Sequence record: OK040170.1 | Direction: 5' to 3' (one strand) | DNA: 64,000 bases | In this document: piece by piece, positions 1 through 64,000 of the stretch | How the letters are laid out: every line of letters starts with the position of its first letter | How positions within the stretch are numbered: position 1 is the first letter of the stretch | Program-made: the position numbers and the translations under genes | Notes under the pieces: model-generated | The model's database searches: none | What the model saw: the letters and a program-made list of their open reading frames with translations, nothing else | What the model was told of the DNA's origin: nothing

Positions 1-405
1 AATCTCCCCTTAGCGCCATTGGAGATTTACTTACCCTGGAGAAAGTTTGAGATCGATAACCCGAATACCTCTAAGGATAATTCAATTTGGGAAATGGATC
101 ACTACGACAAAGCCTCAGAGATCTGCTCAACAATCCACCCTATCTTCGACAGACTAACGGATGCTCAACGTAAGTTCCACGTACGTAACGTTTATCAGAC
201 CTTAGGTAAAGATCTAAACTCTCCGTCCCTCTTTGTGCTCTATTGCGCAGATGAGGATAAACACGGATTACCTAAGGGAGGAACTCGCACGGCTACTAAG
301 TTAGCAGTAGATAGAAATATCCCTGTTTTGAACATCCGTGGTAAAACACTAACGTTTGTAATGGACTGGGTTCTAGAGATACTAGAGAGCCGGTTGTTAT
401 GTTAA
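1..405 (+). CDS. DprA/SLOG-like protein, 5' end truncated by the window edge
   Basis: Frame is open from base 1. EIYLPWRKF and KGGTRTATKLAVDRNIPVLNI match motifs I recall from phage DprA/SLOG-like proteins. Confidence 0.6.
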   Translation, partial: NLPLAPLEIYLPWRKFEIDNPNTSKDNSIWEMDHYDKASEICSTIHPIFDRLTDAQRKFHVRNVYQTLGKDLNSPSLFVLYCADEDKHGLPKGGTRTATKLAVDRNIPVLNIRGKTLTFVMDWVLEILESRLLC

Positions 406-436
406 TTCGACAACCATGTGAAAAGGAATAACCAAA

Positions 437-1306
437 ATGTTAAGATCAAAAATCTTAGCGCGCTCCGCAGTCAGCAACGAAAGTTTCCTCGACTCCTTGA
501 GAGCCAAAAAAGAACCAGAAACTAAAACGTTGCTGACGATCCCAGAGAAGACGATCGAAGCTACCGGGTATCTGGAAAAACACAAGAACGATGTCGAGAA
601 TAAACTCGGCTCCGCTGAGTGGGTAGCTGAGCATTCCGATATCTCAACGATCAATCCGCTTTGGAGCCTGGTTCTCCTTAATGGGGAACTCCCAGAGAAC
701 ATCGGTAAAGCGCTGACCGATAACTTCAAAGAAGCCATCGACTACGCCAAAGAAGGCGCGAAGGTACTCGAAGCTCGCAGTAAAGAGATCCGTGGTATCG
801 AGAAGAAACTGGACGAAGACTACCAGGCCGATAAAATCGAGAACGCTTCTGCCGCTATCCAAAGCGCCTACTCGGACATCAAATGTCCACTGGAAGACCT
901 TAAGTTCGACAAACCGATGCTCGGCGGTTTCGAAGTAGAGATGGACGGCACCAAACGCAAATACAAATTCCATGACGGTAAAGTCACCCTGGAAGAACTG
1001 CCTGCTGCCCAAGATATCGCCAAAGCGGTTAAAGTTGCTTTCGGTATCGTAGAAGAGGGTATGAAGTTCCTGAACGAATGGGACGACTACAAACTCTTCG
1101 ACGTTCCCGGTATCGATACTTCCGAAGGTATCTGGCGCGACCAATCCGTCAAGCACAACAACAAAAAGACCCGCGAGATCTCCGACTTCATCGATAGTGA
1201 GGGTCATGTAGAAGTCGCTGAGCTGTTCTACGTATCTCCTCTGCGTGCTGCGATTGATTCTGCGGTTGCCTTTATCCGCCTGGTCAACGACTCGAGCAAG
1301 AAGTAA
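437..1306 (+). CDS. Putative virion head protein with short cleavable propeptide
   Basis: 289-aa ORF, AAGGA RBS, host-optimal codons. N-terminal AVSNES resembles phiKZ-type prohead protease sites. Confidence 0.6.
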   Translation: MLRSKILARSAVSNESFLDSLRAKKEPETKTLLTIPEKTIEATGYLEKHKNDVENKLGSAEWVAEHSDISTINPLWSLVLLNGELPENIGKALTDNFKEAIDYAKEGAKVLEARSKEIRGIEKKLDEDYQADKIENASAAIQSAYSDIKCPLEDLKFDKPMLGGFEVEMDGTKRKYKFHDGKVTLEELPAAQDIAKAVKVAFGIVEEGMKFLNEWDDYKLFDVPGIDTSEGIWRDQSVKHNNKKTREISDFIDSEGHVEVAELFYVSPLRAAIDSAVAFIRLVNDSSKK

Positions 1307-1338
1307 ACCCTAATTACGGGTGGAATCCAAGTCACGTA

Positions 1339-1346
1339 TATATTAC
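1339..1346 (+). promoter_or_regulatory. phiKZ-type early promoter motif TATATTAC
   Basis: Exact match to the published phiKZ early (virion RNAP) consensus, intergenic, about 80 nt upstream of the GIY-YIG gene. Confidence 0.6.
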
Positions 1347-1425
1347 TCTAATGTAGGGGATTAGCTACCCTCTATTAAAAATCTTAACCTTGGCTTTCTT
1401 AGCCTCCTTTGCAAAGGATTTTTAA

Positions 1426-2772
1426 ATGAGTAAAGTAATACTGGCGGAAGATTCCACCTTAATCAATAAAAGTAGTTTACTCCTGGGCCAACCCGGCCCA
1501 GGGGTTTATGACCTTCTGATGACGATTGCGATCAACGCACTTCGTAAGCCTGAGGTCTTATTACCTGGCGCCCTGAAGGACGTCACCGAGCTTTTCAATA
1601 CCGAGCGATGGGGTAAGGAGGGATCTATTCCTCTTGCCTCCCTGCCGCCTTCTATAACGTCTGTATCGGGAGCGGAATTCTCAATCAACACCAAAGAAAC
1701 GATTTTCGAGGATGGCGATTACGAGAAGATCGTGGATATAATTCCGATTGACGACTTGATGGGTGATTTCGGATTCAACCGATCTGAGGGCGCTTTCGCT
1801 GGCGTCTATATCCTGACGTTCTCGAATAAACCGATCTCCTATATTGGATCGAGTGTAAACGTATTCAAACGTCTAAGGGAACATCGTAATAACCTGGCTG
1901 GCGATAGGCACTACAACAAGCGACTTCAGACCTTCTATAACCTGCACAAAGATGACCCTGTAGTTAGGATCAAAGTACAGGTTATTCGTACCGCTGAAAC
2001 CCAGACTCCTTTCTGGTTAGAGAATGAGACTTTGAGTTACGTTAAACGTAAACAAGCCGTGTTCAATATCGGAGATACTGCTGAACTGCCTAAGCTGGGC
2101 GTTTCGGTAAGTGAGGAGACTAGGAGTAGGATGTCTGAGTCTGCCCTAGGTAAGAAACTCTCTAAGGTAACGCGGGATAAAATGGCGGCGGTTAGAAAAG
2201 GAAAGGTTAACTCTGAAGAACATGTGTTGAAAACAACTAAAGCCCTTAGTAAGGAAATAATGGGCGACGGGATTAAGTATCCGTCTGCATCTGCAGCGGG
2301 TCGTATTCTCGGCATCAACCAGTCTACCATCACACGTAGATTGAGTAGTAAAGGTTATCCTGGATGGTACCTAATTGGTTCTGAGCATGACCCTGATGTT
2401 AAGTCAGGTAAAATAGAACAGACCACCGAAAAGAACGCAGATAACTTAGGGTATCGTATTGACGGTAAAATATACTTTACCTCAACCGAAGCCGGTAATG
2501 AGCTAGGGTACTCTTCATCTACTGTTAAACGTAGAGCAGATGATCCCCGGTTCCCAACTTGGGAGAGGATTGAAATAAATGATCCAGCTAGATTAGTTAG
2601 ATCAACCTCTAAAGCCGTGGTAGTCGACGGAGAACACTTCTTGTCCTTACGTATAGCGGCAGATTCACTAGGTGTTCACCCAAGGACAATTATCGATTGG
2701 ATGAACCATCCAGTTAACCATCCCAACACGTATTATGTTGGATCGGATAAAGATCCTTTAATTAAGAAGTAG
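1426..2772 (+). CDS. Free-standing GIY-YIG homing endonuclease with NUMOD3-like and HTH-like DNA-binding modules
   Basis: GVYILT...SYIGSSVNVFKRLREH catalytic motif; NUMOD3-like SEETRSRMSESALGKK; repeated ASAAGRILGI / STEAGNELGY / LRIAADSLGV modules; codon usage differs from neighbours. Confidence 0.9.
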   Translation: MSKVILAEDSTLINKSSLLLGQPGPGVYDLLMTIAINALRKPEVLLPGALKDVTELFNTERWGKEGSIPLASLPPSITSVSGAEFSINTKETIFEDGDYEKIVDIIPIDDLMGDFGFNRSEGAFAGVYILTFSNKPISYIGSSVNVFKRLREHRNNLAGDRHYNKRLQTFYNLHKDDPVVRIKVQVIRTAETQTPFWLENETLSYVKRKQAVFNIGDTAELPKLGVSVSEETRSRMSESALGKKLSKVTRDKMAAVRKGKVNSEEHVLKTTKALSKEIMGDGIKYPSASAAGRILGINQSTITRRLSSKGYPGWYLIGSEHDPDVKSGKIEQTTEKNADNLGYRIDGKIYFTSTEAGNELGYSSSTVKRRADDPRFPTWERIEINDPARLVRSTSKAVVVDGEHFLSLRIAADSLGVHPRTIIDWMNHPVNHPNTYYVGSDKDPLIKK

Positions 2773-2779
2773 AACATAG

Positions 2780-2805
2780 CCAGAGTACCCCGAAGGGTAC
2801 TCTGG
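2780..2805. terminator. Hairpin terminator between convergent genes
   Basis: CCAGAGTACCC-CGAA-GGGTACTCTGG, perfect 11-bp stem; T-run at 2827-2835. Confidence 0.8.
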
Positions 2806-2847
2806 ACTACTCTTCACGGTTACTTATTTTTTTTTGGCTAGACGGGC

Positions 2848-4236
2848 CTAGAATAGGTCACGTCGCCAATTCCATTTCTCTGTCTTAACTGCCTTCCCGT
2901 GCATTGCGCTCATCATCAAACTCATGAAAACGTTACCGGTCTCGGTCGCTAATGAGCTCAGAGACTGCCTAGAATCGACGTAGCGCTCACCAAGGCACTT
3001 CACGCAGAAGTTACCATCAACTGTATTACAGAACTGCGGAGAACGCATTACAGTAGGTTTTCCGTAAAACTGCTCAATGTTTGTTGGAGTAACCTGAACC
3101 ATCTTACCATTAACAAGTGCGTATGCCCAGAGATAGCCGGAAGCATTATCTGCATCGATGATGTGCTCGACTCCCAAGGTAGAACCGCAATCGTCTTCTG
3201 CAATGTTGGTGTTCAGGAAGAAGCGAGACAAGAACTTCGCAGCCTCACCACCCAGCGCTGTCAAGAAGCCACGGCTGTAAGAACCATCGATAAGTGAGTT
3301 AGCCATCTGCGGTAAACGTTTGATGTCCCATTGCTCTGCCAGGGAACGATCGATAACCGTGATCTTGTTGGGATCGTTAAAGTCACGTTCGATACCGTGC
3401 ATTACGTAGGACTTCATGCGCGTGATGTCAAAGTCTTTACCGTTCTTCAAGAACCCTTTCTCCGGGTCTTGATCCTGGAAGGCTTTATCCATATCTTTCA
3501 GCTCACCCATGATCTTCGCTACGACAGTTGCATCGTGGAGTTGATCCTTGTATTGCTCCAAGAGCTCGTTACGACGCTTGATGATATTTTTATCGGTCAA
3601 GATCGTGTAAGGAGTAGCAGCAGGGGCGGCCAATTGACACCAGCCAGTTACCGAATAGGCAGCTTGGTAATATTTCTTTTCCAGATCGTCGGTGTAGATC
3701 TTGGTAGCGTCACGCTCTTCCCCTTGTTCAGGAGTAGAAGTAAGTAACTCGGCGATTTTAGATTCGATAGCACCGATCTTGATTTGACCAGCCATGAAAG
3801 GAATCGTAGCACCGAAGCTGTGGCAGAGGATAGTTTGGTTTACTACCACGTTACCGTACCAGGTAGTCAGTTCCCGATCTACGTTTACCAGGTCGCCTTT
3901 GTTCAGTGTGATTTCATCTTTGAACCGGAAGAACGGATAGTTTAACCGGACTTCTTGGAGAGGTTCCCAGGCTTGCGTATCACGATCGAAGAAGACCACG
4001 CGGTCATCGTCTTTGAAGAGTTGATACGGATAGCGTTCGAACGCATAGCGATCAGGTTCGTTGTCGTAGACAATCTTTCCGTAAGGATCCTGAATCATTA
4101 GCTCTTTAGCCGTGATGAGGTTTTCTACCTCAGGACGATTAGGGAGCGCAACCATGGCGAAACATTCTACCATCCATTCCTTGTATTGGTAGGCACCCGC
4201 ACGGAGCGCCTTAAGGAAGTAATCTCGCTTAAGCAT
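2848..4236 (-). CDS. rpoC: Virion RNA polymerase beta' middle subunit (phiKZ gp80-like)
   Basis: EDDCGSTLG and RSPQFCNTVDGNFCVKCLG (beta' Zn site); SYSRGFLTALGG. Start moved to ATG 4236, which has a GGAG RBS. Confidence 0.9.
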   Translation of the reverse strand: MLKRDYFLKALRAGAYQYKEWMVECFAMVALPNRPEVENLITAKELMIQDPYGKIVYDNEPDRYAFERYPYQLFKDDDRVVFFDRDTQAWEPLQEVRLNYPFFRFKDEITLNKGDLVNVDRELTTWYGNVVVNQTILCHSFGATIPFMAGQIKIGAIESKIAELLTSTPEQGEERDATKIYTDDLEKKYYQAAYSVTGWCQLAAPAATPYTILTDKNIIKRRNELLEQYKDQLHDATVVAKIMGELKDMDKAFQDQDPEKGFLKNGKDFDITRMKSYVMHGIERDFNDPNKITVIDRSLAEQWDIKRLPQMANSLIDGSYSRGFLTALGGEAAKFLSRFFLNTNIAEDDCGSTLGVEHIIDADNASGYLWAYALVNGKMVQVTPTNIEQFYGKPTVMRSPQFCNTVDGNFCVKCLGERYVDSRQSLSSLATETGNVFMSLMMSAMHGKAVKTEKWNWRRDLF

Positions 4237-5071
4237 AGACAAACTCCGGGAGAGGCAGGGAAGCAATTTTACGGGTGACGGCTAACAGCTCAGCACCGTT
4301 GTAGTAGAACTCCATCTTAGAAGCCACGTTGGTTCTGACTTCATCTGGAGGAGTATCTGAAGCAATCGCTGAGAACAGAGCGTACTTAGCAATCAGTTCG
4401 CTATCGGTCGGTTTGAGATAACCCAGGAAATAATCCAGGTAGTTATCCATAGGCTCGCCAATAATACCGCCTTCAGTAAAGTAGGTACGGGCAGATTCGA
4501 TTTGGAGTTCCTGAAGAGCCAAACGAACACGCTCAACCAGCAGAGCATCGGCACTAGGGATTTGTTCATCGAATTGATAAGCGAGGTCAGCAAAGGCATC
4601 TTTCCATTGACGAACCAAGGTAGTCGATACGTCTTCGATGAAATCGAGCAAGCGCTCTTGCTGAATCTCAGGACTCACCGTACCGAGGATACTGACTACC
4701 GTTTCTTTGGCTGTCAGACCTTCATCAAGGAGATTACTGAGCGTAGCCATGTCTTCGTATTGGTCAACGCGGTAAAGTGCTTTAAGCGTATCGCCAAGCA
4801 GGAATAACGCATCGCGATAATCCATGTCATCAGCCAGGTAAACGCCAAAGTCTTCGATACCTTCGGTAACAACCTGAATAAGGAAGTTATCCAACTGTTC
4901 ACGGTTGTTGGTGGTGTCGTAACTGTCCATGAACCCGACGAACTGACTGAGGTTCATTTCCATCAATGAGGGGTCTAATTGCATCAAGAAAGGGAGCAAC
5001 CCTTTATATGCCGATACCCTTTCAGGCGAGTTAGTCTTTTCGACGTAACTCATTAAGTCTTCTAAGATCAC
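4229..5071 (-). CDS. Hypothetical protein, overlapping the start of the beta' gene
   Basis: 280-aa ORF, GTG start with GAGGG RBS, 8-nt overlap with the downstream gene. Confidence 0.75.
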   Translation of the reverse strand: MILEDLMSYVEKTNSPERVSAYKGLLPFLMQLDPSLMEMNLSQFVGFMDSYDTTNNREQLDNFLIQVVTEGIEDFGVYLADDMDYRDALFLLGDTLKALYRVDQYEDMATLSNLLDEGLTAKETVVSILGTVSPEIQQERLLDFIEDVSTTLVRQWKDAFADLAYQFDEQIPSADALLVERVRLALQELQIESARTYFTEGGIIGEPMDNYLDYFLGYLKPTDSELIAKYALFSAIASDTPPDEVRTNVASKMEFYYNGAELLAVTRKIASLPLPEFVYA

Positions 5072-5163
5072 GTGATGACCCTCAACGTTATTGAATAAAT
5101 ATTTACATAGGTACCGTATGAGATGTAGTCTTTTATATCAAAATTCTGATAAAGGAAAATAAG

Positions 5164-5577
5164 ATGCCAGTAAGCCGAAAACCTCGTAAGAAAACGAAGG
5201 CGGTGAAAGCTACATCTCGCCCCGAAGTAACCAGGGAAAAAGTCCTGGAACAAATCGAAGTAATCCGCCTGAAGCTGATTGAAATTTATCAACTTCTCGC
5301 TTATTACACCAAGCTGAAAGAAGCCGGGACCGTACCGGAAGACCAGCTGGAGTTATTCTCCGAAAAGATTCATACGATTGGCCAAGAGTTCAACACTTAT
5401 GCGACCAGTCTGGCTAAGTTTAAGAAAGAAGTGGAAGCTTTGGAAATAGGCTCAGACTGCGACCACTTGCGCGAAGTACTTAGTGAGTACCTTGTCAGGA
5501 TGTCAGCTTTCCTGGTGCCAATGGCAGAGTGTACTGATATTATCCTTAAAGTAGAAGGAAAGAAAGATGTCAACTGA
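5164..5577 (+). CDS. Hypothetical protein (basic N-terminus, helical/coiled-coil body)
   Basis: 137 aa, AAGGA RBS, overlaps the next gene start. Confidence 0.75.
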   Translation: MPVSRKPRKKTKAVKATSRPEVTREKVLEQIEVIRLKLIEIYQLLAYYTKLKEAGTVPEDQLELFSEKIHTIGQEFNTYATSLAKFKKEVEALEIGSDCDHLREVLSEYLVRMSAFLVPMAECTDIILKVEGKKDVN

Positions 5578-7312
5578 TTTAACTCCAGGCATGGATGTAA
5601 CCCCGCCTATCGACAACGAACAACCGGCAGCAGAACAAGTTATTGCTCCGGGAGTGGAAGTAGAAAAGAAGAACATCTTCGACGACTACGAAGTCGAAAC
5701 TGATGAACTTCCACCAACTATGCAGGTTGAACAACCAGCGCCGGTTGAGAAAGAAACTCCGGTAGAAATCCCGGAAGCAGATGTACCGGTAAAAGAACCG
5801 GAGCCTATTGAGGATCCTATCTATCCGGTAGAAGACGGTACCCTGAAGATTCAAGGTGACGTCTATAAACTGATCGACTCCAAAACCGGCGTGCAGTCCG
5901 GCATGGTATTGTTGAACACCACGCGTGAAGACTTCAACAACAAAACCGAACGCATGAGCGAAGAAGAAAGTAACAACATGGAAATTCTTCCGTTCCTGCT
6001 GACTGGTACCAGTGCCCAAGACACCGCTTACCCAGGCGAAGGTCTGATCAAAGCTACAACTCGTATCGGTAGCCGCTGGCGTCAATACCTGACCCAGGCT
6101 AACGACTCAACGCAACTGGGCCCTCGTCGCCATCGCTTTGCGCTGACTAAAGAACAAGGCGCAGTAGTAAGTGGCCACGGTGCAGTAGACCTCTTCATGG
6201 CAGGTACTAACCTGGGTCGCTCCGTACAGATCCCTCTGTGGCATTCTGGCTTCTGGGTAACTCTGCGCGCACCAACGGGTGCTTACCTGGCAGAGATCGA
6301 CCGTGCTCTGGCTTTCTCCCGTGAAGAGATCGGCCTGGATACTAACGGTGCTGTTGGTTCTAACGATGCGTTGGTATTCGACGAAGTTCTGCTGGACTCC
6401 GCATTGAAGTTGGTAACCAGCTCTACTCTGCCATTCTCCAAGAACCCATTGGAGCTGAAAGAGTTCATCGCTAAGAATGATATCCCGGTACTCATCTGGG
6501 GTATGGCGATGGCTGCATTCCCTGACGGTACTCCGATTGCAATTCCATGCGCCGAGTGCCACGATGTACAAACTGTTCATGCAAACCCGCTGCGCATGTT
6601 CTGGGTTGATGAGTCTCGCTTCACTGCGAAGCAACTGGCTCACATGGGCCGCACCAATAAAGTCCAAACGAAAGTTGAAGACTTGGTTAAGTACCATGAA
6701 GAGTTCGAAATCCTGAACACTGCTAACTGGGAATACAACGGTCGTGTGTTCTACTTCAACGATCCGTCTGCAGATGAGTACCTGGTACGTGGCCGCGAGT
6801 GGATCAGTTCGATTAACCGCGCACTGTCAGAATCTCTGCGTTCTCAATACGATGATGCTGAGCACCGTGCCGCAGCAGTTCAGTCGGCGCTGTCTACCGA
6901 AGACCTGTGCCGCTTTGCACATTACATCAAAGAGATCAAGGTTCCGTCCCAGGATCACGAAGGTGGTTACTACCTGATTCAGGACATGCCTACTATCATT
7001 GATGTCCTCCGTCAACTGGCCGCAGACGCGAAAGGTTCCATGGAACTGATGGTCGCTATCAACGACTTCGTCAATGACTCCATTGGCGCGTTGGTTGGGT
7101 TCCCTAACGTCGCTTGTCCAAGCTGTGGTAAATACCACTTGAACAAGAAAGGAGAAAGCACGGTTATCGTTCCGTTTAACCCTGCCACTGGTTTTTTTAC
7201 CCTTGCACAACACAGGATCCGCGTCTCGGGTGGAATACCACTGACAAACCTACAGACATTAGGAGTGAGCGCTTTGGTAACCAGGGTCTCGGAGAGCGGG
7301 CTGCCGGTATAA
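5567..7312 (+). CDS. Putative tail/baseplate-hub assembly chaperone, zero-frame product (581 aa)
   Basis: Acidic Pro-rich N-terminus, VQIPLWHSGFWVTL, two CxxC motifs (CAEC, CPSC), T7 slippery run near the 3' end. Function is inferred. Confidence 0.6.
   Translation: MSTDLTPGMDVTPPIDNEQPAAEQVIAPGVEVEKKNIFDDYEVETDELPPTMQVEQPAPVEKETPVEIPEADVPVKEPEPIEDPIYPVEDGTLKIQGDVYKLIDSKTGVQSGMVLLNTTREDFNNKTERMSEEESNNMEILPFLLTGTSAQDTAYPGEGLIKATTRIGSRWRQYLTQANDSTQLGPRRHRFALTKEQGAVVSGHGAVDLFMAGTNLGRSVQIPLWHSGFWVTLRAPTGAYLAEIDRALAFSREEIGLDTNGAVGSNDALVFDEVLLDSALKLVTSSTLPFSKNPLELKEFIAKNDIPVLIWGMAMAAFPDGTPIAIPCAECHDVQTVHANPLRMFWVDESRFTAKQLAHMGRTNKVQTKVEDLVKYHEEFEILNTANWEYNGRVFYFNDPSADEYLVRGREWISSINRALSESLRSQYDDAEHRAAAVQSALSTEDLCRFAHYIKEIKVPSQDHEGGYYLIQDMPTIIDVLRQLAADAKGSMELMVAINDFVNDSIGALVGFPNVACPSCGKYHLNKKGESTVIVPFNPATGFFTLAQHRIRVSGGIPLTNLQTLGVSALVTRVSESGLPV
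7192..7198 (+). other. Putative -1 programmed ribosomal frameshift site T_TTT_TTT
   Basis: X_XXY_YYZ heptamer in the frame of ORF 5567. The -1 frame has TAA at 7177-7179 and is then open to 7683. Confidence 0.75.
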
Positions 7313-7683
7313 TCGAAACCTACCACGGCCTAGGTAGTCTTCAGAGTAAGATAATGTTACGGCGTGCGTACGATCTGGATAACGGGATTTATTCAGAAGC
7401 CTACGACAAAGCGACACCTTACTCTATTATTGAGATGAACCAAGTGGAGGCAGCAGCTAACAAAGGTAAGTTCGTAGAGCTACTGGAGTTCTTCCGTCTT
7501 CATGAAGTGGGTAAGGAGCTAAATATGTCCTTTACTGAATTCATCAATCTCGATAACGACATAATCGAAACCATTAAGTTATGTTGCACGCGTTGGCGTT
7601 CAGAGGATGATAGTGCCACCCGTGAAGCATTGCAGAAAAGTGGGATCGACCCTAGGACGGGTAACCCTATTAAACCCGCGTAG
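7198..7683 (+). CDS. -1 frame C-terminal extension (predicted 705-aa fusion); includes the ORF called at 7354
   Basis: 52 sense codons (YPCTTQDPRLG...LQSKI) join the slippery site to ATG 7354, which lacks a clear SD. Confidence 0.7.
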   Translation, partial: YPCTTQDPRLGWNTTDKPTDIRSERFGNQGLGERAAGIIETYHGLGSLQSKIMLRRAYDLDNGIYSEAYDKATPYSIIEMNQVEAAANKGKFVELLEFFRLHEVGKELNMSFTEFINLDNDIIETIKLCCTRWRSEDDSATREALQKSGIDPRTGNPIKPA

Positions 7684-7747
7684 CGATAATGCCGCTTGGA
7701 AACAGGCGGCTAATCCTATGTAATAAACATACCTCAAGGAATTTGCC

Positions 7748-8410
7748 ATGAGCAAAAACAGACAAGACCGTATGCGTAGCCGTATGGCTGAAGCAAACGA
7801 ACTTTCGGATCAAGCCTCCAAAGTAGAGCAAGACCGAGTCAATACCCGCGAAGTACCGGAAGGCACCGACAGCGCTGCCAGCGTTGCTCAGGACTCTCCG
7901 ATTGGTGTATCTGTACAAACAGCTGCCCCTGAGCAAACAGCTCAGGTTAAGACTGTTGCTGACGTTTACGCCGGTAAGAGCGACACTGTTCGTTCTATCA
8001 TTATCCATCTGGAAACCTACACGCAGGAAATGGCGCCGGGTCGTTACATGACTCCTGACCAAATCCTGAGCAATCAGAAAATGCTGTTCCGCAATCTGCA
8101 GCAACTGGTTAACCTGCCAGACGCCGGCGAGTTCGCTATCTGCTTCAGCCGCCTGCTGAAACTGGTAAACGAAAACCGCAACAAAGCATTCGCTATCAAC
8201 ATGGTGATGCGTAACATGTCTGCGATGCCTCAGGGCGATAACCAGCTGAACAACTACCGTTTCTTCCTGGACACGGTAATCGCGTTCTCTGATCCGGCAC
8301 ATCGCCGTCTGAACATCAAAAAATGGAACCTGCAACAAGCGTCTCTGTTTGCCCTGCCGGCATTCCGTGATCGCCTGGCCGGATTCATTCGTGAGATCTG
8401 CGGCGAGTAA
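7748..8410 (+). CDS. Hypothetical protein
   Basis: 220 aa, AAGGA RBS, strong codon bias, TATGT motif upstream at 7717. Confidence 0.85.
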   Translation: MSKNRQDRMRSRMAEANELSDQASKVEQDRVNTREVPEGTDSAASVAQDSPIGVSVQTAAPEQTAQVKTVADVYAGKSDTVRSIIIHLETYTQEMAPGRYMTPDQILSNQKMLFRNLQQLVNLPDAGEFAICFSRLLKLVNENRNKAFAINMVMRNMSAMPQGDNQLNNYRFFLDTVIAFSDPAHRRLNIKKWNLQQASLFALPAFRDRLAGFIREICGE

Positions 8411-8422
8411 TAACGTCATATC

Positions 8423-8454
8423 CCCTCCTACAGACTTCGCGGTCTGTAGGAGGG
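8423..8454. terminator. Bidirectional hairpin terminator
   Basis: CCCTCCTACAGAC-TTCGCG-GTCTGTAGGAGGG, 13-bp stem between convergent genes. Confidence 0.85.
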
Positions 8455-8456
8455 AT

Positions 8457-8972
8457 TTATGCGTTCGCTTTAACGAAGGTAGACTTTGCTGCGTAGAACC
8501 CTAACTTAGTCAGGAATCCCATTAGTGAGACTGAGGATAGGTACCCAGAGATTTCAACCATAGACCAATCTTCGGCGTGGATGAATCCATCGACCAGATA
8601 GCGTCCAGCTCCTTTGTTTCGATGCTCAGGTAGAACAAATACCCGATCAATAATAATTTTCTTAATACCTTCATCCGTTGTTTCCTTTCTTGCATTAATG
8701 AAGCCAATTGGTAGCTCATTGTCATAAACAAAGTAATTGCGTCTAGTGACATCGTCACCCCAGTAATGAAGAATGTGTTCTCGATTGCCACCTAGGCTAA
8801 ACGGTCGATAACCAACCGATTCCTCTATAGCGACTTGGTATTCCTTGTAGGCTTCCTTTGCCAGTCGTGCGTATTGCAACTCTCGACGAGAGCCAAGTAT
8901 CTTTCCAGACACTTCGCGAAAAACAAGTAGGGTGGAACCCACCCTACGTTGTGTTCTTAACAAAGTTCGCAT
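8457..8972 (-). CDS. GNAT-family acetyltransferase
   Basis: IIIDRVFVLPEHRNKGAGRYLV (acetyl-CoA motif A) and GFLTKLGF; TAATG overlap with the PolB gene. Confidence 0.8.
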   Translation of the reverse strand: MRTLLRTQRRVGSTLLVFREVSGKILGSRRELQYARLAKEAYKEYQVAIEESVGYRPFSLGGNREHILHYWGDDVTRRNYFVYDNELPIGFINARKETTDEGIKKIIIDRVFVLPEHRNKGAGRYLVDGFIHAEDWSMVEISGYLSSVSLMGFLTKLGFYAAKSTFVKANA

Positions 8973-10717
8973 TAAGCGATACCTTTAGCTGCTTTGAATC
9001 GTTGCAGTAATTGCATAGCCGTCGGAGCGTTACAAACATTGACCATGATATCAACCGAGTTAACTTTACCAGAGACTAAGTTAAGACCAGCACGACGTTG
9101 TTCTTCCATACTGACACCACGGATACGACACATTGCCCACTTGGTAGTTTCCTGAGACAAGTTCATCCAAACACCAGTAGATGGATAAGAAGACTTAACG
9201 TCGATATCCAGAACCCAACGAATGATCTTAGTGACCGAGTTAGGCATGTCTTCCAGTAGTTTGTTACCCATGTCAGGGTGAACCATGTGAGCTGATAGCG
9301 TAGAGATCCAACCGTCCAACGGAACGAGATGTTTATCCATCTCTTTTTCCATCTTATCGGAAACACCGCTCAAGATATAACCACGATCCAGTAAGTCGAA
9401 GTAGAAGTCATCTGCTAACTTACGGCCTTGAGAACCATAAGAGTGCAAATCACTGTAACCACATTGAGCCGGGAAGGTGGAACGTAAGTCGAGTGTTACT
9501 TCGTCCAACAATTGTGCACCGATGTTATCGAACATGTTGTACACGCAATAAAAGATCTTGTTGTGACGCTGCATGTGTTTGTGCCAGTCCAGGCCTGTCG
9601 CGCGTAGATCGCCATCGCCTTTTAACTTACCAAACCCAAAGGTCTTCTCCAAGATTTTACCCAAGGCATAAGAGGACTCTTTGTTAAGGTGTTTACGTAC
9701 AGCACGACGAACAGACATCTGGTCGACCCAGAAGAAGTTACTAGGGCAGTGAACTTTGTGCCAACGGTCACACGGGTCTTTTGACTCAGCAACACCGTTT
9801 GCATCAAATACCTTAGCCGCACCTTCAATCAATTTGAAGTAACGGAAGTCCTTAGGAACTTTAGGATCGCAGAAGATCTCTTCTGGAGTAAAACCACGAC
9901 GCTCAATTGCCTGAATCATTTTACCGGTATCGTACGGTAAGTTCCAGATGGACAGCATGTCAGGCTTAAGAACGTTGTGCAATTTATCGAAGATCGCTTG
10001 AACTGCTTCGAACTCATCGTCGACAATCTCGACGTGGATATTAAAGTCGTGAACAATGCCACGTTTAGAGAAGAAGTCAAATCCTTCTTTACGATTATCG
10101 ATTTCATGCAGAATAGGTTTTACTTCACGCTCGTAACACGCCTTAACCTCTTCGACGAAGTTAGGGTTTGTTCCGGCGTAGTGTTTGGTAACGAATTGAT
10201 AAACTTCATTACCGCATGACACAGAGATCATGTTGATCTTGTTAGTACCGTAAGTCACATCGAATTCGATATCGAGGTGAGCAACACGATACTCTGACTT
10301 TAAGTCAGGATACTTGTTCATGTAAGCGTGCTTAAGAAGAACCGTAGAGGTTACATCCGTACCATAAAGGTAAGGGTTACGGTTTAACATCTTAAGGCCG
10401 CCACGCATTTTCAATTTACGTTGAATGTCACCGACCATTTCAGCCTGAGTACATTCATAACGACGAACGTTATCCAGTTTCTCCCAGACACGTTTGTCTT
10501 TGTGACGACGTTGAGATTCCAGCGTAATGAAATAAGGACGCTGGTAGTTACGGATGAAGCGAAGGTTAGGTAACTTACGTCCATCCTTCAAGTGAACTAC
10601 TTCTTTAATGACTACTAAGTCATCGGAATAACTATCTTGCTTTGGTGCGTAAGACGCGTGCTTGAACTCAAAACCAAGGATATCATCTTTGGTGAAAGCG
10701 GGTTTTACTTGAGACAT
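8972..10717 (-). CDS. Split family-B DNA polymerase, exonuclease + motif A subunit (phiKZ gp82-like)
   Basis: ExoI AHLDIEFD, ExoII WNLPYD, ExoIII YNMFD, polymerase motif A DIDVKSSYPS; no motif B/C visible. Confidence 0.9.
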   Translation of the reverse strand: MSQVKPAFTKDDILGFEFKHASYAPKQDSYSDDLVVIKEVVHLKDGRKLPNLRFIRNYQRPYFITLESQRRHKDKRVWEKLDNVRRYECTQAEMVGDIQRKLKMRGGLKMLNRNPYLYGTDVTSTVLLKHAYMNKYPDLKSEYRVAHLDIEFDVTYGTNKINMISVSCGNEVYQFVTKHYAGTNPNFVEEVKACYEREVKPILHEIDNRKEGFDFFSKRGIVHDFNIHVEIVDDEFEAVQAIFDKLHNVLKPDMLSIWNLPYDTGKMIQAIERRGFTPEEIFCDPKVPKDFRYFKLIEGAAKVFDANGVAESKDPCDRWHKVHCPSNFFWVDQMSVRRAVRKHLNKESSYALGKILEKTFGFGKLKGDGDLRATGLDWHKHMQRHNKIFYCVYNMFDNIGAQLLDEVTLDLRSTFPAQCGYSDLHSYGSQGRKLADDFYFDLLDRGYILSGVSDKMEKEMDKHLVPLDGWISTLSAHMVHPDMGNKLLEDMPNSVTKIIRWVLDIDVKSSYPSTGVWMNLSQETTKWAMCRIRGVSMEEQRRAGLNLVSGKVNSVDIMVNVCNAPTAMQLLQRFKAAKGIA

Positions 10718-10854
10718 GTAAACCTCATCGAATAAAATAAAAATCTTCTACACCAATAGACCAAGACATTTTTTCCTACACCACCCCGCAAGACGGCCCT
10801 TTCTTGTGTAGCCCTATTTCCTTTATTGTACCTCAAAGAGGCGAGGAATTTGTA

Positions 10855-12177
10855 ATGAATAACCAGTGGTTTAAACCGGCTTCAGTCGTCTCTGTAGAGG
10901 CAATTGATTTCCAAACAGCTGATGTCTTGTGCCGTGAACTTGAAGTTCTCGTAGAGGAATATCGTTTCTCTAAAAGCAAAGACGTTCCAGCTGCCGAACG
11001 TAATAAAGTTTTCTCTGACCTGGCCGCGAAAGTAATCGGCAAACGTATTAAGGCTAAGAAAGTTACCGTCGATGTTGTCAACGCTGACTCGACTTATAAC
11101 GCCTACGCCATGCCGCCAGATCTGGCTAAAAGCTCTGTTCTGATCAAAAGTTATTTCGGTCTGATGGAACAAGCATCTGCAGGTAAGAACGCAATCAAAC
11201 GCGACGCTAACGCAATCGGTTGGGTTGATCTGCGCAAAGTAGAACTGGGCGGTATCTTCCAAGAGATCCCAATCCGTCTCGGCGTGTACAGCGCAGTCAT
11301 CGGTAACGAGTACATGACTCCAGCCGAAGCTGTCGGCGTAATCATGCACGAAGTAGGTCACATCTTTACCTACTACGAAATGCTTTCTACTGCAATCTCC
11401 ACCGCGCTGGTATTGCAGGATTCTGTTAGTCGCCTGATGAAAACCAACAGCGACGAGCAGCGTGTTAAACTTGTCCACAAACTGGAAACTGATTACGACA
11501 TCCGTTTCGAAAATGCGAACGAGTTGGTAACGGCTGAGTCCACCGAAGTCATGACGGTTAACATCATGTCTGAGCTCAACGAGAAGATTCGTTCTGAGTT
11601 TGGTTCTACCATCTACGATAAACGTAGCTGGGAATCTATCTCTGACCAATTCGCCTCTCGCATGGGCTGCACGGTAGCTCTGGCTACTGGCCTGGAGAAG
11701 ATCCTCCGTATGGGTGAAGCCTCCTCGTTCATGTCCGGATTCTCGTTCTATTCCCTGGAAGTAATTAAGACCATTCTGTTCCTGGGATCAATGGGTCTGG
11801 GTATTGCAGTTGGCCCTGCCGGCATCGCACTGAACGTCTTTATCCTTTCCTTGATGGCCATCGTCAACCCGCATGAGCGTCTTTACGACCGTCCGCGCGA
11901 ACGTATCATCCGTATGCGTAACGAAGTTGTCCTGAAGATGAAGAACAAAGATATCCCGGTTGAAATCCGTAAATCTCTGGCCGAAGACCTTCAGGTTATC
12001 GACCACGTTCTGGAAGGTCTGACCGACCGTGAAACTTTCGTCGAGAAAGTATGGCTGCTGGTTTCGCCATCTACTCGCCGTCAGAAAAAGATTACCAAGG
12101 AACTTCAGGAACTGGAGTCTCTGGTTAACAACAGCCTCTTTGCTCGTGCAAATTCATTAAAACTCCTGGAAGGGTAA
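10855..12177 (+). CDS. Virion protein with HExxH metallopeptidase-like motif
   Basis: VIMHEVGHIFTY, later ESISDQFASRMG, hydrophobic helix near the C-terminus. Start moved to ATG 10855 (GAGGA RBS). Confidence 0.7.
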   Translation: MNNQWFKPASVVSVEAIDFQTADVLCRELEVLVEEYRFSKSKDVPAAERNKVFSDLAAKVIGKRIKAKKVTVDVVNADSTYNAYAMPPDLAKSSVLIKSYFGLMEQASAGKNAIKRDANAIGWVDLRKVELGGIFQEIPIRLGVYSAVIGNEYMTPAEAVGVIMHEVGHIFTYYEMLSTAISTALVLQDSVSRLMKTNSDEQRVKLVHKLETDYDIRFENANELVTAESTEVMTVNIMSELNEKIRSEFGSTIYDKRSWESISDQFASRMGCTVALATGLEKILRMGEASSFMSGFSFYSLEVIKTILFLGSMGLGIAVGPAGIALNVFILSLMAIVNPHERLYDRPRERIIRMRNEVVLKMKNKDIPVEIRKSLAEDLQVIDHVLEGLTDRETFVEKVWLLVSPSTRRQKKITKELQELESLVNNSLFARANSLKLLEG

Positions 12178-12183
12178 TTAACG

Positions 12184-12624
12184 ATGAACCGCCAATTCGT
12201 TCAAGAAGTAACTGCTACACTGACTAAGCAGGTCGGTGTAAAACGCTCCGCAGTGAGCCAGGCTCTGCTGCTTACTCTGACCTACGGCCTGCTGATCCCG
12301 CCACAGATCTCGGAAGACCCAGCTGCTTATTACCAAGAACATTACGAAGACAAAGTACGTCGCTTCGTAAACGAGTTCAATGAGCGCTACCTGATCGACG
12401 TGGGTATGGTTATCGAAGGTACTCGCCAAGTCTGGCTTGATCGTTACCGCGCCAACTATATCCACGACGAAGGTCAGATCACCGACTTCCTGGCAGGGAA
12501 TAACCCAGGTCGTAAATATCTGATGAGCATGGATCAGACTCTGGAAGAATCTGCATCTATCGCTAAAGCGGCCGCTGTTCTTTACCCACAGATCTCCGCG
12601 TATCTGATGGGTATCGATAAATAA
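12184..12624 (+). CDS. Hypothetical (probable virion) protein
   Basis: 146 aa, in operon, optimal codons. Confidence 0.8.
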   Translation: MNRQFVQEVTATLTKQVGVKRSAVSQALLLTLTYGLLIPPQISEDPAAYYQEHYEDKVRRFVNEFNERYLIDVGMVIEGTRQVWLDRYRANYIHDEGQITDFLAGNNPGRKYLMSMDQTLEESASIAKAAAVLYPQISAYLMGIDK

Positions 12625-12639
12625 TAGAAGGATGAAATC

Positions 12640-13650
12640 ATGTCCTCAGCCTATCGTGCGTTGGATTCTAAAAGACCGCGCCTTTCTGGTCAGACTTTAG
12701 TTGACCTGAGTGACCTGGTAAAACGACGTCAACACACGGCCGTAGGAGAGGGTGATTCCTTCGGTAATAACGTAGGGTCGGTGTTAACTTCACTGACCTA
12801 TATCGTTGACGGCCTGATGATATTCAGGAAAGTCGCCCCAGTCCTCTCAAAGCAGCGAGTGTTACTTTCTGAACTAACTGAACTTTTACAGTTTGTCAGA
12901 ACCACTCGCCGTTTAACTGGAATTGAGTCTAACCCAGAACTACGGTCTTTAATCGATTCGCTGAATGTACATCGCACTTACTTCTTTGAAGGCATCTGCG
13001 ATAACTCAGCGACAGTTAAACCCTACCTTGATGCAGTTCTCTCAATGACCCGGTTAATCCCGGTTCTGAGCGATTGCAATAATTCGCTCTCAGCAGCCCT
13101 CATTTATCCTTTCATCGATGACTCAGATGAAGTTCTAGGTAATGCCTTAGAGACGCTTAAAAACGTTTCTGAGAACGCCTACAACGTTAATTACGAGTCG
13201 AGTGGCCCTAACCTATTCAAACTAGGTAAGACCCTTCCTGAGTTATGGGAAGAGGAACTGGTCAATACTCCATCGATCGAAATCTCGTGGGCTAACGAGA
13301 AACCCAACTTAGGGATCGTTGATCAACTCTTTAACCAGATCGGATCAGCTCCGCTGGAATCTGCGATCAGATCACTAAGTCAAGTCAGATCCCTCTACAC
13401 GGTTCGCCCTGTGAACGAGGAGATTAAAAACGTGCTCTCTAAAGAGTACGGTAAACTGGCTTTGTCATGGGAAGCGATTGCAGATCGCGTACAGATTCTC
13501 TTGTACGTGGTATTGGGGATGTCTAACATCCTGGAGAAATCGGTAGAAGTGTCTGGCGTTTATTTGTTCCAGCAGTTTGAAGAAGACGAGCCCATGTTAA
13601 ACCTGGTTACTGCAAGGTGCGAACACCTTTTAGGAAACAAGAATGGATGA
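12640..13650 (+). CDS. Hypothetical (probable virion) protein
   Basis: 336 aa, AAGGA RBS, overlaps the next gene by 8 nt. Confidence 0.75.
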   Translation: MSSAYRALDSKRPRLSGQTLVDLSDLVKRRQHTAVGEGDSFGNNVGSVLTSLTYIVDGLMIFRKVAPVLSKQRVLLSELTELLQFVRTTRRLTGIESNPELRSLIDSLNVHRTYFFEGICDNSATVKPYLDAVLSMTRLIPVLSDCNNSLSAALIYPFIDDSDEVLGNALETLKNVSENAYNVNYESSGPNLFKLGKTLPELWEEELVNTPSIEISWANEKPNLGIVDQLFNQIGSAPLESAIRSLSQVRSLYTVRPVNEEIKNVLSKEYGKLALSWEAIADRVQILLYVVLGMSNILEKSVEVSGVYLFQQFEEDEPMLNLVTARCEHLLGNKNG

Positions 13651-14860
13651 GATAGTAAAGTCCGTTCCGGGTATCTTTAGCTTCATCGGTAGCGACGGCC
13701 GTGATTTGCGCGATCTCGCTATGGAACTCAATGACTCCTGGTCGATGTACATCGTTAAACGTAACGGTGACAACGCTCGGTTGTCTGAGTTAGAAAAGAC
13801 CCTGGAAAAAATTAAACGTGAAGGTGCCGACCGCCAGAGCATGACCGCCCTTGAGTCCATGTCTGACTTTGGCCCACTGAACCCGCGTTACCCGCTCTCT
13901 AGTTACACGCTGAAACCGTCTATGACTAACTCCAACGTTGCAGTTGAAGAAGTCAGTAGCCGTATCGTGGATGTTGTTAAGTCCATGATTAAGAACTTAG
14001 TGGAGTTTATCCGCAAAGCGCTTAAGATGATTAAAGAGCACCTGCCTAAGTTCATGAACCGTCGTAAGCAGCAAGCTGAGAAAGTGACTGAACGCATGGC
14101 GGAAGAAAAGCCAACTGACTTCGTGGCTAAAAACGAAGGCGAAGAAAACGATCAGCTCAAAGAGTTGGCTGGTAAGGTAGAAGGTGAGTTTAATCAGTTA
14201 CTGAGTCACTTAACTGATTCTGCGGATCGGATGGTTGTTGAGTATAAACGTACTACCGATTCGTTCCACGGCTACCTGGTTGATGCAATTGATGAACTGA
14301 GTGACATTACCCAGATCATCGAATCACTGCAAGCCAACCGCAATGTTACTGAAAAGCAAATTGCCGACGTCCCTGAAAAGAGCGCATACCAGATCAATGA
14401 GATCAACCGCTTCTCTTCTTACCTCGGTACCAAAGTCGAAGATAACCGCGAAGCGATGCGCGCTATCCGCGACTGGATCAGTACAGCAGAAGAAAAGAGT
14501 GAACGTCTTGACACTTACGACTTCGATCGTATCAAGCGAATGATGCATCACTTGGAAGAACTGCTGACTAACGATAAAGGCGCACTGTTCTACAGCGACC
14601 GTACCGTTAGTGCGTTGAAAGAACTTGGCGATCGTCTCGAAGATTCCGCTAGCAAGATGAACGATGCAGCTGACCGGATGCATCCTGATGCCAACAGCGA
14701 TTGGCCGGATGTCCGTAAGCTGATCAACAGCGTTGCCGGGATTAACGAACTGCACACTCGTGTTATTCGTTTCTTCGAGTTCGGCGATACCTTCTACAAC
14801 CAAGGCTATCGTTTCTACGTTACCTTGGATGGCTGGTTGGCAAAAGCTGAGAAGAAATAA
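13643..14860 (+). CDS. Putative head protein (phiKZ gp86-like family)
   Basis: TALES site followed by YTLKPSMTNSNVAVEE and an amphipathic helix typical of phiKZ-like head proteins. Confidence 0.65.
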   Translation: MDEIVKSVPGIFSFIGSDGRDLRDLAMELNDSWSMYIVKRNGDNARLSELEKTLEKIKREGADRQSMTALESMSDFGPLNPRYPLSSYTLKPSMTNSNVAVEEVSSRIVDVVKSMIKNLVEFIRKALKMIKEHLPKFMNRRKQQAEKVTERMAEEKPTDFVAKNEGEENDQLKELAGKVEGEFNQLLSHLTDSADRMVVEYKRTTDSFHGYLVDAIDELSDITQIIESLQANRNVTEKQIADVPEKSAYQINEINRFSSYLGTKVEDNREAMRAIRDWISTAEEKSERLDTYDFDRIKRMMHHLEELLTNDKGALFYSDRTVSALKELGDRLEDSASKMNDAADRMHPDANSDWPDVRKLINSVAGINELHTRVIRFFEFGDTFYNQGYRFYVTLDGWLAKAEKK

Positions 14861-14866
14861 ACATAG

Positions 14867-14890
14867 GCCAGAGGACCAAACGGTCCTCTG
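14867..14890. terminator. Bidirectional hairpin terminator
   Basis: CCAGAGGACC-AAAC-GGTCCTCTGG, flanked by CATAG and CTATG. Confidence 0.85.
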
Positions 14891-14900
14891 GCTATGCTGT

Positions 14901-17798
14901 TTAGTTGTAACGACGACCAGTGTGGTCACGCCAGTCAATCGCGATATCTTCACGAACCTGATAAGTACCGTCACCTGCGTATTCCAGCAAACGACGAACT
15001 GTAGGCTGTACCGATTGGTCTACTGCAGTGAAGGTGTTAACCTCACGACCATTGCTCATGATGGACATCTCAAAGCCACGAACGTTCTCATCACGTTGAT
15101 CCTTAAACGCAGAGATGATATTCATGGTAGAGACAGTCTCTTTACGAAGCTCGGTGTTGATGATACGACTGATCGACTTACGTAACTCTTCACGATACTT
15201 GGTGTCACGCCAAGCAATATCGGTAAGGAGTACCTTGGTTTTGAACGACAGAGAACCAGAGATGAATTGGCTCTGGCCATCATCCACGATAACTTCCACT
15301 GAACCCAAACTCTGTTTAGGGAAGAACGAGATGTTGGTTTGTTCCAGACGACCACGAGCAACTTCATTCAACCGAGGTAGGATGTCGTTAACTACGCTAT
15401 TAGGTAAGAATGCAGCATCTGATTTCTCAGAGGCACCGTCAGCGTAGTAGTAGTTACCGTCCATGACAAAGATATCGATAAGACGAATAGTCGGACGAGC
15501 AGAAACCGGAACCGGCTGACCATTAGCATCCAGGACTGGATCCCCTGCTTTGAACTTGATGACTTGTTGGCCATCTTTATCCAATACAGGATCACCGGCT
15601 TTGTGCTGCAGGATCAGTTTGAATTCACCGTTAACGATTTCGTACTTAGCCGTACCGTCAGGATTCATTTCAGGAACGTCTTCATCGTAGAACTGATAAA
15701 CGTTAGTGGCGTAGGTTTGATAAACGTAGCTACCTGCCAGAACACGGGAACCAGCCCAGAGGTTATCCAGGGATTTACCCAGCTCCAGAGTAACACGTTC
15801 TTCCATTAACCCAACCGGATCCTTACCTACCAGGAACTTACCTACAATCAGATCAATAGCGGTCTGCTGTAAACCAGGAGGAGAGTAATCCGTCACCACG
15901 TTAATCAGAGTGAACTCCTGTTCCAGCGGAAGCGGGAACTCACGTGGCGTTGCTTCGTACATCGCAAAGTTAGTAACAATGAGACGATCTTCACGGTCAA
16001 TGTCGAAGTCAGTTTTGATCTCGAATGTCCAGATGACGTCTTTGTTAATAACTCCAGCGTAAGTACCGTTCAGATAAGCGTAGTCGGACTCACCTGGTGG
16101 AACGAATGCCAACTGCAGATAACGGTTAGCCGGATCGATAGCCAAGTATTTATCATCGACTGTAGTTTTAACAGTCAGACGATAACCGCCATCGAAACGA
16201 GTGATAGCGAACTCTTTCGTCGTGAGACTAATACCGGCACTAGCATTATCGCGAATAAAGCTACGGCGAATGATAGACGGGTTAGCCAAATAATACGGAC
16301 GCAGAGCGAAGTTGTTGTTCGTTGCATCCAGAACGTAGTGGAACGGAGAGTAAACGTAACTACCGCCATTCACTGCGTTGATCAACGACTCTGGAGTTTT
16401 GTTAATAACTTCAGGCCGCGCATTATCAGCTACAGTTTTCAGCACGCCATTCTCGAAGGAATAAAGAACCCTCGGAGACAACGTTATGCGATCACCGTTA
16501 TCGTAGACACCCTGCAAACCAGCCAGCTCAGTCATTGAGGTCTGAAGCGTACTGATCGCAGTTGCAATACCGGAAGAGAACGGAGAGTTATCTGGAACAG
16601 CCATGGAGGACGTTGCCAGGTACAGACGTTCGGTGATGTCATCGCGAGACTTCAGAATATCGAAGCCCGCCCGGTTCAGTTTCGCTTCAATCTGCGCAGG
16701 GGTGATTGGGATACTGATCTTCGTTGCGTTATTGATAACACGCTCACGTTGCTCTTCAAACGTCAATCCGTTCATACCGCCACGGATGGTATCATCAGAG
16801 ACAAAGACGTAAGAGAGGTTAGGTACCGCCGCAGAATAACCGTTGAGGGACGGGACATCCATATCGTCCCCCCAAACCACACCGAATGTCTCAGAAGCAA
16901 AGTTACTGAGATCCTGAACGATGTCGCCTTTGGTACTGTAAACGTCAACGCGCAACGTACCGGTGATTGAACGGTTAGTCAGATAGATCGGAGGGATAGT
17001 CAAGTTAATGAAACCTTCCGCTACCTGGAGAATTGCCGTCGGGTTGTTTTCATCGTAGACTTGCAGGGAGTGGGTAGTAGACATTTCTGTCCAGTTACCT
17101 TCCTGGCCGAAGAAACAACGCGTGTAGAAGTATTGGTCGTTGAACGGAATAGCAAAGCGAGTCCGAACATCCATTACTTGTTCCAGCGTCACCGAACGCT
17201 CCAGCTGATAAACCGGAATGTAGATCAACATGTACTTCGTACCCTGAGGGTCGTTGATCATTTCCCACTTCAGCATGTTATCGGTCAGCGTCTGAATCGG
17301 GGAAGTTGCATCGGTGTTGTAGGATACCTGAATACCACCGTGCGGCAACTGACGAATCTCCAACGGGTAGAGTAAAGTCAGCGGAGTTCCGCTTGGGGTG
17401 ATCTGAGTATAACGAGGAATGATCACTCGCTTAACCTCAGTATTCGGAATAACCTTCATCGCACGAATAACTTCGTCGTATGCAACGTAGTACATCAGAG
17501 TTACTTTACCAGGACTACCGAAACGTTCCAGGTAATCTGCATCTGACATATGGCCGTACAAGTCAGAAAAGTTGTTGGCGAGTAAAGGATAGTGCCGGCG
17601 GTCGTTAGCCAAAGAAACGTTGATGTGCTCAACTGCTTGCGTGGCACTGACTTCAAGTAAGTGGACAACCGGAGAGTTAACGTCAGTCAAGACGTCCCCG
17701 TCCAACTTACTGGCTAAGAACTCCAAGCCAACTCGTTGAAAGGAAGCTGGGTTCCAGGGCGCTGCCCGGAGCTTAGCTTCTAAATCGTAATCAGCCAT
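14901..17798 (-). CDS. Baseplate wedge protein (baseplate J/gp6-like; phiKZ gp87-like)
   Basis: 965 aa; IRGGMNGLTFEEQRERV resembles the baseplate-J GG.D.E...R motif; synteny. Confidence 0.7.
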   Translation of the reverse strand: MADYDLEAKLRAAPWNPASFQRVGLEFLASKLDGDVLTDVNSPVVHLLEVSATQAVEHINVSLANDRRHYPLLANNFSDLYGHMSDADYLERFGSPGKVTLMYYVAYDEVIRAMKVIPNTEVKRVIIPRYTQITPSGTPLTLLYPLEIRQLPHGGIQVSYNTDATSPIQTLTDNMLKWEMINDPQGTKYMLIYIPVYQLERSVTLEQVMDVRTRFAIPFNDQYFYTRCFFGQEGNWTEMSTTHSLQVYDENNPTAILQVAEGFINLTIPPIYLTNRSITGTLRVDVYSTKGDIVQDLSNFASETFGVVWGDDMDVPSLNGYSAAVPNLSYVFVSDDTIRGGMNGLTFEEQRERVINNATKISIPITPAQIEAKLNRAGFDILKSRDDITERLYLATSSMAVPDNSPFSSGIATAISTLQTSMTELAGLQGVYDNGDRITLSPRVLYSFENGVLKTVADNARPEVINKTPESLINAVNGGSYVYSPFHYVLDATNNNFALRPYYLANPSIIRRSFIRDNASAGISLTTKEFAITRFDGGYRLTVKTTVDDKYLAIDPANRYLQLAFVPPGESDYAYLNGTYAGVINKDVIWTFEIKTDFDIDREDRLIVTNFAMYEATPREFPLPLEQEFTLINVVTDYSPPGLQQTAIDLIVGKFLVGKDPVGLMEERVTLELGKSLDNLWAGSRVLAGSYVYQTYATNVYQFYDEDVPEMNPDGTAKYEIVNGEFKLILQHKAGDPVLDKDGQQVIKFKAGDPVLDANGQPVPVSARPTIRLIDIFVMDGNYYYADGASEKSDAAFLPNSVVNDILPRLNEVARGRLEQTNISFFPKQSLGSVEVIVDDGQSQFISGSLSFKTKVLLTDIAWRDTKYREELRKSISRIINTELRKETVSTMNIISAFKDQRDENVRGFEMSIMSNGREVNTFTAVDQSVQPTVRRLLEYAGDGTYQVREDIAIDWRDHTGRRYN

Positions 17799-18951
17799 TA
17801 TTTTTTCCTAAGTCGATAATAGATTGATCGTAACCAAAACCTGCCAGTGGATCAGGTGGCATTTCTTCGTAGTGGTACAGAGGAACTGCAGACCCTACTC
17901 CACGTAGACGCTCGTAAACATCCTTCTCAATGAACCAGCATAATTCGTAAGTACAAGGGTGAATCAGCGGATACGAGTAGAAGTTACAGAGGTCACGTTG
18001 TTCTGGAGTAACACGATAATAGTTGTTACTCTTAACCCGAATCTCTTCACGCGTTAACCGTGTTTTGTTAACGATTTCCAAGTCCGGATTAAATAGAGCA
18101 GTCGTTGTGTTGAATGCTTCAATCAACAACGGGTCATTATAGATAGCCCCGACGCTGTTAAATTGTACGGTCACTGTATCATTGCTGCGATCGTAGTTAT
18201 CGTCGTTATCGAAGTTGAATGTACCGCCCTGAGGGTTAGTACTAGGGAACGAATAACCAGTCCCGGCTATCTGCTGAACAAAGCGACGAGTTGGGTCGAG
18301 AATTAAGCGATAAACTCGGCAGGTATAATCGATACAGTTACGATAACGATTTCGTGGCCATGGAACCATTTTCTTAGTACGGATGTTTTCCATGTAAGAT
18401 TCCCAAACATCGAATAAACGAATGAATGGGTTACCGTCCATGTTAGTAAACGATGCCGTTAACTGAAAAGCTCCGCGAATACGATACGGGCCATCTGCCA
18501 TAGTCCACTGCTCACCCAAAATACCTTCAGGTGACGTATAAGTACCAACGGCGTTATCAGGGAAACCAGACAGTGATTTCAGGCCGTTAGTCAGGATACT
18601 AATAAATGCAGCCTTAGGATTGACGAGAGGAGTCGAATAACCAAAAGCCGGGTCGACACTACCATTAGGGTCTAAATACGCTCTAATGGCCGATGGGATC
18701 GTAATTGGGTCACTACTGATCAACGGAGTCAGGTGTCTATCTTGTGTAACATTATCGCGATGTAGGTTAAGGTCAGGCTTTGTAAAGAATGTCAGACCAA
18801 CCTGGTCTTTATTCGCCGCAACTACCGCACCGCGAGCACGATAATTATAACCAAAAAAGTTTTCGTAGACCTGACCGTACTTGGAACCAAGCCCGCCAGC
18901 CCTGAAAACCATATCTAGATTTTTACGAAGCGTATCGTCGTAAGACGCCAT
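17791..18951 (-). CDS. Baseplate/tail-tube-initiator-like virion protein (phiKZ gp88-like)
   Basis: 386 aa; VGLTFFTKPDLNL, IDYTCRVYRLILDP; overlaps the wedge gene; synteny. Confidence 0.6.
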   Translation of the reverse strand: MASYDDTLRKNLDMVFRAGGLGSKYGQVYENFFGYNYRARGAVVAANKDQVGLTFFTKPDLNLHRDNVTQDRHLTPLISSDPITIPSAIRAYLDPNGSVDPAFGYSTPLVNPKAAFISILTNGLKSLSGFPDNAVGTYTSPEGILGEQWTMADGPYRIRGAFQLTASFTNMDGNPFIRLFDVWESYMENIRTKKMVPWPRNRYRNCIDYTCRVYRLILDPTRRFVQQIAGTGYSFPSTNPQGGTFNFDNDDNYDRSNDTVTVQFNSVGAIYNDPLLIEAFNTTTALFNPDLEIVNKTRLTREEIRVKSNNYYRVTPEQRDLCNFYSYPLIHPCTYELCWFIEKDVYERLRGVGSAVPLYHYEEMPPDPLAGFGYDQSIIDLGKNNG

Positions 18952-18979
18952 TTTAAAAAACTCCTATAGAGGAAGCGAA

Positions 18980-20197
18980 ATGAAATTATCACTGAACTTG
19001 CCGTTGACGCCTATGGATGTTGTAGGCGGGTTGAAGACAGGCGTAATCCCAGAAGCGATAGCATTGTCTACTGCTGCCAAAGTTGGCGCAAAGGTCGGCG
19101 GTGCAATCGTAGATAACTTTAAGGGTTCTGCTAGCGATATCTCGCAAGCTCGCGCACTGATGGCGGACTCCCTGATCGATTACGCTCAACCTACCCGTGT
19201 CGAACCACTGACCTTGGTAGATGCTGCTCTCTACCAGCAACCGTACATGGAAGATATTCTGCAATCTCTGCTGAACGTCTTCGCAGGCTACTACACTCAA
19301 GCTATTGCGCTGAGCGCAGAAGTCGCTGGCGTTACTGTACTGAAACGCCTGGAACAATTTAACCCGCGCCGTGATCCGCGCAACTCTCTGGCTGAATATG
19401 CGTTCGGTGCAATCACCAGCGTATCAACTGAATCGGCTCCGGCTGTTTCCAACGAAGCTTTCCGTTTCGGCCTGCCTGCACTGGAAAGTGAAGGTGGTCC
19501 AGGTAAGAAACCTTCTACCGTTGAACTGGCCAACCGTGAGACGCTGAACTCCCTGCGGGAAAACAGCAACCTGGCTGTTGGTAAGATGATCGAAGTTTCG
19601 GTCATTGTTGACGATAAGACCTTTAAGGTACCTGTCAACGTTCGGTTACATACCATCCCGGTTCCTTCGGTCGCCATGACCAACATTCTGACTGCCGGCG
19701 CACAAAACCGCAGCACCAAAGAACGTTACTACGAGATGAAAGCAGGTAACTTGCGTTTCCTGAAAGATTTCATCGGCGTGGGCGATCTGTTGGATGCACA
19801 CCGTAAGAAGATCCTGAAAGATCCTACCGGTCTGTACCTGAAGTCTTTGAACGACAAGCGCAACAACACCATTTCCGGTTTCCTGTCTGGTCGTCCGTCT
19901 GTAGCCCAGGCGTCCCAGATTAACGTGATCACTGAAGAGACGGCAATCGCCATCGAACGTGAATTGGGTATTAAACTGAATACCTCTCGCGGCCGCAGTA
20001 TCATGGAAGACAACAGCTCTCAGATGCTCCTGGTCGTAGTTGATCGTGACTACAATCAAGTAACCATCTACCACCGCGGCGTTCCTGGCGCTACTGTTAT
20101 GTCAGTGGATTCCATGAAAAACGCCGGTAAAGGTAATGGCCCTGACGTCATGAAGCTGTTTGAAATGTACAAGCAGACTAAAGCCCCTACTTTCTAA
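18980..20197 (+). CDS. Head/inner-body protein (phiKZ gp89-like)
   Basis: 405 aa; cluster of STES/SNEA/ALES sites; NLAVGKMIEV; synteny. Confidence 0.7.
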   Translation: MKLSLNLPLTPMDVVGGLKTGVIPEAIALSTAAKVGAKVGGAIVDNFKGSASDISQARALMADSLIDYAQPTRVEPLTLVDAALYQQPYMEDILQSLLNVFAGYYTQAIALSAEVAGVTVLKRLEQFNPRRDPRNSLAEYAFGAITSVSTESAPAVSNEAFRFGLPALESEGGPGKKPSTVELANRETLNSLRENSNLAVGKMIEVSVIVDDKTFKVPVNVRLHTIPVPSVAMTNILTAGAQNRSTKERYYEMKAGNLRFLKDFIGVGDLLDAHRKKILKDPTGLYLKSLNDKRNNTISGFLSGRPSVAQASQINVITEETAIAIERELGIKLNTSRGRSIMEDNSSQMLLVVVDRDYNQVTIYHRGVPGATVMSVDSMKNAGKGNGPDVMKLFEMYKQTKAPTF

Positions 20198-20208
20198 AGG
20201 AACCGAAA

Positions 20209-21123
20209 ATGAAATTAAGTGGATTCTTCAAATCGTTGGTTCCTAACTTCGAGCGCTCTCGTGTACTCGATGAACTGGAACTGGCTCGTCGTCAACTGAT
20301 AGAGGAAACTCTGCCGGTATTCAAAGACACTGCTGAACAGAAAGTCTTCCCAGGCCCGAACCCATTCAAGTCTGCCCAGGTTAAGCGCATCAACTCCGTA
20401 TTCATGCGCGAAGCAAACACGCGCATCAACATGGTCGAAGCGTTGACTCGCATCCTGAGCTCAATGGCTGAAGGGATGCCTGAACTGGAAACTTACGTTG
20501 AGAACTCTTTCAAGAGCAACAGCGTAGTTAAAGCCGGCCTGACTTACAACAAGATCACCCTGATCCGTTTGATTGGTCTGACTGAGTTCTTCTGCCAATA
20601 TAGCCGCCGTGTACTCCTGTACATCTACGGTAAAGAAATCCCTGCCGCTTCTCGCGATCAAGCAGGTATGCCAGAACCCTTCACCAAAGGTGAAGTGAAA
20701 TGGCTGGAAGATAACCTGGTTAACTTCTCTCGTTGTGCGAAAGTATTCGCTCAGCCAATGCGCCAGATCCTGAACACCCTGGATGCCGTTCCGGATATCG
20801 TTTACGACCCGGATAAAGAAGCTGATGTTGAAGCTACTATCGGCCAAGCCAAAGTCGACCCGCTTCGTCTGCAGACTGGTTGGGTTCCGGTTGTTTCCGA
20901 TCTGATCTGGTGGATTGGTTCTGGTATCGTAGAATACCAGGCTAACCGTTACAATGCAGCCAAAGAAGAAAAGACTGCACTGGAACTCCGTCTGGCTCAG
21001 TTGCGCGGTGCACGTAACGGTAACAACGACGCGGCACAAGACCGTACTATCGAAGTTACCGAGAAACGTCTGCGCGACCTGAACTATAAACTGGTTAAGT
21101 GGGAAAAGGAATACGGCATCTGA
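20209..21123 (+). CDS. Head/inner-body protein (phiKZ gp90-like)
   Basis: 304 aa, C-terminal coiled coil, AAGGA RBS; synteny. Confidence 0.7.
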   Translation: MKLSGFFKSLVPNFERSRVLDELELARRQLIEETLPVFKDTAEQKVFPGPNPFKSAQVKRINSVFMREANTRINMVEALTRILSSMAEGMPELETYVENSFKSNSVVKAGLTYNKITLIRLIGLTEFFCQYSRRVLLYIYGKEIPAASRDQAGMPEPFTKGEVKWLEDNLVNFSRCAKVFAQPMRQILNTLDAVPDIVYDPDKEADVEATIGQAKVDPLRLQTGWVPVVSDLIWWIGSGIVEYQANRYNAAKEEKTALELRLAQLRGARNGNNDAAQDRTIEVTEKRLRDLNYKLVKWEKEYGI

Positions 21124-21124
21124 T

Positions 21125-21664
21125 ATGAAGCTGCAATCTTTCCAATATACGCCGATGGGCTTTCGTAGCCCATTATACGGCGAGCAAAAAACTGAGCCTG
21201 TTCCAGACCAACTGATCATGGAGTCTTGGCAACAGATGCTCACGGATCGGGGTGAAGCTACGAACGTTTGGGCTTTTCGCCGTAAAGTCATTAACCGCGC
21301 ATTAGACCGTCTGCGTTATTTCCCGGACTGGTTGGCTGCTCAGGATAACAACACCAAGTTGTCCAAGCAGATGCGTGCGTTTCTCGAAGATACCGTAACT
21401 TACATCAACACGGGCAAACGCCCGATGTCTCTTACGGTTCGGATAGCCTGCTTGGCTACTGAGCGATCGATGGATAACATACCCACGTTTATCCCGTCGC
21501 GCCACACGCCGTCACTGCGTAAAATGCTGACCGTAAAGGCAGAGGATTACATGTGGCACTGGTTGAAGCACGATGGTGGCTTTAACGATATGGTATGTAC
21601 GCTTAACGTACTCTTCGGCGATATCGACGCCGAGGCTTATAGTACACGAAATCTTAGTATCTGA
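21125..21664 (+). CDS. Virion structural protein (phiKZ gp91-like)
   Basis: 179 aa, starts 1 nt after the upstream stop; synteny. Confidence 0.6.
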   Translation: MKLQSFQYTPMGFRSPLYGEQKTEPVPDQLIMESWQQMLTDRGEATNVWAFRRKVINRALDRLRYFPDWLAAQDNNTKLSKQMRAFLEDTVTYINTGKRPMSLTVRIACLATERSMDNIPTFIPSRHTPSLRKMLTVKAEDYMWHWLKHDGGFNDMVCTLNVLFGDIDAEAYSTRNLSI

Positions 21665-21675
21665 GGAGTTAATCG

Positions 21676-23949
21676 ATGAAGTTTACAAAAAGTATTCTGG
21701 CTAAGCGCGCTTCCGCCCCGGCCGTAGAGTCTGAAGTAATTGATCAGGCTAAAATCGATCAGTTGGCTGAAAAGAACGCTGACATCGATGAAGTCGCTAC
21801 CGGCGGCGAAGGTATCCAAACTGCAGAGCAGAAACCAGATACTACCAAAGACATCACTATGTCTGAAGTAGACCAGGTCGTCGCTGGCGAATCGGATCCT
21901 AAAAACGTAGTTGGCGAACAGTCCGACGAGAAAGCTCCAGTTGTCAAAGACGCTGGCGCAGATCTGCCGGGTGCTGTAGGTAAAGGTGACGAAGTTGCTG
22001 ATAATAAAGGCAACACCGAAGTTCCGGATACCGAGAACGAAGACGAAACCGGCACCGCCCCAACTGAAACCAAACCAGACCCAGAAGCAGACAGCAACGA
22101 AGCTGTTGCCACTGGCGAAGAAACTGCTCCGTCTAAAGAAGACGCGGCCGCTGCTGTTGCAGCTGACCTGGAAGCAGATCCGGTAGATTCCCCGGTAACT
22201 GAAGAAGAAGGCACCGAAGCCTCTGCTGACGATACTGCCGAAGCCGCCGAAGAAGAAGCTAACCTGGACAACGCCGAAGCCGGTGCAGATACTGAAAGCG
22301 ATCCGGCCAACAGCGCTGAAGGCGAAGCTACCGAAGCCGAAGACCAACCAGGCGAAGAAGGCGCAGCTGAAGCTGCCGCTGAAGTTGCAGACGCTCCTGT
22401 AGAAGTGGCCGCTGTAGAAGTTGACCCAACCGAAGCAGGTGATACCACCGCAGCTGACGAAGTCGACGCTATCGCAGTTGGCGACGACGTAGTTGTTCCG
22501 GTTGAAGTTAACGAACCAGGTGAACCTGTTGTTGCCGAAGTCCAGTTCGAAGAGCCTGTTGGCGAAACCGAAATCGTTGTTGCTACTGGCGCCGCGACTG
22601 ATGGTACTGCTGATACCACGGCTGCTATCGTAGCTGAACCTGAAGCCGCACCGGTTGCTGTAGTAGAAGGCCCGGAAGCTACCCCTGACTTCGTTGCTGT
22701 TGCTGACGCCACCGATGGCGTTGTTCCAGCGGCTACCGAAGTAGACGAAGCGTTCGAATCTGCCGACGTTATCGAAACCGATATCGTTGAGCAAGAGCCT
22801 ACCTACGAAATCCTGAGCGAAGCCGTACAGACCTACCCAGAAGTTGTAGCTGTACTGGACAACGCACTGGCTAACGGCGGGATCTCTGTAGAAGCTGCTG
22901 CCCTGCTGAACATCTTCACTCAACGTGACGGTATCCCGGCTGGCATGAACGTCGCTACTGAGTCCTACGGCGGTTACGCTCGTTCTCAGACCCGCATCGC
23001 GCTGGAGAGCATCAAAGAGTCTCTGCGTCAATGGTGGGCTGACCTGGTTAAGTGGGCTAAAGAGCAACGCGATCGTCTGGCTGCGTGGCTGAAGTCTCTG
23101 TTTGATGCAAGCGCTGCTATGCGTAAAGAAGCAGAAGCAATCATCAAAGATGCAGAAGGCCTGACCACCGACGCTACTGGCGACATCGAAGTTAAAGATC
23201 CTTCCGCTCTGGTTAAGGACGGCGCGATCTCTACCGATATCGCTCGTGACGTAACTGAGCTGGCTCAACTGATCGGACGCGTATACGTTCCACTGGGCAA
23301 CGCCTGCATGGAAGGTTGTGGCAAAGCTGCTACCGTAATCGCTGATCTGAAAGGCGACGAAGAGAAAGGCGCCGTTGCAACTGAAATCGCTCGTGCATTC
23401 GAATCGGCTGACGCTGCGTTCCGTTCTAAACTGAACGAACCAGGTGCGACTGACGGCTTCCGTCAATCCAAAGTTCAGATCGGTGAACGTGTACTGCGCG
23501 GTAAAGTTGCTGACCATAACTCCGACGTAACTCTGTCTGACTTCGCCACCGGCGACGAGTGCCTGGCATTCGTACCAGTAACCGAAGAAACTCCGGCTGA
23601 CCTGACTGTCAAAGCTCTGAAACTGGGCGATACGGTTGATACTGCGAAAGCGGTACTGGCTCTGCTGGACGCTATCGAAGAAACCAAGAAGATGGAAGCA
23701 CCGTGCAAAACTGCAGCTGATAAAGTTGACGCTGCCGGCGAACATCTGGTTAAACTGGCCGAAGAAGACAGCACCAACAGCGAGCTGGTAAGCGAACTGC
23801 GTTCTGTCGTGATGTCTCTGCAAAAAGAGATGTCTACTCCGTTCTCTCGCTCCATGAAGTACTTCGCGGCTGTTGCTCGCGCTGCACTGAGTGCCGCTCG
23901 TCAGTCTCTGCCTAAAGCAGGTGCTGCTGAACAAAGCGAAGAAGCGTAA
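21676..23949 (+). CDS. Inner-head paralog 1 with a very long acidic propeptide
   Basis: About 430 aa of A/E/D/V/T-rich N-terminus, then VATES...IALESIKESLRQWW and the family core. Confidence 0.8.
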   Translation: MKFTKSILAKRASAPAVESEVIDQAKIDQLAEKNADIDEVATGGEGIQTAEQKPDTTKDITMSEVDQVVAGESDPKNVVGEQSDEKAPVVKDAGADLPGAVGKGDEVADNKGNTEVPDTENEDETGTAPTETKPDPEADSNEAVATGEETAPSKEDAAAAVAADLEADPVDSPVTEEEGTEASADDTAEAAEEEANLDNAEAGADTESDPANSAEGEATEAEDQPGEEGAAEAAAEVADAPVEVAAVEVDPTEAGDTTAADEVDAIAVGDDVVVPVEVNEPGEPVVAEVQFEEPVGETEIVVATGAATDGTADTTAAIVAEPEAAPVAVVEGPEATPDFVAVADATDGVVPAATEVDEAFESADVIETDIVEQEPTYEILSEAVQTYPEVVAVLDNALANGGISVEAAALLNIFTQRDGIPAGMNVATESYGGYARSQTRIALESIKESLRQWWADLVKWAKEQRDRLAAWLKSLFDASAAMRKEAEAIIKDAEGLTTDATGDIEVKDPSALVKDGAISTDIARDVTELAQLIGRVYVPLGNACMEGCGKAATVIADLKGDEEKGAVATEIARAFESADAAFRSKLNEPGATDGFRQSKVQIGERVLRGKVADHNSDVTLSDFATGDECLAFVPVTEETPADLTVKALKLGDTVDTAKAVLALLDAIEETKKMEAPCKTAADKVDAAGEHLVKLAEEDSTNSELVSELRSVVMSLQKEMSTPFSRSMKYFAAVARAALSAARQSLPKAGAAEQSEEA

Positions 23950-23978
23950 TAGTACCTCGACCATCACGTAGTAAAGAT

Positions 23979-24004
23979 CAGGGAGGGAGGTTTCTCCCTC
24001 CCTG
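23979..24004 (+). terminator. Intrinsic terminator
   Basis: CAGGGAGGGAG-GTTT-CTCCCTCCCTG followed by GTTTTC. Confidence 0.8.
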
Positions 24005-24044
24005 GTTTTCTATGTTCATCCTCCTCCTCTAGGGCAGAGAAATC

Positions 24045-25499
24045 ATGAAGATTAATCGCTATCGTCAGACATTGGCAAGTCGTCCAAGTGTGTCTGTCGA
24101 ATCAGATTCACAAGACGTCCACATCATCGATCATCAAGGCGAGCTAGTTCCAAAAGACACTGGCCCGGTTAAAATCCCAGATGGTACATTCGCACCACAG
24201 CACATTGCTAATCTGGACATTCCGAAAGATATGGACTTCTCCTCTATCGTTGAAGAAACCGATTTCAACGACAAGATCAAAACCTACGAAGGCGTCGTCA
24301 ACACTATCGAGAAAAACATGCCGCGCGGTGTGTCACTCGAAGCCGCTACATTCCTTAATCTCTTCGCAGAGAAAGAAGGTATCCCGGTGCAGATGTATGT
24401 TTCTAACGAATCGTACGATGCTTTGGGTAGTAGCCAAAGTGCCGTTGCGCTGGAAGGCTTTAAAGAAGCTATCCGTGAGTGGTGGGCTCGTTTCCGCGAA
24501 TGGCTGAAGAACATGGGTCAGCACCTGGAACAATGGGCGCAGCGTGTACTTACTGGTGCAGACCGTCTGGTAAGTCGTGCCCAGATCATTCTGGATAATG
24601 CCGATGACCGTACTCCAGGGGACGATCGCATTAAGTCCAACCGTATCGGTAAACTGGCAATTGACGGACAAGTCACCGACGTACCGCGTCATCTGCGTGA
24701 CCTGGCTAATATCTGCCGTGCTTCCTTCATCGATATTCAGAAAGCTGCTATCGACAACGGGAAAACTATCGCCAGCCTGGTTGCTTCTGTAGATCCAGCC
24801 AACGCTGACTCTGTAGGTAACACTGCAGATAAGATCAACAAAACCATTGAGCCGCCAATTAACTCAATGTCTTCATTCATGAAGAAGTCGGAAGATCCTA
24901 GTATCGCCGAAATCTTACTGCGTGGTAACGAAGGTATCTTTGCTGAGACTTACATTTCAGACAAGCTGCTGGGTAACTGCACTATCGCTGCTGTACACGT
25001 TAAAGCGAATGAGTCGGCTCAGCCGGTAGAGTACATGCGCAACGTGGCTAACGCAGTCCGTAACTGGCGCATTGAGTTCCTGGACGATACGGAAGAGTCT
25101 AAGAAATGGAACATGGGTACTTCCGGTGTAAACGAAGAAGAAGAGAACGAATTTAATCGTCTCTCTGCTGCCGATTGTCGTGCAGTTGCCGAGTCTGTTA
25201 AGAACATCGGTGAAGTTCTCCGTGGCTTGGAAGGTTTGGTATCCGATCGTCAGAGTACGCTGAATGAATTGAACCGTGCTGGTTCTCATCTTCAGAACGT
25301 GAATGGTGACGACGAAGACCAGAACGTAGGTTCCGTTGTTTCGTCTCTTCGTACCATCACCAGCTCCGTTGCTTCCCGTCTGTCTGGCCCAAGTACCAAA
25401 CTGGCTTCTTACTTCGGTAACATGGCACGTATCTCTCTGGAGTATGCCGAGAAGTCCCTGAAAGCCAAGTCGACAGATCTGTCTGGCGTTGCTGAATAA
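24045..25499 (+). CDS. Inner-head paralog 2 (SPN3US gp53/54, phiKZ gp93-like family)
   Basis: VSNESY...VALEGFKEAIREWW; KLAIDGQ core shared with neighbouring genes. Confidence 0.8.
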   Translation: MKINRYRQTLASRPSVSVESDSQDVHIIDHQGELVPKDTGPVKIPDGTFAPQHIANLDIPKDMDFSSIVEETDFNDKIKTYEGVVNTIEKNMPRGVSLEAATFLNLFAEKEGIPVQMYVSNESYDALGSSQSAVALEGFKEAIREWWARFREWLKNMGQHLEQWAQRVLTGADRLVSRAQIILDNADDRTPGDDRIKSNRIGKLAIDGQVTDVPRHLRDLANICRASFIDIQKAAIDNGKTIASLVASVDPANADSVGNTADKINKTIEPPINSMSSFMKKSEDPSIAEILLRGNEGIFAETYISDKLLGNCTIAAVHVKANESAQPVEYMRNVANAVRNWRIEFLDDTEESKKWNMGTSGVNEEEENEFNRLSAADCRAVAESVKNIGEVLRGLEGLVSDRQSTLNELNRAGSHLQNVNGDDEDQNVGSVVSSLRTITSSVASRLSGPSTKLASYFGNMARISLEYAEKSLKAKSTDLSGVAE

Positions 25500-25506
25500 A
25501 AACAAA

Positions 25507-25530
25507 TAGGGCGAGTTAATCCTCGCCCTA
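25507..25530 (+). terminator. Hairpin with TTAATC loop
   Basis: TAGGGCGAG-TTAATC-CTCGCCCTA, 9-bp stem; no clear U-tract. Confidence 0.55.
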
Positions 25531-25557
25531 AGATCAACTTTAAGATGGTAAGAAGAA

Positions 25558-26760
25558 ATGATCGATAAAATTGCAAGTGATGCAGACAACCTGAACGAGA
25601 TGCGAATCGCGTTGGAATCATTCGGTGAAACTATTCCGGAAGATGCCAAAGAGATTGCCAACCTTTACTTGGGTAATCCAACAGGTACTGAGGTATCGGT
25701 TGAGTCTGTCAAGGACAAAGCTAAAGAGCTCATCAAACGTCTGATCAAATGGCTGCAGGAAATGTACGCCAAGGCAAAAGACTGGATGCGCCAATACAAC
25801 CCTTCGATATTGAAACTGAAGCATCGTTTGGAGAAAGCGAAGACTGCCGTTTCAGAAGGAGAGTTCCGCCACGGTGAAGTGAAGTTCCGCTCAGCTAATC
25901 GTTTAGCAGTAGACGGTACTTTGGGTGATGGTATTGCATTCCGCCTGAACCAGGCCGTTGACATGATCAACAGTTTCTACATCGACTCTCGTAAAGACTC
26001 TGTGGCAACTGTTAAGAAGTTGATTGCCATGGCCGAAGACTTCATTACTGAGCACCCTGGCCATAGCGAAGGGCTTCGTGACGATACTGTCGAGTTCCGT
26101 AAGGAAATGATAGAGACCCTCAAACCTCTTGCTAATCGCATCGAGAATACTTTCAAAGGATATCGTCAATCTAATGAAGTAGTTCGTCGTCTTGGTTTAC
26201 CGAGTTCCTTTAACGTTAAGTTCGATGATGCTCACATGGTTTCATCCGAGCTTATGCCGGGTAACTACGCTATCTTTACGTTGATGGTTAACCATACTCC
26301 GATCATCCGGTTTAATGATGAAGGCGTCACCGAAACTCAAGCCATTGGCCGTCTTAGCGACGCATTGAAATATCTATACCCACATCTCGCTCATGTAGCG
26401 GATCAGGGTAAAGATATTCGTGCAGCTGAAGCCTTGGATAAGAAAGGTGCGGAAGATGTATTGAAGGAAGTCGAGAAGATCATTCAGATTAAAGAGTCCT
26501 TCTCTAAATTCCCGGCAGCCGAACTTATTCGTGACGTGACCAGAATGGCGGAGAAAGCACTTAAGAGCGACTACTACGTCTACGAGGCGATTAATATCTC
26601 TCGCGGCCTGATTGCTCTGATTAACTTCGACTCTGGTAAAGTCATGAGCTACCTGACGTCTTTAGCCAACGCCGCACTGGACTACGTAAACGCATCGCTG
26701 GGTCAGGTCACGGAAGAGGAAGTCGTACCAAACTACCCAGCACTAACTCATAAGGCTTAA
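25558..26760 (+). CDS. Inner-head paralog 3
   Basis: VSVESVKDKAKELIKRLIKWL; RLAVDG core; ELMPGNYA matches LLGNCT/FLGNYC in the paralogs. Confidence 0.8.
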   Translation: MIDKIASDADNLNEMRIALESFGETIPEDAKEIANLYLGNPTGTEVSVESVKDKAKELIKRLIKWLQEMYAKAKDWMRQYNPSILKLKHRLEKAKTAVSEGEFRHGEVKFRSANRLAVDGTLGDGIAFRLNQAVDMINSFYIDSRKDSVATVKKLIAMAEDFITEHPGHSEGLRDDTVEFRKEMIETLKPLANRIENTFKGYRQSNEVVRRLGLPSSFNVKFDDAHMVSSELMPGNYAIFTLMVNHTPIIRFNDEGVTETQAIGRLSDALKYLYPHLAHVADQGKDIRAAEALDKKGAEDVLKEVEKIIQIKESFSKFPAAELIRDVTRMAEKALKSDYYVYEAINISRGLIALINFDSGKVMSYLTSLANAALDYVNASLGQVTEEEVVPNYPALTHKA

Positions 26761-26762
26761 CA

Positions 26763-27944
26763 ATGAGCATCCTGGAAGATAAAACGGGGATTGTCCCTCC
26801 GCATATGCAGAAGCGGTTAAATGAACTGCACTCTCTGGAAGTGGCCTGTGAAGATTGCGATTGCGAATCGGGTATGTCTCCGGACGCGTATGAGATCTTA
26901 GCAGAGATGGCTCCAAGTTACGATATGGTTCTTCCACCTGCGCCAGAAGGCGACGGCCTGGGTATGAAACAAATCGCACTGGAATCCATCCGTTCCACCC
27001 TGAAACAATGGTGGGAACAACTCAAGGCTTGGGTTATCAAAATGCGCCGTACTATCATGTCCTGGGTACGTACTACCCTGCAAGGCATTGACGGTTTGGT
27101 TAAGCACGCTGATATCCTTCGTAAGTCGGTAGAAGCCAACAGTAACTTTGGCGGTAGCGATGTTGAAATCAAACACGCCAATCTATTGGCCATTGACGGT
27201 CAGCCGGTCAACGACTTGGCTCGTCAGTTGGAAGAGCTGCGTAAGATCAACGAAGTCGGGATGGAACGTTTCACTAAGCAAGGCCAGACCTCTGCGCGTG
27301 ATTTGACTAACGACTTGACCAAGTTGGATTTCCGTCAGGCGAGTAAAGCGGTAGAAGGTTACGTAGATGCATTCCCAATCATCTGCAAGACCAAAGTAAA
27401 CCCGAATGTATCAGAAGATCTTTTCGGCATGGATCCCCGTGAAGTAGACGAGCTGCGTATGTCGGATACTTTCCTGGGTAACTACTGCTTCGTGTCGGTG
27501 AAAGCTAAACGCGATACTCACTACACGAACTCCGAGATCGAGAACCTCCAAGCGGTAGTCGATTACGCTAAGCGTTCTAAAATCCGTTTCTATCAGGACG
27601 GTAATAAAGAAACTTACGAAGGCTCCCTGCCATCCGTAGATCAGCGCACAGCGGTTTCAATCATTGATGCAGCTGTGAACCTGGCTAAGTCTGTAAAAGC
27701 CTCTAACAGCCAACGCCAGGCCGAAGAACGACTGGAAAACGAATTCCTCAAGAAGGCCGACGCAGCAGCTAAAGTCTATCTGGAAGAAGACGCTGACGCG
27801 GCTCAGGCTCGTGCAGTACGTTCCCTGTTCTCCGTTGTGCTGACCATGATCAACGGTTTAGGTTTCCACTTCAGCGATTACCTGATCTCTACGGCCAAGT
27901 CTTCTTTGGCTTACGTAAACGAACTGAACAACTCAGAGGCTTAA
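26763..27944 (+). CDS. Inner-head paralog 4
   Basis: IALESIRSTLKQWW; LLAIDGQ; TFLGNYC. Confidence 0.8.
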   Translation: MSILEDKTGIVPPHMQKRLNELHSLEVACEDCDCESGMSPDAYEILAEMAPSYDMVLPPAPEGDGLGMKQIALESIRSTLKQWWEQLKAWVIKMRRTIMSWVRTTLQGIDGLVKHADILRKSVEANSNFGGSDVEIKHANLLAIDGQPVNDLARQLEELRKINEVGMERFTKQGQTSARDLTNDLTKLDFRQASKAVEGYVDAFPIICKTKVNPNVSEDLFGMDPREVDELRMSDTFLGNYCFVSVKAKRDTHYTNSEIENLQAVVDYAKRSKIRFYQDGNKETYEGSLPSVDQRTAVSIIDAAVNLAKSVKASNSQRQAEERLENEFLKKADAAAKVYLEEDADAAQARAVRSLFSVVLTMINGLGFHFSDYLISTAKSSLAYVNELNNSEA

Positions 27945-27945
27945 G

Positions 27946-29181
27946 ATGGACGAGGGTTTTGAGATTAACGTCTCCCCTTACGATCTTCTGTTAGCTGAAT
28001 CTGAATCTGAACGAATCAGTTTGGAGTCGGAAGCTATTGACGATGAAATCCAAGAGATCGGTCGTCGCACTGATCTTTACGATGAAGTCGAAGAAGGCGT
28101 AGATCACGAAGGGGACGTGACGCAACATGAGCTAGCACTCATCAGTCAAGCTACTGCTGCGTTGTTTGGCGATATCAACAACGGCGGAATGCCGTCGATG
28201 GAATCGGCAGATGGTACTATCTCCATGGAAGCGTTTGCTGACCTAGCGCGTAACATGAAAGTTTCTGCCCGCGACCTGTTGGTTCGTCTGTGGAGACTGA
28301 TTACCGATTTCTGGGAAAACATGGGTACGCGTGTCTCTGGCGTTTCTGCTGGCGCTAATGCAACTCGTGAACGTGCTAAAGATATCATCGGTATTCAACC
28401 GAAGGTATCCAAGTTCGACTCAGGTATCACCGCTGCACGTTACCTTAACTTCCGCGGTAAGAAGACTGATAAGTTCTCTAGCATCTACGAGAGCTTAAAA
28501 GAACTCGAGCACACAGTGGAGTCATTGCTGAGCACTTGGGCAATCGACGTTGTTAAGTCCGGCGATGAAGTACTCCGTATCCTGAACAAAACTCTGAGTT
28601 CAACCAACCCAGAGAATGCACAGGAGATCGAGACTAGCCTGCTGAGCGCTAACGACATCACTAGCCAGCTAATGGCGAGTGTTCACCCTAACCTTCGTAA
28701 GGAAGTCCAATTACCCGCTAACGGTACGTTGGTCTTCAATCTGATCGATTCTAAAGATGTACGCTCCCAAGTTAATAAAGCTCGCGCACTTCAACGCTCA
28801 GGCTTTACCTTTAACTCAGGTGTTGTTGAAACCGAAGGGGCAACTGAAGTAGATGTCTTTACGGTAGATCAGATTCGTGAACTCATGGATGTCAGCCTGC
28901 GCATTACTGAGATCATCCGTCGTTACCGCGAACGTAACAAATTGAACAAACTGGCAGAGGATACTCTGACGTTAGTGCGTTCAGCTAAAGTCATGTCCGG
29001 TAACCTGGAAAACGATATCTCAGACAACCGTCAGGGAGCAGCTAAGAATGCATTGTACAACTACGGTAATGCTTACGCTTCATGGAGCCGCCAGCCTACC
29101 TTACCGATTATCTCGTTGACAATCACTTACCTGCGCATCGTACAGTCCATGTGCAACCGTTCGATTAACGCTTACTTGTAA
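27946..29181 (+). CDS. Inner-head paralog 5 (more diverged)
   Basis: ISLES/PSMES/ISMEAF sites followed by LLVRLWRLITDFW; C-terminal helix like the other paralogs. Confidence 0.7.
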   Translation: MDEGFEINVSPYDLLLAESESERISLESEAIDDEIQEIGRRTDLYDEVEEGVDHEGDVTQHELALISQATAALFGDINNGGMPSMESADGTISMEAFADLARNMKVSARDLLVRLWRLITDFWENMGTRVSGVSAGANATRERAKDIIGIQPKVSKFDSGITAARYLNFRGKKTDKFSSIYESLKELEHTVESLLSTWAIDVVKSGDEVLRILNKTLSSTNPENAQEIETSLLSANDITSQLMASVHPNLRKEVQLPANGTLVFNLIDSKDVRSQVNKARALQRSGFTFNSGVVETEGATEVDVFTVDQIRELMDVSLRITEIIRRYRERNKLNKLAEDTLTLVRSAKVMSGNLENDISDNRQGAAKNALYNYGNAYASWSRQPTLPIISLTITYLRIVQSMCNRSINAYL

Positions 29182-29188
29182 AGCATAG

Positions 29189-29219
29189 AGGAGAGGGTTA
29201 ATTCCCTCTCCTTTTTATT
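29189..29219 (+). terminator. Intrinsic terminator
   Basis: AGGAGAGGG-TTAATT-CCCTCTCCT followed by TTTTATTT; CATAG immediately upstream. Confidence 0.9.
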
Positions 29220-29269
29220 TTACGTATCGGAGGCTTTCTTTGAAGTTAACTTCTTTTAAGGAATCTAGT

Positions 29270-30346
29270 ATGAACGTAGCTGTAGTGCTGTCCCTGAACA
29301 ATGGACCGATGTCTATTAGTTTCATCGCACCTAACAATGCACCGACCATTGAAGATATTTTCAAAGGTAAAGGTCAATTCGCCGAAGTAGGCTCAACAGA
29401 CGTAGGCTTCAGTTATCTGACCCCTACCGATAATTTCCTGACCATGATGGATCTCTACGGTAACCATTGTGGTACCAAACTGACGGAGCAAGAGATCGAT
29501 CAGCATTTCGTTGCTACCGTAACCAAAAAACTCACCAGCGCCGGTTATATCCTGTATCCCGAAACTCCAGATACCCTGGCAGCTCCGTCTACCGATCCGC
29601 GTATCCTGCGTGGCGTATTTAACGACTTCGTCATTGAGTCCAGTAAACTCGAAGACGATAAAATCGAATACCGCGTATCGGCCGGGGAAACAACGTTCTT
29701 CATCGTCGGTATCAATAGTCAAGAAGGTGCCCGTGGCGTTTCTGCAATGATCGATGACTACGTCGAATCTCTGCGTTTCCTGCAAACCAACCTGGACGAA
29801 ACCGCGGACATGTTCCCTAGCGAAACCGCTGTTGCAGAAGTTGCAGCACCTAAAGTGGAAGAGCAAGTCCCCGTTCAACAGGAAGAAAACTACCTGACCA
29901 GCCTGGTCAGCGAGCTGGGTGCCGACGAACCTAAAAGTAACACCAAATCTTTCGTTGACTCTCTGGTAGAAAAAGTTGCAGAGCCGGCTAAACCAGTAAA
30001 GCAGGAAAGTCCCGCCGAAGTAAACGAAAACGTCGTTAACCGCGCCGTTCTTCTGGTGGCACGTCGGGGCGAACCATGTTCTCTGGAAGTTATCTTCACC
30101 GGGAACGATGCTGCCGCAATGAAGGACATGAACTTCCTAGGCTACGTCACCGACGCCATCAAAGGCCATGGTCAAGCCGTCTACGTCGCGTCAGATGATC
30201 GCCACATCCTGATCTTGGACGATAAGCTGGCTAAGAACTACCTGCTGCTGTTGACCAACGCCGTTAAAGACATGAAGCTGAATGTCCAAATCGACCGCCG
30301 TTCTCCAGAACAGGAACCGCTGCGTACCGACACCGTTTACCTGTAA
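29270..30346 (+). CDS. Hypothetical protein
   Basis: Start moved to ATG 29270 (AAGGA RBS); two domains joined by an A/E/P-rich linker. Confidence 0.8.
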   Translation: MNVAVVLSLNNGPMSISFIAPNNAPTIEDIFKGKGQFAEVGSTDVGFSYLTPTDNFLTMMDLYGNHCGTKLTEQEIDQHFVATVTKKLTSAGYILYPETPDTLAAPSTDPRILRGVFNDFVIESSKLEDDKIEYRVSAGETTFFIVGINSQEGARGVSAMIDDYVESLRFLQTNLDETADMFPSETAVAEVAAPKVEEQVPVQQEENYLTSLVSELGADEPKSNTKSFVDSLVEKVAEPAKPVKQESPAEVNENVVNRAVLLVARRGEPCSLEVIFTGNDAAAMKDMNFLGYVTDAIKGHGQAVYVASDDRHILILDDKLAKNYLLLLTNAVKDMKLNVQIDRRSPEQEPLRTDTVYL

Positions 30347-30352
30347 TATATT

Positions 30353-30384
30353 GAGAATGCGGGCCCTTAGGGGTTCGCATTCTT
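30353..30384 (+). terminator. Hairpin terminator
   Basis: GAGAATGCGGGCCC-TTAG-GGGTTCGCATTCTT with G-U pairs. Confidence 0.65.
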
Positions 30385-30434
30385 ATGACATCCCGCCCAA
30401 TACGGCGCGAGCCCGGCGAACAGGAAATGAATTT

Positions 30435-31985
30435 ATGCCCCAGTTAGCGCTTCCTATCCCTGACGTCTATGCGTCCGTAACAAGACGAGTTAACGTCAGT
30501 ATCATTCGTGCTATCATGAATGTGACGGGTATCAAAGACGATACCTTTATTGAATTCGCAGGTGAGAATGAAGCAGTACCGACTTGGTTGACTACGTTGG
30601 ATCAAAAGGTCTATAACGAGAACAACACCGCCAAGTTCCCATTCTACCAAAAAATAAAAGTCGATTACCAAGAAGAGGTGAACGACGATCCGATTCTCTC
30701 TACCGCCTATCACTACAACGATTTGATGCTGGCATGGAACGACCCTAAGAGAAAGATTAACGTCTCTCCGTTCCGTGAGCAAGTGAAGGCCACGCTTAAC
30801 TTTACTTATCGTACTATCGATAAGAACGCTGCCCAAAACTGGCGTAGCATGATGCGTCGTAAGATCATGCGTCACTTCATTGACGAAACATTCAACGCTG
30901 CATTCTACTACGTTATGCCAGTACAGGTAGTTGCCATGTTAGCTATCTTCCATGAAATGAAAGAGAAGATTGCAGGTGACGGCGATACGTTTGAAGATTA
31001 CCTGAAGAATAACGCTGTAGGTGATCTCGCCACAATGGTGGATAACGCAGGTCGAAATGCGACTTACGTTTTCCGTGAGCAGCAGCTGGATATTTTGGGT
31101 AACTTCGAATTCTCTGCGCCGCCTATCGAAGAGAAACTACCCGACGGCAACTGCTATGATATTACCTTTACGTATCGTTTCAGTTATGACCGGCCAATCG
31201 GCATGATCGTGAAGTATCCTTTGGTCATCCACAATCAGTTGATTCCACCCGGACTTCGTAAAGACCGTGGGTTGTATTCTCCTGCTGACCAACGTGGTTT
31301 GAGCAGTGGTTCTACTCGTCGTTATTACGAGCTGTTCAAGAACTTCACTTGGTCTGCAGCTGACCCAATCTTTAACATCATCCCGTTCTACGATGATTGG
31401 ATGCCTACGCAAGTTGTGGCGGATACCTCGCCAATTGCGCAGTTCCTCATTCGTGTCGATCAGGATAACCCCAAAAAGGTTATTAACCTGAGAGAGCTCG
31501 GGAAGAACAAGTTTAACGAACAGTTCCTCGAATACATCCGTGATCAACGACTCATGGTTCCTCGAGCAACTGCGTGCGCAGCCCATATCTCGGTCTATGA
31601 AAATGACAGACCAATTGATCAACGGGATATCTTCATTGATGAAGACCTGAATATTTTCTGTCAGTACGACCTTGACGTTAAGTCGGTCTACCATGTCCGA
31701 GTGAACGTTTTCACTCAGCTACTCAACCTACAGCCATTTGCAGTTCGGTATCTCCAGGAACACCCAGATACCCTGAACATGATTGTGGATGCATTGGATC
31801 CATTCTTCCTTAAGAACGGCGGAGTGTACCCTAAAGCCCTGAATGGTAAGTTTGTTACCATGGATGAATATTTCCGGGTAGCCAGAGAGTTGCGCGTAAC
31901 CGCAGAACGGTTCTACTCATTAACGTATAAGTCGATTATCCTGCCAACTGTGCTAGGGTATCACTTCCAGGTTGTCAAGGAGTAA
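30435..31985 (+). CDS. Virion structural protein, possibly tail terminator-like
   Basis: MPQLALPIPDVYASVTR start with CAGGA RBS; conserved position before the neck-like gene. Confidence 0.6.
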   Translation: MPQLALPIPDVYASVTRRVNVSIIRAIMNVTGIKDDTFIEFAGENEAVPTWLTTLDQKVYNENNTAKFPFYQKIKVDYQEEVNDDPILSTAYHYNDLMLAWNDPKRKINVSPFREQVKATLNFTYRTIDKNAAQNWRSMMRRKIMRHFIDETFNAAFYYVMPVQVVAMLAIFHEMKEKIAGDGDTFEDYLKNNAVGDLATMVDNAGRNATYVFREQQLDILGNFEFSAPPIEEKLPDGNCYDITFTYRFSYDRPIGMIVKYPLVIHNQLIPPGLRKDRGLYSPADQRGLSSGSTRRYYELFKNFTWSAADPIFNIIPFYDDWMPTQVVADTSPIAQFLIRVDQDNPKKVINLRELGKNKFNEQFLEYIRDQRLMVPRATACAAHISVYENDRPIDQRDIFIDEDLNIFCQYDLDVKSVYHVRVNVFTQLLNLQPFAVRYLQEHPDTLNMIVDALDPFFLKNGGVYPKALNGKFVTMDEYFRVARELRVTAERFYSLTYKSIILPTVLGYHFQVVKE

Positions 31986-31990
31986 TTGAC

Positions 31991-33343
31991 ATGTCCTTGT
32001 TCGATGAAGATGAAAAAGCTTCCAGTATCAATCCCCCGCAGGTGCTTCCTAACGAAACGCCCTTTAAGGGGATCTCGATCGATACGCAATACACTCCGGT
32101 ATCTACGATGCTCACTGCTATCGAAGGCCGTAGTTGGATTGTCGATTACTTCTCTCAGGTACTTAATGGTGACGATGAGACTTCTAGTCACCAGATGACC
32201 CGCTTGGGGATTCACCAGCAATACAACCTGATTCAGAACCTGGAATTGATGGTAACCGATCCGTTACCGGCTAACCCAACTTACGATACGACCAATAACG
32301 AGTTTACTGGCCGTGGCGTAGCTAACATGTACCCAGGCGTTCGCCCTAACGTAGGTGACATGTTTACTGCCTCTCTTCTGGATGGCAAGTTAGGGTTGTT
32401 CCAAGTCACTGAGAACATTCAGCAGAGAACCATCTACCGGCAAACGACATTCACGATTGAATACGTATTGAAATCAATACTGTCTCGTCGTGAGTTCGAA
32501 GTGATGATGAGTAAGGTTCAACGTACTTACCATTTCCACAAGTCGTTCCTGGATAGCGGGATTAACCCAATCCTAACCGATGAAGCCCATAACGCCGTAG
32601 AGGAGTTTGAGTCGATTCGTAAACGCTTACCTCGCCAGTACATGACGCAGTACTTCAATAAGGAGTACGGTACTCTCCTGGTTCCCGATCAAGGTCAACG
32701 TCCGGTCTACGATCCGTTCTTGACTAAGTTCGTTACTAACCTCTGGTCACGTTTGGAAGTGGGTACGTTTAACGGGATGAACAACCTGAACGTAATGGAC
32801 GGGATTATCCGTGAGTTCAGGACGATCTACGATGCATTGCTCCACAACGATCCGTATTTGATCGATGTAGTAGAAGCGAAGATCCCTATCGTCGATACAT
32901 CAACGTTCTTCCGTAACCCGTATTACGGCCCGGCCTGGTATGTAGGTATTCCTTTTGTCTTCTATCCGAAGAGCAATCCGGATGACTACATGTACAGCAT
33001 GAGTGAAGCAGTACCGAAAGCCAAGGTATTGCAGCCAGGTAAAATTCCTGAACGTAACGGCCCTCCGCGTGACCCTGATGCGAAGCCTTCTATTGAGAAT
33101 GGCATCAAGTTAGTTAACGCTGACGAGTACTACGTATTCAGTGCTGACTTCTACAGCAAGTCAGAAAGTCAATCGGCATTAGAAACGCTGGTATGGCAAA
33201 CTCTGGATAACGGATCCATTGATGCCAAGACATTAATCGGTCTGTTCAAAGACTCCAGGGATTGGTCTAATCTGGAAAGGTTCTATTACCTCCCGATCAT
33301 GTTTGCAATCATACCGGCCGCATTACGAGGTCTTCCATCATGA
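31991..33343 (+). CDS. Virion structural protein, neck/head-closure-like
   Basis: LTAIEGRSWIVDYFSQ; YPGVRPNVGDMF...LGLFQV resembles neck proteins; synteny. Confidence 0.6.
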   Translation: MSLFDEDEKASSINPPQVLPNETPFKGISIDTQYTPVSTMLTAIEGRSWIVDYFSQVLNGDDETSSHQMTRLGIHQQYNLIQNLELMVTDPLPANPTYDTTNNEFTGRGVANMYPGVRPNVGDMFTASLLDGKLGLFQVTENIQQRTIYRQTTFTIEYVLKSILSRREFEVMMSKVQRTYHFHKSFLDSGINPILTDEAHNAVEEFESIRKRLPRQYMTQYFNKEYGTLLVPDQGQRPVYDPFLTKFVTNLWSRLEVGTFNGMNNLNVMDGIIREFRTIYDALLHNDPYLIDVVEAKIPIVDTSTFFRNPYYGPAWYVGIPFVFYPKSNPDDYMYSMSEAVPKAKVLQPGKIPERNGPPRDPDAKPSIENGIKLVNADEYYVFSADFYSKSESQSALETLVWQTLDNGSIDAKTLIGLFKDSRDWSNLERFYYLPIMFAIIPAALRGLPS

Positions 33344-33909
33344 CGAAATCTGCAGGCGAACTTATCTTCAGCAAATACTTCAACGTAGAGATGTACGAAT
33401 ACGATGCAGTAGATGAAACGATGATAGGTCGGCGCGGTAGTTTCACGACAGGTTCCCCTTACCTGGATCAGATGGCATCTAAACGCCGTACTCGCGTATG
33501 GCGTACCATCAACCAGCTTCTGGATCTTTATCAGGCAGGTTCTGAGTTCACCATGGTCGATGGCATGAAAGCTATCACCCAGATGCACGAGATCATCCAG
33601 GAGCACATCCACGACGTTGAGATGTACATGAAGTCCATGGCAAGTAGCATGTACTCAGAAGACCCCGAGGTTACTCAGGAGCGCCTGCGTGACCTCCAGT
33701 CATTGGACGAACTGGGTCGGCACATCTACAACAAAGTTCGTACCTCTAAGATGCCTGAGGTTCATAGCGTCTTCCGCGGTTACATTGACTTTAGCCCAAC
33801 GTTGATCAAGCCGGCCTCGTCGATTGAGATTAAACGCGCAGCTGACTACATCCCTGTTACTGAGCGTATCAAGTACGCTCCTGTACGTAAAAGGAACTTC
33901 TATAAATGA
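33340..33909 (+). CDS. Hypothetical conserved protein
   Basis: 189 aa, ATGA overlaps with both neighbours. Confidence 0.8.
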   Translation: MTKSAGELIFSKYFNVEMYEYDAVDETMIGRRGSFTTGSPYLDQMASKRRTRVWRTINQLLDLYQAGSEFTMVDGMKAITQMHEIIQEHIHDVEMYMKSMASSMYSEDPEVTQERLRDLQSLDELGRHIYNKVRTSKMPEVHSVFRGYIDFSPTLIKPASSIEIKRAADYIPVTERIKYAPVRKRNFYK

Positions 33910-35240
33910 ACTCCGCCCTGTTGAGAAAACAGGCAATGGAAATAACCGGGTCGGGGAGCTATCCCCGATTCCGATTCCGTCTTATTTTCACATTGCCTAG
34001 ACGTAAGTTGGAAGTAACTCGGGTTATTGAAAAGTACACAGAAGCAGATTACGTATCTAGCTTTACCCACGATACGGAAATGCGTATTGCGGTTATCACA
34101 TCGGATTACAATCTGTTGTACGCTAACCGTGACAACCTGAATGCAGTGCTCATTCAGGAACAAGTAGACCCGGTTTCCAGCACACCGATCACCTCTGGCC
34201 TTCGTTACAATACGCAGTTTAAAGTTATCCTTAAAGATAACACTGTGGCTCAGATGTCTTCTGACTCATCGTTAACGACTGCACCGTATTCTGACGGTAA
34301 AGATGAACTGAGGATGGTAAGGATTCAATTAGTGGATCCCATCGCCGTCTCAATGAATACAAAGTACGCCCAGGGCATTTTCCGTTATGCTAAACCATCG
34401 GACGTACTTAAAGGGATGATCCTCTCCCAAACTAAGATCGACTCAGATCAAGGATTACCGCCGTTATTATCGCTAGACATGGTTGATCCAGAGAACGACG
34501 GTCAAAGCGATATCGTTGGTGATGTTATCATCGAGAACGGAACTCGTATGGTAGGGTTGGCTGCATTTATCCAGGATCAGATCACGGGTATCTACAACCA
34601 CGGTATTGGGTCATTCATCCAGAACCAACGTTGGTACATCTACCCGATCTTTAACACGAGACGGTACACGAAGACTACCCGACGTTTGACTATCATTCAG
34701 AGTACTTCTCTAATGATCCCTGCGTCAGATCGTTCGTTTAAAATGGTAGGGAATGACATTACGGTAGTTTGTGCTGGTGCAGTTAAGATGCAGGACTTGT
34801 CCGTATCAAACAGCATAAACGGTGAAACCGCCATGCACTTCACTCGTGCAAGCGGCTTCTTGGATAACCCTACTATTAACGACAACAACCAGTCCGTCTA
34901 CAACCGTCAAGAGATCAGTGCCGACATTACCGCTGAACCTCGTAAGGATAAACGGACAATGGCTAACGTTAAAGGCGTGACCGATAACTTGGCTAGAGTC
35001 CAATCTGAACTTGCCTCTAAACGAGGTATGGTTATGGTAACGACTTGGCAACGTTCCGATATCCGGTTACTTACCCCTGGGATGCCCGTAAGAGTTTATT
35101 ACGACAACGGCGGTAATGTGACCACGTTAGAAGGTGTACTCATCCAAGCTAACGAACAATGGACTGGGGAACAACCTGGACTGCTGGCCAATACGATGAA
35201 AAGTGCCGCTGCACTATTCCTCTACCTCGAGAAGGTTTGA
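33906..35240 (+). CDS. Baseplate hub protein (phiKZ gp101-like)
   Basis: GIYNHGIGSFIQNQRWYIYP and WQRSDIRLLTPGMPVRVYY; synteny. Confidence 0.65.
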   Translation: MNSALLRKQAMEITGSGSYPRFRFRLIFTLPRRKLEVTRVIEKYTEADYVSSFTHDTEMRIAVITSDYNLLYANRDNLNAVLIQEQVDPVSSTPITSGLRYNTQFKVILKDNTVAQMSSDSSLTTAPYSDGKDELRMVRIQLVDPIAVSMNTKYAQGIFRYAKPSDVLKGMILSQTKIDSDQGLPPLLSLDMVDPENDGQSDIVGDVIIENGTRMVGLAAFIQDQITGIYNHGIGSFIQNQRWYIYPIFNTRRYTKTTRRLTIIQSTSLMIPASDRSFKMVGNDITVVCAGAVKMQDLSVSNSINGETAMHFTRASGFLDNPTINDNNQSVYNRQEISADITAEPRKDKRTMANVKGVTDNLARVQSELASKRGMVMVTTWQRSDIRLLTPGMPVRVYYDNGGNVTTLEGVLIQANEQWTGEQPGLLANTMKSAAALFLYLEKV

Positions 35241-35291
35241 GATATATATCACTCCTTTGAATATTAACTTTAGCAAATCAGTTTAACGAAT

Positions 35292-35846
35292 ATGTATACT
35301 TTGCGTCTTTTCGATAGTTCCGTCAACGAAGTGGAAATGTTAGAATTAATCACTTCTCACAAAACGTCACTCGATCGTTTGATTGGCACCCTGAACAAGT
35401 ACCACGAAAAGTTGAACGGTATTGTAGTCGACTCAGAATCATTCTACGACCACATGTCCGAGCTTAGTTCTACCACAGGTTCTTACCTTTTAGCAGTAGT
35501 TTTGTACAAGGAAATCCCAGTTGCTTTCTGCACGGCCTTGTACGAGAACGGAGAGCTCCTTATAGAGCGTTTGTTCGTCGATGAGGATCGTCGCCTAGGT
35601 GAGATAGGAAAAACGCTCTACGAGGCTTTGGTGGCGCTTTCTGAACCAACGTACATTAAGGCCTTCTGCGTTAACGGGAATAATAAAGGTGCTGCCTTCT
35701 TTGAATCCATCGGTTTCGTTATGAGTCCGACAGAAAGCTCTCGTCGCTGCAAGGTATTCGAGAAGAAACCTCAACAAGAGGATTTTATCCTAAATGAAAT
35801 TCCCCGAGAACAAAGTCAACGTCAAGAAAGTAACCGACTTAATTAG
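35292..35846 (+). CDS. GNAT-family acetyltransferase
   Basis: LLIERLFVDEDRRLGEIGKTLY and NKGAAFFESIGF; TATATCAC early-promoter-like motif at 35245-35252. Confidence 0.7.
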   Translation: MYTLRLFDSSVNEVEMLELITSHKTSLDRLIGTLNKYHEKLNGIVVDSESFYDHMSELSSTTGSYLLAVVLYKEIPVAFCTALYENGELLIERLFVDEDRRLGEIGKTLYEALVALSEPTYIKAFCVNGNNKGAAFFESIGFVMSPTESSRRCKVFEKKPQQEDFILNEIPREQSQRQESNRLN

Positions 35847-36633
35847 TGCTTCCCTTGCGCGTGCAAAGTCCCAACTCCAACCAGGTCGTGTTGAAGTCAT
35901 CAGTGAAGTTACTCCCTTCGAACGCGATCCCTGGAAGCTGATTAGTTCACGCTTCGTTGGATTCGAATTACCCGATGGCTATATCGTGCCACGGATGGTT
36001 CAAGGGACTAAGACTTATCAACCCGATCCCGATCGTATCTCAATGGCTCGAGAGGGTCTTAAGGAAATGAAACTGGCCTTGTTAGGTTTAGGTATTCAGT
36101 TCCATGAGAACGATTCGGAAACCAACCACGAAGTATTCTGGGAAAACGTTTATACTTGGACAAGTGAAATTGTCTGGGTAGATAAAGTCGTACCTGAAGA
36201 CATCGTTTGTAAAGTCCTGTTCGACAAAGCTCCTCCTGTTATCGCTAACCGCATCTCAGGAACCGCCATCGGCGACGTAAGTAAATTATTACGCGGGATG
36301 GTATTTTATGACAAAGCTACATTAGTTGCAAAGTTCCCAGATTATCTCGAGTTGCCTACGAACATGTTTATGGTCGATGGGTTAAAGGTTTCAGTATTCC
36401 GTACGGGCAATGGTTACGCAAACGGCACAACGCCTGTTGCGATTAATAACTTAGCTGCAGCGGAATCCGTGTCGCGTTCTGTAGTTGGATATTTAAACCT
36501 CCAGCTTACGGAAACAGAACGTGGCACTTACCTACAACAGAGTTGGTTTGCGAGAATTTCCGCCTTGGCGCAATCGTCGGTGTTCGGGAATCTCTACTGG
36601 AGCTATGTACTACGTGGCCTTGGTAAACAGTAA
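35794..36633 (+). CDS. Hypothetical protein
   Basis: 279 aa, GAGGA RBS. Confidence 0.75.
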   Translation: MKFPENKVNVKKVTDLISASLARAKSQLQPGRVEVISEVTPFERDPWKLISSRFVGFELPDGYIVPRMVQGTKTYQPDPDRISMAREGLKEMKLALLGLGIQFHENDSETNHEVFWENVYTWTSEIVWVDKVVPEDIVCKVLFDKAPPVIANRISGTAIGDVSKLLRGMVFYDKATLVAKFPDYLELPTNMFMVDGLKVSVFRTGNGYANGTTPVAINNLAAAESVSRSVVGYLNLQLTETERGTYLQQSWFARISALAQSSVFGNLYWSYVLRGLGKQ

Positions 36634-36699
36634 GACTTAAGATTTTGGAGGAGGGGTAAAACCTTCCTCCACCTTTTTTACTGAGCGAGTATGTAAAAA

Positions 36700-36882
36700 A
36701 TGAGCACTCAATCGAACGGCGTAATTCTTTCTTTCCATGTGGATGCTTCCGGTGAAACAGAACTGGCTCCGCGTGCGTACCAAGAATCTATCCTCCATTA
36801 CCGTTTTAACATGGAATGGGATACGATCAACAAAATGTCCGACCAAGAAGTCGAGGCAATGTTCCTGAAGTTAACCGACTAA
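36700..36882 (+). CDS. Small hypothetical protein
   Basis: 60 aa filling the gap between a TATGT motif (36690) and a terminator. Confidence 0.55.
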   Translation: MSTQSNGVILSFHVDASGETELAPRAYQESILHYRFNMEWDTINKMSDQEVEAMFLKLTD

Positions 36883-36884
36883 AG

Positions 36885-36912
36885 GCAGGGGTTAATTCCC
36901 CTGCTCTATTTT
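36885..36912 (+). terminator. Hairpin terminator with TTAATT loop
   Basis: GCAGGGG-TTAATT-CCCCTGC followed by TCTATTTT. Confidence 0.7.
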
Positions 36913-36939
36913 GCACTTTTATTAATAGAGGAAAGAACC

Positions 36940-37509
36940 ATGTCCAACGTATTCAACATCAGTGATTTATTGAAGATCCATCAGGAAGAGGTTATCGCAG
37001 ATCCTAAAGTAGTAGAGATGGATCCAATGAAATCAATAGAGGCTCTCCTCGGCAATCTGGAGCGCGTGTGTGATGATATCCATACGTCGGTAAGGAAGTT
37101 TGCAGAAGATAGCGTAGGGTCAGTTGTACGGCTTTCCAAGCGTGCTGGTACAGAAGACTACATTCGCAAGCAGTTAGTTCATCTGCAGATCCTTTCAATG
37201 AACAAGGCTAAGAAGCTCTCTACGCGTCAACTGGCCGACTTCATTAAGAAGGCTTACTGGCGTATTGAACAAGCAGAACGTCGCATTGTACGTAACCTGG
37301 ATAAGATTGGTCAGGAATACGGATATGACGAACGCCAGGCTGCTGAAGAAAAAGCTTTGGCTGAAGTTGACCAAGGTAAAGTTGTCAATCTCCCCATCGC
37401 CCAAGATACTAAGTTCAACATGAATACCTTATCTCCTTACGACCGTATCTATCGTAACAGCGTAGATAATCCTCAGAACGGCGAAGCTGGAACAGACTTC
37501 GGCGACTAA
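36940..37509 (+). CDS. Hypothetical protein
   Basis: 189 aa, GAGGA RBS. Confidence 0.8.
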   Translation: MSNVFNISDLLKIHQEEVIADPKVVEMDPMKSIEALLGNLERVCDDIHTSVRKFAEDSVGSVVRLSKRAGTEDYIRKQLVHLQILSMNKAKKLSTRQLADFIKKAYWRIEQAERRIVRNLDKIGQEYGYDERQAAEEKALAEVDQGKVVNLPIAQDTKFNMNTLSPYDRIYRNSVDNPQNGEAGTDFGD

Positions 37510-37520
37510 CCAACATAGCT

Positions 37521-37550
37521 CCCTCCTCTACCTTCACGGGTAGAGGAGGG
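37521..37550. terminator. Hairpin terminator between convergent genes
   Basis: CCCTCCTCTACC-TTCACG-GGTAGAGGAGGG, 12-bp stem; AACATAG upstream. Confidence 0.85.
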
Positions 37551-37577
37551 CTGTGACCGCAGTCACTCTTTTATTTT

Positions 37578-39137
37578 TTAGTGTGGTTGGAAGTCATTGA
37601 TATCTTCGAATGATTGGTGCCAACCTGCGCCACCGCCCTCACTGGCAGTTTGTGCTCCAGGTTTCTTCATGGAGAGATCTTCCCCATCGATATCATCAGG
37701 AATACCGATTTCAGTAAAGCGATAAGTACAACGTTGATGCTCTAACGGAGTGTTATCCACACCACGGTGTTTACCACGACCAATGTTGAGGTAAGCTACA
37801 CCGTCAACGATTTGTTTCTGAATGTTGATCTCCATGTCAACTTCTTGCGCGATCGTCTTACATTCGTTGTAGTACGCTCGGTTAAGAATTTCATTCAGGA
37901 ACTGGTTAGGACGGTCACGTTCAATCGCAAGTGCTTCGGTAGACAACTGGTGAGGAGTAATGAACAGAACGTTGTGCAGTACCATGAAGTTACGAGTACG
38001 CTTGAACAACGCTTGTTTATCACGACCGGTAATCCCGCCGTTATCGAAACCCTTAGTTGACATCATCGCCAGGTAGTCGAACGTACAGACAATAATCTCG
38101 TAGTTGTCTGCTTCCAAACCCAACACCAAAGATTGCAGTGAATCGAAAGTGAACTCATCTGGGTTAATACGGAACATCAAGAAGTGCCAACCGTTCTCAG
38201 CAAACTTATCGTGCATATACTGAGCAGCTTCATTCGGATCAATATCCTTCAAAGCGATCGGACGACCAATGGTCGGTTCGATACATTGCTTGTACATGGT
38301 ACGGATGTTGATCGGAAGGTCGTTCTCAGAAGAGATGAGTACGATAGCTGGTTTCTTATCCGGGTTCTGCAACTTAGGCTTGTTGTATAAAGCAGCCCCT
38401 TTGGTCATCATCATTGTCAGACCAGATTTAAAGTGGTGTTGTAAACCACCTACAAGGATTGCCTCACCACGACGACCACCACCCTGTTCACCGAACATTC
38501 GGTTAAGGCCTTGTAGACCGAACTTGATGATCTCTTCTTTAGATACCTGCTTCTTAGCTTTCTCAAACATGGCACGTACTGAGTCCACGTTTGTAAAGTC
38601 AACGAAGTCCATTACACCCGGAGCGTTCTGTGGAGAGTCATTCTTCTCCATGGCGTAATGTTCAAACTGGTTAACCATCGAACGAGCAATTTCGTTCAGT
38701 TCGAAGTCACCTTCTCCGTAGAGAATCTTTTTGGTGTAATCTGCCAGCTTGAGTTTAAACTCTGACTTACGAGAAAACTCGTTCAAGTCCATGATCAATG
38801 TACGGCAATGACGTTTGATCGCCTCTTCATCCATCTTGGCGTTCAGACCTTGCTCTATCATGTCTATGATAGAAGGTTCTTCGCTAGCCAGGATACGGAC
38901 GTTCTGAGAGATCAACTCTTTGCTCTGAGCCAAAGAAGGGTTAGCTGACATTTTTAGAATCAAGGTCTTCAGTGAGTTGAAGATCTCGATAGTTTGTTCT
39001 GTGTCAGATAAACCTTTCTCTACCTTAACATCTTTGAGGACACGCTTTACTAAACTCTTACTATCGCTACCCGCCTTAGCTTGGGTTTCCCAGTACAACA
39101 ACATCAGAGCATTTACAATAAGCAGTCGGTAGTTCAT
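37578..39137 (-). CDS. dnaB: DnaB-like replicative helicase (phiKZ gp118-like)
   Basis: GLQGLNRMFG, RRGEAILVGGLQHHFKSG (variant Walker A), FDYLAMM (Walker B), TPHQLS, RGKHRG. Start moved to ATG 39137 (GAGGA RBS). Confidence 0.9.
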   Translation of the reverse strand: MNYRLLIVNALMLLYWETQAKAGSDSKSLVKRVLKDVKVEKGLSDTEQTIEIFNSLKTLILKMSANPSLAQSKELISQNVRILASEEPSIIDMIEQGLNAKMDEEAIKRHCRTLIMDLNEFSRKSEFKLKLADYTKKILYGEGDFELNEIARSMVNQFEHYAMEKNDSPQNAPGVMDFVDFTNVDSVRAMFEKAKKQVSKEEIIKFGLQGLNRMFGEQGGGRRGEAILVGGLQHHFKSGLTMMMTKGAALYNKPKLQNPDKKPAIVLISSENDLPINIRTMYKQCIEPTIGRPIALKDIDPNEAAQYMHDKFAENGWHFLMFRINPDEFTFDSLQSLVLGLEADNYEIIVCTFDYLAMMSTKGFDNGGITGRDKQALFKRTRNFMVLHNVLFITPHQLSTEALAIERDRPNQFLNEILNRAYYNECKTIAQEVDMEINIQKQIVDGVAYLNIGRGKHRGVDNTPLEHQRCTYRFTEIGIPDDIDGEDLSMKKPGAQTASEGGGAGWHQSFEDINDFQPH

Positions 39138-39191
39138 TCTGTCCTCTATAGTCTTACTATGTGCACGCATCCATTACCATCGGAGGAATTT

Positions 39192-39758
39192 ATGCGTATC
39201 GATTCTGTGAGTCGGCTGCGAGTAGGTATTGTACCTTCGTGGCTCGCGGAAATAGTTTCCATGACACCAGACCTGGAGTTTTCCGATCTGTTGGTGTTCC
39301 ATGAATTAGCTGACACTAAAAGTTCTATATTATCAAAAGACGAAGTATTAATTTATGCGTTGACGCAACGCTATCTCAATACATTTGCCGAAGATGTTTT
39401 TTCTGACACCATTGCACTCAGTAATACTATGGAAAACAGTGCGTTCATTAATGATCACGCTGCCCGTATGTTGGCGTTGGAAAAAGAGACGCTGCTGAAA
39501 GATCAAATGGCGCAGGGTAAAGATCAACTGGGTATCTCCGGTAACCAAGATCTTATCCTGGGCAAAGAGTTCTACGTCCCGCTGATGCAGGGAACCGAGA
39601 CTTTACTTCTTATAGGGAGTAAATCCGCCGTTTATGAAGATAAACGCGCTTTCCTGAATGCAGTAGTCGAAGCCATTGCCGGATCCGTCTCTTACCCAGA
39701 CTTCCGTCATTACAACTTCTTCAGAGAGTACTTGAAGTACGCGATCACTAAATACTGA
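39192..39758 (+). CDS. Putative minor capsid protein (phiKZ gp119-like)
   Basis: ATG 39192 with GGAGG RBS; lies between dnaB and the MCP as in phiKZ. Confidence 0.6.
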   Translation: MRIDSVSRLRVGIVPSWLAEIVSMTPDLEFSDLLVFHELADTKSSILSKDEVLIYALTQRYLNTFAEDVFSDTIALSNTMENSAFINDHAARMLALEKETLLKDQMAQGKDQLGISGNQDLILGKEFYVPLMQGTETLLLIGSKSAVYEDKRAFLNAVVEAIAGSVSYPDFRHYNFFREYLKYAITKY

Positions 39759-39777
39759 TCCGCACATTCCCAAATAG

Positions 39778-39807
39778 TATGTAACTGCTATTACAGCATT
39801 GTTATGT
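39778..39807 (+). promoter_or_regulatory. Late-promoter-like TATG(T) motifs upstream of the MCP
   Basis: TATGT at 39778 and 39803; the phiKZ late consensus is TATG. Confidence 0.5.
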
Positions 39808-39877
39808 AAAAAGTGCATATACTGTGCTGTTAATCAATTCAGTTCCTAAATAACGTTATTTAAAGGAAAGAACCACA

Positions 39878-42166
39878 ATGGCAAGACCATCGAAAAGCGC
39901 ACTGCGCGGCAACCTGACCAAAAATCTGGTTGAGAAAATCCACAATGCGGTAATGCGCAACGTAAACAGCCTGGGCGAAGGCTCTGCCGCTGGCGTGATG
40001 TCCGTATCTCTGGAAAGCTACAACGACCTGGGTGTTAACGCTGCTGACGTTGACAGCACCCTGGATAACCTGACCCAGGATCTGGCCGAAGCGCAAAGCG
40101 ATGCGGTTGGTGCAGTAAACGCAATCGAGCAAGGTCAGTCTGACGGCGCCATCGTTCATGGCGGCGAGTTCATCGAAGAGAACGGTAACAAAGTAGCTGT
40201 TGAAGCTGCCGCTGTTCTGGCGATGTCCTTCAAAAACCCAGGCGCTTACTACAAGGACGGTTATTCTAACCCGGCCTTCGAAAGCGGCGTTATCGTCCAC
40301 AACATGGTTTCCTCCGGTGCCAACGGCGCCATCGCGACTCTGCCGGAAAGCAGCCGTCCGTCGTTCGAATCCTTCGACGAAAAAGAAACCGAAAAATGGC
40401 GTGAACACAGCTACGCTATCAACATGATGGCCGCTAAACAGCACCCATTCGCTGAACTGTTCTACCGCACTCAGATCATCACTCCTGACCAAGCTGGCTT
40501 CGTAATGTCGATCCGCCGTAACATGGTCTGGGAAACCTACCAGGGTACTGGTCTGAAAGGCGACGCCGTTAAATTCCAAAAACGTAACATCCTGCAAGGT
40601 CTGCTGGACTACACCGTTCTGGAAAGCAACAGCACCGAACTGATCCCGTGCATCCACACCGGCGAGAACGATGACCAGTTCATCGACCCGACCCTGGTTG
40701 CACCGCGCAAAGTTGTTCAGTCCAACGAAGAGTTCGAAACCAACTACCTGAAATTCGGTGTTGGCTTCAACCTGCCAATGCTGGCACAGACTCCTTCTCG
40801 TCTGCAGAAAGGTTCTCCAACCTTCTCCGACTCTCTGGACAGCCGTATCGCGCTGAAAGATCTGCTGGTAACCGTTTCCAAAGGCGGCACCAAAGAAAAC
40901 GTGAACTTCTTCGTGAACCGCGACCAGTACGCCGCGTACACCGCAACTCGCGAATACAACTTCCGTCAAATGCAGCTGAAATTCCTGTCGACCGTTTCTG
41001 TTAACGCAGAAACCAAAACCGTTGAAGGCGCGGAATCCGCTAACCTGAAAGGTCTGATCGACGCTGGCTACAGCATGGAACTGGCTGTTGGTATCGACGG
41101 CGAAGTAAACGTTGAAACCGGCTCCGGCGAAACCTACGCACGTCCTCTGAAAATCGCTAAGATCTTCGACAAAGACGGCGTTGAAATCGCACTGTCCGAC
41201 GCGCGCGTTGCCGCTCTGATCGCTGGCCTGACTTTCGAAGCTGCGGGTTACACCCTGGAAGCTCGTCTGACCAACATCAACCAACTGGAACTGGGCCTGG
41301 CAATCGACTCCGACGTGATGAAACACGGCTTCATGATCCCAACTCTGCCGCCGCTGGTTATCATCAAGCCGGCTCTGCAAGACGAAGAGAAAGTGTATCC
41401 GCGCATCGAAGCGCTGACCACTGCTTACCGTGTGCAGATGCGTAACAACGCAGTAACCACCCTGCTGAACCGCCGCGATACTCTGAAAGCCTACCTGGGC
41501 GTTGGCGTACCGCACCCGATCGAATCTAACCAAGGCCTGGAAGGTGTCGGCCAATACTACGTGCGCCCGTACTACATGGAAGCCGAAGTAGATATCCTGA
41601 AAGATCTGAACAACCTGACCTCGGCTGCTAAGCAGACTGACATTCAGGGTCTGTTGGTTAGCAAGATCAACGAAATGGTTTACACCGCTGACCAGCTGAC
41701 TGGTTACACCGCTGCTCTGGAAGCTGCCTTCCCAGGCCGTACTCCTAAGCCGCACGTAGCTATCGGTACCGACATGCGTCTGCCGCAGTACCTGCAGATT
41801 CCTGGCGACGACCGTACCGTTGGTATTGGTTACGACTACACCATCGCTCGTATCTCCGACCTGCGCATGAAAGATCAGATCATCATGACCTTCGTGCTGC
41901 CGAACGTTGACGAGCCGCACCCGCTGCAGCACGGCGTACTGGGCCTGATTCCGGAATACCTGGTTAACTTCCAGATGATCCGTAACCAGCGCATCGGTAA
42001 CGAAATCCGTCTGACTCCGCGCTACCGTTACTTCAACTTCCTGCCGATCATGATGAGCATTACCGTCAAGAACCTGGAAGAAGCAATCGCGGCGCGTACT
42101 GCTCAAGCGAACGACGTTAAAGTCACCAACGCTGCCGATTTCAAAGGCGACGCGTCTGGCGGTTGA
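39878..42166 (+). CDS. Major capsid protein (phiKZ gp120-like)
   Basis: 762 aa, strongest codon bias in the window, SFESFDEK maturation site, QHPFAELFYRTQIITPD; position next to dnaB. Confidence 0.92.
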   Translation: MARPSKSALRGNLTKNLVEKIHNAVMRNVNSLGEGSAAGVMSVSLESYNDLGVNAADVDSTLDNLTQDLAEAQSDAVGAVNAIEQGQSDGAIVHGGEFIEENGNKVAVEAAAVLAMSFKNPGAYYKDGYSNPAFESGVIVHNMVSSGANGAIATLPESSRPSFESFDEKETEKWREHSYAINMMAAKQHPFAELFYRTQIITPDQAGFVMSIRRNMVWETYQGTGLKGDAVKFQKRNILQGLLDYTVLESNSTELIPCIHTGENDDQFIDPTLVAPRKVVQSNEEFETNYLKFGVGFNLPMLAQTPSRLQKGSPTFSDSLDSRIALKDLLVTVSKGGTKENVNFFVNRDQYAAYTATREYNFRQMQLKFLSTVSVNAETKTVEGAESANLKGLIDAGYSMELAVGIDGEVNVETGSGETYARPLKIAKIFDKDGVEIALSDARVAALIAGLTFEAAGYTLEARLTNINQLELGLAIDSDVMKHGFMIPTLPPLVIIKPALQDEEKVYPRIEALTTAYRVQMRNNAVTTLLNRRDTLKAYLGVGVPHPIESNQGLEGVGQYYVRPYYMEAEVDILKDLNNLTSAAKQTDIQGLLVSKINEMVYTADQLTGYTAALEAAFPGRTPKPHVAIGTDMRLPQYLQIPGDDRTVGIGYDYTIARISDLRMKDQIIMTFVLPNVDEPHPLQHGVLGLIPEYLVNFQMIRNQRIGNEIRLTPRYRYFNFLPIMMSITVKNLEEAIAARTAQANDVKVTNAADFKGDASGG

Positions 42167-42217
42167 ACGCTCGCAGAGGCCTTTGAAGAAACCTTACCGG
42201 GTTTCGATCCGGCCTAG
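42164..42217 (+). other. Putative UGA readthrough extension of the MCP (X-TLAEAFEETLPGFDPA)
   Basis: TGA-A stop, 16 in-frame sense codons to TAG 42215-42217, all upstream of the terminator; the peptide matches motifs in ORFs 50639 and 54251. Confidence 0.7.
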
Positions 42218-42227
42218 GCCACAAGCC

Positions 42228-42264
42228 AATAAACCAGGGACCTTCGGGTCCCTGGTTTATTTTG
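42228..42264 (+). terminator. Strong intrinsic terminator after the MCP
   Basis: AATAAACCAGGGACC-TTCG-GGTCCCTGGTTTATT followed by TTT. Confidence 0.92.
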
Positions 42265-42295
42265 CCCTATTTCCATATCGACTTAAGTTCATGTA

Positions 42296-42303
42296 TATAT
42301 TAC
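42296..42303 (+). promoter_or_regulatory. phiKZ-type early promoter motif TATATTAC
   Basis: Exact consensus upstream of the operon containing the non-virion RNAP subunit, where an early promoter is expected. Confidence 0.7.
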
Positions 42304-42387
42304 TACCTTGGAGTTGTGATGGAGTCGCGATCCATTACTAAGTTCTAACAGATCTGTTTCAACAAATTCTATTGGGGTACCATTACC

Positions 42388-43425
42388 GTGACACTTAAGA
42401 AGAGCACATGGAGAACAAACAGTACTATCCTGAACCCTAAACGGTTGGATGTACTGAATAAAGAACTGGAGGCATCTCAAGTAACAATCGAAGTACGCGT
42501 TGTTAACTTGTTGAACCACCCGGTTATGGTTAAAGAGAACAGCGGCAATCGTCATGTAGTAAATCCGAAGAACGTACCTGCTGCTGGTCGCTGTATTGCG
42601 ATCAGTGTTGTATTTTCTTACGCCAACAGCTTAGTTAAAATTAACGCTGACCACGATTACTCTGAGGAGTACATTCACGATGTGCTCGAACGGTATAAGG
42701 GATTTGCTAGCGTCCATGTCGATGACACGGATGTTTTCAATCGCTTTAATCGTAACTATTCTCGTCTGGTAATGGCTTTCGACGAGCGTAATCTGAAGTC
42801 CTTAGGTAATCTGCTGGAGATTGCAGAATGGGGTATTAGTATCGACTGTAGCAGAGATGCGGCGACTAGAACCCTAGAGTCTGAATTTATCGAGGCTCAT
42901 TTACCGAATGTGAAACCCGATAATGATTGTCGTTATAGTGGCGTATGTGTCACTTTAAACGATCCTGATAATCGGCTACCAAGAGCATTCTATCGGATTG
43001 GCAGTGAGGTATTCGAGATAGATCTAGATCGAACGGCCGGTTGTGAACCGGGCGTCGAGCTGGCTGCTTGGAACATCATGATGCCGTCGATGGTGCCGAT
43101 GGAAGAAACTCGAATGAAGTTCTCTATCGACGAAGCATTGTCAGGGGAAAATCCATTGGGGTTGAAAGTATTCACATCTTTGGAAGAGGCTTATGCTTCT
43201 CCAGAAAACGAACTCAAACGAGTTAAGGACGAAGTAGCGAAAGAGAAAGTCAAACAGCGAGATGATAAGCGTACCAGTGTTCGAGAAGAAAAGCTGAAAT
43301 TCGGTCATGGTATCCTTAAGATCTTTAATGAGGCCGTGAAGACTACGTTACCGATATTAGTGAGTTGGGGTGCCAAGTTGTTTGGTATCTTTAAACGTTC
43401 TTCTTCAATAATGGCTTTAATCTAA
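42388..43425 (+). CDS. Hypothetical protein
   Basis: 345 aa, GTG start, hydrophobic/basic C-terminus. Confidence 0.75.
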   Translation: MTLKKSTWRTNSTILNPKRLDVLNKELEASQVTIEVRVVNLLNHPVMVKENSGNRHVVNPKNVPAAGRCIAISVVFSYANSLVKINADHDYSEEYIHDVLERYKGFASVHVDDTDVFNRFNRNYSRLVMAFDERNLKSLGNLLEIAEWGISIDCSRDAATRTLESEFIEAHLPNVKPDNDCRYSGVCVTLNDPDNRLPRAFYRIGSEVFEIDLDRTAGCEPGVELAAWNIMMPSMVPMEETRMKFSIDEALSGENPLGLKVFTSLEEAYASPENELKRVKDEVAKEKVKQRDDKRTSVREEKLKFGHGILKIFNEAVKTTLPILVSWGAKLFGIFKRSSSIMALI

Positions 43426-43442
43426 CTGTGGAGTAATCGATT

Positions 43443-45056
43443 GTGGATAATCGCTTGTATCAAGACATCATAGCAGACCTTCCTCAGTTTAACCCAGATA
43501 TCGCAAAGGGTTATTCTGTAAAGGACATGGAAGACGCGGAGGAGTATATCCATCGTATCTTCGAATGTGCTTCTGCTGACTTCCCGCCTATCTTCAAATT
43601 TGTGGGACTCCGTAGACTAACGCCTGAAGAGGAACAGCGTGAAATCGAACGGACTAGCGAGCGAATCCCGGAACGTGATGTCTCTCAGACAGACGTTTAC
43701 ATGTGTGAGGCTATCTTCGACTTCGACGGTCAGAAGGTAACTCGTAATATCAACCTGCCGTATATGCGTGAAGCTGGCACGATCTTCCTGCGCGGAAGTC
43801 GTAGCACAATTCACCCGATCCTAGCCGACCTGGTGTTCAGCGTCTCCGACCTCGGTTTGTTTACGATGTTGTTGAGAGCTAAGTTTACCCTTACCCGCAC
43901 CAACTATGGTGTCCTGAAGGATGGTGAGTCTATTACTCACTTCGTGGTAGCTGGGAACATTTACCAGAGCAAAGAGAGTGTTGCGGATTCCCGCAAGGCC
44001 AACAAAGTCGAATCGACTATTGGCCATTACCTGTTTTGCAAGTATGGCGTTACCGAGACATTCAAACGGTATTATGACACTGATGTCATTATCGAAGAGA
44101 AGCGTCCGGGACTATCGGAGATCTATCCGGTAGAGGACTATGTAATGTTTACGACTATGGGTTTGCCGCCTCTCGAAAAACGACGCCGCGAACAGTCGGA
44201 TTGGACTCCGACTAATCTAGTACTCATTATCCCTCGGGACAAATGTGAGGAACATCCAGGGGTATCTCTTCTGGCCACTCACTTCTTCTACGTAATCGAT
44301 CAGTTCCCAAGCCGTTTCACTTTGGAACACATCGATCAAGATGGCACCTGGCGCATCGCAATGGGGTATATTTTACACCGCGCCAAAGAGAACGAAGGTA
44401 AGCTGCTTAACGAAATCGATAAGCACTTAAACTCGCTCGACCGTTACGTCGACTATGAAACAAAACGTCACCTGGAAATGGAAGGTATTCAGGTAGACAA
44501 TCTGTACGATCTGTTCGTTCATGTACTTGACACGATTACAAGTCGTATTGTTAACGATAACTCTGGCCGTATGTGGGGTAAGCATTTATTAGTTAAACGT
44601 TATGCACTGTCCGGTATTACTGAAGCGATCTTTAACTTCACCTGGCAGCTGGAAAAAGAACGTGATTCTCTGACGTTCCGTAGACTGCGCTGGACATTGT
44701 CCCGCATGATTACTCCAGATGCATTCCTGGGTATCCAAAGTAAACACGGGGAATTGGGTTCCGTCCAATATCCTGGTGATTGCATGATCTTCAAACACAC
44801 CTGCGTCTCTATTCGTCAGATGAACGCGGTGACGGGCAAAGGTAAAACGAAGAGCTTCAAACCTAACGAGCTCGCCTATCAACTCGACGGCTCTATTGCC
44901 GAAGCGGGTTCTGCCTGTAACTTTGCGAAAGGTTCTCCTGATGGCCGTAGTCGTCTTAACATGTTCCTCCACATCGACAAAAATGGACGTATCGTCCGTA
45001 ACCCAGATCTGGTGGAACTTATCGACCAAGCCCAGAAAGAAATTTCGAAATACTAA
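43443..45056 (+). CDS. rpoB: Non-virion RNA polymerase beta N-terminal subunit (phiKZ gp123-like)
   Basis: YMREAGTIFLRGS, HPILADLVFS, AEAGSACNFAKGSPDGRSRLN; position after the MCP. Confidence 0.8.
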   Translation: MDNRLYQDIIADLPQFNPDIAKGYSVKDMEDAEEYIHRIFECASADFPPIFKFVGLRRLTPEEEQREIERTSERIPERDVSQTDVYMCEAIFDFDGQKVTRNINLPYMREAGTIFLRGSRSTIHPILADLVFSVSDLGLFTMLLRAKFTLTRTNYGVLKDGESITHFVVAGNIYQSKESVADSRKANKVESTIGHYLFCKYGVTETFKRYYDTDVIIEEKRPGLSEIYPVEDYVMFTTMGLPPLEKRRREQSDWTPTNLVLIIPRDKCEEHPGVSLLATHFFYVIDQFPSRFTLEHIDQDGTWRIAMGYILHRAKENEGKLLNEIDKHLNSLDRYVDYETKRHLEMEGIQVDNLYDLFVHVLDTITSRIVNDNSGRMWGKHLLVKRYALSGITEAIFNFTWQLEKERDSLTFRRLRWTLSRMITPDAFLGIQSKHGELGSVQYPGDCMIFKHTCVSIRQMNAVTGKGKTKSFKPNELAYQLDGSIAEAGSACNFAKGSPDGRSRLNMFLHIDKNGRIVRNPDLVELIDQAQKEISKY

Positions 45057-45088
45057 TTTAAATCTTAAGTCTTGCTAGGAGTAGTAAA

Positions 45089-47272
45089 ATGAGTGACTAT
45101 AAATTTTCCGATCGTGACGTTGCTAATTTCGTTAAAGAAATCCTCGACACTGAATCTCGCCGTAATGAACTGATCGGCTATCTGGACGATCTGACTCGTG
45201 ATCGTCGTTCAGATGTTGGCGAGAAGCTGATGCGTTATGCAATCAGCGCTTATGCTCTGGAATATAACCGTACTAAGAAGTCTTCCGAAGACATCGTGTA
45301 CGATCTGGTTCTGTGGTATGCAGCTGCCCGTGCAGCAGACGACCGTGGGTTCACCCGTAACCTGAGCAATGCTGAAATGGATGACCTGGCCGATATGGGT
45401 CGCATGGCTCTGGAGATCATCGACGAGCTGGCAGAGATGAACGAATCTCGTAGCCGTGGTTATGGTCGTGATGATCGTCGTGGTGGTGGTCGTGAAAGTT
45501 CCTTCGGTCGCGCGGCACGCGAACAGGATCGTCGCGGTTATTCTGCCGGTGGTTCTCGTGGTTATGGCGGTGGTCGTCAGGAAGGTTATCGTTCCGACTA
45601 TAGCTCTGCTGCAGCCCGTGGTGTAGATCAACGTGCTCCGCAGCGTCCAGTCTATGGCGAACGTACCCATGCTCGGGAAGAGGCTCAGCCACGCGTCAAA
45701 ACTGCATTGGATGTTATGGCAGAGATGCACCTGAAACGCCGCCAAGCTGAAGCTGGCATTCAGGAACCAGAACCTCAACCACGTCGTCAGGAACGTCGTG
45801 TAGAGGAACCAACTCGCCGTGAACTTGCAACTCGTAATCCAGTAGACGCAGTTCGTCGTAACCATGCACCTGCTTACGAACGTGTAACTCCTGAAACCAT
45901 CACCAGCAAACCAGAGTGGACTGCTGACCCGAATGGCCCAGTAGCAGGTAACGCTGACTTCATCCCAGATGACATCGGTCAGTGGGGCACTACTGAAAGC
46001 GGTAAAGTTCTGCCAAGTCCTGAGCGTCCTATCACTCAGTACGAAATCCTGAACAACTGCTATGACCTGAACGATATCGAAGTTGTGGAAGCAATTCCAG
46101 AACGTCCACGTTTCAGTTGCAACGGTGCAGCCCCTTCCTGGGAAGCTGATGAAGTAGCGCCACAATGGAGCATCAACAAAGACGGTTATCGTGTACTGGC
46201 TTTCCGTAAACTGTCTGAAGAGGAAAAAGAGAAAGTGCGTAAAGAAATCCACACTATGCCGGAAATCATCGGCGTACGTAATGGCCCAGGTAAATCTCAT
46301 CCACAGCGCGAAGCTATTCTGCTGGCAGCTGGTAAAACCACCCGCTTCAATCTGGAAGAAGCACGTCGTCGTGAAGAAGAAGCTCGTAAAGAGTGGGAAG
46401 ACGTTGTAGCTGTTCTGAAAGCAGAAAACGAAACTCTGCCAGAAGAAGAGCAAAAACCAATCCCGGATCTGGATCTGAGCGATTACAAACCGACTATCGA
46501 CGAAACTGTGAAAGTAGGTAAAGTGATCAAGGCATTCGGCCACGATGCGCTGGAAGTTAAGATCATGGATCTGCGTACTGAGCTGGATACCGAATCCTCT
46601 CTGGATCTGCGTACTGAAAACTATCGTCCTCTGCACGATGCCGGTTCTGCTGAAGCAGCGCGTGAAATGATCGAAGGTCTGCGTGGTCTGGTGATCACTG
46701 GTTCTCCGGTTTCTAACGTAACTCTGCCGCAGATGCTGCGTAGCTTCGAAAACCGTGTAGATGGTCTGCCAGGTCATCTGATCGTGTTCATCAAGCGCCA
46801 CATCGTGAATGTCATCAACGATATCCTGGGCATGGAAATGGGCAGTACTCTGACCATCGACGACGTTAACGATCTGCGTACTATCGAAGCAGATATGGTT
46901 AAAATCGCCGGTGAAGAGTTCGCTGCTAAGTTCTCCGAAACGGTTAACGAAAACATCCGTCGTTTCGAGTTCCTGACTACTGGTGAAGATATGGGTAAAC
47001 CAACCTATATCGTTAGCAAGAAATCTTCCGGCGTTCTGACTCTGCCGGTGACTATTGCTGACATCAGCATGAAGAAACGTCCTGGTATCAAATTGATGTC
47101 TACCACGGTAAACCGTGATAGTGCACCAAAACTGTACCAAGCCCTGAACATGATGAACATGGCTCATGGCGGCTTCAACAAAGAGCTGTATCTGGCTGAC
47201 GGCACCTGGGTTACCGTAACCAAAGATGCCATGGCTAAAGGTCAGTTCGTACTGGCTTACAAAACCGCATAA
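45089..47272 (+). CDS. Hypothetical protein with an RGG/GYG-rich disordered region
   Basis: 727 aa, AGGAG RBS, optimal codons; low-complexity R/G/Y/S segment at about 45440-45625. Confidence 0.85.
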   Translation: MSDYKFSDRDVANFVKEILDTESRRNELIGYLDDLTRDRRSDVGEKLMRYAISAYALEYNRTKKSSEDIVYDLVLWYAAARAADDRGFTRNLSNAEMDDLADMGRMALEIIDELAEMNESRSRGYGRDDRRGGGRESSFGRAAREQDRRGYSAGGSRGYGGGRQEGYRSDYSSAAARGVDQRAPQRPVYGERTHAREEAQPRVKTALDVMAEMHLKRRQAEAGIQEPEPQPRRQERRVEEPTRRELATRNPVDAVRRNHAPAYERVTPETITSKPEWTADPNGPVAGNADFIPDDIGQWGTTESGKVLPSPERPITQYEILNNCYDLNDIEVVEAIPERPRFSCNGAAPSWEADEVAPQWSINKDGYRVLAFRKLSEEEKEKVRKEIHTMPEIIGVRNGPGKSHPQREAILLAAGKTTRFNLEEARRREEEARKEWEDVVAVLKAENETLPEEEQKPIPDLDLSDYKPTIDETVKVGKVIKAFGHDALEVKIMDLRTELDTESSLDLRTENYRPLHDAGSAEAAREMIEGLRGLVITGSPVSNVTLPQMLRSFENRVDGLPGHLIVFIKRHIVNVINDILGMEMGSTLTIDDVNDLRTIEADMVKIAGEEFAAKFSETVNENIRRFEFLTTGEDMGKPTYIVSKKSSGVLTLPVTIADISMKKRPGIKLMSTTVNRDSAPKLYQALNMMNMAHGGFNKELYLADGTWVTVTKDAMAKGQFVLAYKTA

Positions 47273-47354
47273 TCCACTTAATATGTAGCGTGTGCTCTCG
47301 TCGGTGATCCGGCGAGGGCTTCACGTCAACTATGAGAGACCCAAGGAGGTCCAA

Positions 47355-47720
47355 ATGAACACCAATTATACTACCGCTAGTAACGTCCTTTCTTTCGTTC
47401 AAAACCTGTATGCGGACGAAGCACGCCGCTACGGCATTAAGGTAGCGCGTCACTCTGACGTAGAACTGAACCAGTTCTTTAAAGTAATGGATCTTAACGG
47501 TCTGTTGAAAGATGCACTGGACAGCGTTGTGAAATACATCCAGACTTACGAGTCTGTTCACAATGCCGGTGAGAAGTACAAATCCATCCTTCTGCCTGAT
47601 GCTGTAGGTTCCGCTTACCGCACCATGCTGTTGATCACTCGTCTGACTAAAGAAGGTTACAACGTTAACTTTGCTGTAGAAGACGAAAACGGTTTCAGCT
47701 CCCTGCTGAAGACTAAATGA
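47355..47720 (+). CDS. Hypothetical protein
   Basis: Start moved to ATG 47355 (AAGGAGG RBS); 121 aa. Confidence 0.85.
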   Translation: MNTNYTTASNVLSFVQNLYADEARRYGIKVARHSDVELNQFFKVMDLNGLLKDALDSVVKYIQTYESVHNAGEKYKSILLPDAVGSAYRTMLLITRLTKEGYNVNFAVEDENGFSSLLKTK

Positions 47721-47726
47721 CAAAAT

Positions 47727-47754
47727 AGAGTAGAGGCCAAATGGCCTCTACTCT
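47727..47754. terminator. Bidirectional hairpin terminator
   Basis: AGAGTAGAGGCC-AAAT-GGCCTCTACTCT, 12-bp stem between convergent genes. Confidence 0.85.
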
Positions 47755-47786
47755 GTGTCAGCTATTCAGCTTTTCTTTTTTTTTGC

Positions 47787-50585
47787 TCAGGGTGGCGCCA
47801 GGTTGTCGTCTTCAGCATCTTGGAACGGATCTTCGTTTGCACGGTCACCGCCAAATTCATCTTCACGACTACCGAAGTCATTACCGCCCAGGTCACCTTC
47901 TCCGAAGTCTTCGAACTCGTCTGAACCCGTATCGAATTCTGAGTCACTGGAGCTATTGTCGCTACCCCAATCACTACCGCCTCCGAAACCGCCTTGGTTA
48001 GCGTTTTCAATTGCTTGACTCAAGTCAGGGTTAGTTTCCTTCGTAACTTCCAAGCGGTTCTCACGGAGCTGACGAATAACTGCAGCGGTGTCGCCCAGGT
48101 TATGTACCAGGTTAGCCATGTGCGCATTCAGCTCTTTAGAGAAGTCAATCGCAGGGTTATCTTCGCTACCTACACGAGTCAGTTCACTCAGACCAAAGTC
48201 CATCCCCGTCTTAGCCAGGTACTCACGTTTGAAGTAAGCGGCCACGTTAGCTTTGAGGTGATTGATCTTATCTTGGTCTTCGTCACCCAGAGATGGCCCG
48301 ATGAGTTCTGGAGAGATGTAGTTCTCAACCATGTCATCAATCCATTGAGAGACTTTGTCGTATTCTTCTTTCTGGTTCTCGATCCGGTTAGATTCAGGAC
48401 GAGGAAGTTCCAGATAAAGGACGCGGAAGAACTCTTCAATGGCATCGGTATATTGCAGTGAGTATGGGTTATCCATATCGTTGCAACGGTACTCTTCTGG
48501 GAGCTGGTCGTTGTGTTCACGGAAGATCTCTTGGATGCGCCCAACCAACGTACCGTCAGACAAAGTATAAGACTTAACAAACTTCTTACCGTGTTTGCAA
48601 GTGTCATCCTGAATCATCATGATACGTTTTGCGTAAAGCTGGTTAGTTGTCCAGCGAGAGATAGCAAAGTCTGCCTGGGTAGTCATGTCCACCATTTCAG
48701 GTGTTACGAACAGACCCATGTATTGCTGACGTTGCAATTCACGAGAGAACTCTGGATCGATTTGTTGACGTTGAGATTGGAACTCAGAAACATCGACTGT
48801 CGTGTTAGGCATACGCGGGTTACCTTGGACTTCAATAACCACACCCATGGAACGAATAACACGGAACATCTCAGCAGCAGACGTTACGTCTGTCGGAGTA
48901 CCGCCAGCCTGTTGACGCATGAACTCATCGATCATGACGTGATACGCTTTGTCCGGATCAGGGTCACGAGGGTCAATGTTCATGGTAACTTTAGTACGGC
49001 CAACTGCGTTTTTAACCCCGGCCATGAAGTTAGCAAAGGTTGTCATTGCACGCAGAGCGGATACTTGCTTGATGTCATCCATCAGGGATTTACCCATGCC
49101 GTTCTTGTCGTAGTCGTATGCAAAGTACGCAACGTTCTCAACAGGTACGAATACCATGTGAGTACGCTGGTTAGCAAACTTACGGAACAGGAACAGACGC
49201 ATGATATCTTCGTTCCAACCCAACTTAACGTTACGGCCAAGCAAACCGTTTTTAATACGGTTAAGTACGTTCTCTTCCAGAACCTGGTCGAAGATACGTA
49301 CACGCTCAGCGGCGTTAGTTTTATCAGCATCGTAACAAAGACCGGAACCCAACATCTTAGTCTGTTGAATAAGTGAAGAGGTCTGGTTCATCTGACTGTC
49401 GCCGTTAAGACCATTGTTACCGTTCTTAACAGCACGAGCGATCTCGTCGGTTACATCCAACGGGTGACCAAGTTCATCCAGGAGAATAATGTAGCCTAAG
49501 TGGTTGCGAGGCTCACCTTTAGGGAAGCACGGAATACAAGATTCACTTGGTACTTTAATAACCAGCGGGTGACCAATAGAAGAACGAGAAGCTTCAGCCG
49601 CCGTTGTCATTACCTTAACACGTTCCATCGCACTACCGTTGTCGCGATAGAGGCTGTTGGCAAGGGTGCGGATCTCCTTGATATGACCGTTACCGCCGCT
49701 AAAGGACTCGTTGGAAATACGAGTAGTCGAACGGAAAGAACGGTTCATTCGCTTCTGGTTGATCCGGTCACGAACCTTACCTAAACCGAGAACTGCAATG
49801 TTATCGGTAATGGTACACGCGTCGTTAATGCGCGTAGGTGTTTCACGGTCACCGGCTGGGTTCCAGAAGAAGTTTTCCATGCTAGGAGTGCTGACTTCGC
49901 GTCGCTTCTCTTTCTTGGCTTCTTCTTCAGTAAGACCTGGGTCGCCCAAGATACCTTTACCTGTATGTTTCAACGTACCGTCTTTAAACTGTGATGCAAT
50001 GTGGGCCGCGTACATTTCGTCGGTCATTGCAGCAGATTCGTTAGAGACGCCGTTATAGGTACGGTCGTTGATGATATCGTCGATTACTGCTTCAGGAACG
50101 ATAACGCCAATCCAAGCACCGTAGTCGAACAATGCTTCACCGATGATCTCCGGCAGTTTATCGCGGAGAGGGTAATAACCACCATCACCGAAATGTTCGC
50201 GGATAACTTCCGTGATTTCATTCAGTATAGTAGGACGAATTTCTGAATCTTCTGTTTTAAAGACCAGCTCGCCGTCGAACATGTCTACAGGAGAAAGGGT
50301 GGTGGAAATGATCATTTGTTTGATCAGTTTCAAATCGCTACTCAGCTGCAGGATAGTTTCTGCATCCAAGTTCTTCTGAGCACGGTTTCCGACGATGTGG
50401 TCGAAAATAGTCTCATTATGTACCTTAACACCTTCACCCTGGCTATGATCACCGGTTAAATGGTCACGTACCATCTTCGTCATGATAGACGTGGCAGCAG
50501 GCGTATTTTCTAACCATTTCGTGGGTTTACTCCGAACACTCGTATCGGGACCACTACTGGTAAGAGTAGGTTTCTTCATTATCAT
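47787..50585 (-). CDS. Portal protein (phiKZ gp129-like)
   Basis: 932 aa; SIGHPLVIKVPSESCIP...YIILLDELGHP; SNES/SMEN processing-like sites; acidic Gly-rich tail. Confidence 0.85.
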   Translation of the reverse strand: MIMKKPTLTSSGPDTSVRSKPTKWLENTPAATSIMTKMVRDHLTGDHSQGEGVKVHNETIFDHIVGNRAQKNLDAETILQLSSDLKLIKQMIISTTLSPVDMFDGELVFKTEDSEIRPTILNEITEVIREHFGDGGYYPLRDKLPEIIGEALFDYGAWIGVIVPEAVIDDIINDRTYNGVSNESAAMTDEMYAAHIASQFKDGTLKHTGKGILGDPGLTEEEAKKEKRREVSTPSMENFFWNPAGDRETPTRINDACTITDNIAVLGLGKVRDRINQKRMNRSFRSTTRISNESFSGGNGHIKEIRTLANSLYRDNGSAMERVKVMTTAAEASRSSIGHPLVIKVPSESCIPCFPKGEPRNHLGYIILLDELGHPLDVTDEIARAVKNGNNGLNGDSQMNQTSSLIQQTKMLGSGLCYDADKTNAAERVRIFDQVLEENVLNRIKNGLLGRNVKLGWNEDIMRLFLFRKFANQRTHMVFVPVENVAYFAYDYDKNGMGKSLMDDIKQVSALRAMTTFANFMAGVKNAVGRTKVTMNIDPRDPDPDKAYHVMIDEFMRQQAGGTPTDVTSAAEMFRVIRSMGVVIEVQGNPRMPNTTVDVSEFQSQRQQIDPEFSRELQRQQYMGLFVTPEMVDMTTQADFAISRWTTNQLYAKRIMMIQDDTCKHGKKFVKSYTLSDGTLVGRIQEIFREHNDQLPEEYRCNDMDNPYSLQYTDAIEEFFRVLYLELPRPESNRIENQKEEYDKVSQWIDDMVENYISPELIGPSLGDEDQDKINHLKANVAAYFKREYLAKTGMDFGLSELTRVGSEDNPAIDFSKELNAHMANLVHNLGDTAAVIRQLRENRLEVTKETNPDLSQAIENANQGGFGGGSDWGSDNSSSDSEFDTGSDEFEDFGEGDLGGNDFGSREDEFGGDRANEDPFQDAEDDNLAPP

Positions 50586-50638
50586 GATTTACCAAATCCT
50601 TATTTCTCTCATGTGTTCGCATAAAGACAGGAGGCCGC

Positions 50639-53209
50639 ATGGCGGATACCACGCAACGATTGTACGTTGATGGCGCAATGAGTCTAGCGCAGACGATGAC
50701 AATCAAGTTCAACGCCGGTGCGGTAGCGATCAACAATTATTTAACCGAAATAGGTTACACCGTTGACCCTAATGTTCCATCCACTTGGCGTTACTACATG
50801 AACCTTGCTGGCAAGTATCATGTCAGTAATCAGCAAATGAAAGTGACCTCCTTGGACACCTTGGAGGAGATTGACTTCACATATGATAACCTCTTAATCC
50901 ACCGAGCTACTAAAGCAGCCTATAAGTACGGTTCCCGTTACTACAATGAACTTGTAGAACAATACCCAGAACAGGAATTGCTAATTAGGGGCGTTTTATG
51001 GCCAGTGGATATTGACAAGGCGATTGATGCCAAGGACTTCACTATCCTTTATTACGATAGTGACGAGGTTGATCCCAATGAAACGTATTTGATCCAGGAT
51101 CTCCAAGAATGGATTTACCGGTTTACGTATCGTTGGTATCTAGTATTTGCTGCAGCTGTACAAAAATATTACCCGGCGACGTTTTTTGGGACTTTATTTA
51201 TTCACCTGGTTGGCGAGATAATCAGTATTCGTGAGAACTATTGCCGTACTCAATACGTGCATAGCTATCACCTTTGGGCGTACCTTGGTTCACACGGTCG
51301 TCTGAATGCGTACAAGGATTACGTCAACATCACCCAGGCGTTGTGGTTGTACCGTAATATTCGCTACATCGATAACCACGCCGGTAAAACGACTACCTTC
51401 GATGATCTTATCCTTAATATCCTGACAGCCCGTAACATCCCGCTGACAGCTTATTTCCTGCGCCATAACTCGAAGGATGTTCCTGAGTCTATTCTCCCTG
51501 AAGGGGAAGTAGCTAAGGATCCTAAGAACTACCTGGCAGAGTCCGTTCAAGGTATCGAACGAATCTCAATTGGGGAAGCTCTGGATAACGAAGTTAACTC
51601 GGCTAAGGATAACGATAAGTATCTGGCCAAGCAGAAAATCGATGTTCCTATTCGAGTCGCTAACGCCATTACCGGTGAGCTACCTACTAAGGTACTCGAG
51701 TCGGTCATGATTGACCGTTCAGATTCTGTACCGCACAAGTTTGTTGATACGTTAATGGGTGAGTGGATCTATCTGGCGACTGAAGGTCGTTACGTAGCAA
51801 ACATCACCATCCCTAACCCGGCTACGCAAGAAGCCATGTCGATGACGGTAAGGGAAGCATTGATCCTTTGGGTCTACTGTGCGATGCGTCAGTTTGAAAT
51901 GGTACTGGAAGACGTCCCTGATCTGACAGCCTGGTTTGTGCAACGTCTAGCGGCTCCTGAGTTCTCTGAACTGCGTGGTGTGTGCGAACCTAAGTATGTT
52001 AGTGAAGCGGCTATCTTGATGGCTCTGACTGAGCATACTCCGGTGTCTACTATTATCTCGACTGAAGCGTTCTACAACACTGTAGCTCAGATTCAAAGTA
52101 ACATTAACGCCCATCGCGTCATGTACACGCGTCAGCAAGACTTCCGTGCTCGTGGTCAGATGGAAGTGATGACCAATCGCTTTTACATCAACAAGAAATG
52201 TCAGTTGTCAGCCACACCGATTAAATACGCAGACTGGTTCCACACCAAGAACTGGGATATGGAGTTGAGTTCCCCTGAAGCGTATTCCGATTTCTGTTTC
52301 CAGCTAATAGAAGTTGCAACGGGTGCTAACTTGCGCTCGACAATATCGGTGTCCGATGTACACAGCGCCATGATAGCGATCATGACTCAGCTGTCTAGTT
52401 ACTCTGTACAGTACGTCCACAAAACTAACGCATCTCCAAACATCATTGTTGATAACTTGGCGATTCGTTTCGGTGGCATTGAGTCTCGTCCTAGCGCTGA
52501 CTTTAAAATTGACCAACGCGTTGAAATCATTAACCAGTACCAACGTGGTAAACTCTCTCCTGACAAGTCTGCATTTGAAGGGATTGAGATTGGCTCGAAG
52601 TATATTCATGCGCCACACTTCTACCGTGTGTTCTCGTCCGTGGACTTCCTGCCAGATACCCATGTTGCTACTCGTCACCAGATTGAGATCGCTGAGGTTA
52701 GGTTCAAAGGTTCGCTTGCTAAAGATATCGGTCTTGAGATCAGTAAACATGATCTTGACGGCCTGTGGCTTTATCTGGCAACCGCTCGTCCAATTAACGA
52801 AGTCATCACTAACCCAAGGTTACCTGGGTTGTGGGTACGCGTACCTCGTGAAGATGAGTACTTACCTAACGAGATTACCAAAACCGATATTGAAGGACTG
52901 TGGACGAATGTTATCCCTGGCCCAGAGAAATTGGTCATTGGCAATAAACCACTCCCAGGTCTGTGGTTAGAGCCTATCGTTCCTTACGAGTTGGAAGACT
53001 TTAAAGAACGTCTCGAAGGTTTCGATCCACCTGAACCATTTAAACCAACTACGTTGGCTGATGGTTTCGATGAGAATCTGGGTGGCTTCGTTGGGTACAT
53101 TGAACCTGAGTTTGACCTCTTCAATATAGAGGAAGAACTTCCTGGCTTCGATTCGCCTGATAGCGAACCAAAAGCACCTTACGATTTCTCTGCTTTGTTT
53201 GGCGAGTAA
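50639..53209 (+). CDS. Baseplate-associated virion protein (phiKZ gp128-like) with C-terminal LxGLW and LxGF repeats
   Basis: TWRYYMNLAGKYH, VTSLDTLEEIDF, YPEQELLIRGVLWPVDI; divergent from the portal gene. Confidence 0.7.
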   Translation: MADTTQRLYVDGAMSLAQTMTIKFNAGAVAINNYLTEIGYTVDPNVPSTWRYYMNLAGKYHVSNQQMKVTSLDTLEEIDFTYDNLLIHRATKAAYKYGSRYYNELVEQYPEQELLIRGVLWPVDIDKAIDAKDFTILYYDSDEVDPNETYLIQDLQEWIYRFTYRWYLVFAAAVQKYYPATFFGTLFIHLVGEIISIRENYCRTQYVHSYHLWAYLGSHGRLNAYKDYVNITQALWLYRNIRYIDNHAGKTTTFDDLILNILTARNIPLTAYFLRHNSKDVPESILPEGEVAKDPKNYLAESVQGIERISIGEALDNEVNSAKDNDKYLAKQKIDVPIRVANAITGELPTKVLESVMIDRSDSVPHKFVDTLMGEWIYLATEGRYVANITIPNPATQEAMSMTVREALILWVYCAMRQFEMVLEDVPDLTAWFVQRLAAPEFSELRGVCEPKYVSEAAILMALTEHTPVSTIISTEAFYNTVAQIQSNINAHRVMYTRQQDFRARGQMEVMTNRFYINKKCQLSATPIKYADWFHTKNWDMELSSPEAYSDFCFQLIEVATGANLRSTISVSDVHSAMIAIMTQLSSYSVQYVHKTNASPNIIVDNLAIRFGGIESRPSADFKIDQRVEIINQYQRGKLSPDKSAFEGIEIGSKYIHAPHFYRVFSSVDFLPDTHVATRHQIEIAEVRFKGSLAKDIGLEISKHDLDGLWLYLATARPINEVITNPRLPGLWVRVPREDEYLPNEITKTDIEGLWTNVIPGPEKLVIGNKPLPGLWLEPIVPYELEDFKERLEGFDPPEPFKPTTLADGFDENLGGFVGYIEPEFDLFNIEEELPGFDSPDSEPKAPYDFSALFGE

Positions 53210-53275
53210 TCTTAACGACCAAGGATGGTTGTTATGTTAATATTTCAGCTAATGTAACGCCTATCGGAGTCAACA

Positions 53276-54115
53276 ATGGCAAACGCGAATTACTACAATA
53301 AGCCCACTAACCGATTAGTCTTTGACTTGATCAAAGAAGCTAACCCGGAAGCGGACTTCTCAGAAGATCAAGTAAGGTTAACGAACTTTACCCAGAACAC
53401 CAATGGCGACCCGTTACGTAACACCGCAGGTATTCTGAAAGCAATCCCTGGCATGGGCCGTGAAGGTCAAGAGAACCTGACCTGGAACCGTCCTGCACTG
53501 AACGAGATCTTTAAAGAGATCAGCGTTTACTGTTCTCCTAACGGTAAGTTCAAGAAATCTGACTTACTGAAAGAAATCAACAGTAACTATAACTTCCAGC
53601 TGGACGCCGGTGATATTTACGACGGTGTACTGAACCTGTCAACTCTACCGACCAAAACGGTTATCGTGGTACGTCCTACCTGTCCTGCTTTTACTGGTCA
53701 GTTAGAGATTACCATTGGTGATCCTAAGATCGCTCTGGAGACGGTTATTCGTAACCCTGACCTGGATGGCCTGGCTTACCCTACCAACCAGTCTGAGAAG
53801 ATCCAAGGTCCCCTGTACATGTATGCCAATGACTACACGTACGATGCCACTGGTCTTCAGCAGTTTGGTTACGGCGATCCTATCCAAGGCGAACTCCTGG
53901 AAAGCCTCAACCGTAAATCGCCAGACACCTGGGTACTGAAACCTACCCCTGCTCCGTGGAACGCTAACGGTGCTGACGTATGGTACAATGGCCCGACTGC
54001 TCAGGCTCCGGTATACGTGAACACTTCGTACCAGCGTTGCTTGGTTATCCACCTGGATAAAGAGTATTGCTCTAACGTTGCCGGTCACTTGATCCTGCAT
54101 TACAACATGCCATAA
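53276..54115 (+). CDS. Virion structural protein (adaptor-like domain + DLDGLAYP motif + C-terminal domain)
   Basis: 279 aa; N-terminal domain and C-terminal WNA...YNG region look paralogous to ORF 55842. Confidence 0.7.
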   Translation: MANANYYNKPTNRLVFDLIKEANPEADFSEDQVRLTNFTQNTNGDPLRNTAGILKAIPGMGREGQENLTWNRPALNEIFKEISVYCSPNGKFKKSDLLKEINSNYNFQLDAGDIYDGVLNLSTLPTKTVIVVRPTCPAFTGQLEITIGDPKIALETVIRNPDLDGLAYPTNQSEKIQGPLYMYANDYTYDATGLQQFGYGDPIQGELLESLNRKSPDTWVLKPTPAPWNANGADVWYNGPTAQAPVYVNTSYQRCLVIHLDKEYCSNVAGHLILHYNMP

Positions 54116-54120
54116 TAGAA

Positions 54121-54143
54121 GCCTGCTGCAAAATGCAGCAGGC
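54121..54143 (+). terminator. Hairpin terminator
   Basis: GCCTGCTGCA-AAA-TGCAGCAGGC. Confidence 0.7.
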
Positions 54144-54250
54144 CTTATGCTTTATTGTTCGCTTAGTATGGAAGGCATGTTCTTCTTTAGAACGTTTTGC
54201 CACCATCCATTTCCCTGGATGTTTTAAAAACCTGTTTAAGGATTTATCCG

Positions 54251-54784
54251 ATGGCACGTATCGCGTTTAACCCGGCAAACTCTGCCGATGATGAATTCAC
54301 TCGTCTCCTGGTAAATGGTACTACCATCCCAGAGCTGAAAGCAGTTAAGCTGACCACTGATTACACTGTAACCACCCCTGCCGCCGCTAACACCGGTGAG
54401 AAAGATGGTAACACCGTTATCGGCCTGACCCCTGCGGCTGGCAGTAAACTGCTGAAAGGCGACGCACGTGAGTTCTACTACGATCGTCTGAGCATCGCTT
54501 CTGAACTGACCCGTAAAGCAGTTAACCTGAAGTCTGCTGACGCACTGACCCCGGCTAACCGTGACGCGTTCGCCCTGACCTGCGTAAAAGCAGTTTGGGA
54601 CAAATTCGTTGCTGCTGACGTCGTGTTCAAAGAAGACAAAACTGAAGGCGAAGTTGTAGCGTACGTCTACACTATCAAAGCCGACAACAAAGTCTTCAAC
54701 GGCGAATTCACTATCACTTCCGGCGACCAGACTCTCCAGTCCTTCAGCGAGAACCTGGGCGGCTTTGACGCACCGGCTGCGTAA
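54251..54784 (+). CDS. Probably abundant virion protein ending in TLQSFSENLGGFDAPAA
   Basis: Start moved to ATG 54251 (TAAGGA RBS); MCP-like codon bias; own terminator. Confidence 0.8.
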   Translation: MARIAFNPANSADDEFTRLLVNGTTIPELKAVKLTTDYTVTTPAAANTGEKDGNTVIGLTPAAGSKLLKGDAREFYYDRLSIASELTRKAVNLKSADALTPANRDAFALTCVKAVWDKFVAADVVFKEDKTEGEVVAYVYTIKADNKVFNGEFTITSGDQTLQSFSENLGGFDAPAA

Positions 54785-54794
54785 TAGTTGACCG

Positions 54795-54828
54795 AAGAGT
54801 CGGAGGGATGACCTCCGACTCTTATTTT
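54795..54828 (+). terminator. Intrinsic terminator
   Basis: AAGAGTCGGAGG-GATGA-CCTCCGACTCTT followed by ATTTT. Confidence 0.85.
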
Positions 54829-54886
54829 ATGTCACCTTCCCCTCATTTAGCTTTCCACTAGAGAGCTATCGCTTTAAGGATTTAAA

Positions 54887-55825
54887 ATGAGCGCAAGTAC
54901 TAATACCAACTTGATTACGCGCACTGTTCTTAGTGGGATGCTGCAAACGTGTTTGCTGGCAGGTATCCCGTTAACAGTTCTGGATTATACGACGCTCAAT
55001 CAGCGTCTGGGTATTAACGAAGATGCTAAGTTGGCATCTAACGAAATGCCTACCTTCGGTTACTGGTGCATCGGTGACAAAGGTCACTGGGTTGTCCCTA
55101 CTTCCGATGGCGAAGTTATTATCGAACCAGCTGAACATACCGCCGGTGACTTCGCCCCGTTCAACATGATTCCGTTTGTCATGCGTGAAGAGTCTAACGA
55201 CCTGTCTGTAGAAGAGCGTAAGAAGTACGGCCTTCGTAAATCAGAGAACCGCAACGGGATCAACTATTTCTCTTACTACGCCAAGGCCATCGACCTGACT
55301 GGTAAGAAGCCGCGTATGGAACGTACTACCGTGAAAGACGGCGTTGCGACCACTACCGAATACACGCCGAACAACTCCAACCTGTATCCTGAGCGTAAAA
55401 CTCTGACGACCAACGAAGCCGTCACTACCAACTCCGATACTCTGACCGTTTCGTTGACTACTGATGTACTGTTCGACGACAACGACGTTAAAGAGCTGAA
55501 CAACGTATCTCGCATCCTGTACGGTAACGAGAAGCGTGCAATCATCTCTGAGATCGCATTGGTATCTGCATTCAAACGTGTTGTACAGGCTCCCGGTCCT
55601 GGCGGCGGTGCTATCTCTATCACCGAAGCGATCTGTGCCCAGGTACTGACCTTCTTGTCTACTTATCGTCAGATGTCCTTCGACAACCGCGGTTTCGTTA
55701 TTACTCTGGAAATGGGTGCTAACGAACCGATGATGACATCCGACGCGGTAGGTACCAGCTCAGGTCGAGACGCCGTTCAAAACGCACGTCAGTTGTTCTC
55801 TGCGAATATCGCACCACGCGCTTAA
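54887..55825 (+). CDS. Baseplate wedge-like virion protein (phiKZ gp130-like)
   Basis: RTVLSGMLQT, YTTLNQRLGI, GYWCIGDKGH, PFNMIPFVMR; synteny. Confidence 0.7.
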   Translation: MSASTNTNLITRTVLSGMLQTCLLAGIPLTVLDYTTLNQRLGINEDAKLASNEMPTFGYWCIGDKGHWVVPTSDGEVIIEPAEHTAGDFAPFNMIPFVMREESNDLSVEERKKYGLRKSENRNGINYFSYYAKAIDLTGKKPRMERTTVKDGVATTTEYTPNNSNLYPERKTLTTNEAVTTNSDTLTVSLTTDVLFDDNDVKELNNVSRILYGNEKRAIISEIALVSAFKRVVQAPGPGGGAISITEAICAQVLTFLSTYRQMSFDNRGFVITLEMGANEPMMTSDAVGTSSGRDAVQNARQLFSANIAPRA

Positions 55826-55841
55826 AACGAAGGAGCGGTAA

Positions 55842-56990
55842 ATGAGTACTATCTTTGGCCACGATACCATCAAGGCTGAAGTTATCGATTTAATCAATAA
55901 GAAGAATGCTCAGTTTGGTGCAGACTTTACCGAGGACAACCTCGAAGTCACGTGGCTCAGCTACGATGCATTAGACCGTCGTCAAACGATGATGACGAAA
56001 GATCTTTCTGGTCGATACTTTGGTTTACGTGATATCCGCTTCTTCAAACGCGATTACGATCTCCTCTTTAAAGGGATCGACGTAAAGATCCAGGTAGGTT
56101 CAGGCTACAACAACCGCGCGGTGCTCAAAGAGCTTTCTCGTGCATACGGGTTACCTCCATTCGAAGATTACGACTTTGCTCCAGGTCTACTGGACATGTC
56201 TATCGAAGTAGGTGACCACGAGCAATTGATCGAATGGCCATTTGCTGACTCCAGCTGGGGTTGGACAGGGACTTGTCGATTCAAGCTCCGTAACATGAAG
56301 ACCTCGCTGGAAACGCTTATTCCAGACGGTACATTGGATCGATTCCATCCAGAAGAGCTGAAAGGCGTCTTCTACGAATTGGTCAACGGTACGTTGAGTG
56401 GATTGGATTACCCAGAATACTTCGACCTTGGTAAGATCATTACGATCACTGATCTCGAAGGTTTGGAATACCCAGACGATATCGACTTGGGTGTTATTAT
56501 CCATACCACAGATCTGGAAGGTCTGGAATATCCGCCGATGACTGACATCAGCAAGTTCCAAACTAGCGATCTCCAGGGCTTGGAATACCCTCCTGCTTAC
56601 GACTTGACTAAACTCAATGTCTTTGCATTGGCCGGTCTGGATTATCCAAGTGGTACTGGCGCAGGTCAAACTTCTGCGTACAGCACGACCTACCCGCTGG
56701 ACTTCTCTGATTACCAACGTGCAATCCGTACTTATCGTTTAGGCGATACGATCACGGACGTTAACTTGGTGAACGTCATTGTTAGCATGATCCAGTCTAA
56801 CTGGACTAAGCTGCAGGGTGAGACTAACAAGTCTAACCTCTTTAACTCCTTCTTGAATGCGACCATCCAGAGCATTGAACAGAAACGTTCGATCCATGGT
56901 TGGACTATTTCGGTCGGCGTTAAGTTGAGTTCTCAACGCGTACTTCGCGGCAATGCCGTGCTGCGTTACGACATCCAATCTGAATATTAA
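55842..56990 (+). CDS. Virion structural protein with five tandem LxGLxYP repeats
   Basis: TLSGLDYP, DLEGLEYP (x2), DLQGLEYP, ALAGLDYP at about 19-20 aa spacing. Confidence 0.75.
   Translation: MSTIFGHDTIKAEVIDLINKKNAQFGADFTEDNLEVTWLSYDALDRRQTMMTKDLSGRYFGLRDIRFFKRDYDLLFKGIDVKIQVGSGYNNRAVLKELSRAYGLPPFEDYDFAPGLLDMSIEVGDHEQLIEWPFADSSWGWTGTCRFKLRNMKTSLETLIPDGTLDRFHPEELKGVFYELVNGTLSGLDYPEYFDLGKIITITDLEGLEYPDDIDLGVIIHTTDLEGLEYPPMTDISKFQTSDLQGLEYPPAYDLTKLNVFALAGLDYPSGTGAGQTSAYSTTYPLDFSDYQRAIRTYRLGDTITDVNLVNVIVSMIQSNWTKLQGETNKSNLFNSFLNATIQSIEQKRSIHGWTISVGVKLSSQRVLRGNAVLRYDIQSEY
56386..56650 (+). repeat. Five tandem peptide repeats (LxGLxYP)
   Basis: Visible at both DNA (gatctNgaaggtYtggaata) and protein level. 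Confidence 0.85.
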
Positions 56991-57001
56991 TGACGATAAT
57001 T

Positions 57002-57029
57002 AAAAGTAGGGGCTTCGGCCTCTACTTTT
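57002..57029 (+). terminator. Intrinsic terminator
   Basis: AAAAGTAGGGGC-TTCG-GCCTCTACTTTT followed by more T. Confidence 0.8.
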
Positions 57030-57073
57030 TTATGCTTACTTATTTTTTTATATTAAATCTTCCAGAGGGTCAT

Positions 57074-57718
57074 ATGGGTGATACAAAATTCAGGGTTATC
57101 GGCATCGACCCAGGGAGCCGTTGTTTCGGTTTGTCAGTAATTGAATACGACTTAATCAACATGACCGAAACGCTGGTTTACGCAACTACTTTCAAACCAG
57201 ACCCTATTCTTCATGAACGTCATCCGTACATGATCCTCGGGGAGCGCGGCGCACGTCACCGTCTTTGCGAAGACTTTGTCGTAGAGTCTCTCAATACGTT
57301 CAAACCGCATCTCGTCGTCTGCGAATCTGCCTTCCTTAAATTCAAAGCGGTTAACGCTTACCGTTCACTGATCGAAGGTATTGTCACCATTCGCCGTGCT
57401 TTACAACGTTACGACGACACGATGCATTTACTTACCGTTGAACCAAGTGCTGCTAAGAAAGCAGTAGGTGCACGTAACTCGGATAGTCCGGATAAAAAGT
57501 TAATCGTTCGCCTGGCAATAGAGCGAATGAAAACCATGATCAAGAATGTTGCCATTTCTGATCTGGATGAGCACGCAGTCGATGCGGTTGCAATTGGCCA
57601 CTGGGCTATGGATAAATGGCTTAGTGAAATGAAATGTATTATTGAAGGAGTGGATGCATGTTCTTCGTCTTCGAAGGAATGGATGGGGCAGGAAAAACGA
57701 CTTGTCGGGATGGTGTAG
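57074..57718 (+). CDS. ruvC: RuvC-like Holliday junction resolvase
   Basis: VIGIDPGS, VVCESAF, EHAVDAVAIG catalytic D/E/D. Start moved to ATG 57074 (GAGGG RBS) because the longer ORF spans a terminator. Confidence 0.9.
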   Translation: MGDTKFRVIGIDPGSRCFGLSVIEYDLINMTETLVYATTFKPDPILHERHPYMILGERGARHRLCEDFVVESLNTFKPHLVVCESAFLKFKAVNAYRSLIEGIVTIRRALQRYDDTMHLLTVEPSAAKKAVGARNSDSPDKKLIVRLAIERMKTMIKNVAISDLDEHAVDAVAIGHWAMDKWLSEMKCIIEGVDACSSSSKEWMGQEKRLVGMV

Positions 57719-58308
57719 CTAAACGTCTCAGGGAAATGGGTTACGATGTAGTAGTTTGTCGTGAGCCGGGCGGTACCCTCATTGGTGAGCAGATTCGAGA
57801 CTTACTGCTCTTTGATGAATCCAAATACTACCAGAAACTCTCTGAATCGTCCCGTGTGCTGTTATTTAATGCTAGCCGTAGCGAACACCTTGAGCATGTG
57901 ATTAAACCTTCTGTAGAGGCTGGGAAGATCGTTCTCGTCGATCGATGGGTTTATTCTACAATCGCTTATACGGAAAACGAATCAAATCGTTGGGCGGCTG
58001 CCAATATCCACAACGAAGTTATTGGCGATTACGAATGCGATCCAGATCATGTCTTCTTCTTGGATATCGATAAAGAGTCAGCTAAAGAACGTCTTATGGA
58101 ATGTAATGACGGTAAGTTGGACGATATCGAGAAACGTATCCTGGAAGACTTTGACACTCATCGCGAACGTTACGAATGGGCTTTCAAATGCCTTCCCGTT
58201 GACCACTCCGTATTAGATGGTACTGATACTATCGAGAATCTGCAGGATATTGTGTTAACCAAAATATTGCAGGTAATCGAAAATGAAGCTGGGCGAACTC
58301 CTCGATAG
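57658..58308 (+). CDS. tmk: Thymidylate (dTMP) kinase
   Basis: FEGMDGAGKTT P-loop, REPGG, DRWVYSTIAY. Confidence 0.95.
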   Translation: MFFVFEGMDGAGKTTCRDGVAKRLREMGYDVVVCREPGGTLIGEQIRDLLLFDESKYYQKLSESSRVLLFNASRSEHLEHVIKPSVEAGKIVLVDRWVYSTIAYTENESNRWAAANIHNEVIGDYECDPDHVFFLDIDKESAKERLMECNDGKLDDIEKRILEDFDTHRERYEWAFKCLPVDHSVLDGTDTIENLQDIVLTKILQVIENEAGRTPR

Positions 58309-58858
58309 TAGTTATGGCTCGATCGGTATTGGTTATTTGGTTACGACGGACGGCAAAGCTCTCGATAAACTCTTGGGTAAAGCATTGAACCTCACGGACT
58401 ACCATGGTCCGATGACGGCAGATGCCCTCAAGAGAAAACTGGACACTGTCGACGAAACTATCCGCAACCAGATCCGTGACATTGAGATCAGTGACACGAA
58501 GATCAACAATGCGGGTGGCGTGAAGAAAGAGATACGTGACCTGACCGAACCAAGCCCTGGTGAAAGAATGGCACGTAACTGGATGGGTGTACTGATGTGT
58601 CTGGTTATGGCTGGTTGCAACATCGCAATCACAGCCGCAACGGTTATCGTCTCTATCGCTCGGAAAGAATTCCCCAGCACCATGTTGGTCGCTACGGTGA
58701 TTATTCCTACCATGTGTATCGCTTGGTACTACATGGGCATCATCAACAAGGAACGACGAGATATCCTTTCTGCTGTATTCGGGGATAACCTGAAGAACGG
58801 TACGATTGGTGAAATAGTCAGCGTTGTACGTAACCGAAACAAAACTGATCAATCATAG
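58283..58858 (+). CDS. Two-TM membrane protein, holin candidate
   Basis: Two hydrophobic helices (WMGVLMCLVMAGCNIAITAATVIVSI; MLVATVIIPTMCIAWYYMGII); adjacent to spanins. Confidence 0.5.
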   Translation: MKLGELLDSSYGSIGIGYLVTTDGKALDKLLGKALNLTDYHGPMTADALKRKLDTVDETIRNQIRDIEISDTKINNAGGVKKEIRDLTEPSPGERMARNWMGVLMCLVMAGCNIAITAATVIVSIARKEFPSTMLVATVIIPTMCIAWYYMGIINKERRDILSAVFGDNLKNGTIGEIVSVVRNRNKTDQS

Positions 58859-58884
58859 AGGAAAGGGGCGTTTGCCCCTTTCCT
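58859..58884. terminator. Bidirectional hairpin terminator
   Basis: AGGAAAGGGGC-GTTT-GCCCCTTTCCT between convergent stop codons. Confidence 0.85.
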
Positions 58885-59492
58885 TATTTTGCATCGTGGG
58901 TTTTCTTTGCCTGATCTAAAGCTTCGCGAACGTATTGCTGATACTTCTCAAACGCTCCTTTATACTGCACCAGAGCTTCTTGAGCTGCACCTAGATACAC
59001 GGCGCATTGATCTGCTCGATAGGCTTCCCCTTTAAGAAATTGCACAGACGATTCTGGAAGTTTGGCGTAATAGGTTCCATTACTTCCGGCTGGACTTCCG
59101 GTAACTTGACTTCCTTTACCTTTATCTCCAGCGTTTCCGTCGGCGCCTTTGGTGGCGTCAACGCGCAACCAGACATCGCCAATACTGTCAAGCTGAGTGC
59201 GCTGCTTATCAATATTCGTTTTAGCATCATTAAGGCCTTTATTGAGTTTATCGAAACCGTCATCCATTGACTTACTAAGACCATTCAGTTTATCGTCCAA
59301 ACCGGCTTGAAGGCCTTTCTGCAATTCAGAGAGCATTGAGTTACGTGCATCAGTGAGTCGCTTCTCTACTTGTGCATTGATGTATTGATTAACCTTAACT
59401 ACAATGTAGGTAGAGGCAATCGCAATCAGTGCAATGTAAATGTAGAGTTTATACTGGCCAAGGAATGCGGAGATCAACCCTTTAGGATTCAT
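58884..59492 (-). CDS. i-spanin (Rz-like)
   Basis: N-terminal TM helix (LYIYIALIAIASTYIVV), long coiled coil, contains an out-of-frame lipoprotein gene. Confidence 0.8.
   Translation of the reverse strand: MNPKGLISAFLGQYKLYIYIALIAIASTYIVVKVNQYINAQVEKRLTDARNSMLSELQKGLQAGLDDKLNGLSKSMDDGFDKLNKGLNDAKTNIDKQRTQLDSIGDVWLRVDATKGADGNAGDKGKGSQVTGSPAGSNGTYYAKLPESSVQFLKGEAYRADQCAVYLGAAQEALVQYKGAFEKYQQYVREALDQAKKTHDAK
58991..59230 (-). CDS. o-spanin lipoprotein (Rz1-like), embedded in the i-spanin gene
   Basis: MMLKRILISSALSLTVLAMSG-C signal peptide with lipobox, Pro-rich mature part, extra Cys residues; AAAGG upstream. Confidence 0.8.
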   Translation of the reverse strand: MMLKRILISSALSLTVLAMSGCALTPPKAPTETLEIKVKEVKLPEVQPEVMEPITPNFQNRLCNFLKGKPIEQINAPCI

Positions 59493-60739
59493 AGCACGCT
59501 CACTCGTTTAATAAGTAAGAAACCAGCCCGAGAACGCCACGCACGTTTATACCCGTAACGTTGGTCACGGATAACCGTAGCATCGGTGACAGAAGTACTG
59601 TGACGGATATAGTTGTAGTAGTCGTGACGAGGCACACCGATTGCCCAGAAGCCATCACGTTCTTCTACGTTGTACTCAACCAAGAAACCACTGCCCAATT
59701 GAAGCGGTAGGTCAGGTAACTCTTGCCCAGGTGTCAAGTACATACCGGGCAATTCAGTTTCCTTAATCTTCAAGTTCTCAACCGTGATGTTATTGGTTTG
59801 GATAATGAAGAGGAATGACTGAGACAATTTCAGGAATGCTTTAATTGAATCGTCAGAGGTGAATTGACTGGTAACGAATTGGTCTGGTGAGTTGGCATCT
59901 TTAGACAGAGGAATCGAACTCAAATCCAATGTACCGTAAGTCGTATAGAAGATGTCAGGGAAATCCAACAACTGCGTGTTGAACTTAACGCGACGATCGC
60001 CTACGATTGACAGAGTGCCGTTCAATAGATGCATTTGACCTGCTACAACGATACCTACCGTCTTACCGATGAGGTCTTCCGGAGTATCGATAAAGAAGCC
60101 ACGGGACAGAGGTAAATCTTTACCGCCCCCTCGGATCATTTCATCCGTGATGTTGTATGTCTTAATTTCGGCAATACTACTGAAGTCAAGGATACCCACT
60201 CGGTTGTCGTTGTACTTCGCCGCTGCTGCACCTGCCCCTAACAAGGCAATGCCGCCAGTAGGTAAAGTATCTGCCCGGAAAATCAAACCGTTAGTTGTAA
60301 ACAAGGCGTTACGGACGATTCTTTCATAGTCGTCAATACCATCTTTTTTAAGCATGATATCGACACGCTGGTCGGGAAGAAGGTTTTCGCTTTCAGCAAA
60401 GCTAAAGTTAATGCCAGTGGTTTTCATTTCAAAGGCATTAGCAAACATAGCTCTGACGTAGTGCTCACCTTTCATCCCCGTAGGATCATCTTCGTAGAGA
60501 TTCAGCGGGGAAGTGATTTCCAACCAACGTTCTATTTCAGCCGGTGAAGTTCTTAATTGAATGGGAAGCTGGTACAAGTCCAACCAACCTGTAATATTTT
60601 TATCGGTGTCGAACAACTGTACCATGCAAAGGTGATACAGTTGGAAAATGTCATTCAAACGCATCCCTTTTAGGTTAACGTTCTGCCAGTCACCGTAATT
60701 CCCCTTAGGGATAGCTTGCGCGGTCACTATCTGGTACAT
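59489..60739 (-). CDS. Virion structural protein (phiKZ gp139-like)
   Basis: 416 aa; NALFTTNGLIF, RVGILDFSSIA, IVVAGQMHLL; GGAG RBS; synteny. Confidence 0.6.
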   Translation of the reverse strand: MYQIVTAQAIPKGNYGDWQNVNLKGMRLNDIFQLYHLCMVQLFDTDKNITGWLDLYQLPIQLRTSPAEIERWLEITSPLNLYEDDPTGMKGEHYVRAMFANAFEMKTTGINFSFAESENLLPDQRVDIMLKKDGIDDYERIVRNALFTTNGLIFRADTLPTGGIALLGAGAAAAKYNDNRVGILDFSSIAEIKTYNITDEMIRGGGKDLPLSRGFFIDTPEDLIGKTVGIVVAGQMHLLNGTLSIVGDRRVKFNTQLLDFPDIFYTTYGTLDLSSIPLSKDANSPDQFVTSQFTSDDSIKAFLKLSQSFLFIIQTNNITVENLKIKETELPGMYLTPGQELPDLPLQLGSGFLVEYNVEERDGFWAIGVPRHDYYNYIRHSTSVTDATVIRDQRYGYKRAWRSRAGFLLIKRVSVL

Positions 60740-60805
60740 ACTTTCTCCTGTTTAGGCGACGCATTTGTATGTTACCCATCGGCCGATGGATGAACTGAGG
60801 CTAAT

Positions 60806-63034
60806 ATGAACAATACTAAGTATCAGTACGACTTTGATCCATACGGGACAAATCCCGAGAACAAGATCGTATCAGAACCACATACCATTACTGCCGTTAA
60901 TGGTACAGATTTTAACTTTGTCGTCCCACGCTTTGCTCCTTTTTTCCGAAGAGACATCGTTGTTCGTAACTCCTCTACCGGTGCAAGATTGCGTCCTAAC
61001 GTAGACTACTATTTCGGTTTCCGTTTCGACCAGATCCTGGTAAGTGGCAGTATGCAACCAGTCTATGGTGCGATCGTATTTAACGACCGTACTTTGTCGG
61101 GTAATATCGAGATCGATTACCAGACTCTCGGTGGTGAATTCGTTCTGAGTGAGTCTCAAGTTCTTGAGATCCTCGCTAACAAACTGATCGACCCACGCAC
61201 GGTCACTTGGGGGTCTATCGTAGACTTGCCAACTGAGTTCCCGCCGATCCCTCACCGAGTTAACGCTGAAGACATGGTAGGGATGTCAGAGGTTGTTGCT
61301 TCTAACTACAACATTGCAGATGCTATCCGTGAAGGTAACGTCAAAGCGATGGAAGCGTTGATGGAGCACATCCAGGACCACAACAACCCGCACCACATTA
61401 CCCTGGCAGATCTGGGTATTGACCAGCTGGGTAACCTGGTACCTGCATCTAAAGAGCAAGCGGAAGGTGGTACAGATAATACCTACTACATGACTGCTCT
61501 CCGTACGAAGCAGTTTACTAACGCGAACGTTATCCCGGTTATCGATGCCCACAAAGCAGATGACAGTAACCCGCATAACGTAACAGCGGCTCAGGTTGGC
61601 TTGGGTCTGGTTAACAACTGGCGCGCTGCCAACCAAAACGAAGCAGCTGCTGGCGTAGCCGATAACCTTTACATGGTACCGAGTACAACCACTACGTTGG
61701 TACAGACTCTGGTTCCAGTTCTGATGCGTTCGCACACCGATCGCCAGGACAACCCGCACCAGGTAACTGCAACCCAGGTTGGTTTGGGTAACGTACCTAA
61801 CTTCCCAATGGCTACAGAAGAGCAAGCAATTGGTGGCGTGAACCGTAATACGTTCATGTCTCCGTACTTGGTCAACCTGGCACTGAAGAACGGCTCTGAA
61901 CAACCACTGATCGAGCACATCAACAACCACAACAACCCTCACGAAGTTACAGCCGCTCAAGTAGGTCTGGACTTGGTGAACAACTACGCTATGGCTAACG
62001 CATCTGATGCAAACGCCATGACTCGTTCTGACCTGTATCTGTCTCCTCAGAACCTGGGTAGTTGGTGGAGTGCTGTTGCTCGTGTATATATCGACCAGCA
62101 GATTGCCAATGGTCTGAACATGACCAAAGACGACGTGGGTCTGGGTCTGGTAGTTAACGCCGGTTTCGCAACCGACGCCGAAGCTATCGATCCGAGTAAA
62201 ACTCAGGTCTACATGGATCCTAAGGGAACTAACCTGGCAATCCTTAATAAAGATCTGGTGAAAGCTTACAGTATCCAACCGGCTTACATGGATACGTTGG
62301 CAAAAGGTTTCCCTGCGACGATGTTTGTTGCGACGATGCCTAACCTGTCGAGTGGTTTGAACAACACTTGGACAAGTACGTTGCGCACCATCAAGTCACC
62401 GTTTAACCGTGACTCAGCTGTCAGTGTTATTTTGTCTCCTTCTCCGGCGACTTATTATCAGCGTGCTTTCGTTGATGCAAGTAGCACCGGGATTCAACCA
62501 GGTTTCATCTTCGGTTATCAAGGAACAGATACCGACCCAGTGAAATACGCTGCGATCTTCTTTAAGAACAAAGCATGTTACCTGGGTACGTACGAAAACC
62601 AAAACTGGACTTACGGCCCAGACGTAGCCTTGGCTTCTCTGACCGGTACTTCGGTTCAAGTAACGTGTACAGTTTCAGGTAAGAATATTGCCGTGACCGT
62701 AGGTACAACCACCGTCAACGTCGATATCTCTGCGCTGGTCTTCAATGCGACCAACTATACGTGGCGTGCAGGTTACGTGAACGTAGGTAGTGCACCGACG
62801 GAGTTTACTCCTGTCTCCATGCCTGCCTTTACTGGGAAAATCGTTGATGTTATCGATTACCTGGATTACACGTTCAGTAACAACACCTGGACAGTAGTGG
62901 CTACTAACGATTCGCAAACGATCAGTAATGATCTGACCGCCGGTCGTCGTTGCTACAACTACGCTACCGGGGAGTGCTTCGCGGTGACTGCACCAGAAGA
63001 GTACTTCGCCATCACGCAACCTGTCTCTGTTTAA
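60806..63034 (+). CDS. Tail fibre / baseplate-attached fibre protein
   Basis: YDFDPYGTNPENKI N-terminal domain, YQTLGGEF, repeated HxxxxxNPHxVTAxQVGL units. Confidence 0.8.
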   Translation: MNNTKYQYDFDPYGTNPENKIVSEPHTITAVNGTDFNFVVPRFAPFFRRDIVVRNSSTGARLRPNVDYYFGFRFDQILVSGSMQPVYGAIVFNDRTLSGNIEIDYQTLGGEFVLSESQVLEILANKLIDPRTVTWGSIVDLPTEFPPIPHRVNAEDMVGMSEVVASNYNIADAIREGNVKAMEALMEHIQDHNNPHHITLADLGIDQLGNLVPASKEQAEGGTDNTYYMTALRTKQFTNANVIPVIDAHKADDSNPHNVTAAQVGLGLVNNWRAANQNEAAAGVADNLYMVPSTTTTLVQTLVPVLMRSHTDRQDNPHQVTATQVGLGNVPNFPMATEEQAIGGVNRNTFMSPYLVNLALKNGSEQPLIEHINNHNNPHEVTAAQVGLDLVNNYAMANASDANAMTRSDLYLSPQNLGSWWSAVARVYIDQQIANGLNMTKDDVGLGLVVNAGFATDAEAIDPSKTQVYMDPKGTNLAILNKDLVKAYSIQPAYMDTLAKGFPATMFVATMPNLSSGLNNTWTSTLRTIKSPFNRDSAVSVILSPSPATYYQRAFVDASSTGIQPGFIFGYQGTDTDPVKYAAIFFKNKACYLGTYENQNWTYGPDVALASLTGTSVQVTCTVSGKNIAVTVGTTTVNVDISALVFNATNYTWRAGYVNVGSAPTEFTPVSMPAFTGKIVDVIDYLDYTFSNNTWTVVATNDSQTISNDLTAGRRCYNYATGECFAVTAPEEYFAITQPVSV

Positions 63035-63045
63035 CGAGGTAAACA

Positions 63046-64000
63046 ATGTCTACGAACGTTGAAGTAGTTAAGTACCCGTATGACCCGACAGGTAATGCGA
63101 TTACTAACCGTATCATCAATGAACGCCGTACCGTTGGTCGTGAATACAACCGTGCATTAGCTCCATATGCCGGGCCGTACTATTCTGACTCAATGGTGGT
63201 GACTGATGCAATCACTGCCAAAGTTCTGGTTCGGGATTACGACTATAAGTTGCTTTATCCTGAGCAAGAGGCTGAGCTCCGTATCGGTAAGCCTGTATGT
63301 ACCATGGTTCAGATCCTCAACCTGGATCACACCGACGTTAACCTGACGTATCAAGTTGTCGGTGGCCCGTACAGTACTTCCGTTAACGTGATTGGTAAAC
63401 TCCTTAATGAGATTCAGCAGGACAACCGCCCAGTTCGCTGGGATGACATCCTGGGGAAACCAACTGAGTTCAACCCATCAAAACACCTGACCTCTGCAAC
63501 CGACCTTTACGGTTTGGAATACGTGGTCATGTCGTTGGAAGATATCGTCCAGGCTATCTACCAAGGTGACGTCAGCTCCCACGATGTACTTTACGATTAC
63601 ATTGAGCGAATCAAAAAGTATTTGGACGACAACCTGAATGACCTCCACAACATGGACAATGAGTTGGCTGCTCGTATTGAAGCCGTCAACGTCCGTGTCG
63701 ATTCGACTAACCTCGATCTGAAGGCATTAGGTGATCGTACCGATAAACACATCGGGGATAAAGATAACCCGCACAATACCACCAAAGCACAAGTCGGTCT
63801 GGGGGCAGTGGAGAACTACCGTCCTGCGACTCAACCTGAAGCTGAGGCAGGTACTGCTAACGAAGTGGTCATGACAGCTCTGCGCACTTGGCAGGCGATC
63901 ACTAAGTTTAACACCCTGAACATCGATCCTAAAATCAGTAGTCACATCGCTAACCGAAACAACCCACACGGTGTAACTGCCGCACAAGTTGGTTTAGGTG
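63046..64000 (+). CDS. Tail fibre paralog, 3' end truncated by the window edge (absent from the ORF track)
   Basis: ATG 63046 with GAGG RBS, open to the end; YPYDPTG, YQVVGGPY, WDDILGKPTEFNP and two NPH...AQVGLG repeats mirror ORF 60806. Confidence 0.85.
   Translation, partial: MSTNVEVVKYPYDPTGNAITNRIINERRTVGREYNRALAPYAGPYYSDSMVVTDAITAKVLVRDYDYKLLYPEQEAELRIGKPVCTMVQILNLDHTDVNLTYQVVGGPYSTSVNVIGKLLNEIQQDNRPVRWDDILGKPTEFNPSKHLTSATDLYGLEYVVMSLEDIVQAIYQGDVSSHDVLYDYIERIKKYLDDNLNDLHNMDNELAARIEAVNVRVDSTNLDLKALGDRTDKHIGDKDNPHNTTKAQVGLGAVENYRPATQPEAEAGTANEVVMTALRTWQAITKFNTLNIDPKISSHIANRNNPHGVTAAQVGLG

Follow-up and report, generated by a model that had tools for sequence, protein, structure and literature searches.

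A conserved candidate −1 frameshift site in the phiKZ-like core gene cg18, a possible distant relative of the T4 hub assembly gene 26

The locus described here raises the question whether two adjacent open reading frames of a jumbo phage, annotated as separate genes, are in fact one gene that is read in two frames. It was analyzed within a window of 64,000 nucleotides from sequence record OK040170.1, which belongs to a jumbo phage of Serratia (Chimalliviridae, 2050HW/Moabite group); the parts of the locus given below with coordinates lie on the plus strand. ORF1 (5567..7312) encodes a zero-frame product of 581 aa and ORF2 (7354..7683), as given in GenBank, a product of 109 aa. This arrangement is identical in ten near-identical independent records, and every GenBank record examined presents the locus as two coding sequences. 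Public genome records do not annotate a frameshift. The original prediction for this DNA had postulated a programmed −1 frameshift near the end of ORF1 and had assigned the phage to the phiKZ-like group. The assignment was confirmed by tblastn, which identified ORF1 as a homologue of phiKZ gp77.

ORF1 is orthologous to phiKZ gp77, RAY gp267 and Goslar gp081 according to tblastn, alignment A2 and conserved synteny, and matched phrog_4585 with an E-value of 1.8e-143. Altogether 215 phage records were matched by tblastn with ORF1, PHIKZ077 included. The gene corresponds to cg18, a core gene of the Chimalliviridae whose function is given as unknown (supplement table, PMC10299810). Neither a function for cg18 nor a report of a frameshift in it was found in the literature searched, which was mostly open-access. 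The gene upstream of ORF1 in the ORF list (5164..5577, 137 aa) shares its last 11 nt with the beginning of ORF1 and occupies the position of the phiKZ gp78 homologue in relatives; a family search with this ORF gave no match. The gene order gp78-gp77 is also found in phiKZ, PhiPA3, 201phi2-1, RAY, Goslar and others. Further neighbours encode the virion RNA polymerase beta subunit (gp80-like), a gp79-like protein, a 220-aa protein without known function, a GNAT protein and a DNA polymerase/RNase H-like protein. ORF1 is thus not sited among tail genes or between tail tube and tape-measure genes, in agreement with the earlier remark that no tape-measure gene lies beside it.

The slippery heptamer T_TTT_TTT is located at 7192..7198, where ORF1 reads ACT GGT TTT TTT ACC. 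Position 7192 is a third codon position, which puts the heptamer into X_XXY_YYZ phase, and the site encodes the invariant dipeptide Phe543-Phe544. A TAA at 7177-7179 closes the −1 frame, which is then free of stops from 7180 through 7680. Counted from base 7198 it comprises 161 codons and ends with the stop codon at 7681-7683; this extension (7198..7683) was backed by tblastn, alignment A3 and a family HMM. The first ATG, GTG or TTG in this frame is the ATG at 7354, at +52 codons, and ORF2 therefore represents the 3′ two-thirds of the extension. The zero frame continues past the site for 37 codons and a stop codon, with AGG, ATA, CTA, GGA and TTA among its codons, and shares the region 7199..7312 with the beginning of the −1 extension. 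On re-reading the sequence, the heptamer and its phase, the coordinates of ORF1 and the −1 frame, the rare codons and two CxxC pairs were all found as the original prediction had described them.

In the overlap both the zero and the −1 frame are open, each with 45% protein identity among distant relatives, and the +1 frame has 30% identity and contains stops. Identity to the phage Totoro at third codon positions amounts to 0.83 in the overlap vs. 0.32-0.73 elsewhere in ORF1. Judged by these comparisons, the overlap is dual coding with conserved synonymous sites.

For a survey of the site we used 92 loci, composed of 14 named chimalliviruses and 78 usable IMG/VR loci, which form 68 clusters. 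The alignment across phiKZ-like genomes which had been suggested as a check revealed a −1 frame open for 150-195 codons past the site in all 92 loci, and a +1 frame usually closed in about 10 codons. The heptamer is T_TTT_TTT in 40 clusters and T_TTT_TTC in 21, so that T_TTT_TTY accounts for 61 of the 68. The seven near-misses retain a shorter T run (G_ or C_TTT_TTY, T_TTT_ATT, T_TTT_ACC), and RAY has T8 instead of T7. The T run is partly explained by the Phe-Phe dipeptide, which is invariant at the protein level. The codon preceding the site, however, encodes 11 different residues and yet has T as its third base in 63 of the 68 clusters, with a background of 33% T at four-fold sites; Phe elsewhere in these genes is encoded as TTT in 41% of cases. 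The conserved heptamer positions 1-6 are exactly those which need re-pairing after a −1 slip, position 7 being T or C.

Only four runs of at least seven T exist in the 64-kb window, and there are no runs of at least seven A. Since such runs are that rare, and since site, phase and open −1 frame recur in 92 of 92 loci, the T7 site is more than a chance occurrence. The other three T runs are located in intergenic or terminator-like spacers and were rejected as further recoding sites, being intergenic or followed by a −1 frame that is closed after 10 codons.

The peptide encoded in the −1 frame is conserved even in the part that precedes every possible start codon. With the extension as query, tblastn alignments begin at residue 1 in relatives with 36-49% identity, and phiKZ possesses 85 conserved −1 codons before any ATG, GTG or TTG. 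In phiKZ, PhiPA3 and 201phi2-1 the 65 codons past the ORF1 stop contain no stop codon in the −1 frame vs. 4-11 in the other phases, and the BLOSUM62 local scores between these phages reach 74-120 for the −1 frame and 13-30 for other frame pairs. In phiKZ the counterpart of the stretch 7199-7353 is found between the stop codon of gp77 and the ATG of gp76.4. The zero-frame tail past the site is likewise open and conserved; tblastn with ORF1 reaches residue 577 in relatives with 48-50% identity.

In 14 of 14 named chimalliviruses ORF2 occupies the −1 frame with respect to ORF1, and it is never in a different frame or at a distance. Among these phages the first −1-frame start codon shifts from +8 to +85 codons at a constant site-to-stop length. 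The ATG at 7354 is not conserved, Totoro having TTG at this place, and matches to phrog_12109 start 17 codons upstream of it. Gene callers assigned lengths of 93-182 aa to ORF2, and the annotated start of RAY gp266 is situated upstream of the slippery site. All −1 peptides from IMG/VR (73/73) matched the family HMM. The extension family consists of 1,237 clusters at 50% identity, of which the best 150 are 93-174 aa long; neither these best 150 nor the ORF1 homologues (513-614 aa) include an in-frame fusion of ORF1 and extension. Taken together, the 92 loci in 68 clusters provide strong comparative support for the predicted −1 frameshift with products of 581 aa and 544 + 161 aa.

The original prediction had found no convincing 3′ stimulatory structure, and all approaches used here led to the same result. 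A single-sequence fold past the site had a z-score of −0.06, the consensus fold of seven relatives amounted to −4.7 kcal/mol with almost no covariation, Rfam gave no match at the site and the MFE past the site equalled that of control windows across the 68 clusters (p = 0.97). A Shine-Dalgarno-like motif upstream of the site was not enriched across the 68 clusters. Stimulatory elements, either a 3′ hairpin or pseudoknot or a 5′ Shine-Dalgarno-like sequence, are common but not obligatory in bacterial −1 frameshifting. As neither an RNA structure nor a Shine-Dalgarno-like element is evident, a low and fixed ratio of long to short product would be expected.

The same long protein could arise without any ribosomal slip if an RNA polymerase, either of the phage or of the host, were to stutter on the T run and insert an additional U into a share of the transcripts. 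Such transcriptional slippage would profit from the homopolymeric nature of the site (T7, T8 in RAY), where one added base causes the same frame change; moreover, these phages use their own multisubunit RNA polymerases, RNA polymerase genes are encoded nearby and no ribosomal stimulator was found. We nevertheless regard it as unlikely, as 21 of the 68 clusters offer only T6 followed by C and seven possess weaker sites, and runs of T6 length are poor substrates for polymerase slippage. Furthermore, conservation of positions 1-6 with free choice between T and C at position 7 points to tandem tRNA re-pairing and not to a premium on run length, and longer runs are avoided within ORF1, the T8 runs elsewhere in the window being intergenic.

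Two ordinary genes, with ORF2 initiating at its own codon, a T run that just encodes Phe-Phe and an untranslated −1 frame upstream, would correspond to the annotation in all GenBank records examined. The ATG at 7354 is present in the window and could start ORF2 independently, the Moabite annotators marked a short ribosome-binding site at this codon, and Phe-Phe is indeed invariant in the protein. In relatives, however, the start codon is TTG or absent at this place and moves along the frame as described above, and the −1 stretch before any start contains no stops and encodes a conserved peptide sequence. Retention of the synonymous T before the site and the invariable −1 position of ORF2, never distant from ORF1, also argue against separate genes, which we consider very improbable. 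Finally, a single 705-codon gene might have been split by an error in sequencing the homopolymer or by a frameshift mutation that arose recently, and homopolymers are error-prone in some sequencing chemistries. An artefact or decay of this kind would have to be shared by ten near-identical independent records and by 92 of 92 loci, the zero-frame tail is itself open and conserved up to residue 577, and no unsplit homologue occurs among the ORF1 homologues or the best 150 of the 1,237 extension clusters, so that this explanation can practically be dismissed.

We therefore return to ribosomal −1 slippage. It is quite probable, on the comparative evidence, that ORF1 and “ORF2” represent one recoded gene in which a −1 slip yields a short and a long form; this pair may act like T4 gp26. 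Most ribosomes would stay in the zero frame throughout ORF1 and terminate at 7312, resulting in a protein of 581 aa (about 64 kDa) whose C-terminal half would be a Cys4 domain similar to T4 gp26. A minority of ribosomes would pause with two tRNA-Phe on TTT TTT, slip one base back at 7192-7198 and read the −1 frame to 7683, which would add 161 residues to the 544 shared ones and give a product of 705 aa (about 78 kDa) with a flexible linker and then a small helical domain. The slip point would lie four or five residues before the end of T4-type gp26 and hence at a domain boundary. From the directly observed anatomy and conservation of the site we infer the actual slipping, its frequency and a part played by the pair, as by T4 gp26, in assembling the baseplate hub or initiating the tail. 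By sequence criteria the family-wide recoding site is real and appears to be unreported, its mechanism being of a known kind and its function in part deduced.

Regarding function, the original prediction had named a tail or hub assembly chaperone of lambda G/GT type. The hub assignment gained moderate support, whereas membership in the lambda G/GT family did not hold, as no chaperone match was obtained with Pfam, PHROG or NCBIfam; for both parts of the gene these databases returned only families without known function. ORF1 was modelled with AlphaFold2 (pLDDT 76, pTM 0.75); its residues 1-80 are acidic and predicted to be disordered. The gp26-like part, recognized by hhalign and Foldseek, comprises residues 324-549 (6536..7213) and includes the Cys pairs C328/C331 (6548-6559) and C517/C520 (7115-7126). 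These Cys residues are invariant or nearly so, and both pairs probably form a zinc site. Hhalign of alignment A4 against the T4-type gp26 alignment A7 gave a probability of 90.3% (E 1.4e-6, 129 columns), compared with only 3% for the smaller alignment A2 against A7 and 33% for A4 against one gp26 sequence. In the A4-A7 comparison both Cys pairs, the second being CxxCG near the C-terminus, and the terminal Phe-Phe are in register.

With the ORF1 model as query, Foldseek against BFVD retrieved, at E 9.8e-5 and TM 0.56 on target, an entry named “Baseplate hub assembly protein, bacteriophage T4-like”. In Foldseek, which had been proposed earlier as a check, tail assembly chaperones reached E-values of 0.6 or worse. 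No link between ORF1 and gp26 was obtained with Pfam HMMs and none between ORF1 and T4 with tblastn. Solved structures yielded no match for ORF1 or the extension, either by sequence searches or by Foldseek against the PDB with both models. Profiles and model together lend moderate support to a distant relationship of the C-terminal half of ORF1 to the T4 gp26 hub assembly chaperone. A gp51-like identity of ORF1 was rejected, the match being a trivial CxxC one.

The extension was predicted to comprise a disordered linker of about 45 residues and then, at about positions 90-147, a small helical domain (AlphaFold2 pLDDT 62). Comparisons with T4-type gp51, gp25 and gp26 revealed no resemblance, and the extension was rejected as a relative of these proteins. 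The phiKZ gp77 protein and its PhiPA3 homologue were detected in infected cells, and ORF2 products are not listed there (supplement, PMC10449902). Neither a peptide across the junction nor ribosome footprints or a second band for the long product turned up in the literature searched. In proteomics of the phage Churi the ORF1 homologue is among the early-expressed proteins, which fits poorly to a late tail function or a tail-assembly factor.

Should the frameshift prove real, this locus is wrongly annotated in more than 200 genome records of a heavily studied family, the Chimalliviridae. ORF2 would have been given arbitrary starts (93-182 aa), and in phiKZ about 85 coding codons would have been called intergenic. 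Because of this mis-annotation the extension domain was probably missed from core-gene lists. The likeness to the gp26 hub chaperone would be the first functional lead for cg18, a core gene common to all phiKZ-like phages. A wider reading, which we put forward tentatively and hold to be possible rather than probable, is that all nucleus-forming jumbo phages produce a hidden second cg18 isoform by an unstimulated −1 slip, as a counterpart of the G/GT principle on a gp26-like hub chaperone. The short form might hold the hub or tape-measure complex and the rare long form might recruit another partner via the extension at a fixed ratio. If this were true, a family-wide protein domain which is now mis-annotated or called intergenic would join the core proteome, and the two-form assembly factor made by fixed-ratio frameshifting would be extended to a lineage and a protein family for which we found no such report.

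Several known systems can be compared with the cg18 pair. The dnaX gene of E. coli (tau/gamma) is likewise a case of bacterial −1 frameshifting on a homopolymer-like heptamer with two products sharing one N-terminus. It uses a Shine-Dalgarno-like element upstream and a hairpin downstream, the shift is very efficient and the frameshift product is the shorter one, whereas neither stimulatory element was found at the cg18 site and the putative frameshift product of cg18 is the longer one. For the tail chaperone E/E+E′ of the myovirus P2, −1 slippage takes place at a T-rich heptamer (T_TTT_TTG type). Unlike cg18, the P2 proteins are small and encoded in a tail operon, and no homology between them and cg18 was found.

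T4 gp26 is a baseplate hub assembly chaperone (PMC3004832, table 2). Its residues 79-208 align with residues 324-549 of ORF1, but the protein has only about 208 aa, ending 3-4 residues past Phe-Phe, and gene 26 lies in the hub and tape-measure cluster next to genes 25, 51, 27, 28 and 29, whereas cg18 is without such neighbours. Phe-Phe or Phe-Leu is kept in six of nine T4-type gene 26 sequences, as TTC TTT, TTC CTT or TTT TTC; in the remaining three, Phe is followed by another residue or the motif is missing. An in-phase slippery heptamer at the Phe-Phe position is absent in eight of the nine, and with the exception of S13 the genes with Phe-Phe or Phe-Leu have a −1 frame that is closed where the Phe codons lie. 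The sequence in Cronobacter phage S13 (L103) is GAT TTT TTC, an in-phase T_TTT_TTC and hence a candidate site; the open −1 frame of this gene starts 30 nt ahead of its last base and so includes the heptamer.

The lambda G/GT pair of tail assembly chaperones, whose type of frameshift is conserved among the tail genes of long-tailed phages, differs from cg18 in several respects. We found no sequence or fold similarity of cg18 to tail assembly chaperones, its common part (544 residues) is about four times larger, it is located beside the gp79 and gp80 homologues instead of between tail tube and tape measure, and its heptamer is T_TTT_TTY. The paper on the structure of the Goslar virion makes no mention of gp81 and gp82. 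Both systems have in common a shared N-terminus and a longer product that arises where the ribosome slips into the −1 frame at a heptamer close to the 3′ end of the first ORF, which for cg18 is deduced from the sequence anatomy. Slippage in lambda G/GT does not depend on an RNA stimulator and yields the two products in a low, fixed ratio, and both pairs are probably assembly factors and not parts of the virion.

The plus-strand ORF1 (5567-7312, 581 aa), a homolog of phiKZ gp77, contains a run of seven T at 7192-7198, which is read as GGT TTT TTT ACC with base 7192 in the third codon position. Upstream of this site a TAA at 7177-7179 closes the -1 frame; from base 7198, 161 open codons lead to the stop codon at 7681-7683. 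Within this extension the first ATG, GTG or TTG is the ATG at 7354, 52 codons past the site, from which the small downstream ORF2 is annotated. Re-reading of the sequence confirmed every coordinate of the original prediction, which had proposed a programmed -1 frameshift here. Long T runs are rare: the 64-kb window contains four of at least seven T, and no run of at least seven A occurs. The three T runs besides that of ORF1 are located in spacers: T8 runs in intergenic spacers at 2827 and 47776 and a terminator-like T7 run at 57043, 3' of a GC-rich hairpin (~56998-57030). As hairpin and T7 run look like a terminator at its 5' end, the true start of the mechanically listed ORF 56990-57718 is probably further downstream.

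The region 5400-7800 shows 99% identity to phage Moabite, 78.5% to Totoro and 100% to the Serratia phages 2050HW and BUCT660 and to Pectobacterium phage ParM-25. Relatives of the 2050HW/Moabite type are jumbo phages of ~275 kb belonging to the genus Moabitevirus. The complete identity of Pectobacterium phage vB_ParM-25 (ON375847.1) with both Serratia phages over 2.4 kb was observed in addition; it seems that essentially one virus was recorded under two host genera. A tblastn search with ORF1 matched 215 phage records, all of them phiKZ-kind jumbo phages, including PHIKZ077. The gene corresponds to the Chimalliviridae core gene cg18 (phiKZ gp077, Goslar gp081, RAY gp267), labelled 'hypothetical protein' (Prichard et al. 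supplement, PMC10299810). An unexpected finding was this chimallivirus-type core gene in a phage labelled with a Gram-positive host: vB_BspM_AgentSmith (MW749006.1, 200 kb), recorded as a Bacillus phage, carries a cg18 homolog at 9961-11043 with 27% identity to that of Pseudomonas phage DT01, annotated as 'putative baseplate hub assembly protein'.

The case for the putative frameshift rests mainly on a comparison of 92 loci. They comprise 14 named phages (the window, Totoro, KpLz-2_45, FBKp24, PCH45, SPLA10, Ea277G, DT01, phiKZ, PhiPA3, 201phi2-1, SPN3US, RAY and Goslar) and 78 usable IMG/VR loci retrieved with the ORF1 profile, and were grouped into 68 clusters, between which the extensions are at most about 60% identical. 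As the proposed alignment across phiKZ-like genomes had anticipated, all 92 loci have an open -1 frame across the site, which extends for 150-195 codons from there (median 165); the +1 frame is typically closed within about 10 codons. A small downstream ORF in the -1 frame is present in all 14 named phages, and all 73 -1 peptides from IMG/VR loci with a Phe-Phe site match the extension HMM (E 9e-64 to 1.5e-5). The predicted conservation of the heptamer held for T_TTT_TTY, found in 61 of 68 clusters (T_TTT_TTT in 40, T_TTT_TTC in 21), and not for the seven clusters with variants, namely G_TTT_TTT (three) and G_TTT_TTC, C_TTT_TTT, T_TTT_ATT and T_TTT_ACC (one each). Part of the T run is due to the Phe-Phe dipeptide, which is invariant in the alignment of ORF1 relatives. 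The preceding residue is of 11 kinds, yet the third base of its codon is T in 63/68 clusters, compared to a background of 33% T at four-fold sites of the same genes. The first Phe is encoded by TTT in 68/68 clusters; at other Phe positions of these genes TTT accounts for 41%. Positions 1-6 of the heptamer are thus kept as T and position 7 as T or C, precisely the pattern required for two tRNA-Phe to re-pair in tandem following a -1 slip.

The -1 stretch appears to be coding even where it lacks a start codon. Site and stop lie a constant distance apart, and the first ATG, GTG or TTG varies from +8 to +85 codons, which is why gene callers predict ORF2 at 93-182 aa; Totoro has TTG in place of the ATG at 7354. 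In phiKZ the zero frame ends 11 codons past the site, and the -1 frame, open from 12 nt 5' of the heptamer, contains no start codon within the 85 codons 3' of it. Within the 65 codons following the ORF1 stop in phiKZ, PhiPA3 and 201phi2-1 no stops occur in the -1 frame versus 4-11 in the other phases, and local BLOSUM62 scores between the phages are 74-120 in the -1 frame and 13-30 for all other frame pairs. In both tblastn and the alignment of -1 peptides, similarity begins with the residue immediately past the site. Annotation of the locus is inconsistent: of the 165 open -1 codons in phiKZ, gp76.4 (3195-3412 of the phiKZ locus) spans only the final 80, leaving about 220 nt of conserved coding sequence 5' of it labelled intergenic, and the annotated start of RAY gp266 (3053-3601 of the RAY locus) is an ATG 5' of the slippery site, within gp267. 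All records examined contain two separate CDS and none a joined one.

A sequencing error or a decaying gene would likewise leave two ORFs. In the overlap, conserved open zero and -1 frames rule this out, as do the 10 independent near-identical records and the absence of unsplit homologs: no unsplit homolog was found among the ORF1 relatives (513-614 aa) or the best 150 of 1,237 extension-family clusters (93-174 aa). Both frames of the post-site overlap appear to be real, judged from their conservation. Over the 36 codons past the site, identity between distant pairs is 45% in both the zero and the -1 frame, neither of which has stops, and 30% in the +1 frame, where stops are present; tblastn of ORF1 reaches residue 577 in Klebsiella phages at 48-50% identity. 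Third-position identity to Totoro is 0.83 in 7187-7276, including a 46-nt stretch without changes, against 0.32-0.73 along ORF1. The identical long protein would also result from transcriptional slippage on the T run; this is considered improbable, as it fits six T followed by C and the weaker heptamer variants poorly.

For ribosomal slippage, no 3' stimulator was detected by folding, Rfam or 68-cluster tests, just as none had been recognized on first reading. The 132 nt 3' of the site fold no better than shuffled sequences (z = -0.06), the consensus fold of seven relatives reaches -4.7 kcal/mol with one covarying pair, and an Rfam search at the site gave no match. Across 68 clusters, the 60 nt past the site average -11.7 versus -12.0 kcal/mol in control windows (p = 0.97), and upstream Shine-Dalgarno-like motifs occur at background level (6/68 clusters). 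Since no stimulator was found, slipping would be expected at a low, constitutive rate determined solely by the heptamer. The frameshift of lambda G/GT is not known to require a stimulator.

The AlphaFold2 model of ORF1 is good (pLDDT 76, pTM 0.75), with residues 1-80 and 565-581 disordered and the Phe pair of the site within helix 539-553. The N-terminal 80-200 residues of cg18 proteins (window 5567-5806; columns 1-300 of the smaller family alignment) are acidic, with a high content of Pro, Glu, Ala and Val. This region is predicted to be disordered, differs greatly between phages in both length and sequence, and is about 100 residues longer in SPN3US. No counterpart of the model was found among solved structures. 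Its BFVD matches include, besides family members, an entry named 'Baseplate hub assembly protein, bacteriophage T4-like' (E 9.8e-5). T4 gp26 is a hub assembly chaperone (T4 tail review, PMC3004832), a function that the original prediction had considered for ORF1. Besides the BFVD match, profile-profile comparison with gp26 of nine T4-type phages gives this idea moderate support, aligning ORF1 324-549 with gp26 79-208 (probability 90%, E 1.4e-6) with both Cys pairs and the C-terminal Phe-Phe in register. The profile match is not robust, because the smaller ORF1 alignment yields a probability of 3% and Pfam HMMs give no link. ORF1 is probably a distant, N-terminally enlarged relative of T4 gp26 with a recoded extension.

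T4-type gp26 ends 3-4 residues past Phe-Phe, which would place the chimallivirus slip site at the end of the shared domain. Phe-Phe or Phe-Leu is kept in six of nine T4-type genes, as TTC TTT, TTC CTT or TTT TTC, and three have another residue after Phe or lack the motif. In the six genes, S13 apart, the -1 frame is closed at those codons. The gp26 codons aligned to the slip site are not slippery in most T4-type phages (L095 17840-17890, L096-L103); the exception is Cronobacter phage S13 (L103), where GAT TTT TTC forms an in-phase T_TTT_TTC and the -1 frame is open across the heptamer. In 4/9 T4-type sequences the gene 25 start overlaps the gene 26 stop by 1 nt, in the -1 frame. The two frames were analysed separately, from translation and searching to alignment and modelling. 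The model of the extension is poor overall (pLDDT 62); it shows a disordered linker some 45 residues long and, at residues ~90-147, a helical domain (pLDDT 81-87). The extension matched nothing in fold and family databases, and a relationship to gp25, gp51 or gp26 was rejected, as the comparisons showed no resemblance.

The neighborhood of ORF1 is not a tail module. It includes, on the minus strand, the virion RNA polymerase beta subunit gene (2848-4266) and a gp79-like gene (4229-5071), then a 137-aa ORF at the gp78 position (5164-5577), as well as genes for a functionally unassigned 220-aa protein, a GNAT protein and a DNA polymerase/RNase H-like protein. The gp80-gp79/gp78-gp77 layout is kept in phiKZ, PhiPA3, 201phi2-1 and RAY; SPN3US and Goslar retain gp78-gp77 with partly different flanks. 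Adjoining the virion RNA polymerase gene, an I-TevI-like homing endonuclease is encoded at 1426-2772, which looks like a fast-changing or exchanged mobile gene, since it shares 80% identity with the Moabite copy versus about 99% for flanking genes. Proteomics in the Churi study placed the gp077 homolog among early-expressed proteins. By co-fractionation of infected cells phiKZ gp77 and its PhiPA3 homolog were detected, and ORF2 products are absent from the listing (PMC10449902). Supplement file 6 of that study gives a value of 2 for PHIKZ077, PHIKZ078 and PHIKZ084, 3 for PHIKZ083 and 1 in most neighboring rows; this value may count elution peaks. In the paper on the Goslar virion structure, neither gp81 nor gp82 is mentioned. 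These observations fit a non-virion factor and are compatible with or without a role in hub assembly.

A literature search, which was thin on subscription-journal papers, found no report of this frameshift. We rate the proposed event as recoding of a known kind, in a family of genes for which no report of recoding was found, apparently conserved across the whole virus family. The assignment to the lambda G/GT-type tail assembly chaperones had to be abandoned, as the cg18 pair differs from that family in sequence, fold, size and position. What it would share with lambda G/GT is the arrangement of two N-coterminal products, the long one arising by a proposed unstimulated -1 slip.

Follow-up and report, generated by a model that had tools for sequence, protein, structure and literature searches.

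The window analysed here, a stretch of 64,000 nucleotides from sequence record OK040170.1, belongs to the Serratia phage BUCT660/2050HW (Moabitevirus), a jumbo phage with a dsDNA genome of 272 kb. The ORF list places the major capsid protein gene at 39878..42166 on the plus strand, with 762 codons and a terminal TGA. The capsid ORF matches the Pfam profile PF25620 (PhiKZ_MCP) with E=4e-228 over residues 106-738, equivalent to profile positions 2-634 of 635; this full-length match assigns the protein to the phiKZ gp120 family, and the gene is annotated as "major head protein" in the BUCT660, 2050HW, and Moabite records. The last ~24 capsid codons (42092..42163, plus strand) lie outside the Pfam domain and encode a linker rich in G, P, T, and A; in the Moabitevirus records and in 46 database homologs, the length and sequence of this linker vary with in-frame indels, whereas the capsid body is conserved. 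The ORF closes with GGC GGT TGA, and this TGA (42164..42166, plus strand), followed by an A at position 42167, is the candidate leaky stop. Translation past the TGA yields an in-frame extension of 16 sense codons (42167..42214, plus strand) that encodes the peptide termed the tag in the following, and that is closed by a second stop, TAG (42215..42217, plus strand), also present in Moabite and Totoro. Folding places an intrinsic terminator hairpin with a 15-bp stem, a UUCG loop, and a subsequent U-run at 42228..42261 on the same strand; the RNA fold of positions 42150-42265, which contains this hairpin, has a predicted energy of -55 kcal/mol (z=-5.3). A simple consensus terminator scan did not list the 42228-42261 hairpin, although folding does show it; the Moabite record annotates the homologous hairpin as a terminator.

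This arrangement had been described in an earlier note, prepared without database searches, which proposed that the capsid protein gains a docking tag by readthrough of its UGA stop; the end of the capsid ORF, the TGA-A context, the 16 in-frame codons, the TAG, and the terminator all held when the coordinates were rechecked. The same applies to the tandem stops that the note had pointed out at the ends of other genes (8410, 12624, 23949, 54115, and 54784). Sixteen open codons after any given stop are expected by chance with a probability of ~0.45 and are not significant by themselves; the significance of the extension therefore has to come from its relatives.

Among 37 distinct lineages of phiKZ-type major capsid genes, 20 have a conserved in-frame extension behind the capsid stop, which is UGA in 19 lineages, UAG in one, and UAA in none. 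One further lineage ends in TGA without a recognizable extension, and the extension is absent in all 16 TAA-ending lineages; the association between stop type and extension is strong (Fisher p=1e-9), uncorrected for phylogeny. The extensions range from 15 to 55 codons. In the one UAG case, the lineage L051, the stop has changed to TAG and the peptide has been retained. The motif encoded by the BUCT660 extension recurs in the extensions of PCH45, SPLA10, PhiEaH1, Goslar, and 10 metagenomic lineages, and in phiKZ, the PhiPA3-like PA1C, and 201phi2-1, the TGA is followed by another, different conserved peptide. Stop and downstream frame persist even though these capsid proteins share no more than 46-69% identity with that of BUCT660; in Goslar, where the identity drops to about 29% over the C-terminal part, stop and frame are still kept. 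Since numerous independent genomes contain the TGA, it can be attributed neither to a sequencing error nor to a recent nonsense change in a normally continuous gene, both of which the earlier note had named as grounds for refutation. A scan of bacterial genome contigs found no relative of the capsid gene, and the scan of IMG/VR and metagenomes contributed only a few loci.

The extension is not universal among the nearest relatives. The Klebsiella phages resembling phiKp24, which are the closest relatives, have no capsid extension, and the capsid stop of phiKp24 is TAA; as these phages nonetheless retain the corresponding motif in the tail of their baseplate wedge protein, the capsid tag appears to be dispensable in some lineages. 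A related motif, L-x-G-L, is found at the C-terminus of the capsid protein itself in RAY, SA002, LucasX, and Proteus phage 10, and wedge protein tails of the RAY type repeat it. A survey of 142 representative capsid proteins yielded only two clear cases of such a constitutive C-terminal motif; most of its pattern matches represented a structural strand ahead of the C-terminal arm.

The extensions evolve like coding sequence. Between BUCT660 and either Moabite or Totoro, the extension contains no indel, and 11-14 of its 16 residues are identical; nucleotide differences are distributed over the three codon positions as 4/2/9 and 5/2/9, respectively, with pS of 0.68-0.78 and pN of 0.20 in this ungapped comparison. 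The peptide is thus retained at a nucleotide divergence of about 33%. Within subgroups of the motif-type extensions, pN/pS ranges from 0.13 to 0.37 and third-position changes dominate; indels are in-frame only, synonymous sites are near saturation, and both other reading frames contain stops. For the phiKZ-type peptide behind the TGA, the coding evidence is weaker (pN/pS 0.41-0.74). As a caveat, protein-guided alignments push pN/pS downward for the longer extensions, a bias from which the gap-free Moabitevirus comparison is exempt; the Moabitevirus extension in turn is short and available in only three distinct versions, and the Goslar extension remained outside the selection analysis, having no close relative in the phage collection. 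A conserved stop followed by a conserved frame with a protein-coding substitution pattern is expected of programmed readthrough, and the capsid genes show it; lack of amino acid conservation behind the stop, which the earlier note would have accepted as a refutation, was looked for in the relatives, and the outcome was strongly the opposite.

Two alternative explanations of the extension do without its translation. It could be an untranslated RNA or DNA element of the 3' UTR, with a role in stability, processing, or termination, whose resemblance to a peptide is incidental. The position between the stop and a strong terminator would suit such an element, and folding predicts a weak hairpin at 42177-42215 (z=-2.2), in which one of the changes between BUCT660 and Moabite looks compensatory; the post-stop stretch of phiKZ also folds very stably (z=-5.2). 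Against this view, the peptide is retained despite the divergence in nucleotide sequence, changes concentrate in third positions, indels come in multiples of three, and the encoded peptide matches the tails of real proteins in the same genome. No RNA fold common to the lineages was found among the 16 examined, most of which had z-scores near 0, and an Rfam scan of 41900-42450 (limit E<=10) returned only a chance match to Atu_C8 with E=1. A purely untranslated element is consequently regarded as very unlikely. The same judgment applies to the second possibility, that the extension is a decaying relic of a constitutive capsid motif, such as RAY and SA002 have now, cut off by a nonsense mutation. 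Some lineages indeed have a related motif before the stop, and the 16 codons of the Moabitevirus extension are few compared to the 36-55 codons found in others. An untranslated remnant, on the other hand, would have gained stops and frameshifts, whereas synonymous sites are saturated between lineages that retain the frame, the motif, and both stops; moreover, the stop is always of the leaky kind, once switched to TAG and never to TAA.

The manner in which the stop would be passed can be narrowed down. A separate small gene downstream of the capsid stop was rejected, as there is no conserved start codon; the first codon after the stop is variously ACG, ACT, GCT, CTG, CTA, or GAA. Production of the long form by frameshifting, in the manner of T7 10B, does not fit an extension that continues the zero frame immediately behind the stop. 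Of the three stop codons, UGA is the leakiest, and a C at position +4 promotes readthrough (review PMC7026636); in the 20 lineages with an extension, the base following the stop is C in 11 cases, A in six, G in three, and T in none. Stop identity and following base thus fit a leaky context, with the reservation that leakiness in Serratia is inferred. Many cases of programmed readthrough, though not all, also involve a stimulatory RNA structure 3' of the stop; the weak 42177-42215 hairpin occupies such a position in BUCT660, but Moabite and Totoro do not retain it. The leaky stop claimed in the earlier note is supported across lineages, as relatives without the peptide use TAA; its premise that the capsid gene is the most expressed one, and the leakiness of UGA-A in this host, are assumptions.

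Dedicated decoding of the stop, by a suppressor tRNA, by selenocysteine insertion, or by a release factor 2 that the phage weakens late in infection, would be a further alternative. In its favor, stop recoding by suppressor tRNAs occurs in some large phages, and a late change in termination would suit a late gene. The evidence from the genome speaks against it: no suppressor tRNA was found in the 272-kb genome, which contains only a tRNA-Tyr(GTA) and an annotated tRNA-Ser(GCT), and among 287 crude gene calls, the 67 closed by TGA are of ordinary length, so that genome-wide stop reassignment with a phage-encoded suppressor is not indicated. Selenocysteine insertion is likewise not supported; there is no SECIS element in the scanned region and no conserved hairpin beside the UGA, and one lineage uses UAG in its place. 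Dedicated decoding is regarded as very unlikely, on evidence that bears on tRNAs and selenocysteine rather than on release factors. A prohead-protease site, a clamp-binding tag, and a degradation tag were also considered for the peptide and dropped for lack of support.

The peptide behind the capsid stop has counterparts in baseplate proteins encoded downstream. The portal protein gene (47787..50585, minus strand; BUCT660 annotation) is divergently oriented to the adjoining ORF 50639 (50639..53209, plus strand), which encodes a homolog of the phiKZ baseplate wedge protein gp128; its residues 1-758 match phrog_3222 with E=4e-244, and tblastn aligns it at 34% identity over 80% of the query with phiKZ-like phages at the PHIKZ128 locus. 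Homology and position next to the portal gene jointly identify a gp128-type wedge protein; the structural role is taken from phiKZ, where gp128 was identified as the baseplate wedge protein by cryo-EM (PMC13250141). The C-terminal tail of ORF 50639 contains three copies of the motif (52991-53032, 53051-53095, and 53126-53158, plus strand). It is followed on the plus strand by a gene for a gp127-like virion protein (53276..54115; DUF7941, Pfam PF25613 with E=8e-81, phrog_1037), whose phiKZ counterpart gp127 is located in the outer star lobe of the baseplate (PMC13250141), and by a paralog of the same family with 177 residues (ORF 54251, 54251..54784, plus strand; phrog_1037 with E=1e-6), of which the last 17 residues (54731-54781) constitute the motif. 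In four homologs of ORF 54251 (78-99% identity), the motif residues are kept and neighboring residues vary; a single-chain structure model of this protein reached a pLDDT of only 38, too low for use. The peptides that the earlier note had seen in ORF 50639 and at the C-terminus of ORF 54251 were thus confirmed, together with its assignment of the motif to baseplate or tail proteins.

The sharing of this motif exceeds chance expectation. The pattern F.[DE].L.GF occurs five times in the six-frame translation of the entire 272-kb genome, in every case inside the window; shuffled genomes contain a mean of 0.43 occurrences, and none of 200 shuffles reached five. One match is doubtful: it belongs to a protein of 220 residues without a known function (7748..8410, plus strand; phrog_18957), close to the C-terminus, lacks the acidic and proline residues found behind G-F elsewhere, and may be due to chance. 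In local alignments, the BUCT660 capsid tag scores 38-42 against the baseplate tails of its own genome, compared to a maximum of 31 in shuffled controls, and only 30 against the PCH45 capsid tag; for the PCH45 tag, in turn, the scores are 41 with its own wedge tail and 23-27 with the BUCT660 tails. The spacing from F to L differs by one residue between BUCT660 and PCH45, in capsid and wedge protein alike. The tag is therefore closer to the baseplate tails of its own phage than to the capsid tags of other lineages. Gapped pairwise scores were used for this comparison because the one-residue difference in spacing defeated an ungapped position matrix; when built from distant lineages, this matrix did not lift the Moabitevirus copies above background (top score 16.3 vs. 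a shuffle maximum of 16.7). Searching the six-frame translation with a profile HMM based on motif copies of distant lineages was uninformative, the model being too short. The wedge tails of 120 homologs show motif repeats in many lineages; phiKZ gp128 itself has no tail motif.

These results establish the sequence anatomy and its conservation, the coding-type evolution of the extension, its association with the type of stop, and the sharing of the motif; translation of the extension is strongly inferred to occur by near-cognate readthrough, without evidence at the level of protein or ribosome. Taken together, we moderately favor (a probability of roughly 0.55, from sequence alone) the reading that low-level programmed UGA readthrough supplies a sub-stoichiometric, tagged capsid protein with a docking peptide. 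In this scenario, most ribosomes would stop at 42164-42166 and release the ordinary major capsid protein; in a minority of cases, a near-cognate tRNA of the host would decode the UGA, and translation would continue for 16 further codons and end at the TAG. The near-cognate tRNA at UGA is most likely tRNA-Trp; the residue actually inserted and the frequency of the event are inferred only. The product would be a minor capsid subunit with a flexible linker ending in a short linear motif, which is probably helical, with hydrophobic residues every 3-4 positions followed by G-F and a proline. In phiKZ and phiKp24, the C-terminal arm of the capsid protein lies at the capsomer centre and contacts the outer protein gp244 at pentamers (PMC11297242, PMC9700779); since the arms meet there, the tag is predicted to project at the centre of probably only a few capsomers. 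Its exposure on the outer surface is an inference, as the capsid face that the C-terminus reaches is unsettled for BUCT660. As the tails of the wedge protein and of the gp127-family protein end in this motif too, the tag is interpreted as a docking peptide, whose partner would have its usual binding place at the baseplate periphery; no such partner has been identified. Termination efficiency would then set the copy number of tags on the capsid. The overall interpretation of the earlier note is supported by this comparative evidence; its more specific proposals, that a few percent of subunits are extended, that the extended protein exists, and that it recruits head fibres or decoration proteins, are inference only.

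It remains possible that the readthrough product is made and selected, but that its tag is not a docking site of the baseplate type. The tag could plug or mark the central pore of some hexamers, provide contacts during assembly, scaffolding, or maturation, or act as a signal for quality control or turnover; its likeness to the baseplate tails could then stem from a shared assembly chaperone, and not from a shared structural partner. All evidence for translation applies equally to this alternative, no partner has been found, and the phiKp24-like phages dropped the tag as the wedge-tail motif stayed. The docking interpretation is favored over it to the extent that the tag follows the baseplate tails of its own phage in sequence and spacing, as expected for one shared binding pocket, and that the tag is preceded by a flexible linker, which points to a peptide that is tethered and exposed.

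A bolder version of the docking interpretation can be entertained as a possibility: capsid readthrough may characterize the whole family of nucleus-forming jumbo phages, in Moabitevirus, PCH45, PhiEaH1, and Goslar as well as, with another peptide, in phiKZ, the PhiPA3-like phages, and 201phi2-1, and may provide capsomer centres with a few copies of a docking helix of the baseplate type. Capsid and baseplate periphery would then have unseen sub-stoichiometric appendages or adaptors in common, in numbers set by termination efficiency, and these would have escaped icosahedral averaging as well as standard protein databases. PCH45, Goslar, and possibly phiKZ, PhiPA3, and 201phi2-1 are model phages for which the usual combination of cryo-EM and proteomics would miss the product; raw mass-spectrometry data that already exist would suffice as test material. 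For annotation, TGA-ending capsid genes of the phiKZ-type family merit a check for a second product. By tying the capsid to the wedge tails, the motif also offers an approach to the question of how jumbo phages anchor their large peripheral baseplate and fibre platforms. In the papers found in the literature searched, the post-stop region of the capsid gene is not addressed, and no description of a leaky capsid stop combined with a baseplate-like tag was found for tailed DNA phages. If the proposed mechanism is correct, tailed dsDNA phages would provide a conserved case of stop-codon readthrough in their main structural gene, for which the known form of recoding is frameshifting.

The individual elements of this proposal have precedents in other systems. 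In the A1 protein of phage Qbeta, as in the present case, a single UGA closes the main coat gene and termination efficiency sets the stoichiometry of the long form; Qbeta, a small phage with an ssRNA genome, has a coat protein of unrelated fold and adds a large domain to it, compared to a linear motif of 16-55 residues here, so that the likeness to a jumbo-phage capsid of the HK97/phiKZ type is functional only and implies no homology. The CP-RTD of luteovirids (poleroviruses and enamoviruses) is likewise a minor capsid protein made by readthrough, with an exposed extension for interactions (PMC9553062, PMC7026636); these plant RNA viruses differ in depending on eukaryotic ribosomes and long-range RNA signals, and in the large size of their readthrough domain. 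T7 gene 10A/10B, Lactobacillus phage A2, and Listeria phage PSA are closer in kind, being dsDNA tailed phages in which recoding provides a minority of C-terminally extended capsid subunits (references in PMC5009743); their long forms arise by -1 or +1 frameshifting at slippery sites, and not in the zero frame after a stop. The closest structural comparison is the C-terminal arm of phiKZ gp120 and phiKp24 gp372, the same end of a protein of the same family, which in hexamers builds a six-fold bundle or pore and in pentamers contacts gp244 (PMC11297242, PMC9700779); in those studies, the protein was modelled only to its annotated stop, and no extension was described. Finally, phiKZ gp128 and gp127 are the homologs or paralogs of ORF 50639 and of ORFs 53276 and 54251; gp128 differs in having no tail motif, whereas many other lineages have the repeats. 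In phiKZ, gp139 dimers form bands that join the fibre platform to gp128 and have their end at gp127 (PMC13250141).

The phage is phiKZ-like: it carries a PhiKZ_MCP capsid protein, split RNA polymerase genes and a tubulin-like gene, and is therefore a phage of the nucleus-forming jumbo type. Over the 1 kb around its capsid stop, identity is 100% to Serratia phage BUCT660 (BUCT660 coordinate minus 62000 gives the window coordinate) and 99.9% to vB_SmaM_2050HW (Moabitevirus mv2050HW). The capsid ORF (39878..42166, + strand) terminates in GGT TGA, the following base being A, and continues in frame on the same strand for 16 sense codons up to TAG 42215-42217. Folding of 42228-42261 shows a strong intrinsic terminator, made of a 15-bp hairpin and a U-run, whose counterpart in Moabite carries a terminator annotation. 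Since this terminator comes only after the extension, the extension is part of the capsid mRNA. The TGA-A context, the in-frame run to TAG and the terminator at 42228, all claimed in the earlier note, were upheld by sequence and folding; taken alone, 16 open codons after a stop have a chance probability of ~0.45, and hence little meaning. A weak hairpin (z=-2.2) is predicted within the extension (42177-42215); in Moabite, both partners of one stem pair are seemingly changed relative to BUCT660, and the hairpin is not the best predicted fold in Moabite or Totoro.

The close relatives Moabite and Totoro retain both stops, TGA and TAG, and the 16 codons between them. Flanking nucleotide identity to the window is 95% in Moabite and 89% in Totoro; the extension differs at 15-16 of 48 nucleotides, distributed over codon positions as 4/2/9 and 5/2/9, respectively, leaving 11-12 of 16 residues unchanged (pS 0.68-0.78, pN 0.20). 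The last ~12 capsid residues before the stop form a linker rich in G, P, T and A whose length and sequence are not the same in the three phages; read from sequence, the arrangement is a conserved peptide preceded by a variable tether.

Translation past the capsid stops of phiKZ-like genomes, which the earlier note had proposed, was carried out on 37 distinct lineages from a phage collection, IMG/VR, metagenomes and Logan assemblies (L-numbers denote fetched loci), and revealed conservation at the peptide level. An in-frame peptide of the same type follows the stop in 17 of the 37, with TGA in 16 and TAG in one; ten of the 17 are uncultured, and the others include PCH45 (L014:1947-2090), SPLA10 (L013:1961-2125), PhiEaH1 (L012:1968-2021) and Goslar (L031:1398-1481). 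The layout is a hydrophobic and acidic stretch, then G-F (in a few cases A-F or I-F), with proline 2-3 residues on. Column counts anchored on the motif F, with two sequences mis-anchored, gave F and the subsequent proline in 17/17, G ahead of F in at least 11/17, L three residues ahead in at least 13/17, and acidic residues at -5 and -6 in 12-13/17. The extensions measure 16-55 codons and can be grouped into sub-types that share a conserved second half; within a sub-type, pN/pS is 0.13-0.37, synonymous sites are nearly saturated, and all indels preserve the frame. Nothing recognizable followed the stop in any of the 16 TAA-ending lineages, including the nearest outgroup, the Klebsiella phiKp24-like phages, and the motif was absent from the called capsid protein in 46/46 database homologues. 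The association of stop type with extension is strong across the 37 lineages (Fisher p=1e-9; shared ancestry uncorrected, several independent switches). As limits on this evidence, the sequences are short, protein data are lacking, and the statistics carry no phylogenetic correction.

The single TAG lineage, an uncultured one (L051:2959-3075), has an otherwise typical extension; here the stop type has switched and the peptide has not been lost. In Ralstonia phage RP12 (L030:1404-1451), TGA-A closes the capsid gene and the next 15 codons are open but contain only D-G-F; this was too weak to call, and RP12 was scored as TGA without recognizable extension. Many phiKZ-family capsid proteins (representatives within P0171-P0315) end in proline, for example ...TP, ...AP or ...VP; proline is known to hinder termination.

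The capsid genes of phiKZ, PA1C (PhiPA3-like) and 201phi2-1 also end in TGA, followed by a mutually conserved in-frame peptide of 26-28 codons (L033:1437-1514, L053:1395-1475 and L052:1398-1481; with stops, L033:1434-1517, L053:1392-1478 and L052:1395-1484). This peptide is unlike the motif type and rich in R-Y-L-E-x-G-like units; its indels are in-frame only, its pN/pS reaches only 0.41-0.74, and the phiKZ RNA past the stop forms a very stable hairpin (z=-5.2). The case for readthrough in this group is suggestive but confounded. In RAY (L032), Proteus phage 10, LucasX and SA002 (L055, L056, L057), a related L-x-G-L..P motif forms the capsid C-terminus ahead of TAA, and every subunit would therefore carry it; some lineages may thus have the motif constitutively. 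The L-x-G-L unit occurs four times in the tail of the RAY-like wedge protein Bosolaphorus gp7 (L058:2660-3052).

The earlier note's claim that similar peptides occur in ORF 50639 and ORF 54251 also held, in pattern counts and pairwise scores. Six-frame search of the 272-kb genome for F.[DE].L.GF yielded five matches (0.43 expected), all within the window: the capsid extension, two of the three tail copies of ORF 50639, the end of ORF 54251, and, doubtfully, ORF 7748. The ORF 7748 match (7748-8410; 220 residues, phrog_18957, unknown function) lies in the C-terminal region, lacks the residues that come after G-F in the other copies, and may be due to chance. ORF 50639 is a homologue of phiKZ gp128, a baseplate wedge protein serving as an attachment point for the outer fibre platform (2026 phiKZ atlas, PMC13250141); ORF 53276 is gp127-like (DUF7941), with ORF 54251 as a weak paralogue. 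An internal L-D-G-L-x-Y-P-type site in ORF 53276 (53735-53785) was the best match of the motif matrix, at a score not exceeding shuffled background. Beyond their conserved body, gp128 homologues (n=120; P0047-P0166) often have a tail of tandem L-x-G-(L/F/Y) units ~20 residues apart, with Pro or Trp next and widely lineage-dependent copy number; phiKZ gp128 itself lacks these repeats. In PCH45-like phages, the extreme C-terminus of the gp128 homologue closely matches the phage's own capsid extension. In pairwise scoring, the capsid tag of BUCT660 reached 38-42 with the baseplate tails of that phage (shuffle maximum 31) but 30 with the PCH45 capsid tag; the latter reached 41 with the PCH45 wedge tail and 23-27 with the BUCT660 tails. 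The spacing from F to L amounts to three residues in the two BUCT660 proteins, against four in the two from PCH45. Such lineage-wise co-variation is expected if capsid tag and baseplate tails share one binding pocket, an inference for which no partner was found; gene conversion between tag and tails is another possible source of it.

No suppressor tRNA was found in the whole BUCT660 genome, read in pieces; its only tRNAs are tRNA-Tyr(GTA) and an annotated tRNA-Ser(GCT), which are annotated as adjacent (L038:3831-3997; BUCT660 53831-53997), ARAGORN confirming tRNA-Tyr only. Of 287 crude gene calls, TGA closes 67, TAA 193 and TAG 27, so TGA serves this genome as an ordinary stop. No Rfam family, SECIS included, matched the capsid stop region, no hairpin common to the lineages was found, and the codon directly after the stop is neither conserved nor a start codon. 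In the 20 lineages with an extension, the stop is followed by C in 11, by A in 6 and by G in 3, and in none by T; UGA is the most readthrough-prone stop, and C at +4 favours readthrough (PMC7026636). Given this leaky context and the lack of suppressor, SECIS, shared hairpin or post-stop start, near-cognate decoding by a host tRNA would be the simplest mechanism, at an unknown rate.

At every hexamer centre of phiKZ, the capsid C-terminal arms come together as a six-helix bundle with a pore, and they contact the outer protein gp244 at pentamers (PMC11297242); in phiKp24, whose capsid has 1615 subunits, a twisted six-loop pore is built from the last 16 residues (PMC9700779). By analogy, a tethered tag would emerge where the arms meet, in the middle of a capsomer. 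A hexamer may lack room, or a need, for six tags; by inference, this would account for a stop having been selected over a sense codon.

The literature searched, incompletely, contained no description of readthrough in a jumbo- or tailed-phage capsid gene; the earlier note likewise knew of none in jumbo phages, which amounts to no more than absence of evidence. Among known analogues, Qbeta A1 and the luteovirid readthrough coat proteins arise by readthrough, and the long capsid forms of T7, A2 and PSA by frameshift.

Follow-up and report, generated by a model that had tools for sequence, protein, structure and literature searches.

A short linear motif shared by wedge and DUF7941 proteins and a capsid post-stop piece of Serratia phage BUCT660, and its possible role in fibre docking

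Wedge subunits, DUF7941 fibres and the BUCT660 locus

The wedge proteins gp128 of phiKZ and gp35 of Goslar (PDB 9xqs, 36za, 11lx) act as baseplate wedge subunits, with one copy of the protein in each wedge heterotrimer (PMC13250141). Their published descriptions include only helical N- and C-domains; the tail beyond residue ~600 is unmodelled, and the deposited Goslar wedge chain ends at residue 595. For the DUF7941 fibre proteins, Goslar gp22/gp23 and phiKZ gp126/gp127, it was proposed, from AF3 prediction and low-resolution fitting, that protomers join head to tail, each docking its linker on the N-domain of its neighbour; purified Goslar gp22 forms filaments, and a gp126-gp127 dimer could be fitted into phiKZ baseplate density (bioRxiv 10.64898/2026.04.21.720040). 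The fibres were placed loosely, at the peripheral baseplate, with long paralogues carrying host-recognition domains, and the account contains no sequence motif, wedge tail, multi-copy linker or capsid gene. The idea of a plug and a socket is largely known from this preprint. The new elements are arrays of one motif in the wedge tails of many chimalliviruses, a conserved five-fold amplification of this motif in a DUF7941 linker, and a further plug in a piece behind the capsid stop codon.

We analysed a window of 64,000 nucleotides (sequence record OK040170.1) from Serratia phage BUCT660, a phiKZ-like Moabitevirus and jumbo phage with a 270-kb dsDNA genome. In this window, the annotated portal protein gene (phiKZ gp129-like, 47787-50585, minus strand; phrog_3004, E 5e-181) is divergent from the gene of the 856-residue wedge protein (ORF 50639, 50639-53209, plus strand), the homologue of phiKZ gp128 and Goslar gp35, which thus occupies the same site beside the portal gene as its counterparts. 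This portal(-)/wedge(+) order is conserved in every locus compared, and synteny is kept in 16 loci. Downstream on the plus strand lie a full-length, phiKZ gp127-like DUF7941 protein (ORF 53276, 53276-54115), a short DUF7941 protein analogous to Goslar gp23 (ORF 54251, 54251-54784), the baseplate spoke protein (ORF 54887, 54887-55825) and another DUF7941 protein (ORF 55842, 55842-56990), a neighbourhood that is the same as Goslar gp31-gp35. The spoke protein belongs to DUF7208 (PF23838, E 1e-104), corresponds to phiKZ gp139 and Goslar gp32 (9xpg_A PHIKZ139, E 1e-53) and carries no motif.

One motif in wedge tails and DUF7941 linkers

The body of the wedge protein (residues 1-613) aligned with the solved wedge subunits at E-values of 1e-110 to 1e-117, the matched chains being 11lx_Bh (E 2e-117), 36za_sR and 9xqs_C PHIKZ128. 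Behind this body, the C-terminal tail carries an array of eight motifs (52754-53158, plus strand), four of the LxGLW type starting at residues 706, 728, 751 (an Ile variant) and 772, spaced by 22, 23 and 21 residues, and four of the GF type starting at residues 792, 807 (an Ala variant), 814 and 834. AF2 gave pLDDT values of 85-95 for residues 1-610 and of 30-47 for the tail (615-856), which is thus predicted to be disordered. The array is kept in Totoro and P0022. Since a query with the wedge tail alone found just three close relatives, the homologue set was built with the full-length protein, and 80 of the 120 wedge homologues thus collected have homologous tail arrays. In this set, the density of L.G[LF] is 10.8 per 1000 residues in the tail versus 0.38 in the body (~28-fold), the spacing is modally 21-23 residues, and the strict copy number ranges from 0 to 10, with 12 copies in L020 by a relaxed pattern; Klebsiella-type tails have five motifs and that of Goslar has three. 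The wedge tails of phiKZ, 201phi2-1, RSL2, Joad and Aeromonas D6 are free of the motif despite the presence of DUF7941 proteins in these phages, indicating that a wedge anchor is not universal. In distant phages, the wedge tail has DLxGLTYP, and the adjacent DUF7941 genes are plug-free, with the N-domain alone or with added adhesin domains. The wedge tail of phage EL has its own four-fold repeat, absent from its neighbours; repeats private to a lineage were rejected as a general rule.

Profile comparisons identify ORFs 53276, 54251 and 55842 as DUF7941 paralogues, and their common N-terminal domain, noticed by eye in the initial annotation, is that of DUF7941 (PF25613), the three domains being related. 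ORF 53276 matched PF25613 over residues 5-277 (E 8e-81; profile positions 2-275), has an N-domain, linker and C-domain, as in the Goslar and phiKZ fibre proteins, and matched 9xqd_0 PHIKZ127 at E 0.004; its linker holds DLDGLAYP, with the Leu at residue 163 (LDGLAYP, 53762-53782). ORF 54251 scored below the Pfam cut-off (E 2e-4), gave 81% in hhalign (E 1e-5) and matched phrog_1037 (E 1e-6). It consists of the N-domain and a terminal GF-type plug, NLGGFDAP (54755-54775; Leu at residue 169 of 177), which hhalign placed onto the DUF7941 linker motif; the C-domain is missing, as in Goslar gp23, and the C-terminus is kept in Moabite and Totoro. ORF 55842 (E 6e-22) has five LxGLxYP copies (56394-56648; residues 185, 205, 225, 244 and 263) between its N- and C-domains, and alignment of its family with DUF7941 (hhalign 98.6%) matched both domains, with the array inserted in the linker region. 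The five copies persist down to 46% identity, and in repeats 2-4 the L-G-L-Y-P core is invariant with drifting spacers. The AF2 model gave pLDDT 30-47 for residues 154-274, and Foldseek matched it to the phiKZ gp127 N-domain (9xqd_0) with a probability of 1.0. The low values in both arrays argue against an internal solenoid, the fold that the initial annotation had named as an alternative. As homologues of virion proteins in phiKZ and Goslar, the BUCT660 DUF7941 proteins are presumed to be present in the virion. A phiKZ gp131-like fibre protein (window position 63046 onwards) was rejected as a sixth DUF7941 protein (hhalign probability 0.2%). It contains TDLYGLEY, and the sole sequence found for it is the phage's own.

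The motifs in all carriers are most likely versions of a single docking motif, short and linear, with the approximate form [N/V]-T-x-L-[D/N/P]-G-[L/F/I]-x-[Y/W]-P. Among 105 DUF7941 sequences, comprising the query and 104 representatives of 50%-identity clusters, few columns are as well conserved as those of the linker motif (L 79%, G 62%, L/I/F 83%, Y 72%, P 83%). An Arg of the N-domain, residue 72 in ORF 53276, is nearly invariant. The 197 wedge-tail instances also resemble the DUF7941 linker at the positions that the search pattern left free, with N>V>T>D at -3, T at -2, D/N/P at +1 and L>F>I at +3. A conserved short core, variable spacers, predicted disorder and a labile copy number, by which SLiM arrays are recognised, were all found. 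GF-type plugs tend to close the arrays (p 4e-8 for their enrichment at the final position, by a statistic that ignores phylogeny).

All of the motifs quoted in the initial annotation were found in ORFs 50639, 53276, 54251 and 55842, far above the chance level given by shuffles and by the proteome rate. Chance matching does deserve consideration for so short a pattern, since the bare L.G[LF] occurs 82 times against 58 expected in the test set of 295 proxy genes across the entire phage (83,607 residues). However, L.GL.YP was observed 6 times where shuffles of the same set gave an expectation of 0.1, with all of the copies in ORFs 53276 and 55842, and L.GLW 4 times against 0.5; the 167-residue wedge tail holds 6 strict L.G[LF] copies where the proteome rate of 0.00098 per residue predicts 0.16 (Poisson ~2e-8, calculated by hand). 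Together with the clustering, the periodicity, the conservation at distant identity and the enrichment in tail over body, these counts leave chance with practically no credibility. The ~21-residue repeats might instead be units of an oligomeric fibrous fold, such as a beta-spiral or beta-helix shaft with Gly and hydrophobic residues at turns and core, as their regular period, conserved Gly and hydrophobic flanks would allow; AF2 on single chains can score obligate-oligomer or trimer fibre repeats as low-confidence or disordered. We consider this improbable, since most DUF7941 proteins have just one copy of the motif, which also occurs at extreme C-termini, the wedge heterotrimer contains only one copy of the wedge protein, the copy number is evolutionarily labile, and the wedge and ORF 55842 arrays, searched alone, matched no Pfam family, fibre-repeat family or solved chain. 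Another candidate partner for the wedge-tail array, and possibly for that of ORF 55842, is the spoke protein gp139/gp32, along whose five dimers the array could run as a staple or ruler. The wedge protein contacts the first gp139 dimer, the spokes of both phiKZ and Goslar have five dimers, five motifs occur in Klebsiella-type wedge tails and in ORF 55842, a spacing of ~21 residues could by our estimate span one dimer, and the cluster includes the spoke gene. On the other hand, tails with anything from no motif to 12, and three in Goslar, do not follow the five dimers of both solved spokes, phiKZ builds its spoke without wedge-tail motifs, and the motif equals that of the DUF7941 linker even at the pattern-free positions; binding to the spoke therefore seems unlikely, if a little less so than a fibrous fold.

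A conserved in-frame piece after the capsid stop codon

Recoded minor capsid isoforms are known from Qbeta, in which reading through the coat-gene UGA yields A1, and from T7, in which gp10B arises by frameshifting. The BUCT660 major capsid protein gene (39878-42166, plus strand; annotated as major head protein) ends in TGA, as read from the DNA, and is followed on the same strand by 16 in-frame codons (42167-42214) and a TAG (together 42167-42217), which encode a GF-type plug, ...LPGFDPA, and form a candidate readthrough extension. For the extension of the capsid protein that the initial annotation mentions, the motif lies in this post-TGA piece; the capsid body has only two generic matches, which are not significant, and was rejected as a carrier. 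The scan of post-stop frames that the initial annotation had suggested for finding further carriers revealed no general enrichment genome-wide, with 9 matches against 10.6 expected.

The length of the piece, its TGA and its TAG are kept in three Moabitevirus lineages, with variable sites distributed 5:2:10 over the codon positions and six codons showing synonymous changes only. Homologous in-frame pieces follow the capsid TGA in ~7 lineages, although such lineage counts are not phylogenetically independent, and the capsid stop is TGA in all 11 genomes with the piece and TAA in all four without it. In four lineages, the piece matches the plug of the same phage's short DUF7941 protein, and in Goslar, where gp23 extends ~30 residues beyond its N-domain and ends in ...ADGFVKP, the heptapeptides are identical. 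A conserved stop of the leaky type is thus followed by in-frame codons whose predicted peptide is conserved, as is looked for in readthrough; basal leakiness of UGA does not depend on a special stimulatory RNA element or a suppressor tRNA, neither of which was found here. From this comparative signature, the piece is probably translated by TGA readthrough to give a minor capsid isoform with one plug. As in Qbeta A1 and T7 gp10B, a leaky capsid stop would then precede a conserved in-frame extension that adds a surface function to a few subunits; unlike them, the candidate extension is only 16-50 residues long, would act as a docking peptide and belongs to a 270-kb dsDNA phage, its translation being suggested by comparison.

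Alternatively, the piece may be untranslated and owe its conservation to an RNA or DNA function, such as a terminator region or hairpin, or to recent common ancestry. A hairpin within the BUCT660 piece (z -2.2) and an intrinsic terminator downstream of it agree with this reading, as do the absence of a suppressor tRNA from the phage and of any report of an extended capsid isoform, or of proteomic evidence for one, in the searched literature. However, no common RNA fold is shared across lineages, and RNA structure was rejected as the cause of the conservation on this ground. Moreover, TGA and frame are kept in ~7 lineages even though the last 16 residues of the capsid protein itself are only 2-3/16 identical; six codons vary only at synonymous sites, the motif Leu uses three different codons, the predicted peptide tracks the DUF7941 plug of each phage, and the piece lacks its own start codon. 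We thus regard an untranslated piece as possible but rather doubtful.

A putative docking network rooted on the virion

Returning to the docking motif, we favour, with some reservation, the reading that it serves as a plug bound by DUF7941 N-domains and thereby builds a fibre network rooted on the virion. The core of the plug idea in the initial annotation agrees with the published DUF7941 model, and the mechanism would be the same as that proposed for the Goslar and phiKZ fibres, whereas nothing supports the fibres that it had also placed on the sheath. The plugs would lie in disordered segments and be gripped by the globular N-domain of ~150 residues as the socket, one motif per domain, with the copy number acting as valency. 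Carriers of plugs only would serve as roots, namely the wedge tail, with eight plugs per copy and, as in phiKZ, one wedge protein in each of six wedges, and probably the minor capsid isoform with its single plug. ORFs 53276 and 54251, each with a socket and one plug, would be extenders, and ORF 55842, with a socket and five plugs, a brancher; two plug-free proteins of 683 and 688 residues encoded elsewhere in the genome, which combine a socket with a fibre or hydrolase head, would be the leaves. Together, these parts could build the flexible DUF7941 network proposed for Goslar and would fix its rooting sites. It speaks against this reading that the motif is degenerate in the filament former Goslar gp22.

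In cellulosomes, cohesin-dockerin pairs, and in phages CBA120 and G7C, branched tailspike adaptors, join partners that are both folded domains. The putative network would likewise recruit enzymatic or receptor-binding modules to a multivalent scaffold through a repeated element, but here the repeat is a linear peptide of ~10 residues in predicted disorder and the socket is on the recruited protein.

The comparative data support an extension of the docking model to the wedge tail, the five-fold array and the capsid post-stop piece. A code in which the W, YP and FD flavours set specificity has some support from the terminal position of GF-type plugs and from the co-variation of capsid piece and short DUF7941 protein in four lineages. 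More speculatively, a subset of nucleus-forming jumbo phages may use one peptide code with two roots, wedge-tail arrays and a readthrough capsid plug at hexon centres, in which the flavour (GL-W, GL-x-YP or terminal GF) would choose the DUF7941 paralogue for each site and branching would follow from the number of tandem plugs (five in ORF 55842 and as many as 12 in wedge tails); we offer this only as a tentative scheme.

In both 2026 virion structures, those of phiKZ and Goslar, a large part of the peripheral baseplate is unmodelled, and the anchoring of thousands of DUF7941 copies per virion is unexplained. The docking motif, the wedge arrays and the candidate capsid copy provide concrete hypotheses that can be checked in existing maps and proteomes. 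Translation of the capsid piece, should it occur, would provide a case of a large dsDNA phage reading through the stop codon of its capsid gene, and host-recognition fibres could then arise from the head besides the tail. If the docking model is right, the proposed fibre cloud would gain fixed sites of anchoring and branching on the virion, and the motif would serve as a simple sequence rule by which any chimallivirus genome could be searched for anchors, extenders, branchers and receptor-binding leaves.

Baseplate gene cluster and its DUF7941 proteins

The window matches Serratia phage BUCT660, a phiKZ-related Moabitevirus with a genome of 272.7 kb, at 100% identity. Beside the portal protein gene (47787-50585, minus strand), ORF 50639 (50639-53209; ORFs are named by start position) encodes an 856-aa wedge protein with homology across residues 1-613 to baseplate wedge subunits of known structure, PHIKZ128 (9xqs) and a protein of Goslar (11lx, 36za). 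It is followed by ORF 53276 (279 aa), a PHIKZ127-like protein that matches DUF7941 (PF25613) over its whole length, ORF 54251 (177 aa), with a weak match to the DUF7941 N-domain, ORF 54887 (312 aa; DUF7208), the spoke protein PHIKZ139/Goslar gp32, and ORF 55842 (382 aa), again DUF7941. This order of wedge, DUF7941, DUF7941, spoke and DUF7941 is common to BUCT660 and Goslar gp35 to gp31. The spoke N-terminus (54887-54990) contains the hydrophobic-x-G-hydrophobic elements VLSGML and LLAGIP (ALSGLL and LLPGLS in FBKp24), which fall inside the part matched by the DUF7208 profile and probably have a structural role. Elsewhere in the window, the record annotates an I-TevI-like homing endonuclease adjoining an RNA polymerase subunit gene (1426-2772). 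Two very long antisense frames, of 748 aa (39860-42106, minus strand) opposite the major capsid protein (MCP) gene and of 776 aa (21637-23967, minus strand) opposite the annotated gene at 21676-23949, are probably by-products of codon bias; GC content, about 0.47 elsewhere, peaks at 0.547 (22001-24000) and at 0.543 (40001-42000), the latter overlapping the MCP gene.

All of the short LxG[L/F]-type motifs quoted in the initial annotation were found in place, and they are not chance occurrences. Among 295 proxy genes covering the whole phage, L.GL.YP was counted six times where shuffles predict 0.1, exclusively in ORFs 53276 and 55842, and L.GLW four times where they predict 0.5; three of these L.GLW copies are in the wedge tail. 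Within its 167 residues, that tail carries six strict or eight relaxed motifs, against 0.16 expected. A phiKZ gp131-like fibre protein (63046-64000, continuing beyond the window) carries TDLYGLEY at aa 154, with all seven fixed residues of the ORF 55842 repeats, at a frequency within the proteome that is that of chance; profile comparison ruled it out as a DUF7941 member.

The N-terminal domain proposed to be shared by ORFs 53276, 54251 and 55842 was borne out by profile comparison as DUF7941. Against a DUF7941 profile built from 51 sequences, the ORF 55842 family aligned in its N-domain as well as its C-domain (hhalign 98.6%, E 8e-16), with its repeat array as an insertion at the linker. The only significant structural match of the ORF 55842 AF2 model came from the phiKZ baseplate map and was the N-domain of gp127 (prob 1.0, target-normalised TM 0.62). 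ORF 54251 aligned with the N-domain (81%, E 1e-5), its terminal NLGGFDAP falling exactly on the LxGLxYP column. Among 105 near-full-length sequences (the query and 104 representatives of 50%-identity clusters), the linker-motif columns, residues 163-169 of ORF 53276, are among the best conserved (L 79%, x, G 62%, L/I/F 83%, x, Y 72%, P 83%). Plug-like C-terminal ends were present in 9 of 16 short DUF7941 representatives against 15% expected by chance, and Goslar gp23 extends about 30 residues beyond its N-domain to end in ...ADGFVKP. A profile search of all open reading frames found six DUF7941 N-domains in BUCT660: three lie within the window, and the rest belong to proteins of 188, 683 and 688 aa. 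In the latter two, the C-terminal parts match the PHROG families 'tail fiber protein' and 'hydrolase', and no plug was found in either protein. The linker motif is quite probably the docking element of DUF7941.

Motif arrays of the wedge tail and ORF 55842

A set of 120 wedge homologues, after clustering at 90% identity, has 10.8 L.G[LF] motifs per 1000 residues downstream of residue 600 and 0.38 upstream of it; 80 of the homologues carry one tail motif or more, and 54 at least two, although these lineage counts are not phylogenetically independent. Spacing has its mode at 21-23 residues, and the highest copy number is 10 with an exact 21-residue period, or 12 under a relaxed pattern. The array is clade-restricted: among named phages, it is found in FBKp24, Ea35-70, Goslar and Ea277G and is absent from phiKZ, 201phi2-1, RSL2, Joad and one Aeromonas phage. 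Pseudomonas phage EL gp104, a wedge homologue (L017:6977-9298), has its own four-fold tail repeat (...YGRLVFKEL...), unrelated to LxG[LF] and lacking in neighbouring proteins, which may be a different tether motif of that lineage. In ORF 55842, the five copies are kept in all 19 orthologues (46-100% identity, Klebsiella phages included). In copies 2-4 the core residues L-G-L-Y-P never vary, whereas the spacers do.

The main rival readings of these arrays are that they bind the gp139-like spoke or that they adopt a fibrous fold only as oligomers. AF2 gave pLDDT 85-95 for wedge residues 1-610 and 30-47 for 615-856 (51 homologues), and confident N- and C-domains for ORF 55842 with 30-47 at residues 154-274 (orthologue alignment), and the deposited Goslar wedge chain stops at residue 595; these predictions concern single chains, in which an oligomer-only fold could go unseen. 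As for the spoke, five gp139 dimers in phiKZ form a band from gp128, part of the wedge heterotrimer, to gp127 (PMC13250141). The ORF 55842 array searched alone matched only DUF7941 profile positions 157-176, and 197 distinct tail instances (N>V>T>D at -3, T at -2, D/N/P at +1, L>F>I at +3) share with the DUF7941 linker the preferences at positions left free by the search pattern. Distant metagenomic phages carry the canonical linker form in the wedge tail (DLPGLTYP, DLGGLTYP, DLDGLTYP), while the adjoining DUF7941 genes encode the N-domain only or with He_PIG and Laminin_G, and none of them has a plug, as would be expected were the wedge tail a rack for DUF7941 N-domains.

Post-stop piece of the capsid gene

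The MCP gene stops at TGA (ending at 42166), and the following 16 in-frame codons (42167-42214), read as a peptide separate from the MCP, end in ...LPGFDPA before TAG, with an intrinsic terminator downstream. Moabite and Totoro share the TGA, length and TAG; identity among the three is 11-14/16, against 2-3/16 for the last 16 MCP residues. Variable sites fall 5:2:10 by codon position, six codons change only synonymously, and the motif Leu uses three different codons. The piece lacks its own start codon. Homologous pieces follow a TGA in Ea277G/PhiEaH1, PCH45, SPLA10, two further viral contigs and Goslar; in four Maaswegvirus-like genomes the stop is TAA and the piece is absent. In lineages that are not phylogenetically independent, the plug mirrors the C-terminus of the same phage's short DUF7941 protein: GFD-P(A) in BUCT660, GFT-P in Ea277G, L-x-G-F-x-x-P-A in the PCH45 type, and, in Goslar, DNVADGF, a heptapeptide identical to that of gp23. 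At the hexon centres of Goslar, the C-termini of the MCP make up a barrel.

The rival here is a non-translated piece. Counting against readthrough, we found no suppressor tRNA in the phage, no RNA fold common to the lineages at the piece, no general motif enrichment in post-stop frames and no published detection in the literature searched. A small hairpin within it (42177-42215) has the stem GAAACC/GGUUUC in BUCT660, replaced by GAACCC/GGGUUC in Moabite and Totoro in what looks like a compensatory change; only in BUCT660 is the hairpin significant (z -2.2), and other lineages do not share it. Translation of the piece by candidate readthrough has about an even chance, or slightly better.

Relation to the published docking model

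The plug-and-socket idea of the initial annotation agrees in essentials with the Goslar preprint (bioRxiv 10.64898/2026.04.21.720040) and is largely known, since AlphaFold 3 is used there to predict docking of each protomer's linker onto the following protomer's N-domain, gp22 assembles into filaments once purified, and phiKZ density that was otherwise unexplained accommodates a gp126-gp127 dimer. The preprint also describes ten DUF7941 paralogues, some with carbohydrate-binding or hydrolase domains, estimates about 2140 gp23 and 580 gp22 copies per virion, and predicts gp23 to oligomerise despite its short post-N-domain stretch. In contrast to the present analysis, it includes neither a named motif nor the wedge-protein tail, multi-copy linkers or the capsid gene; beyond it, phage DUF7941 is treated nowhere in the literature searched, where one further paper gives the name a single time.

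Nothing in evidence supports the further proposal of fibre attachment to the sheath. GF-type motifs, whose median distance to the C-terminus is 11.5 residues, are enriched at the last array position (28 of 42 against 24 of 123; p 4e-8, without phylogenetic correction). A specificity code of motif flavours is possible, if less likely than not. The prediction that the wedge-tail and five-fold arrays would act as multivalent docking sites for DUF7941 N-domains is somewhat favoured.
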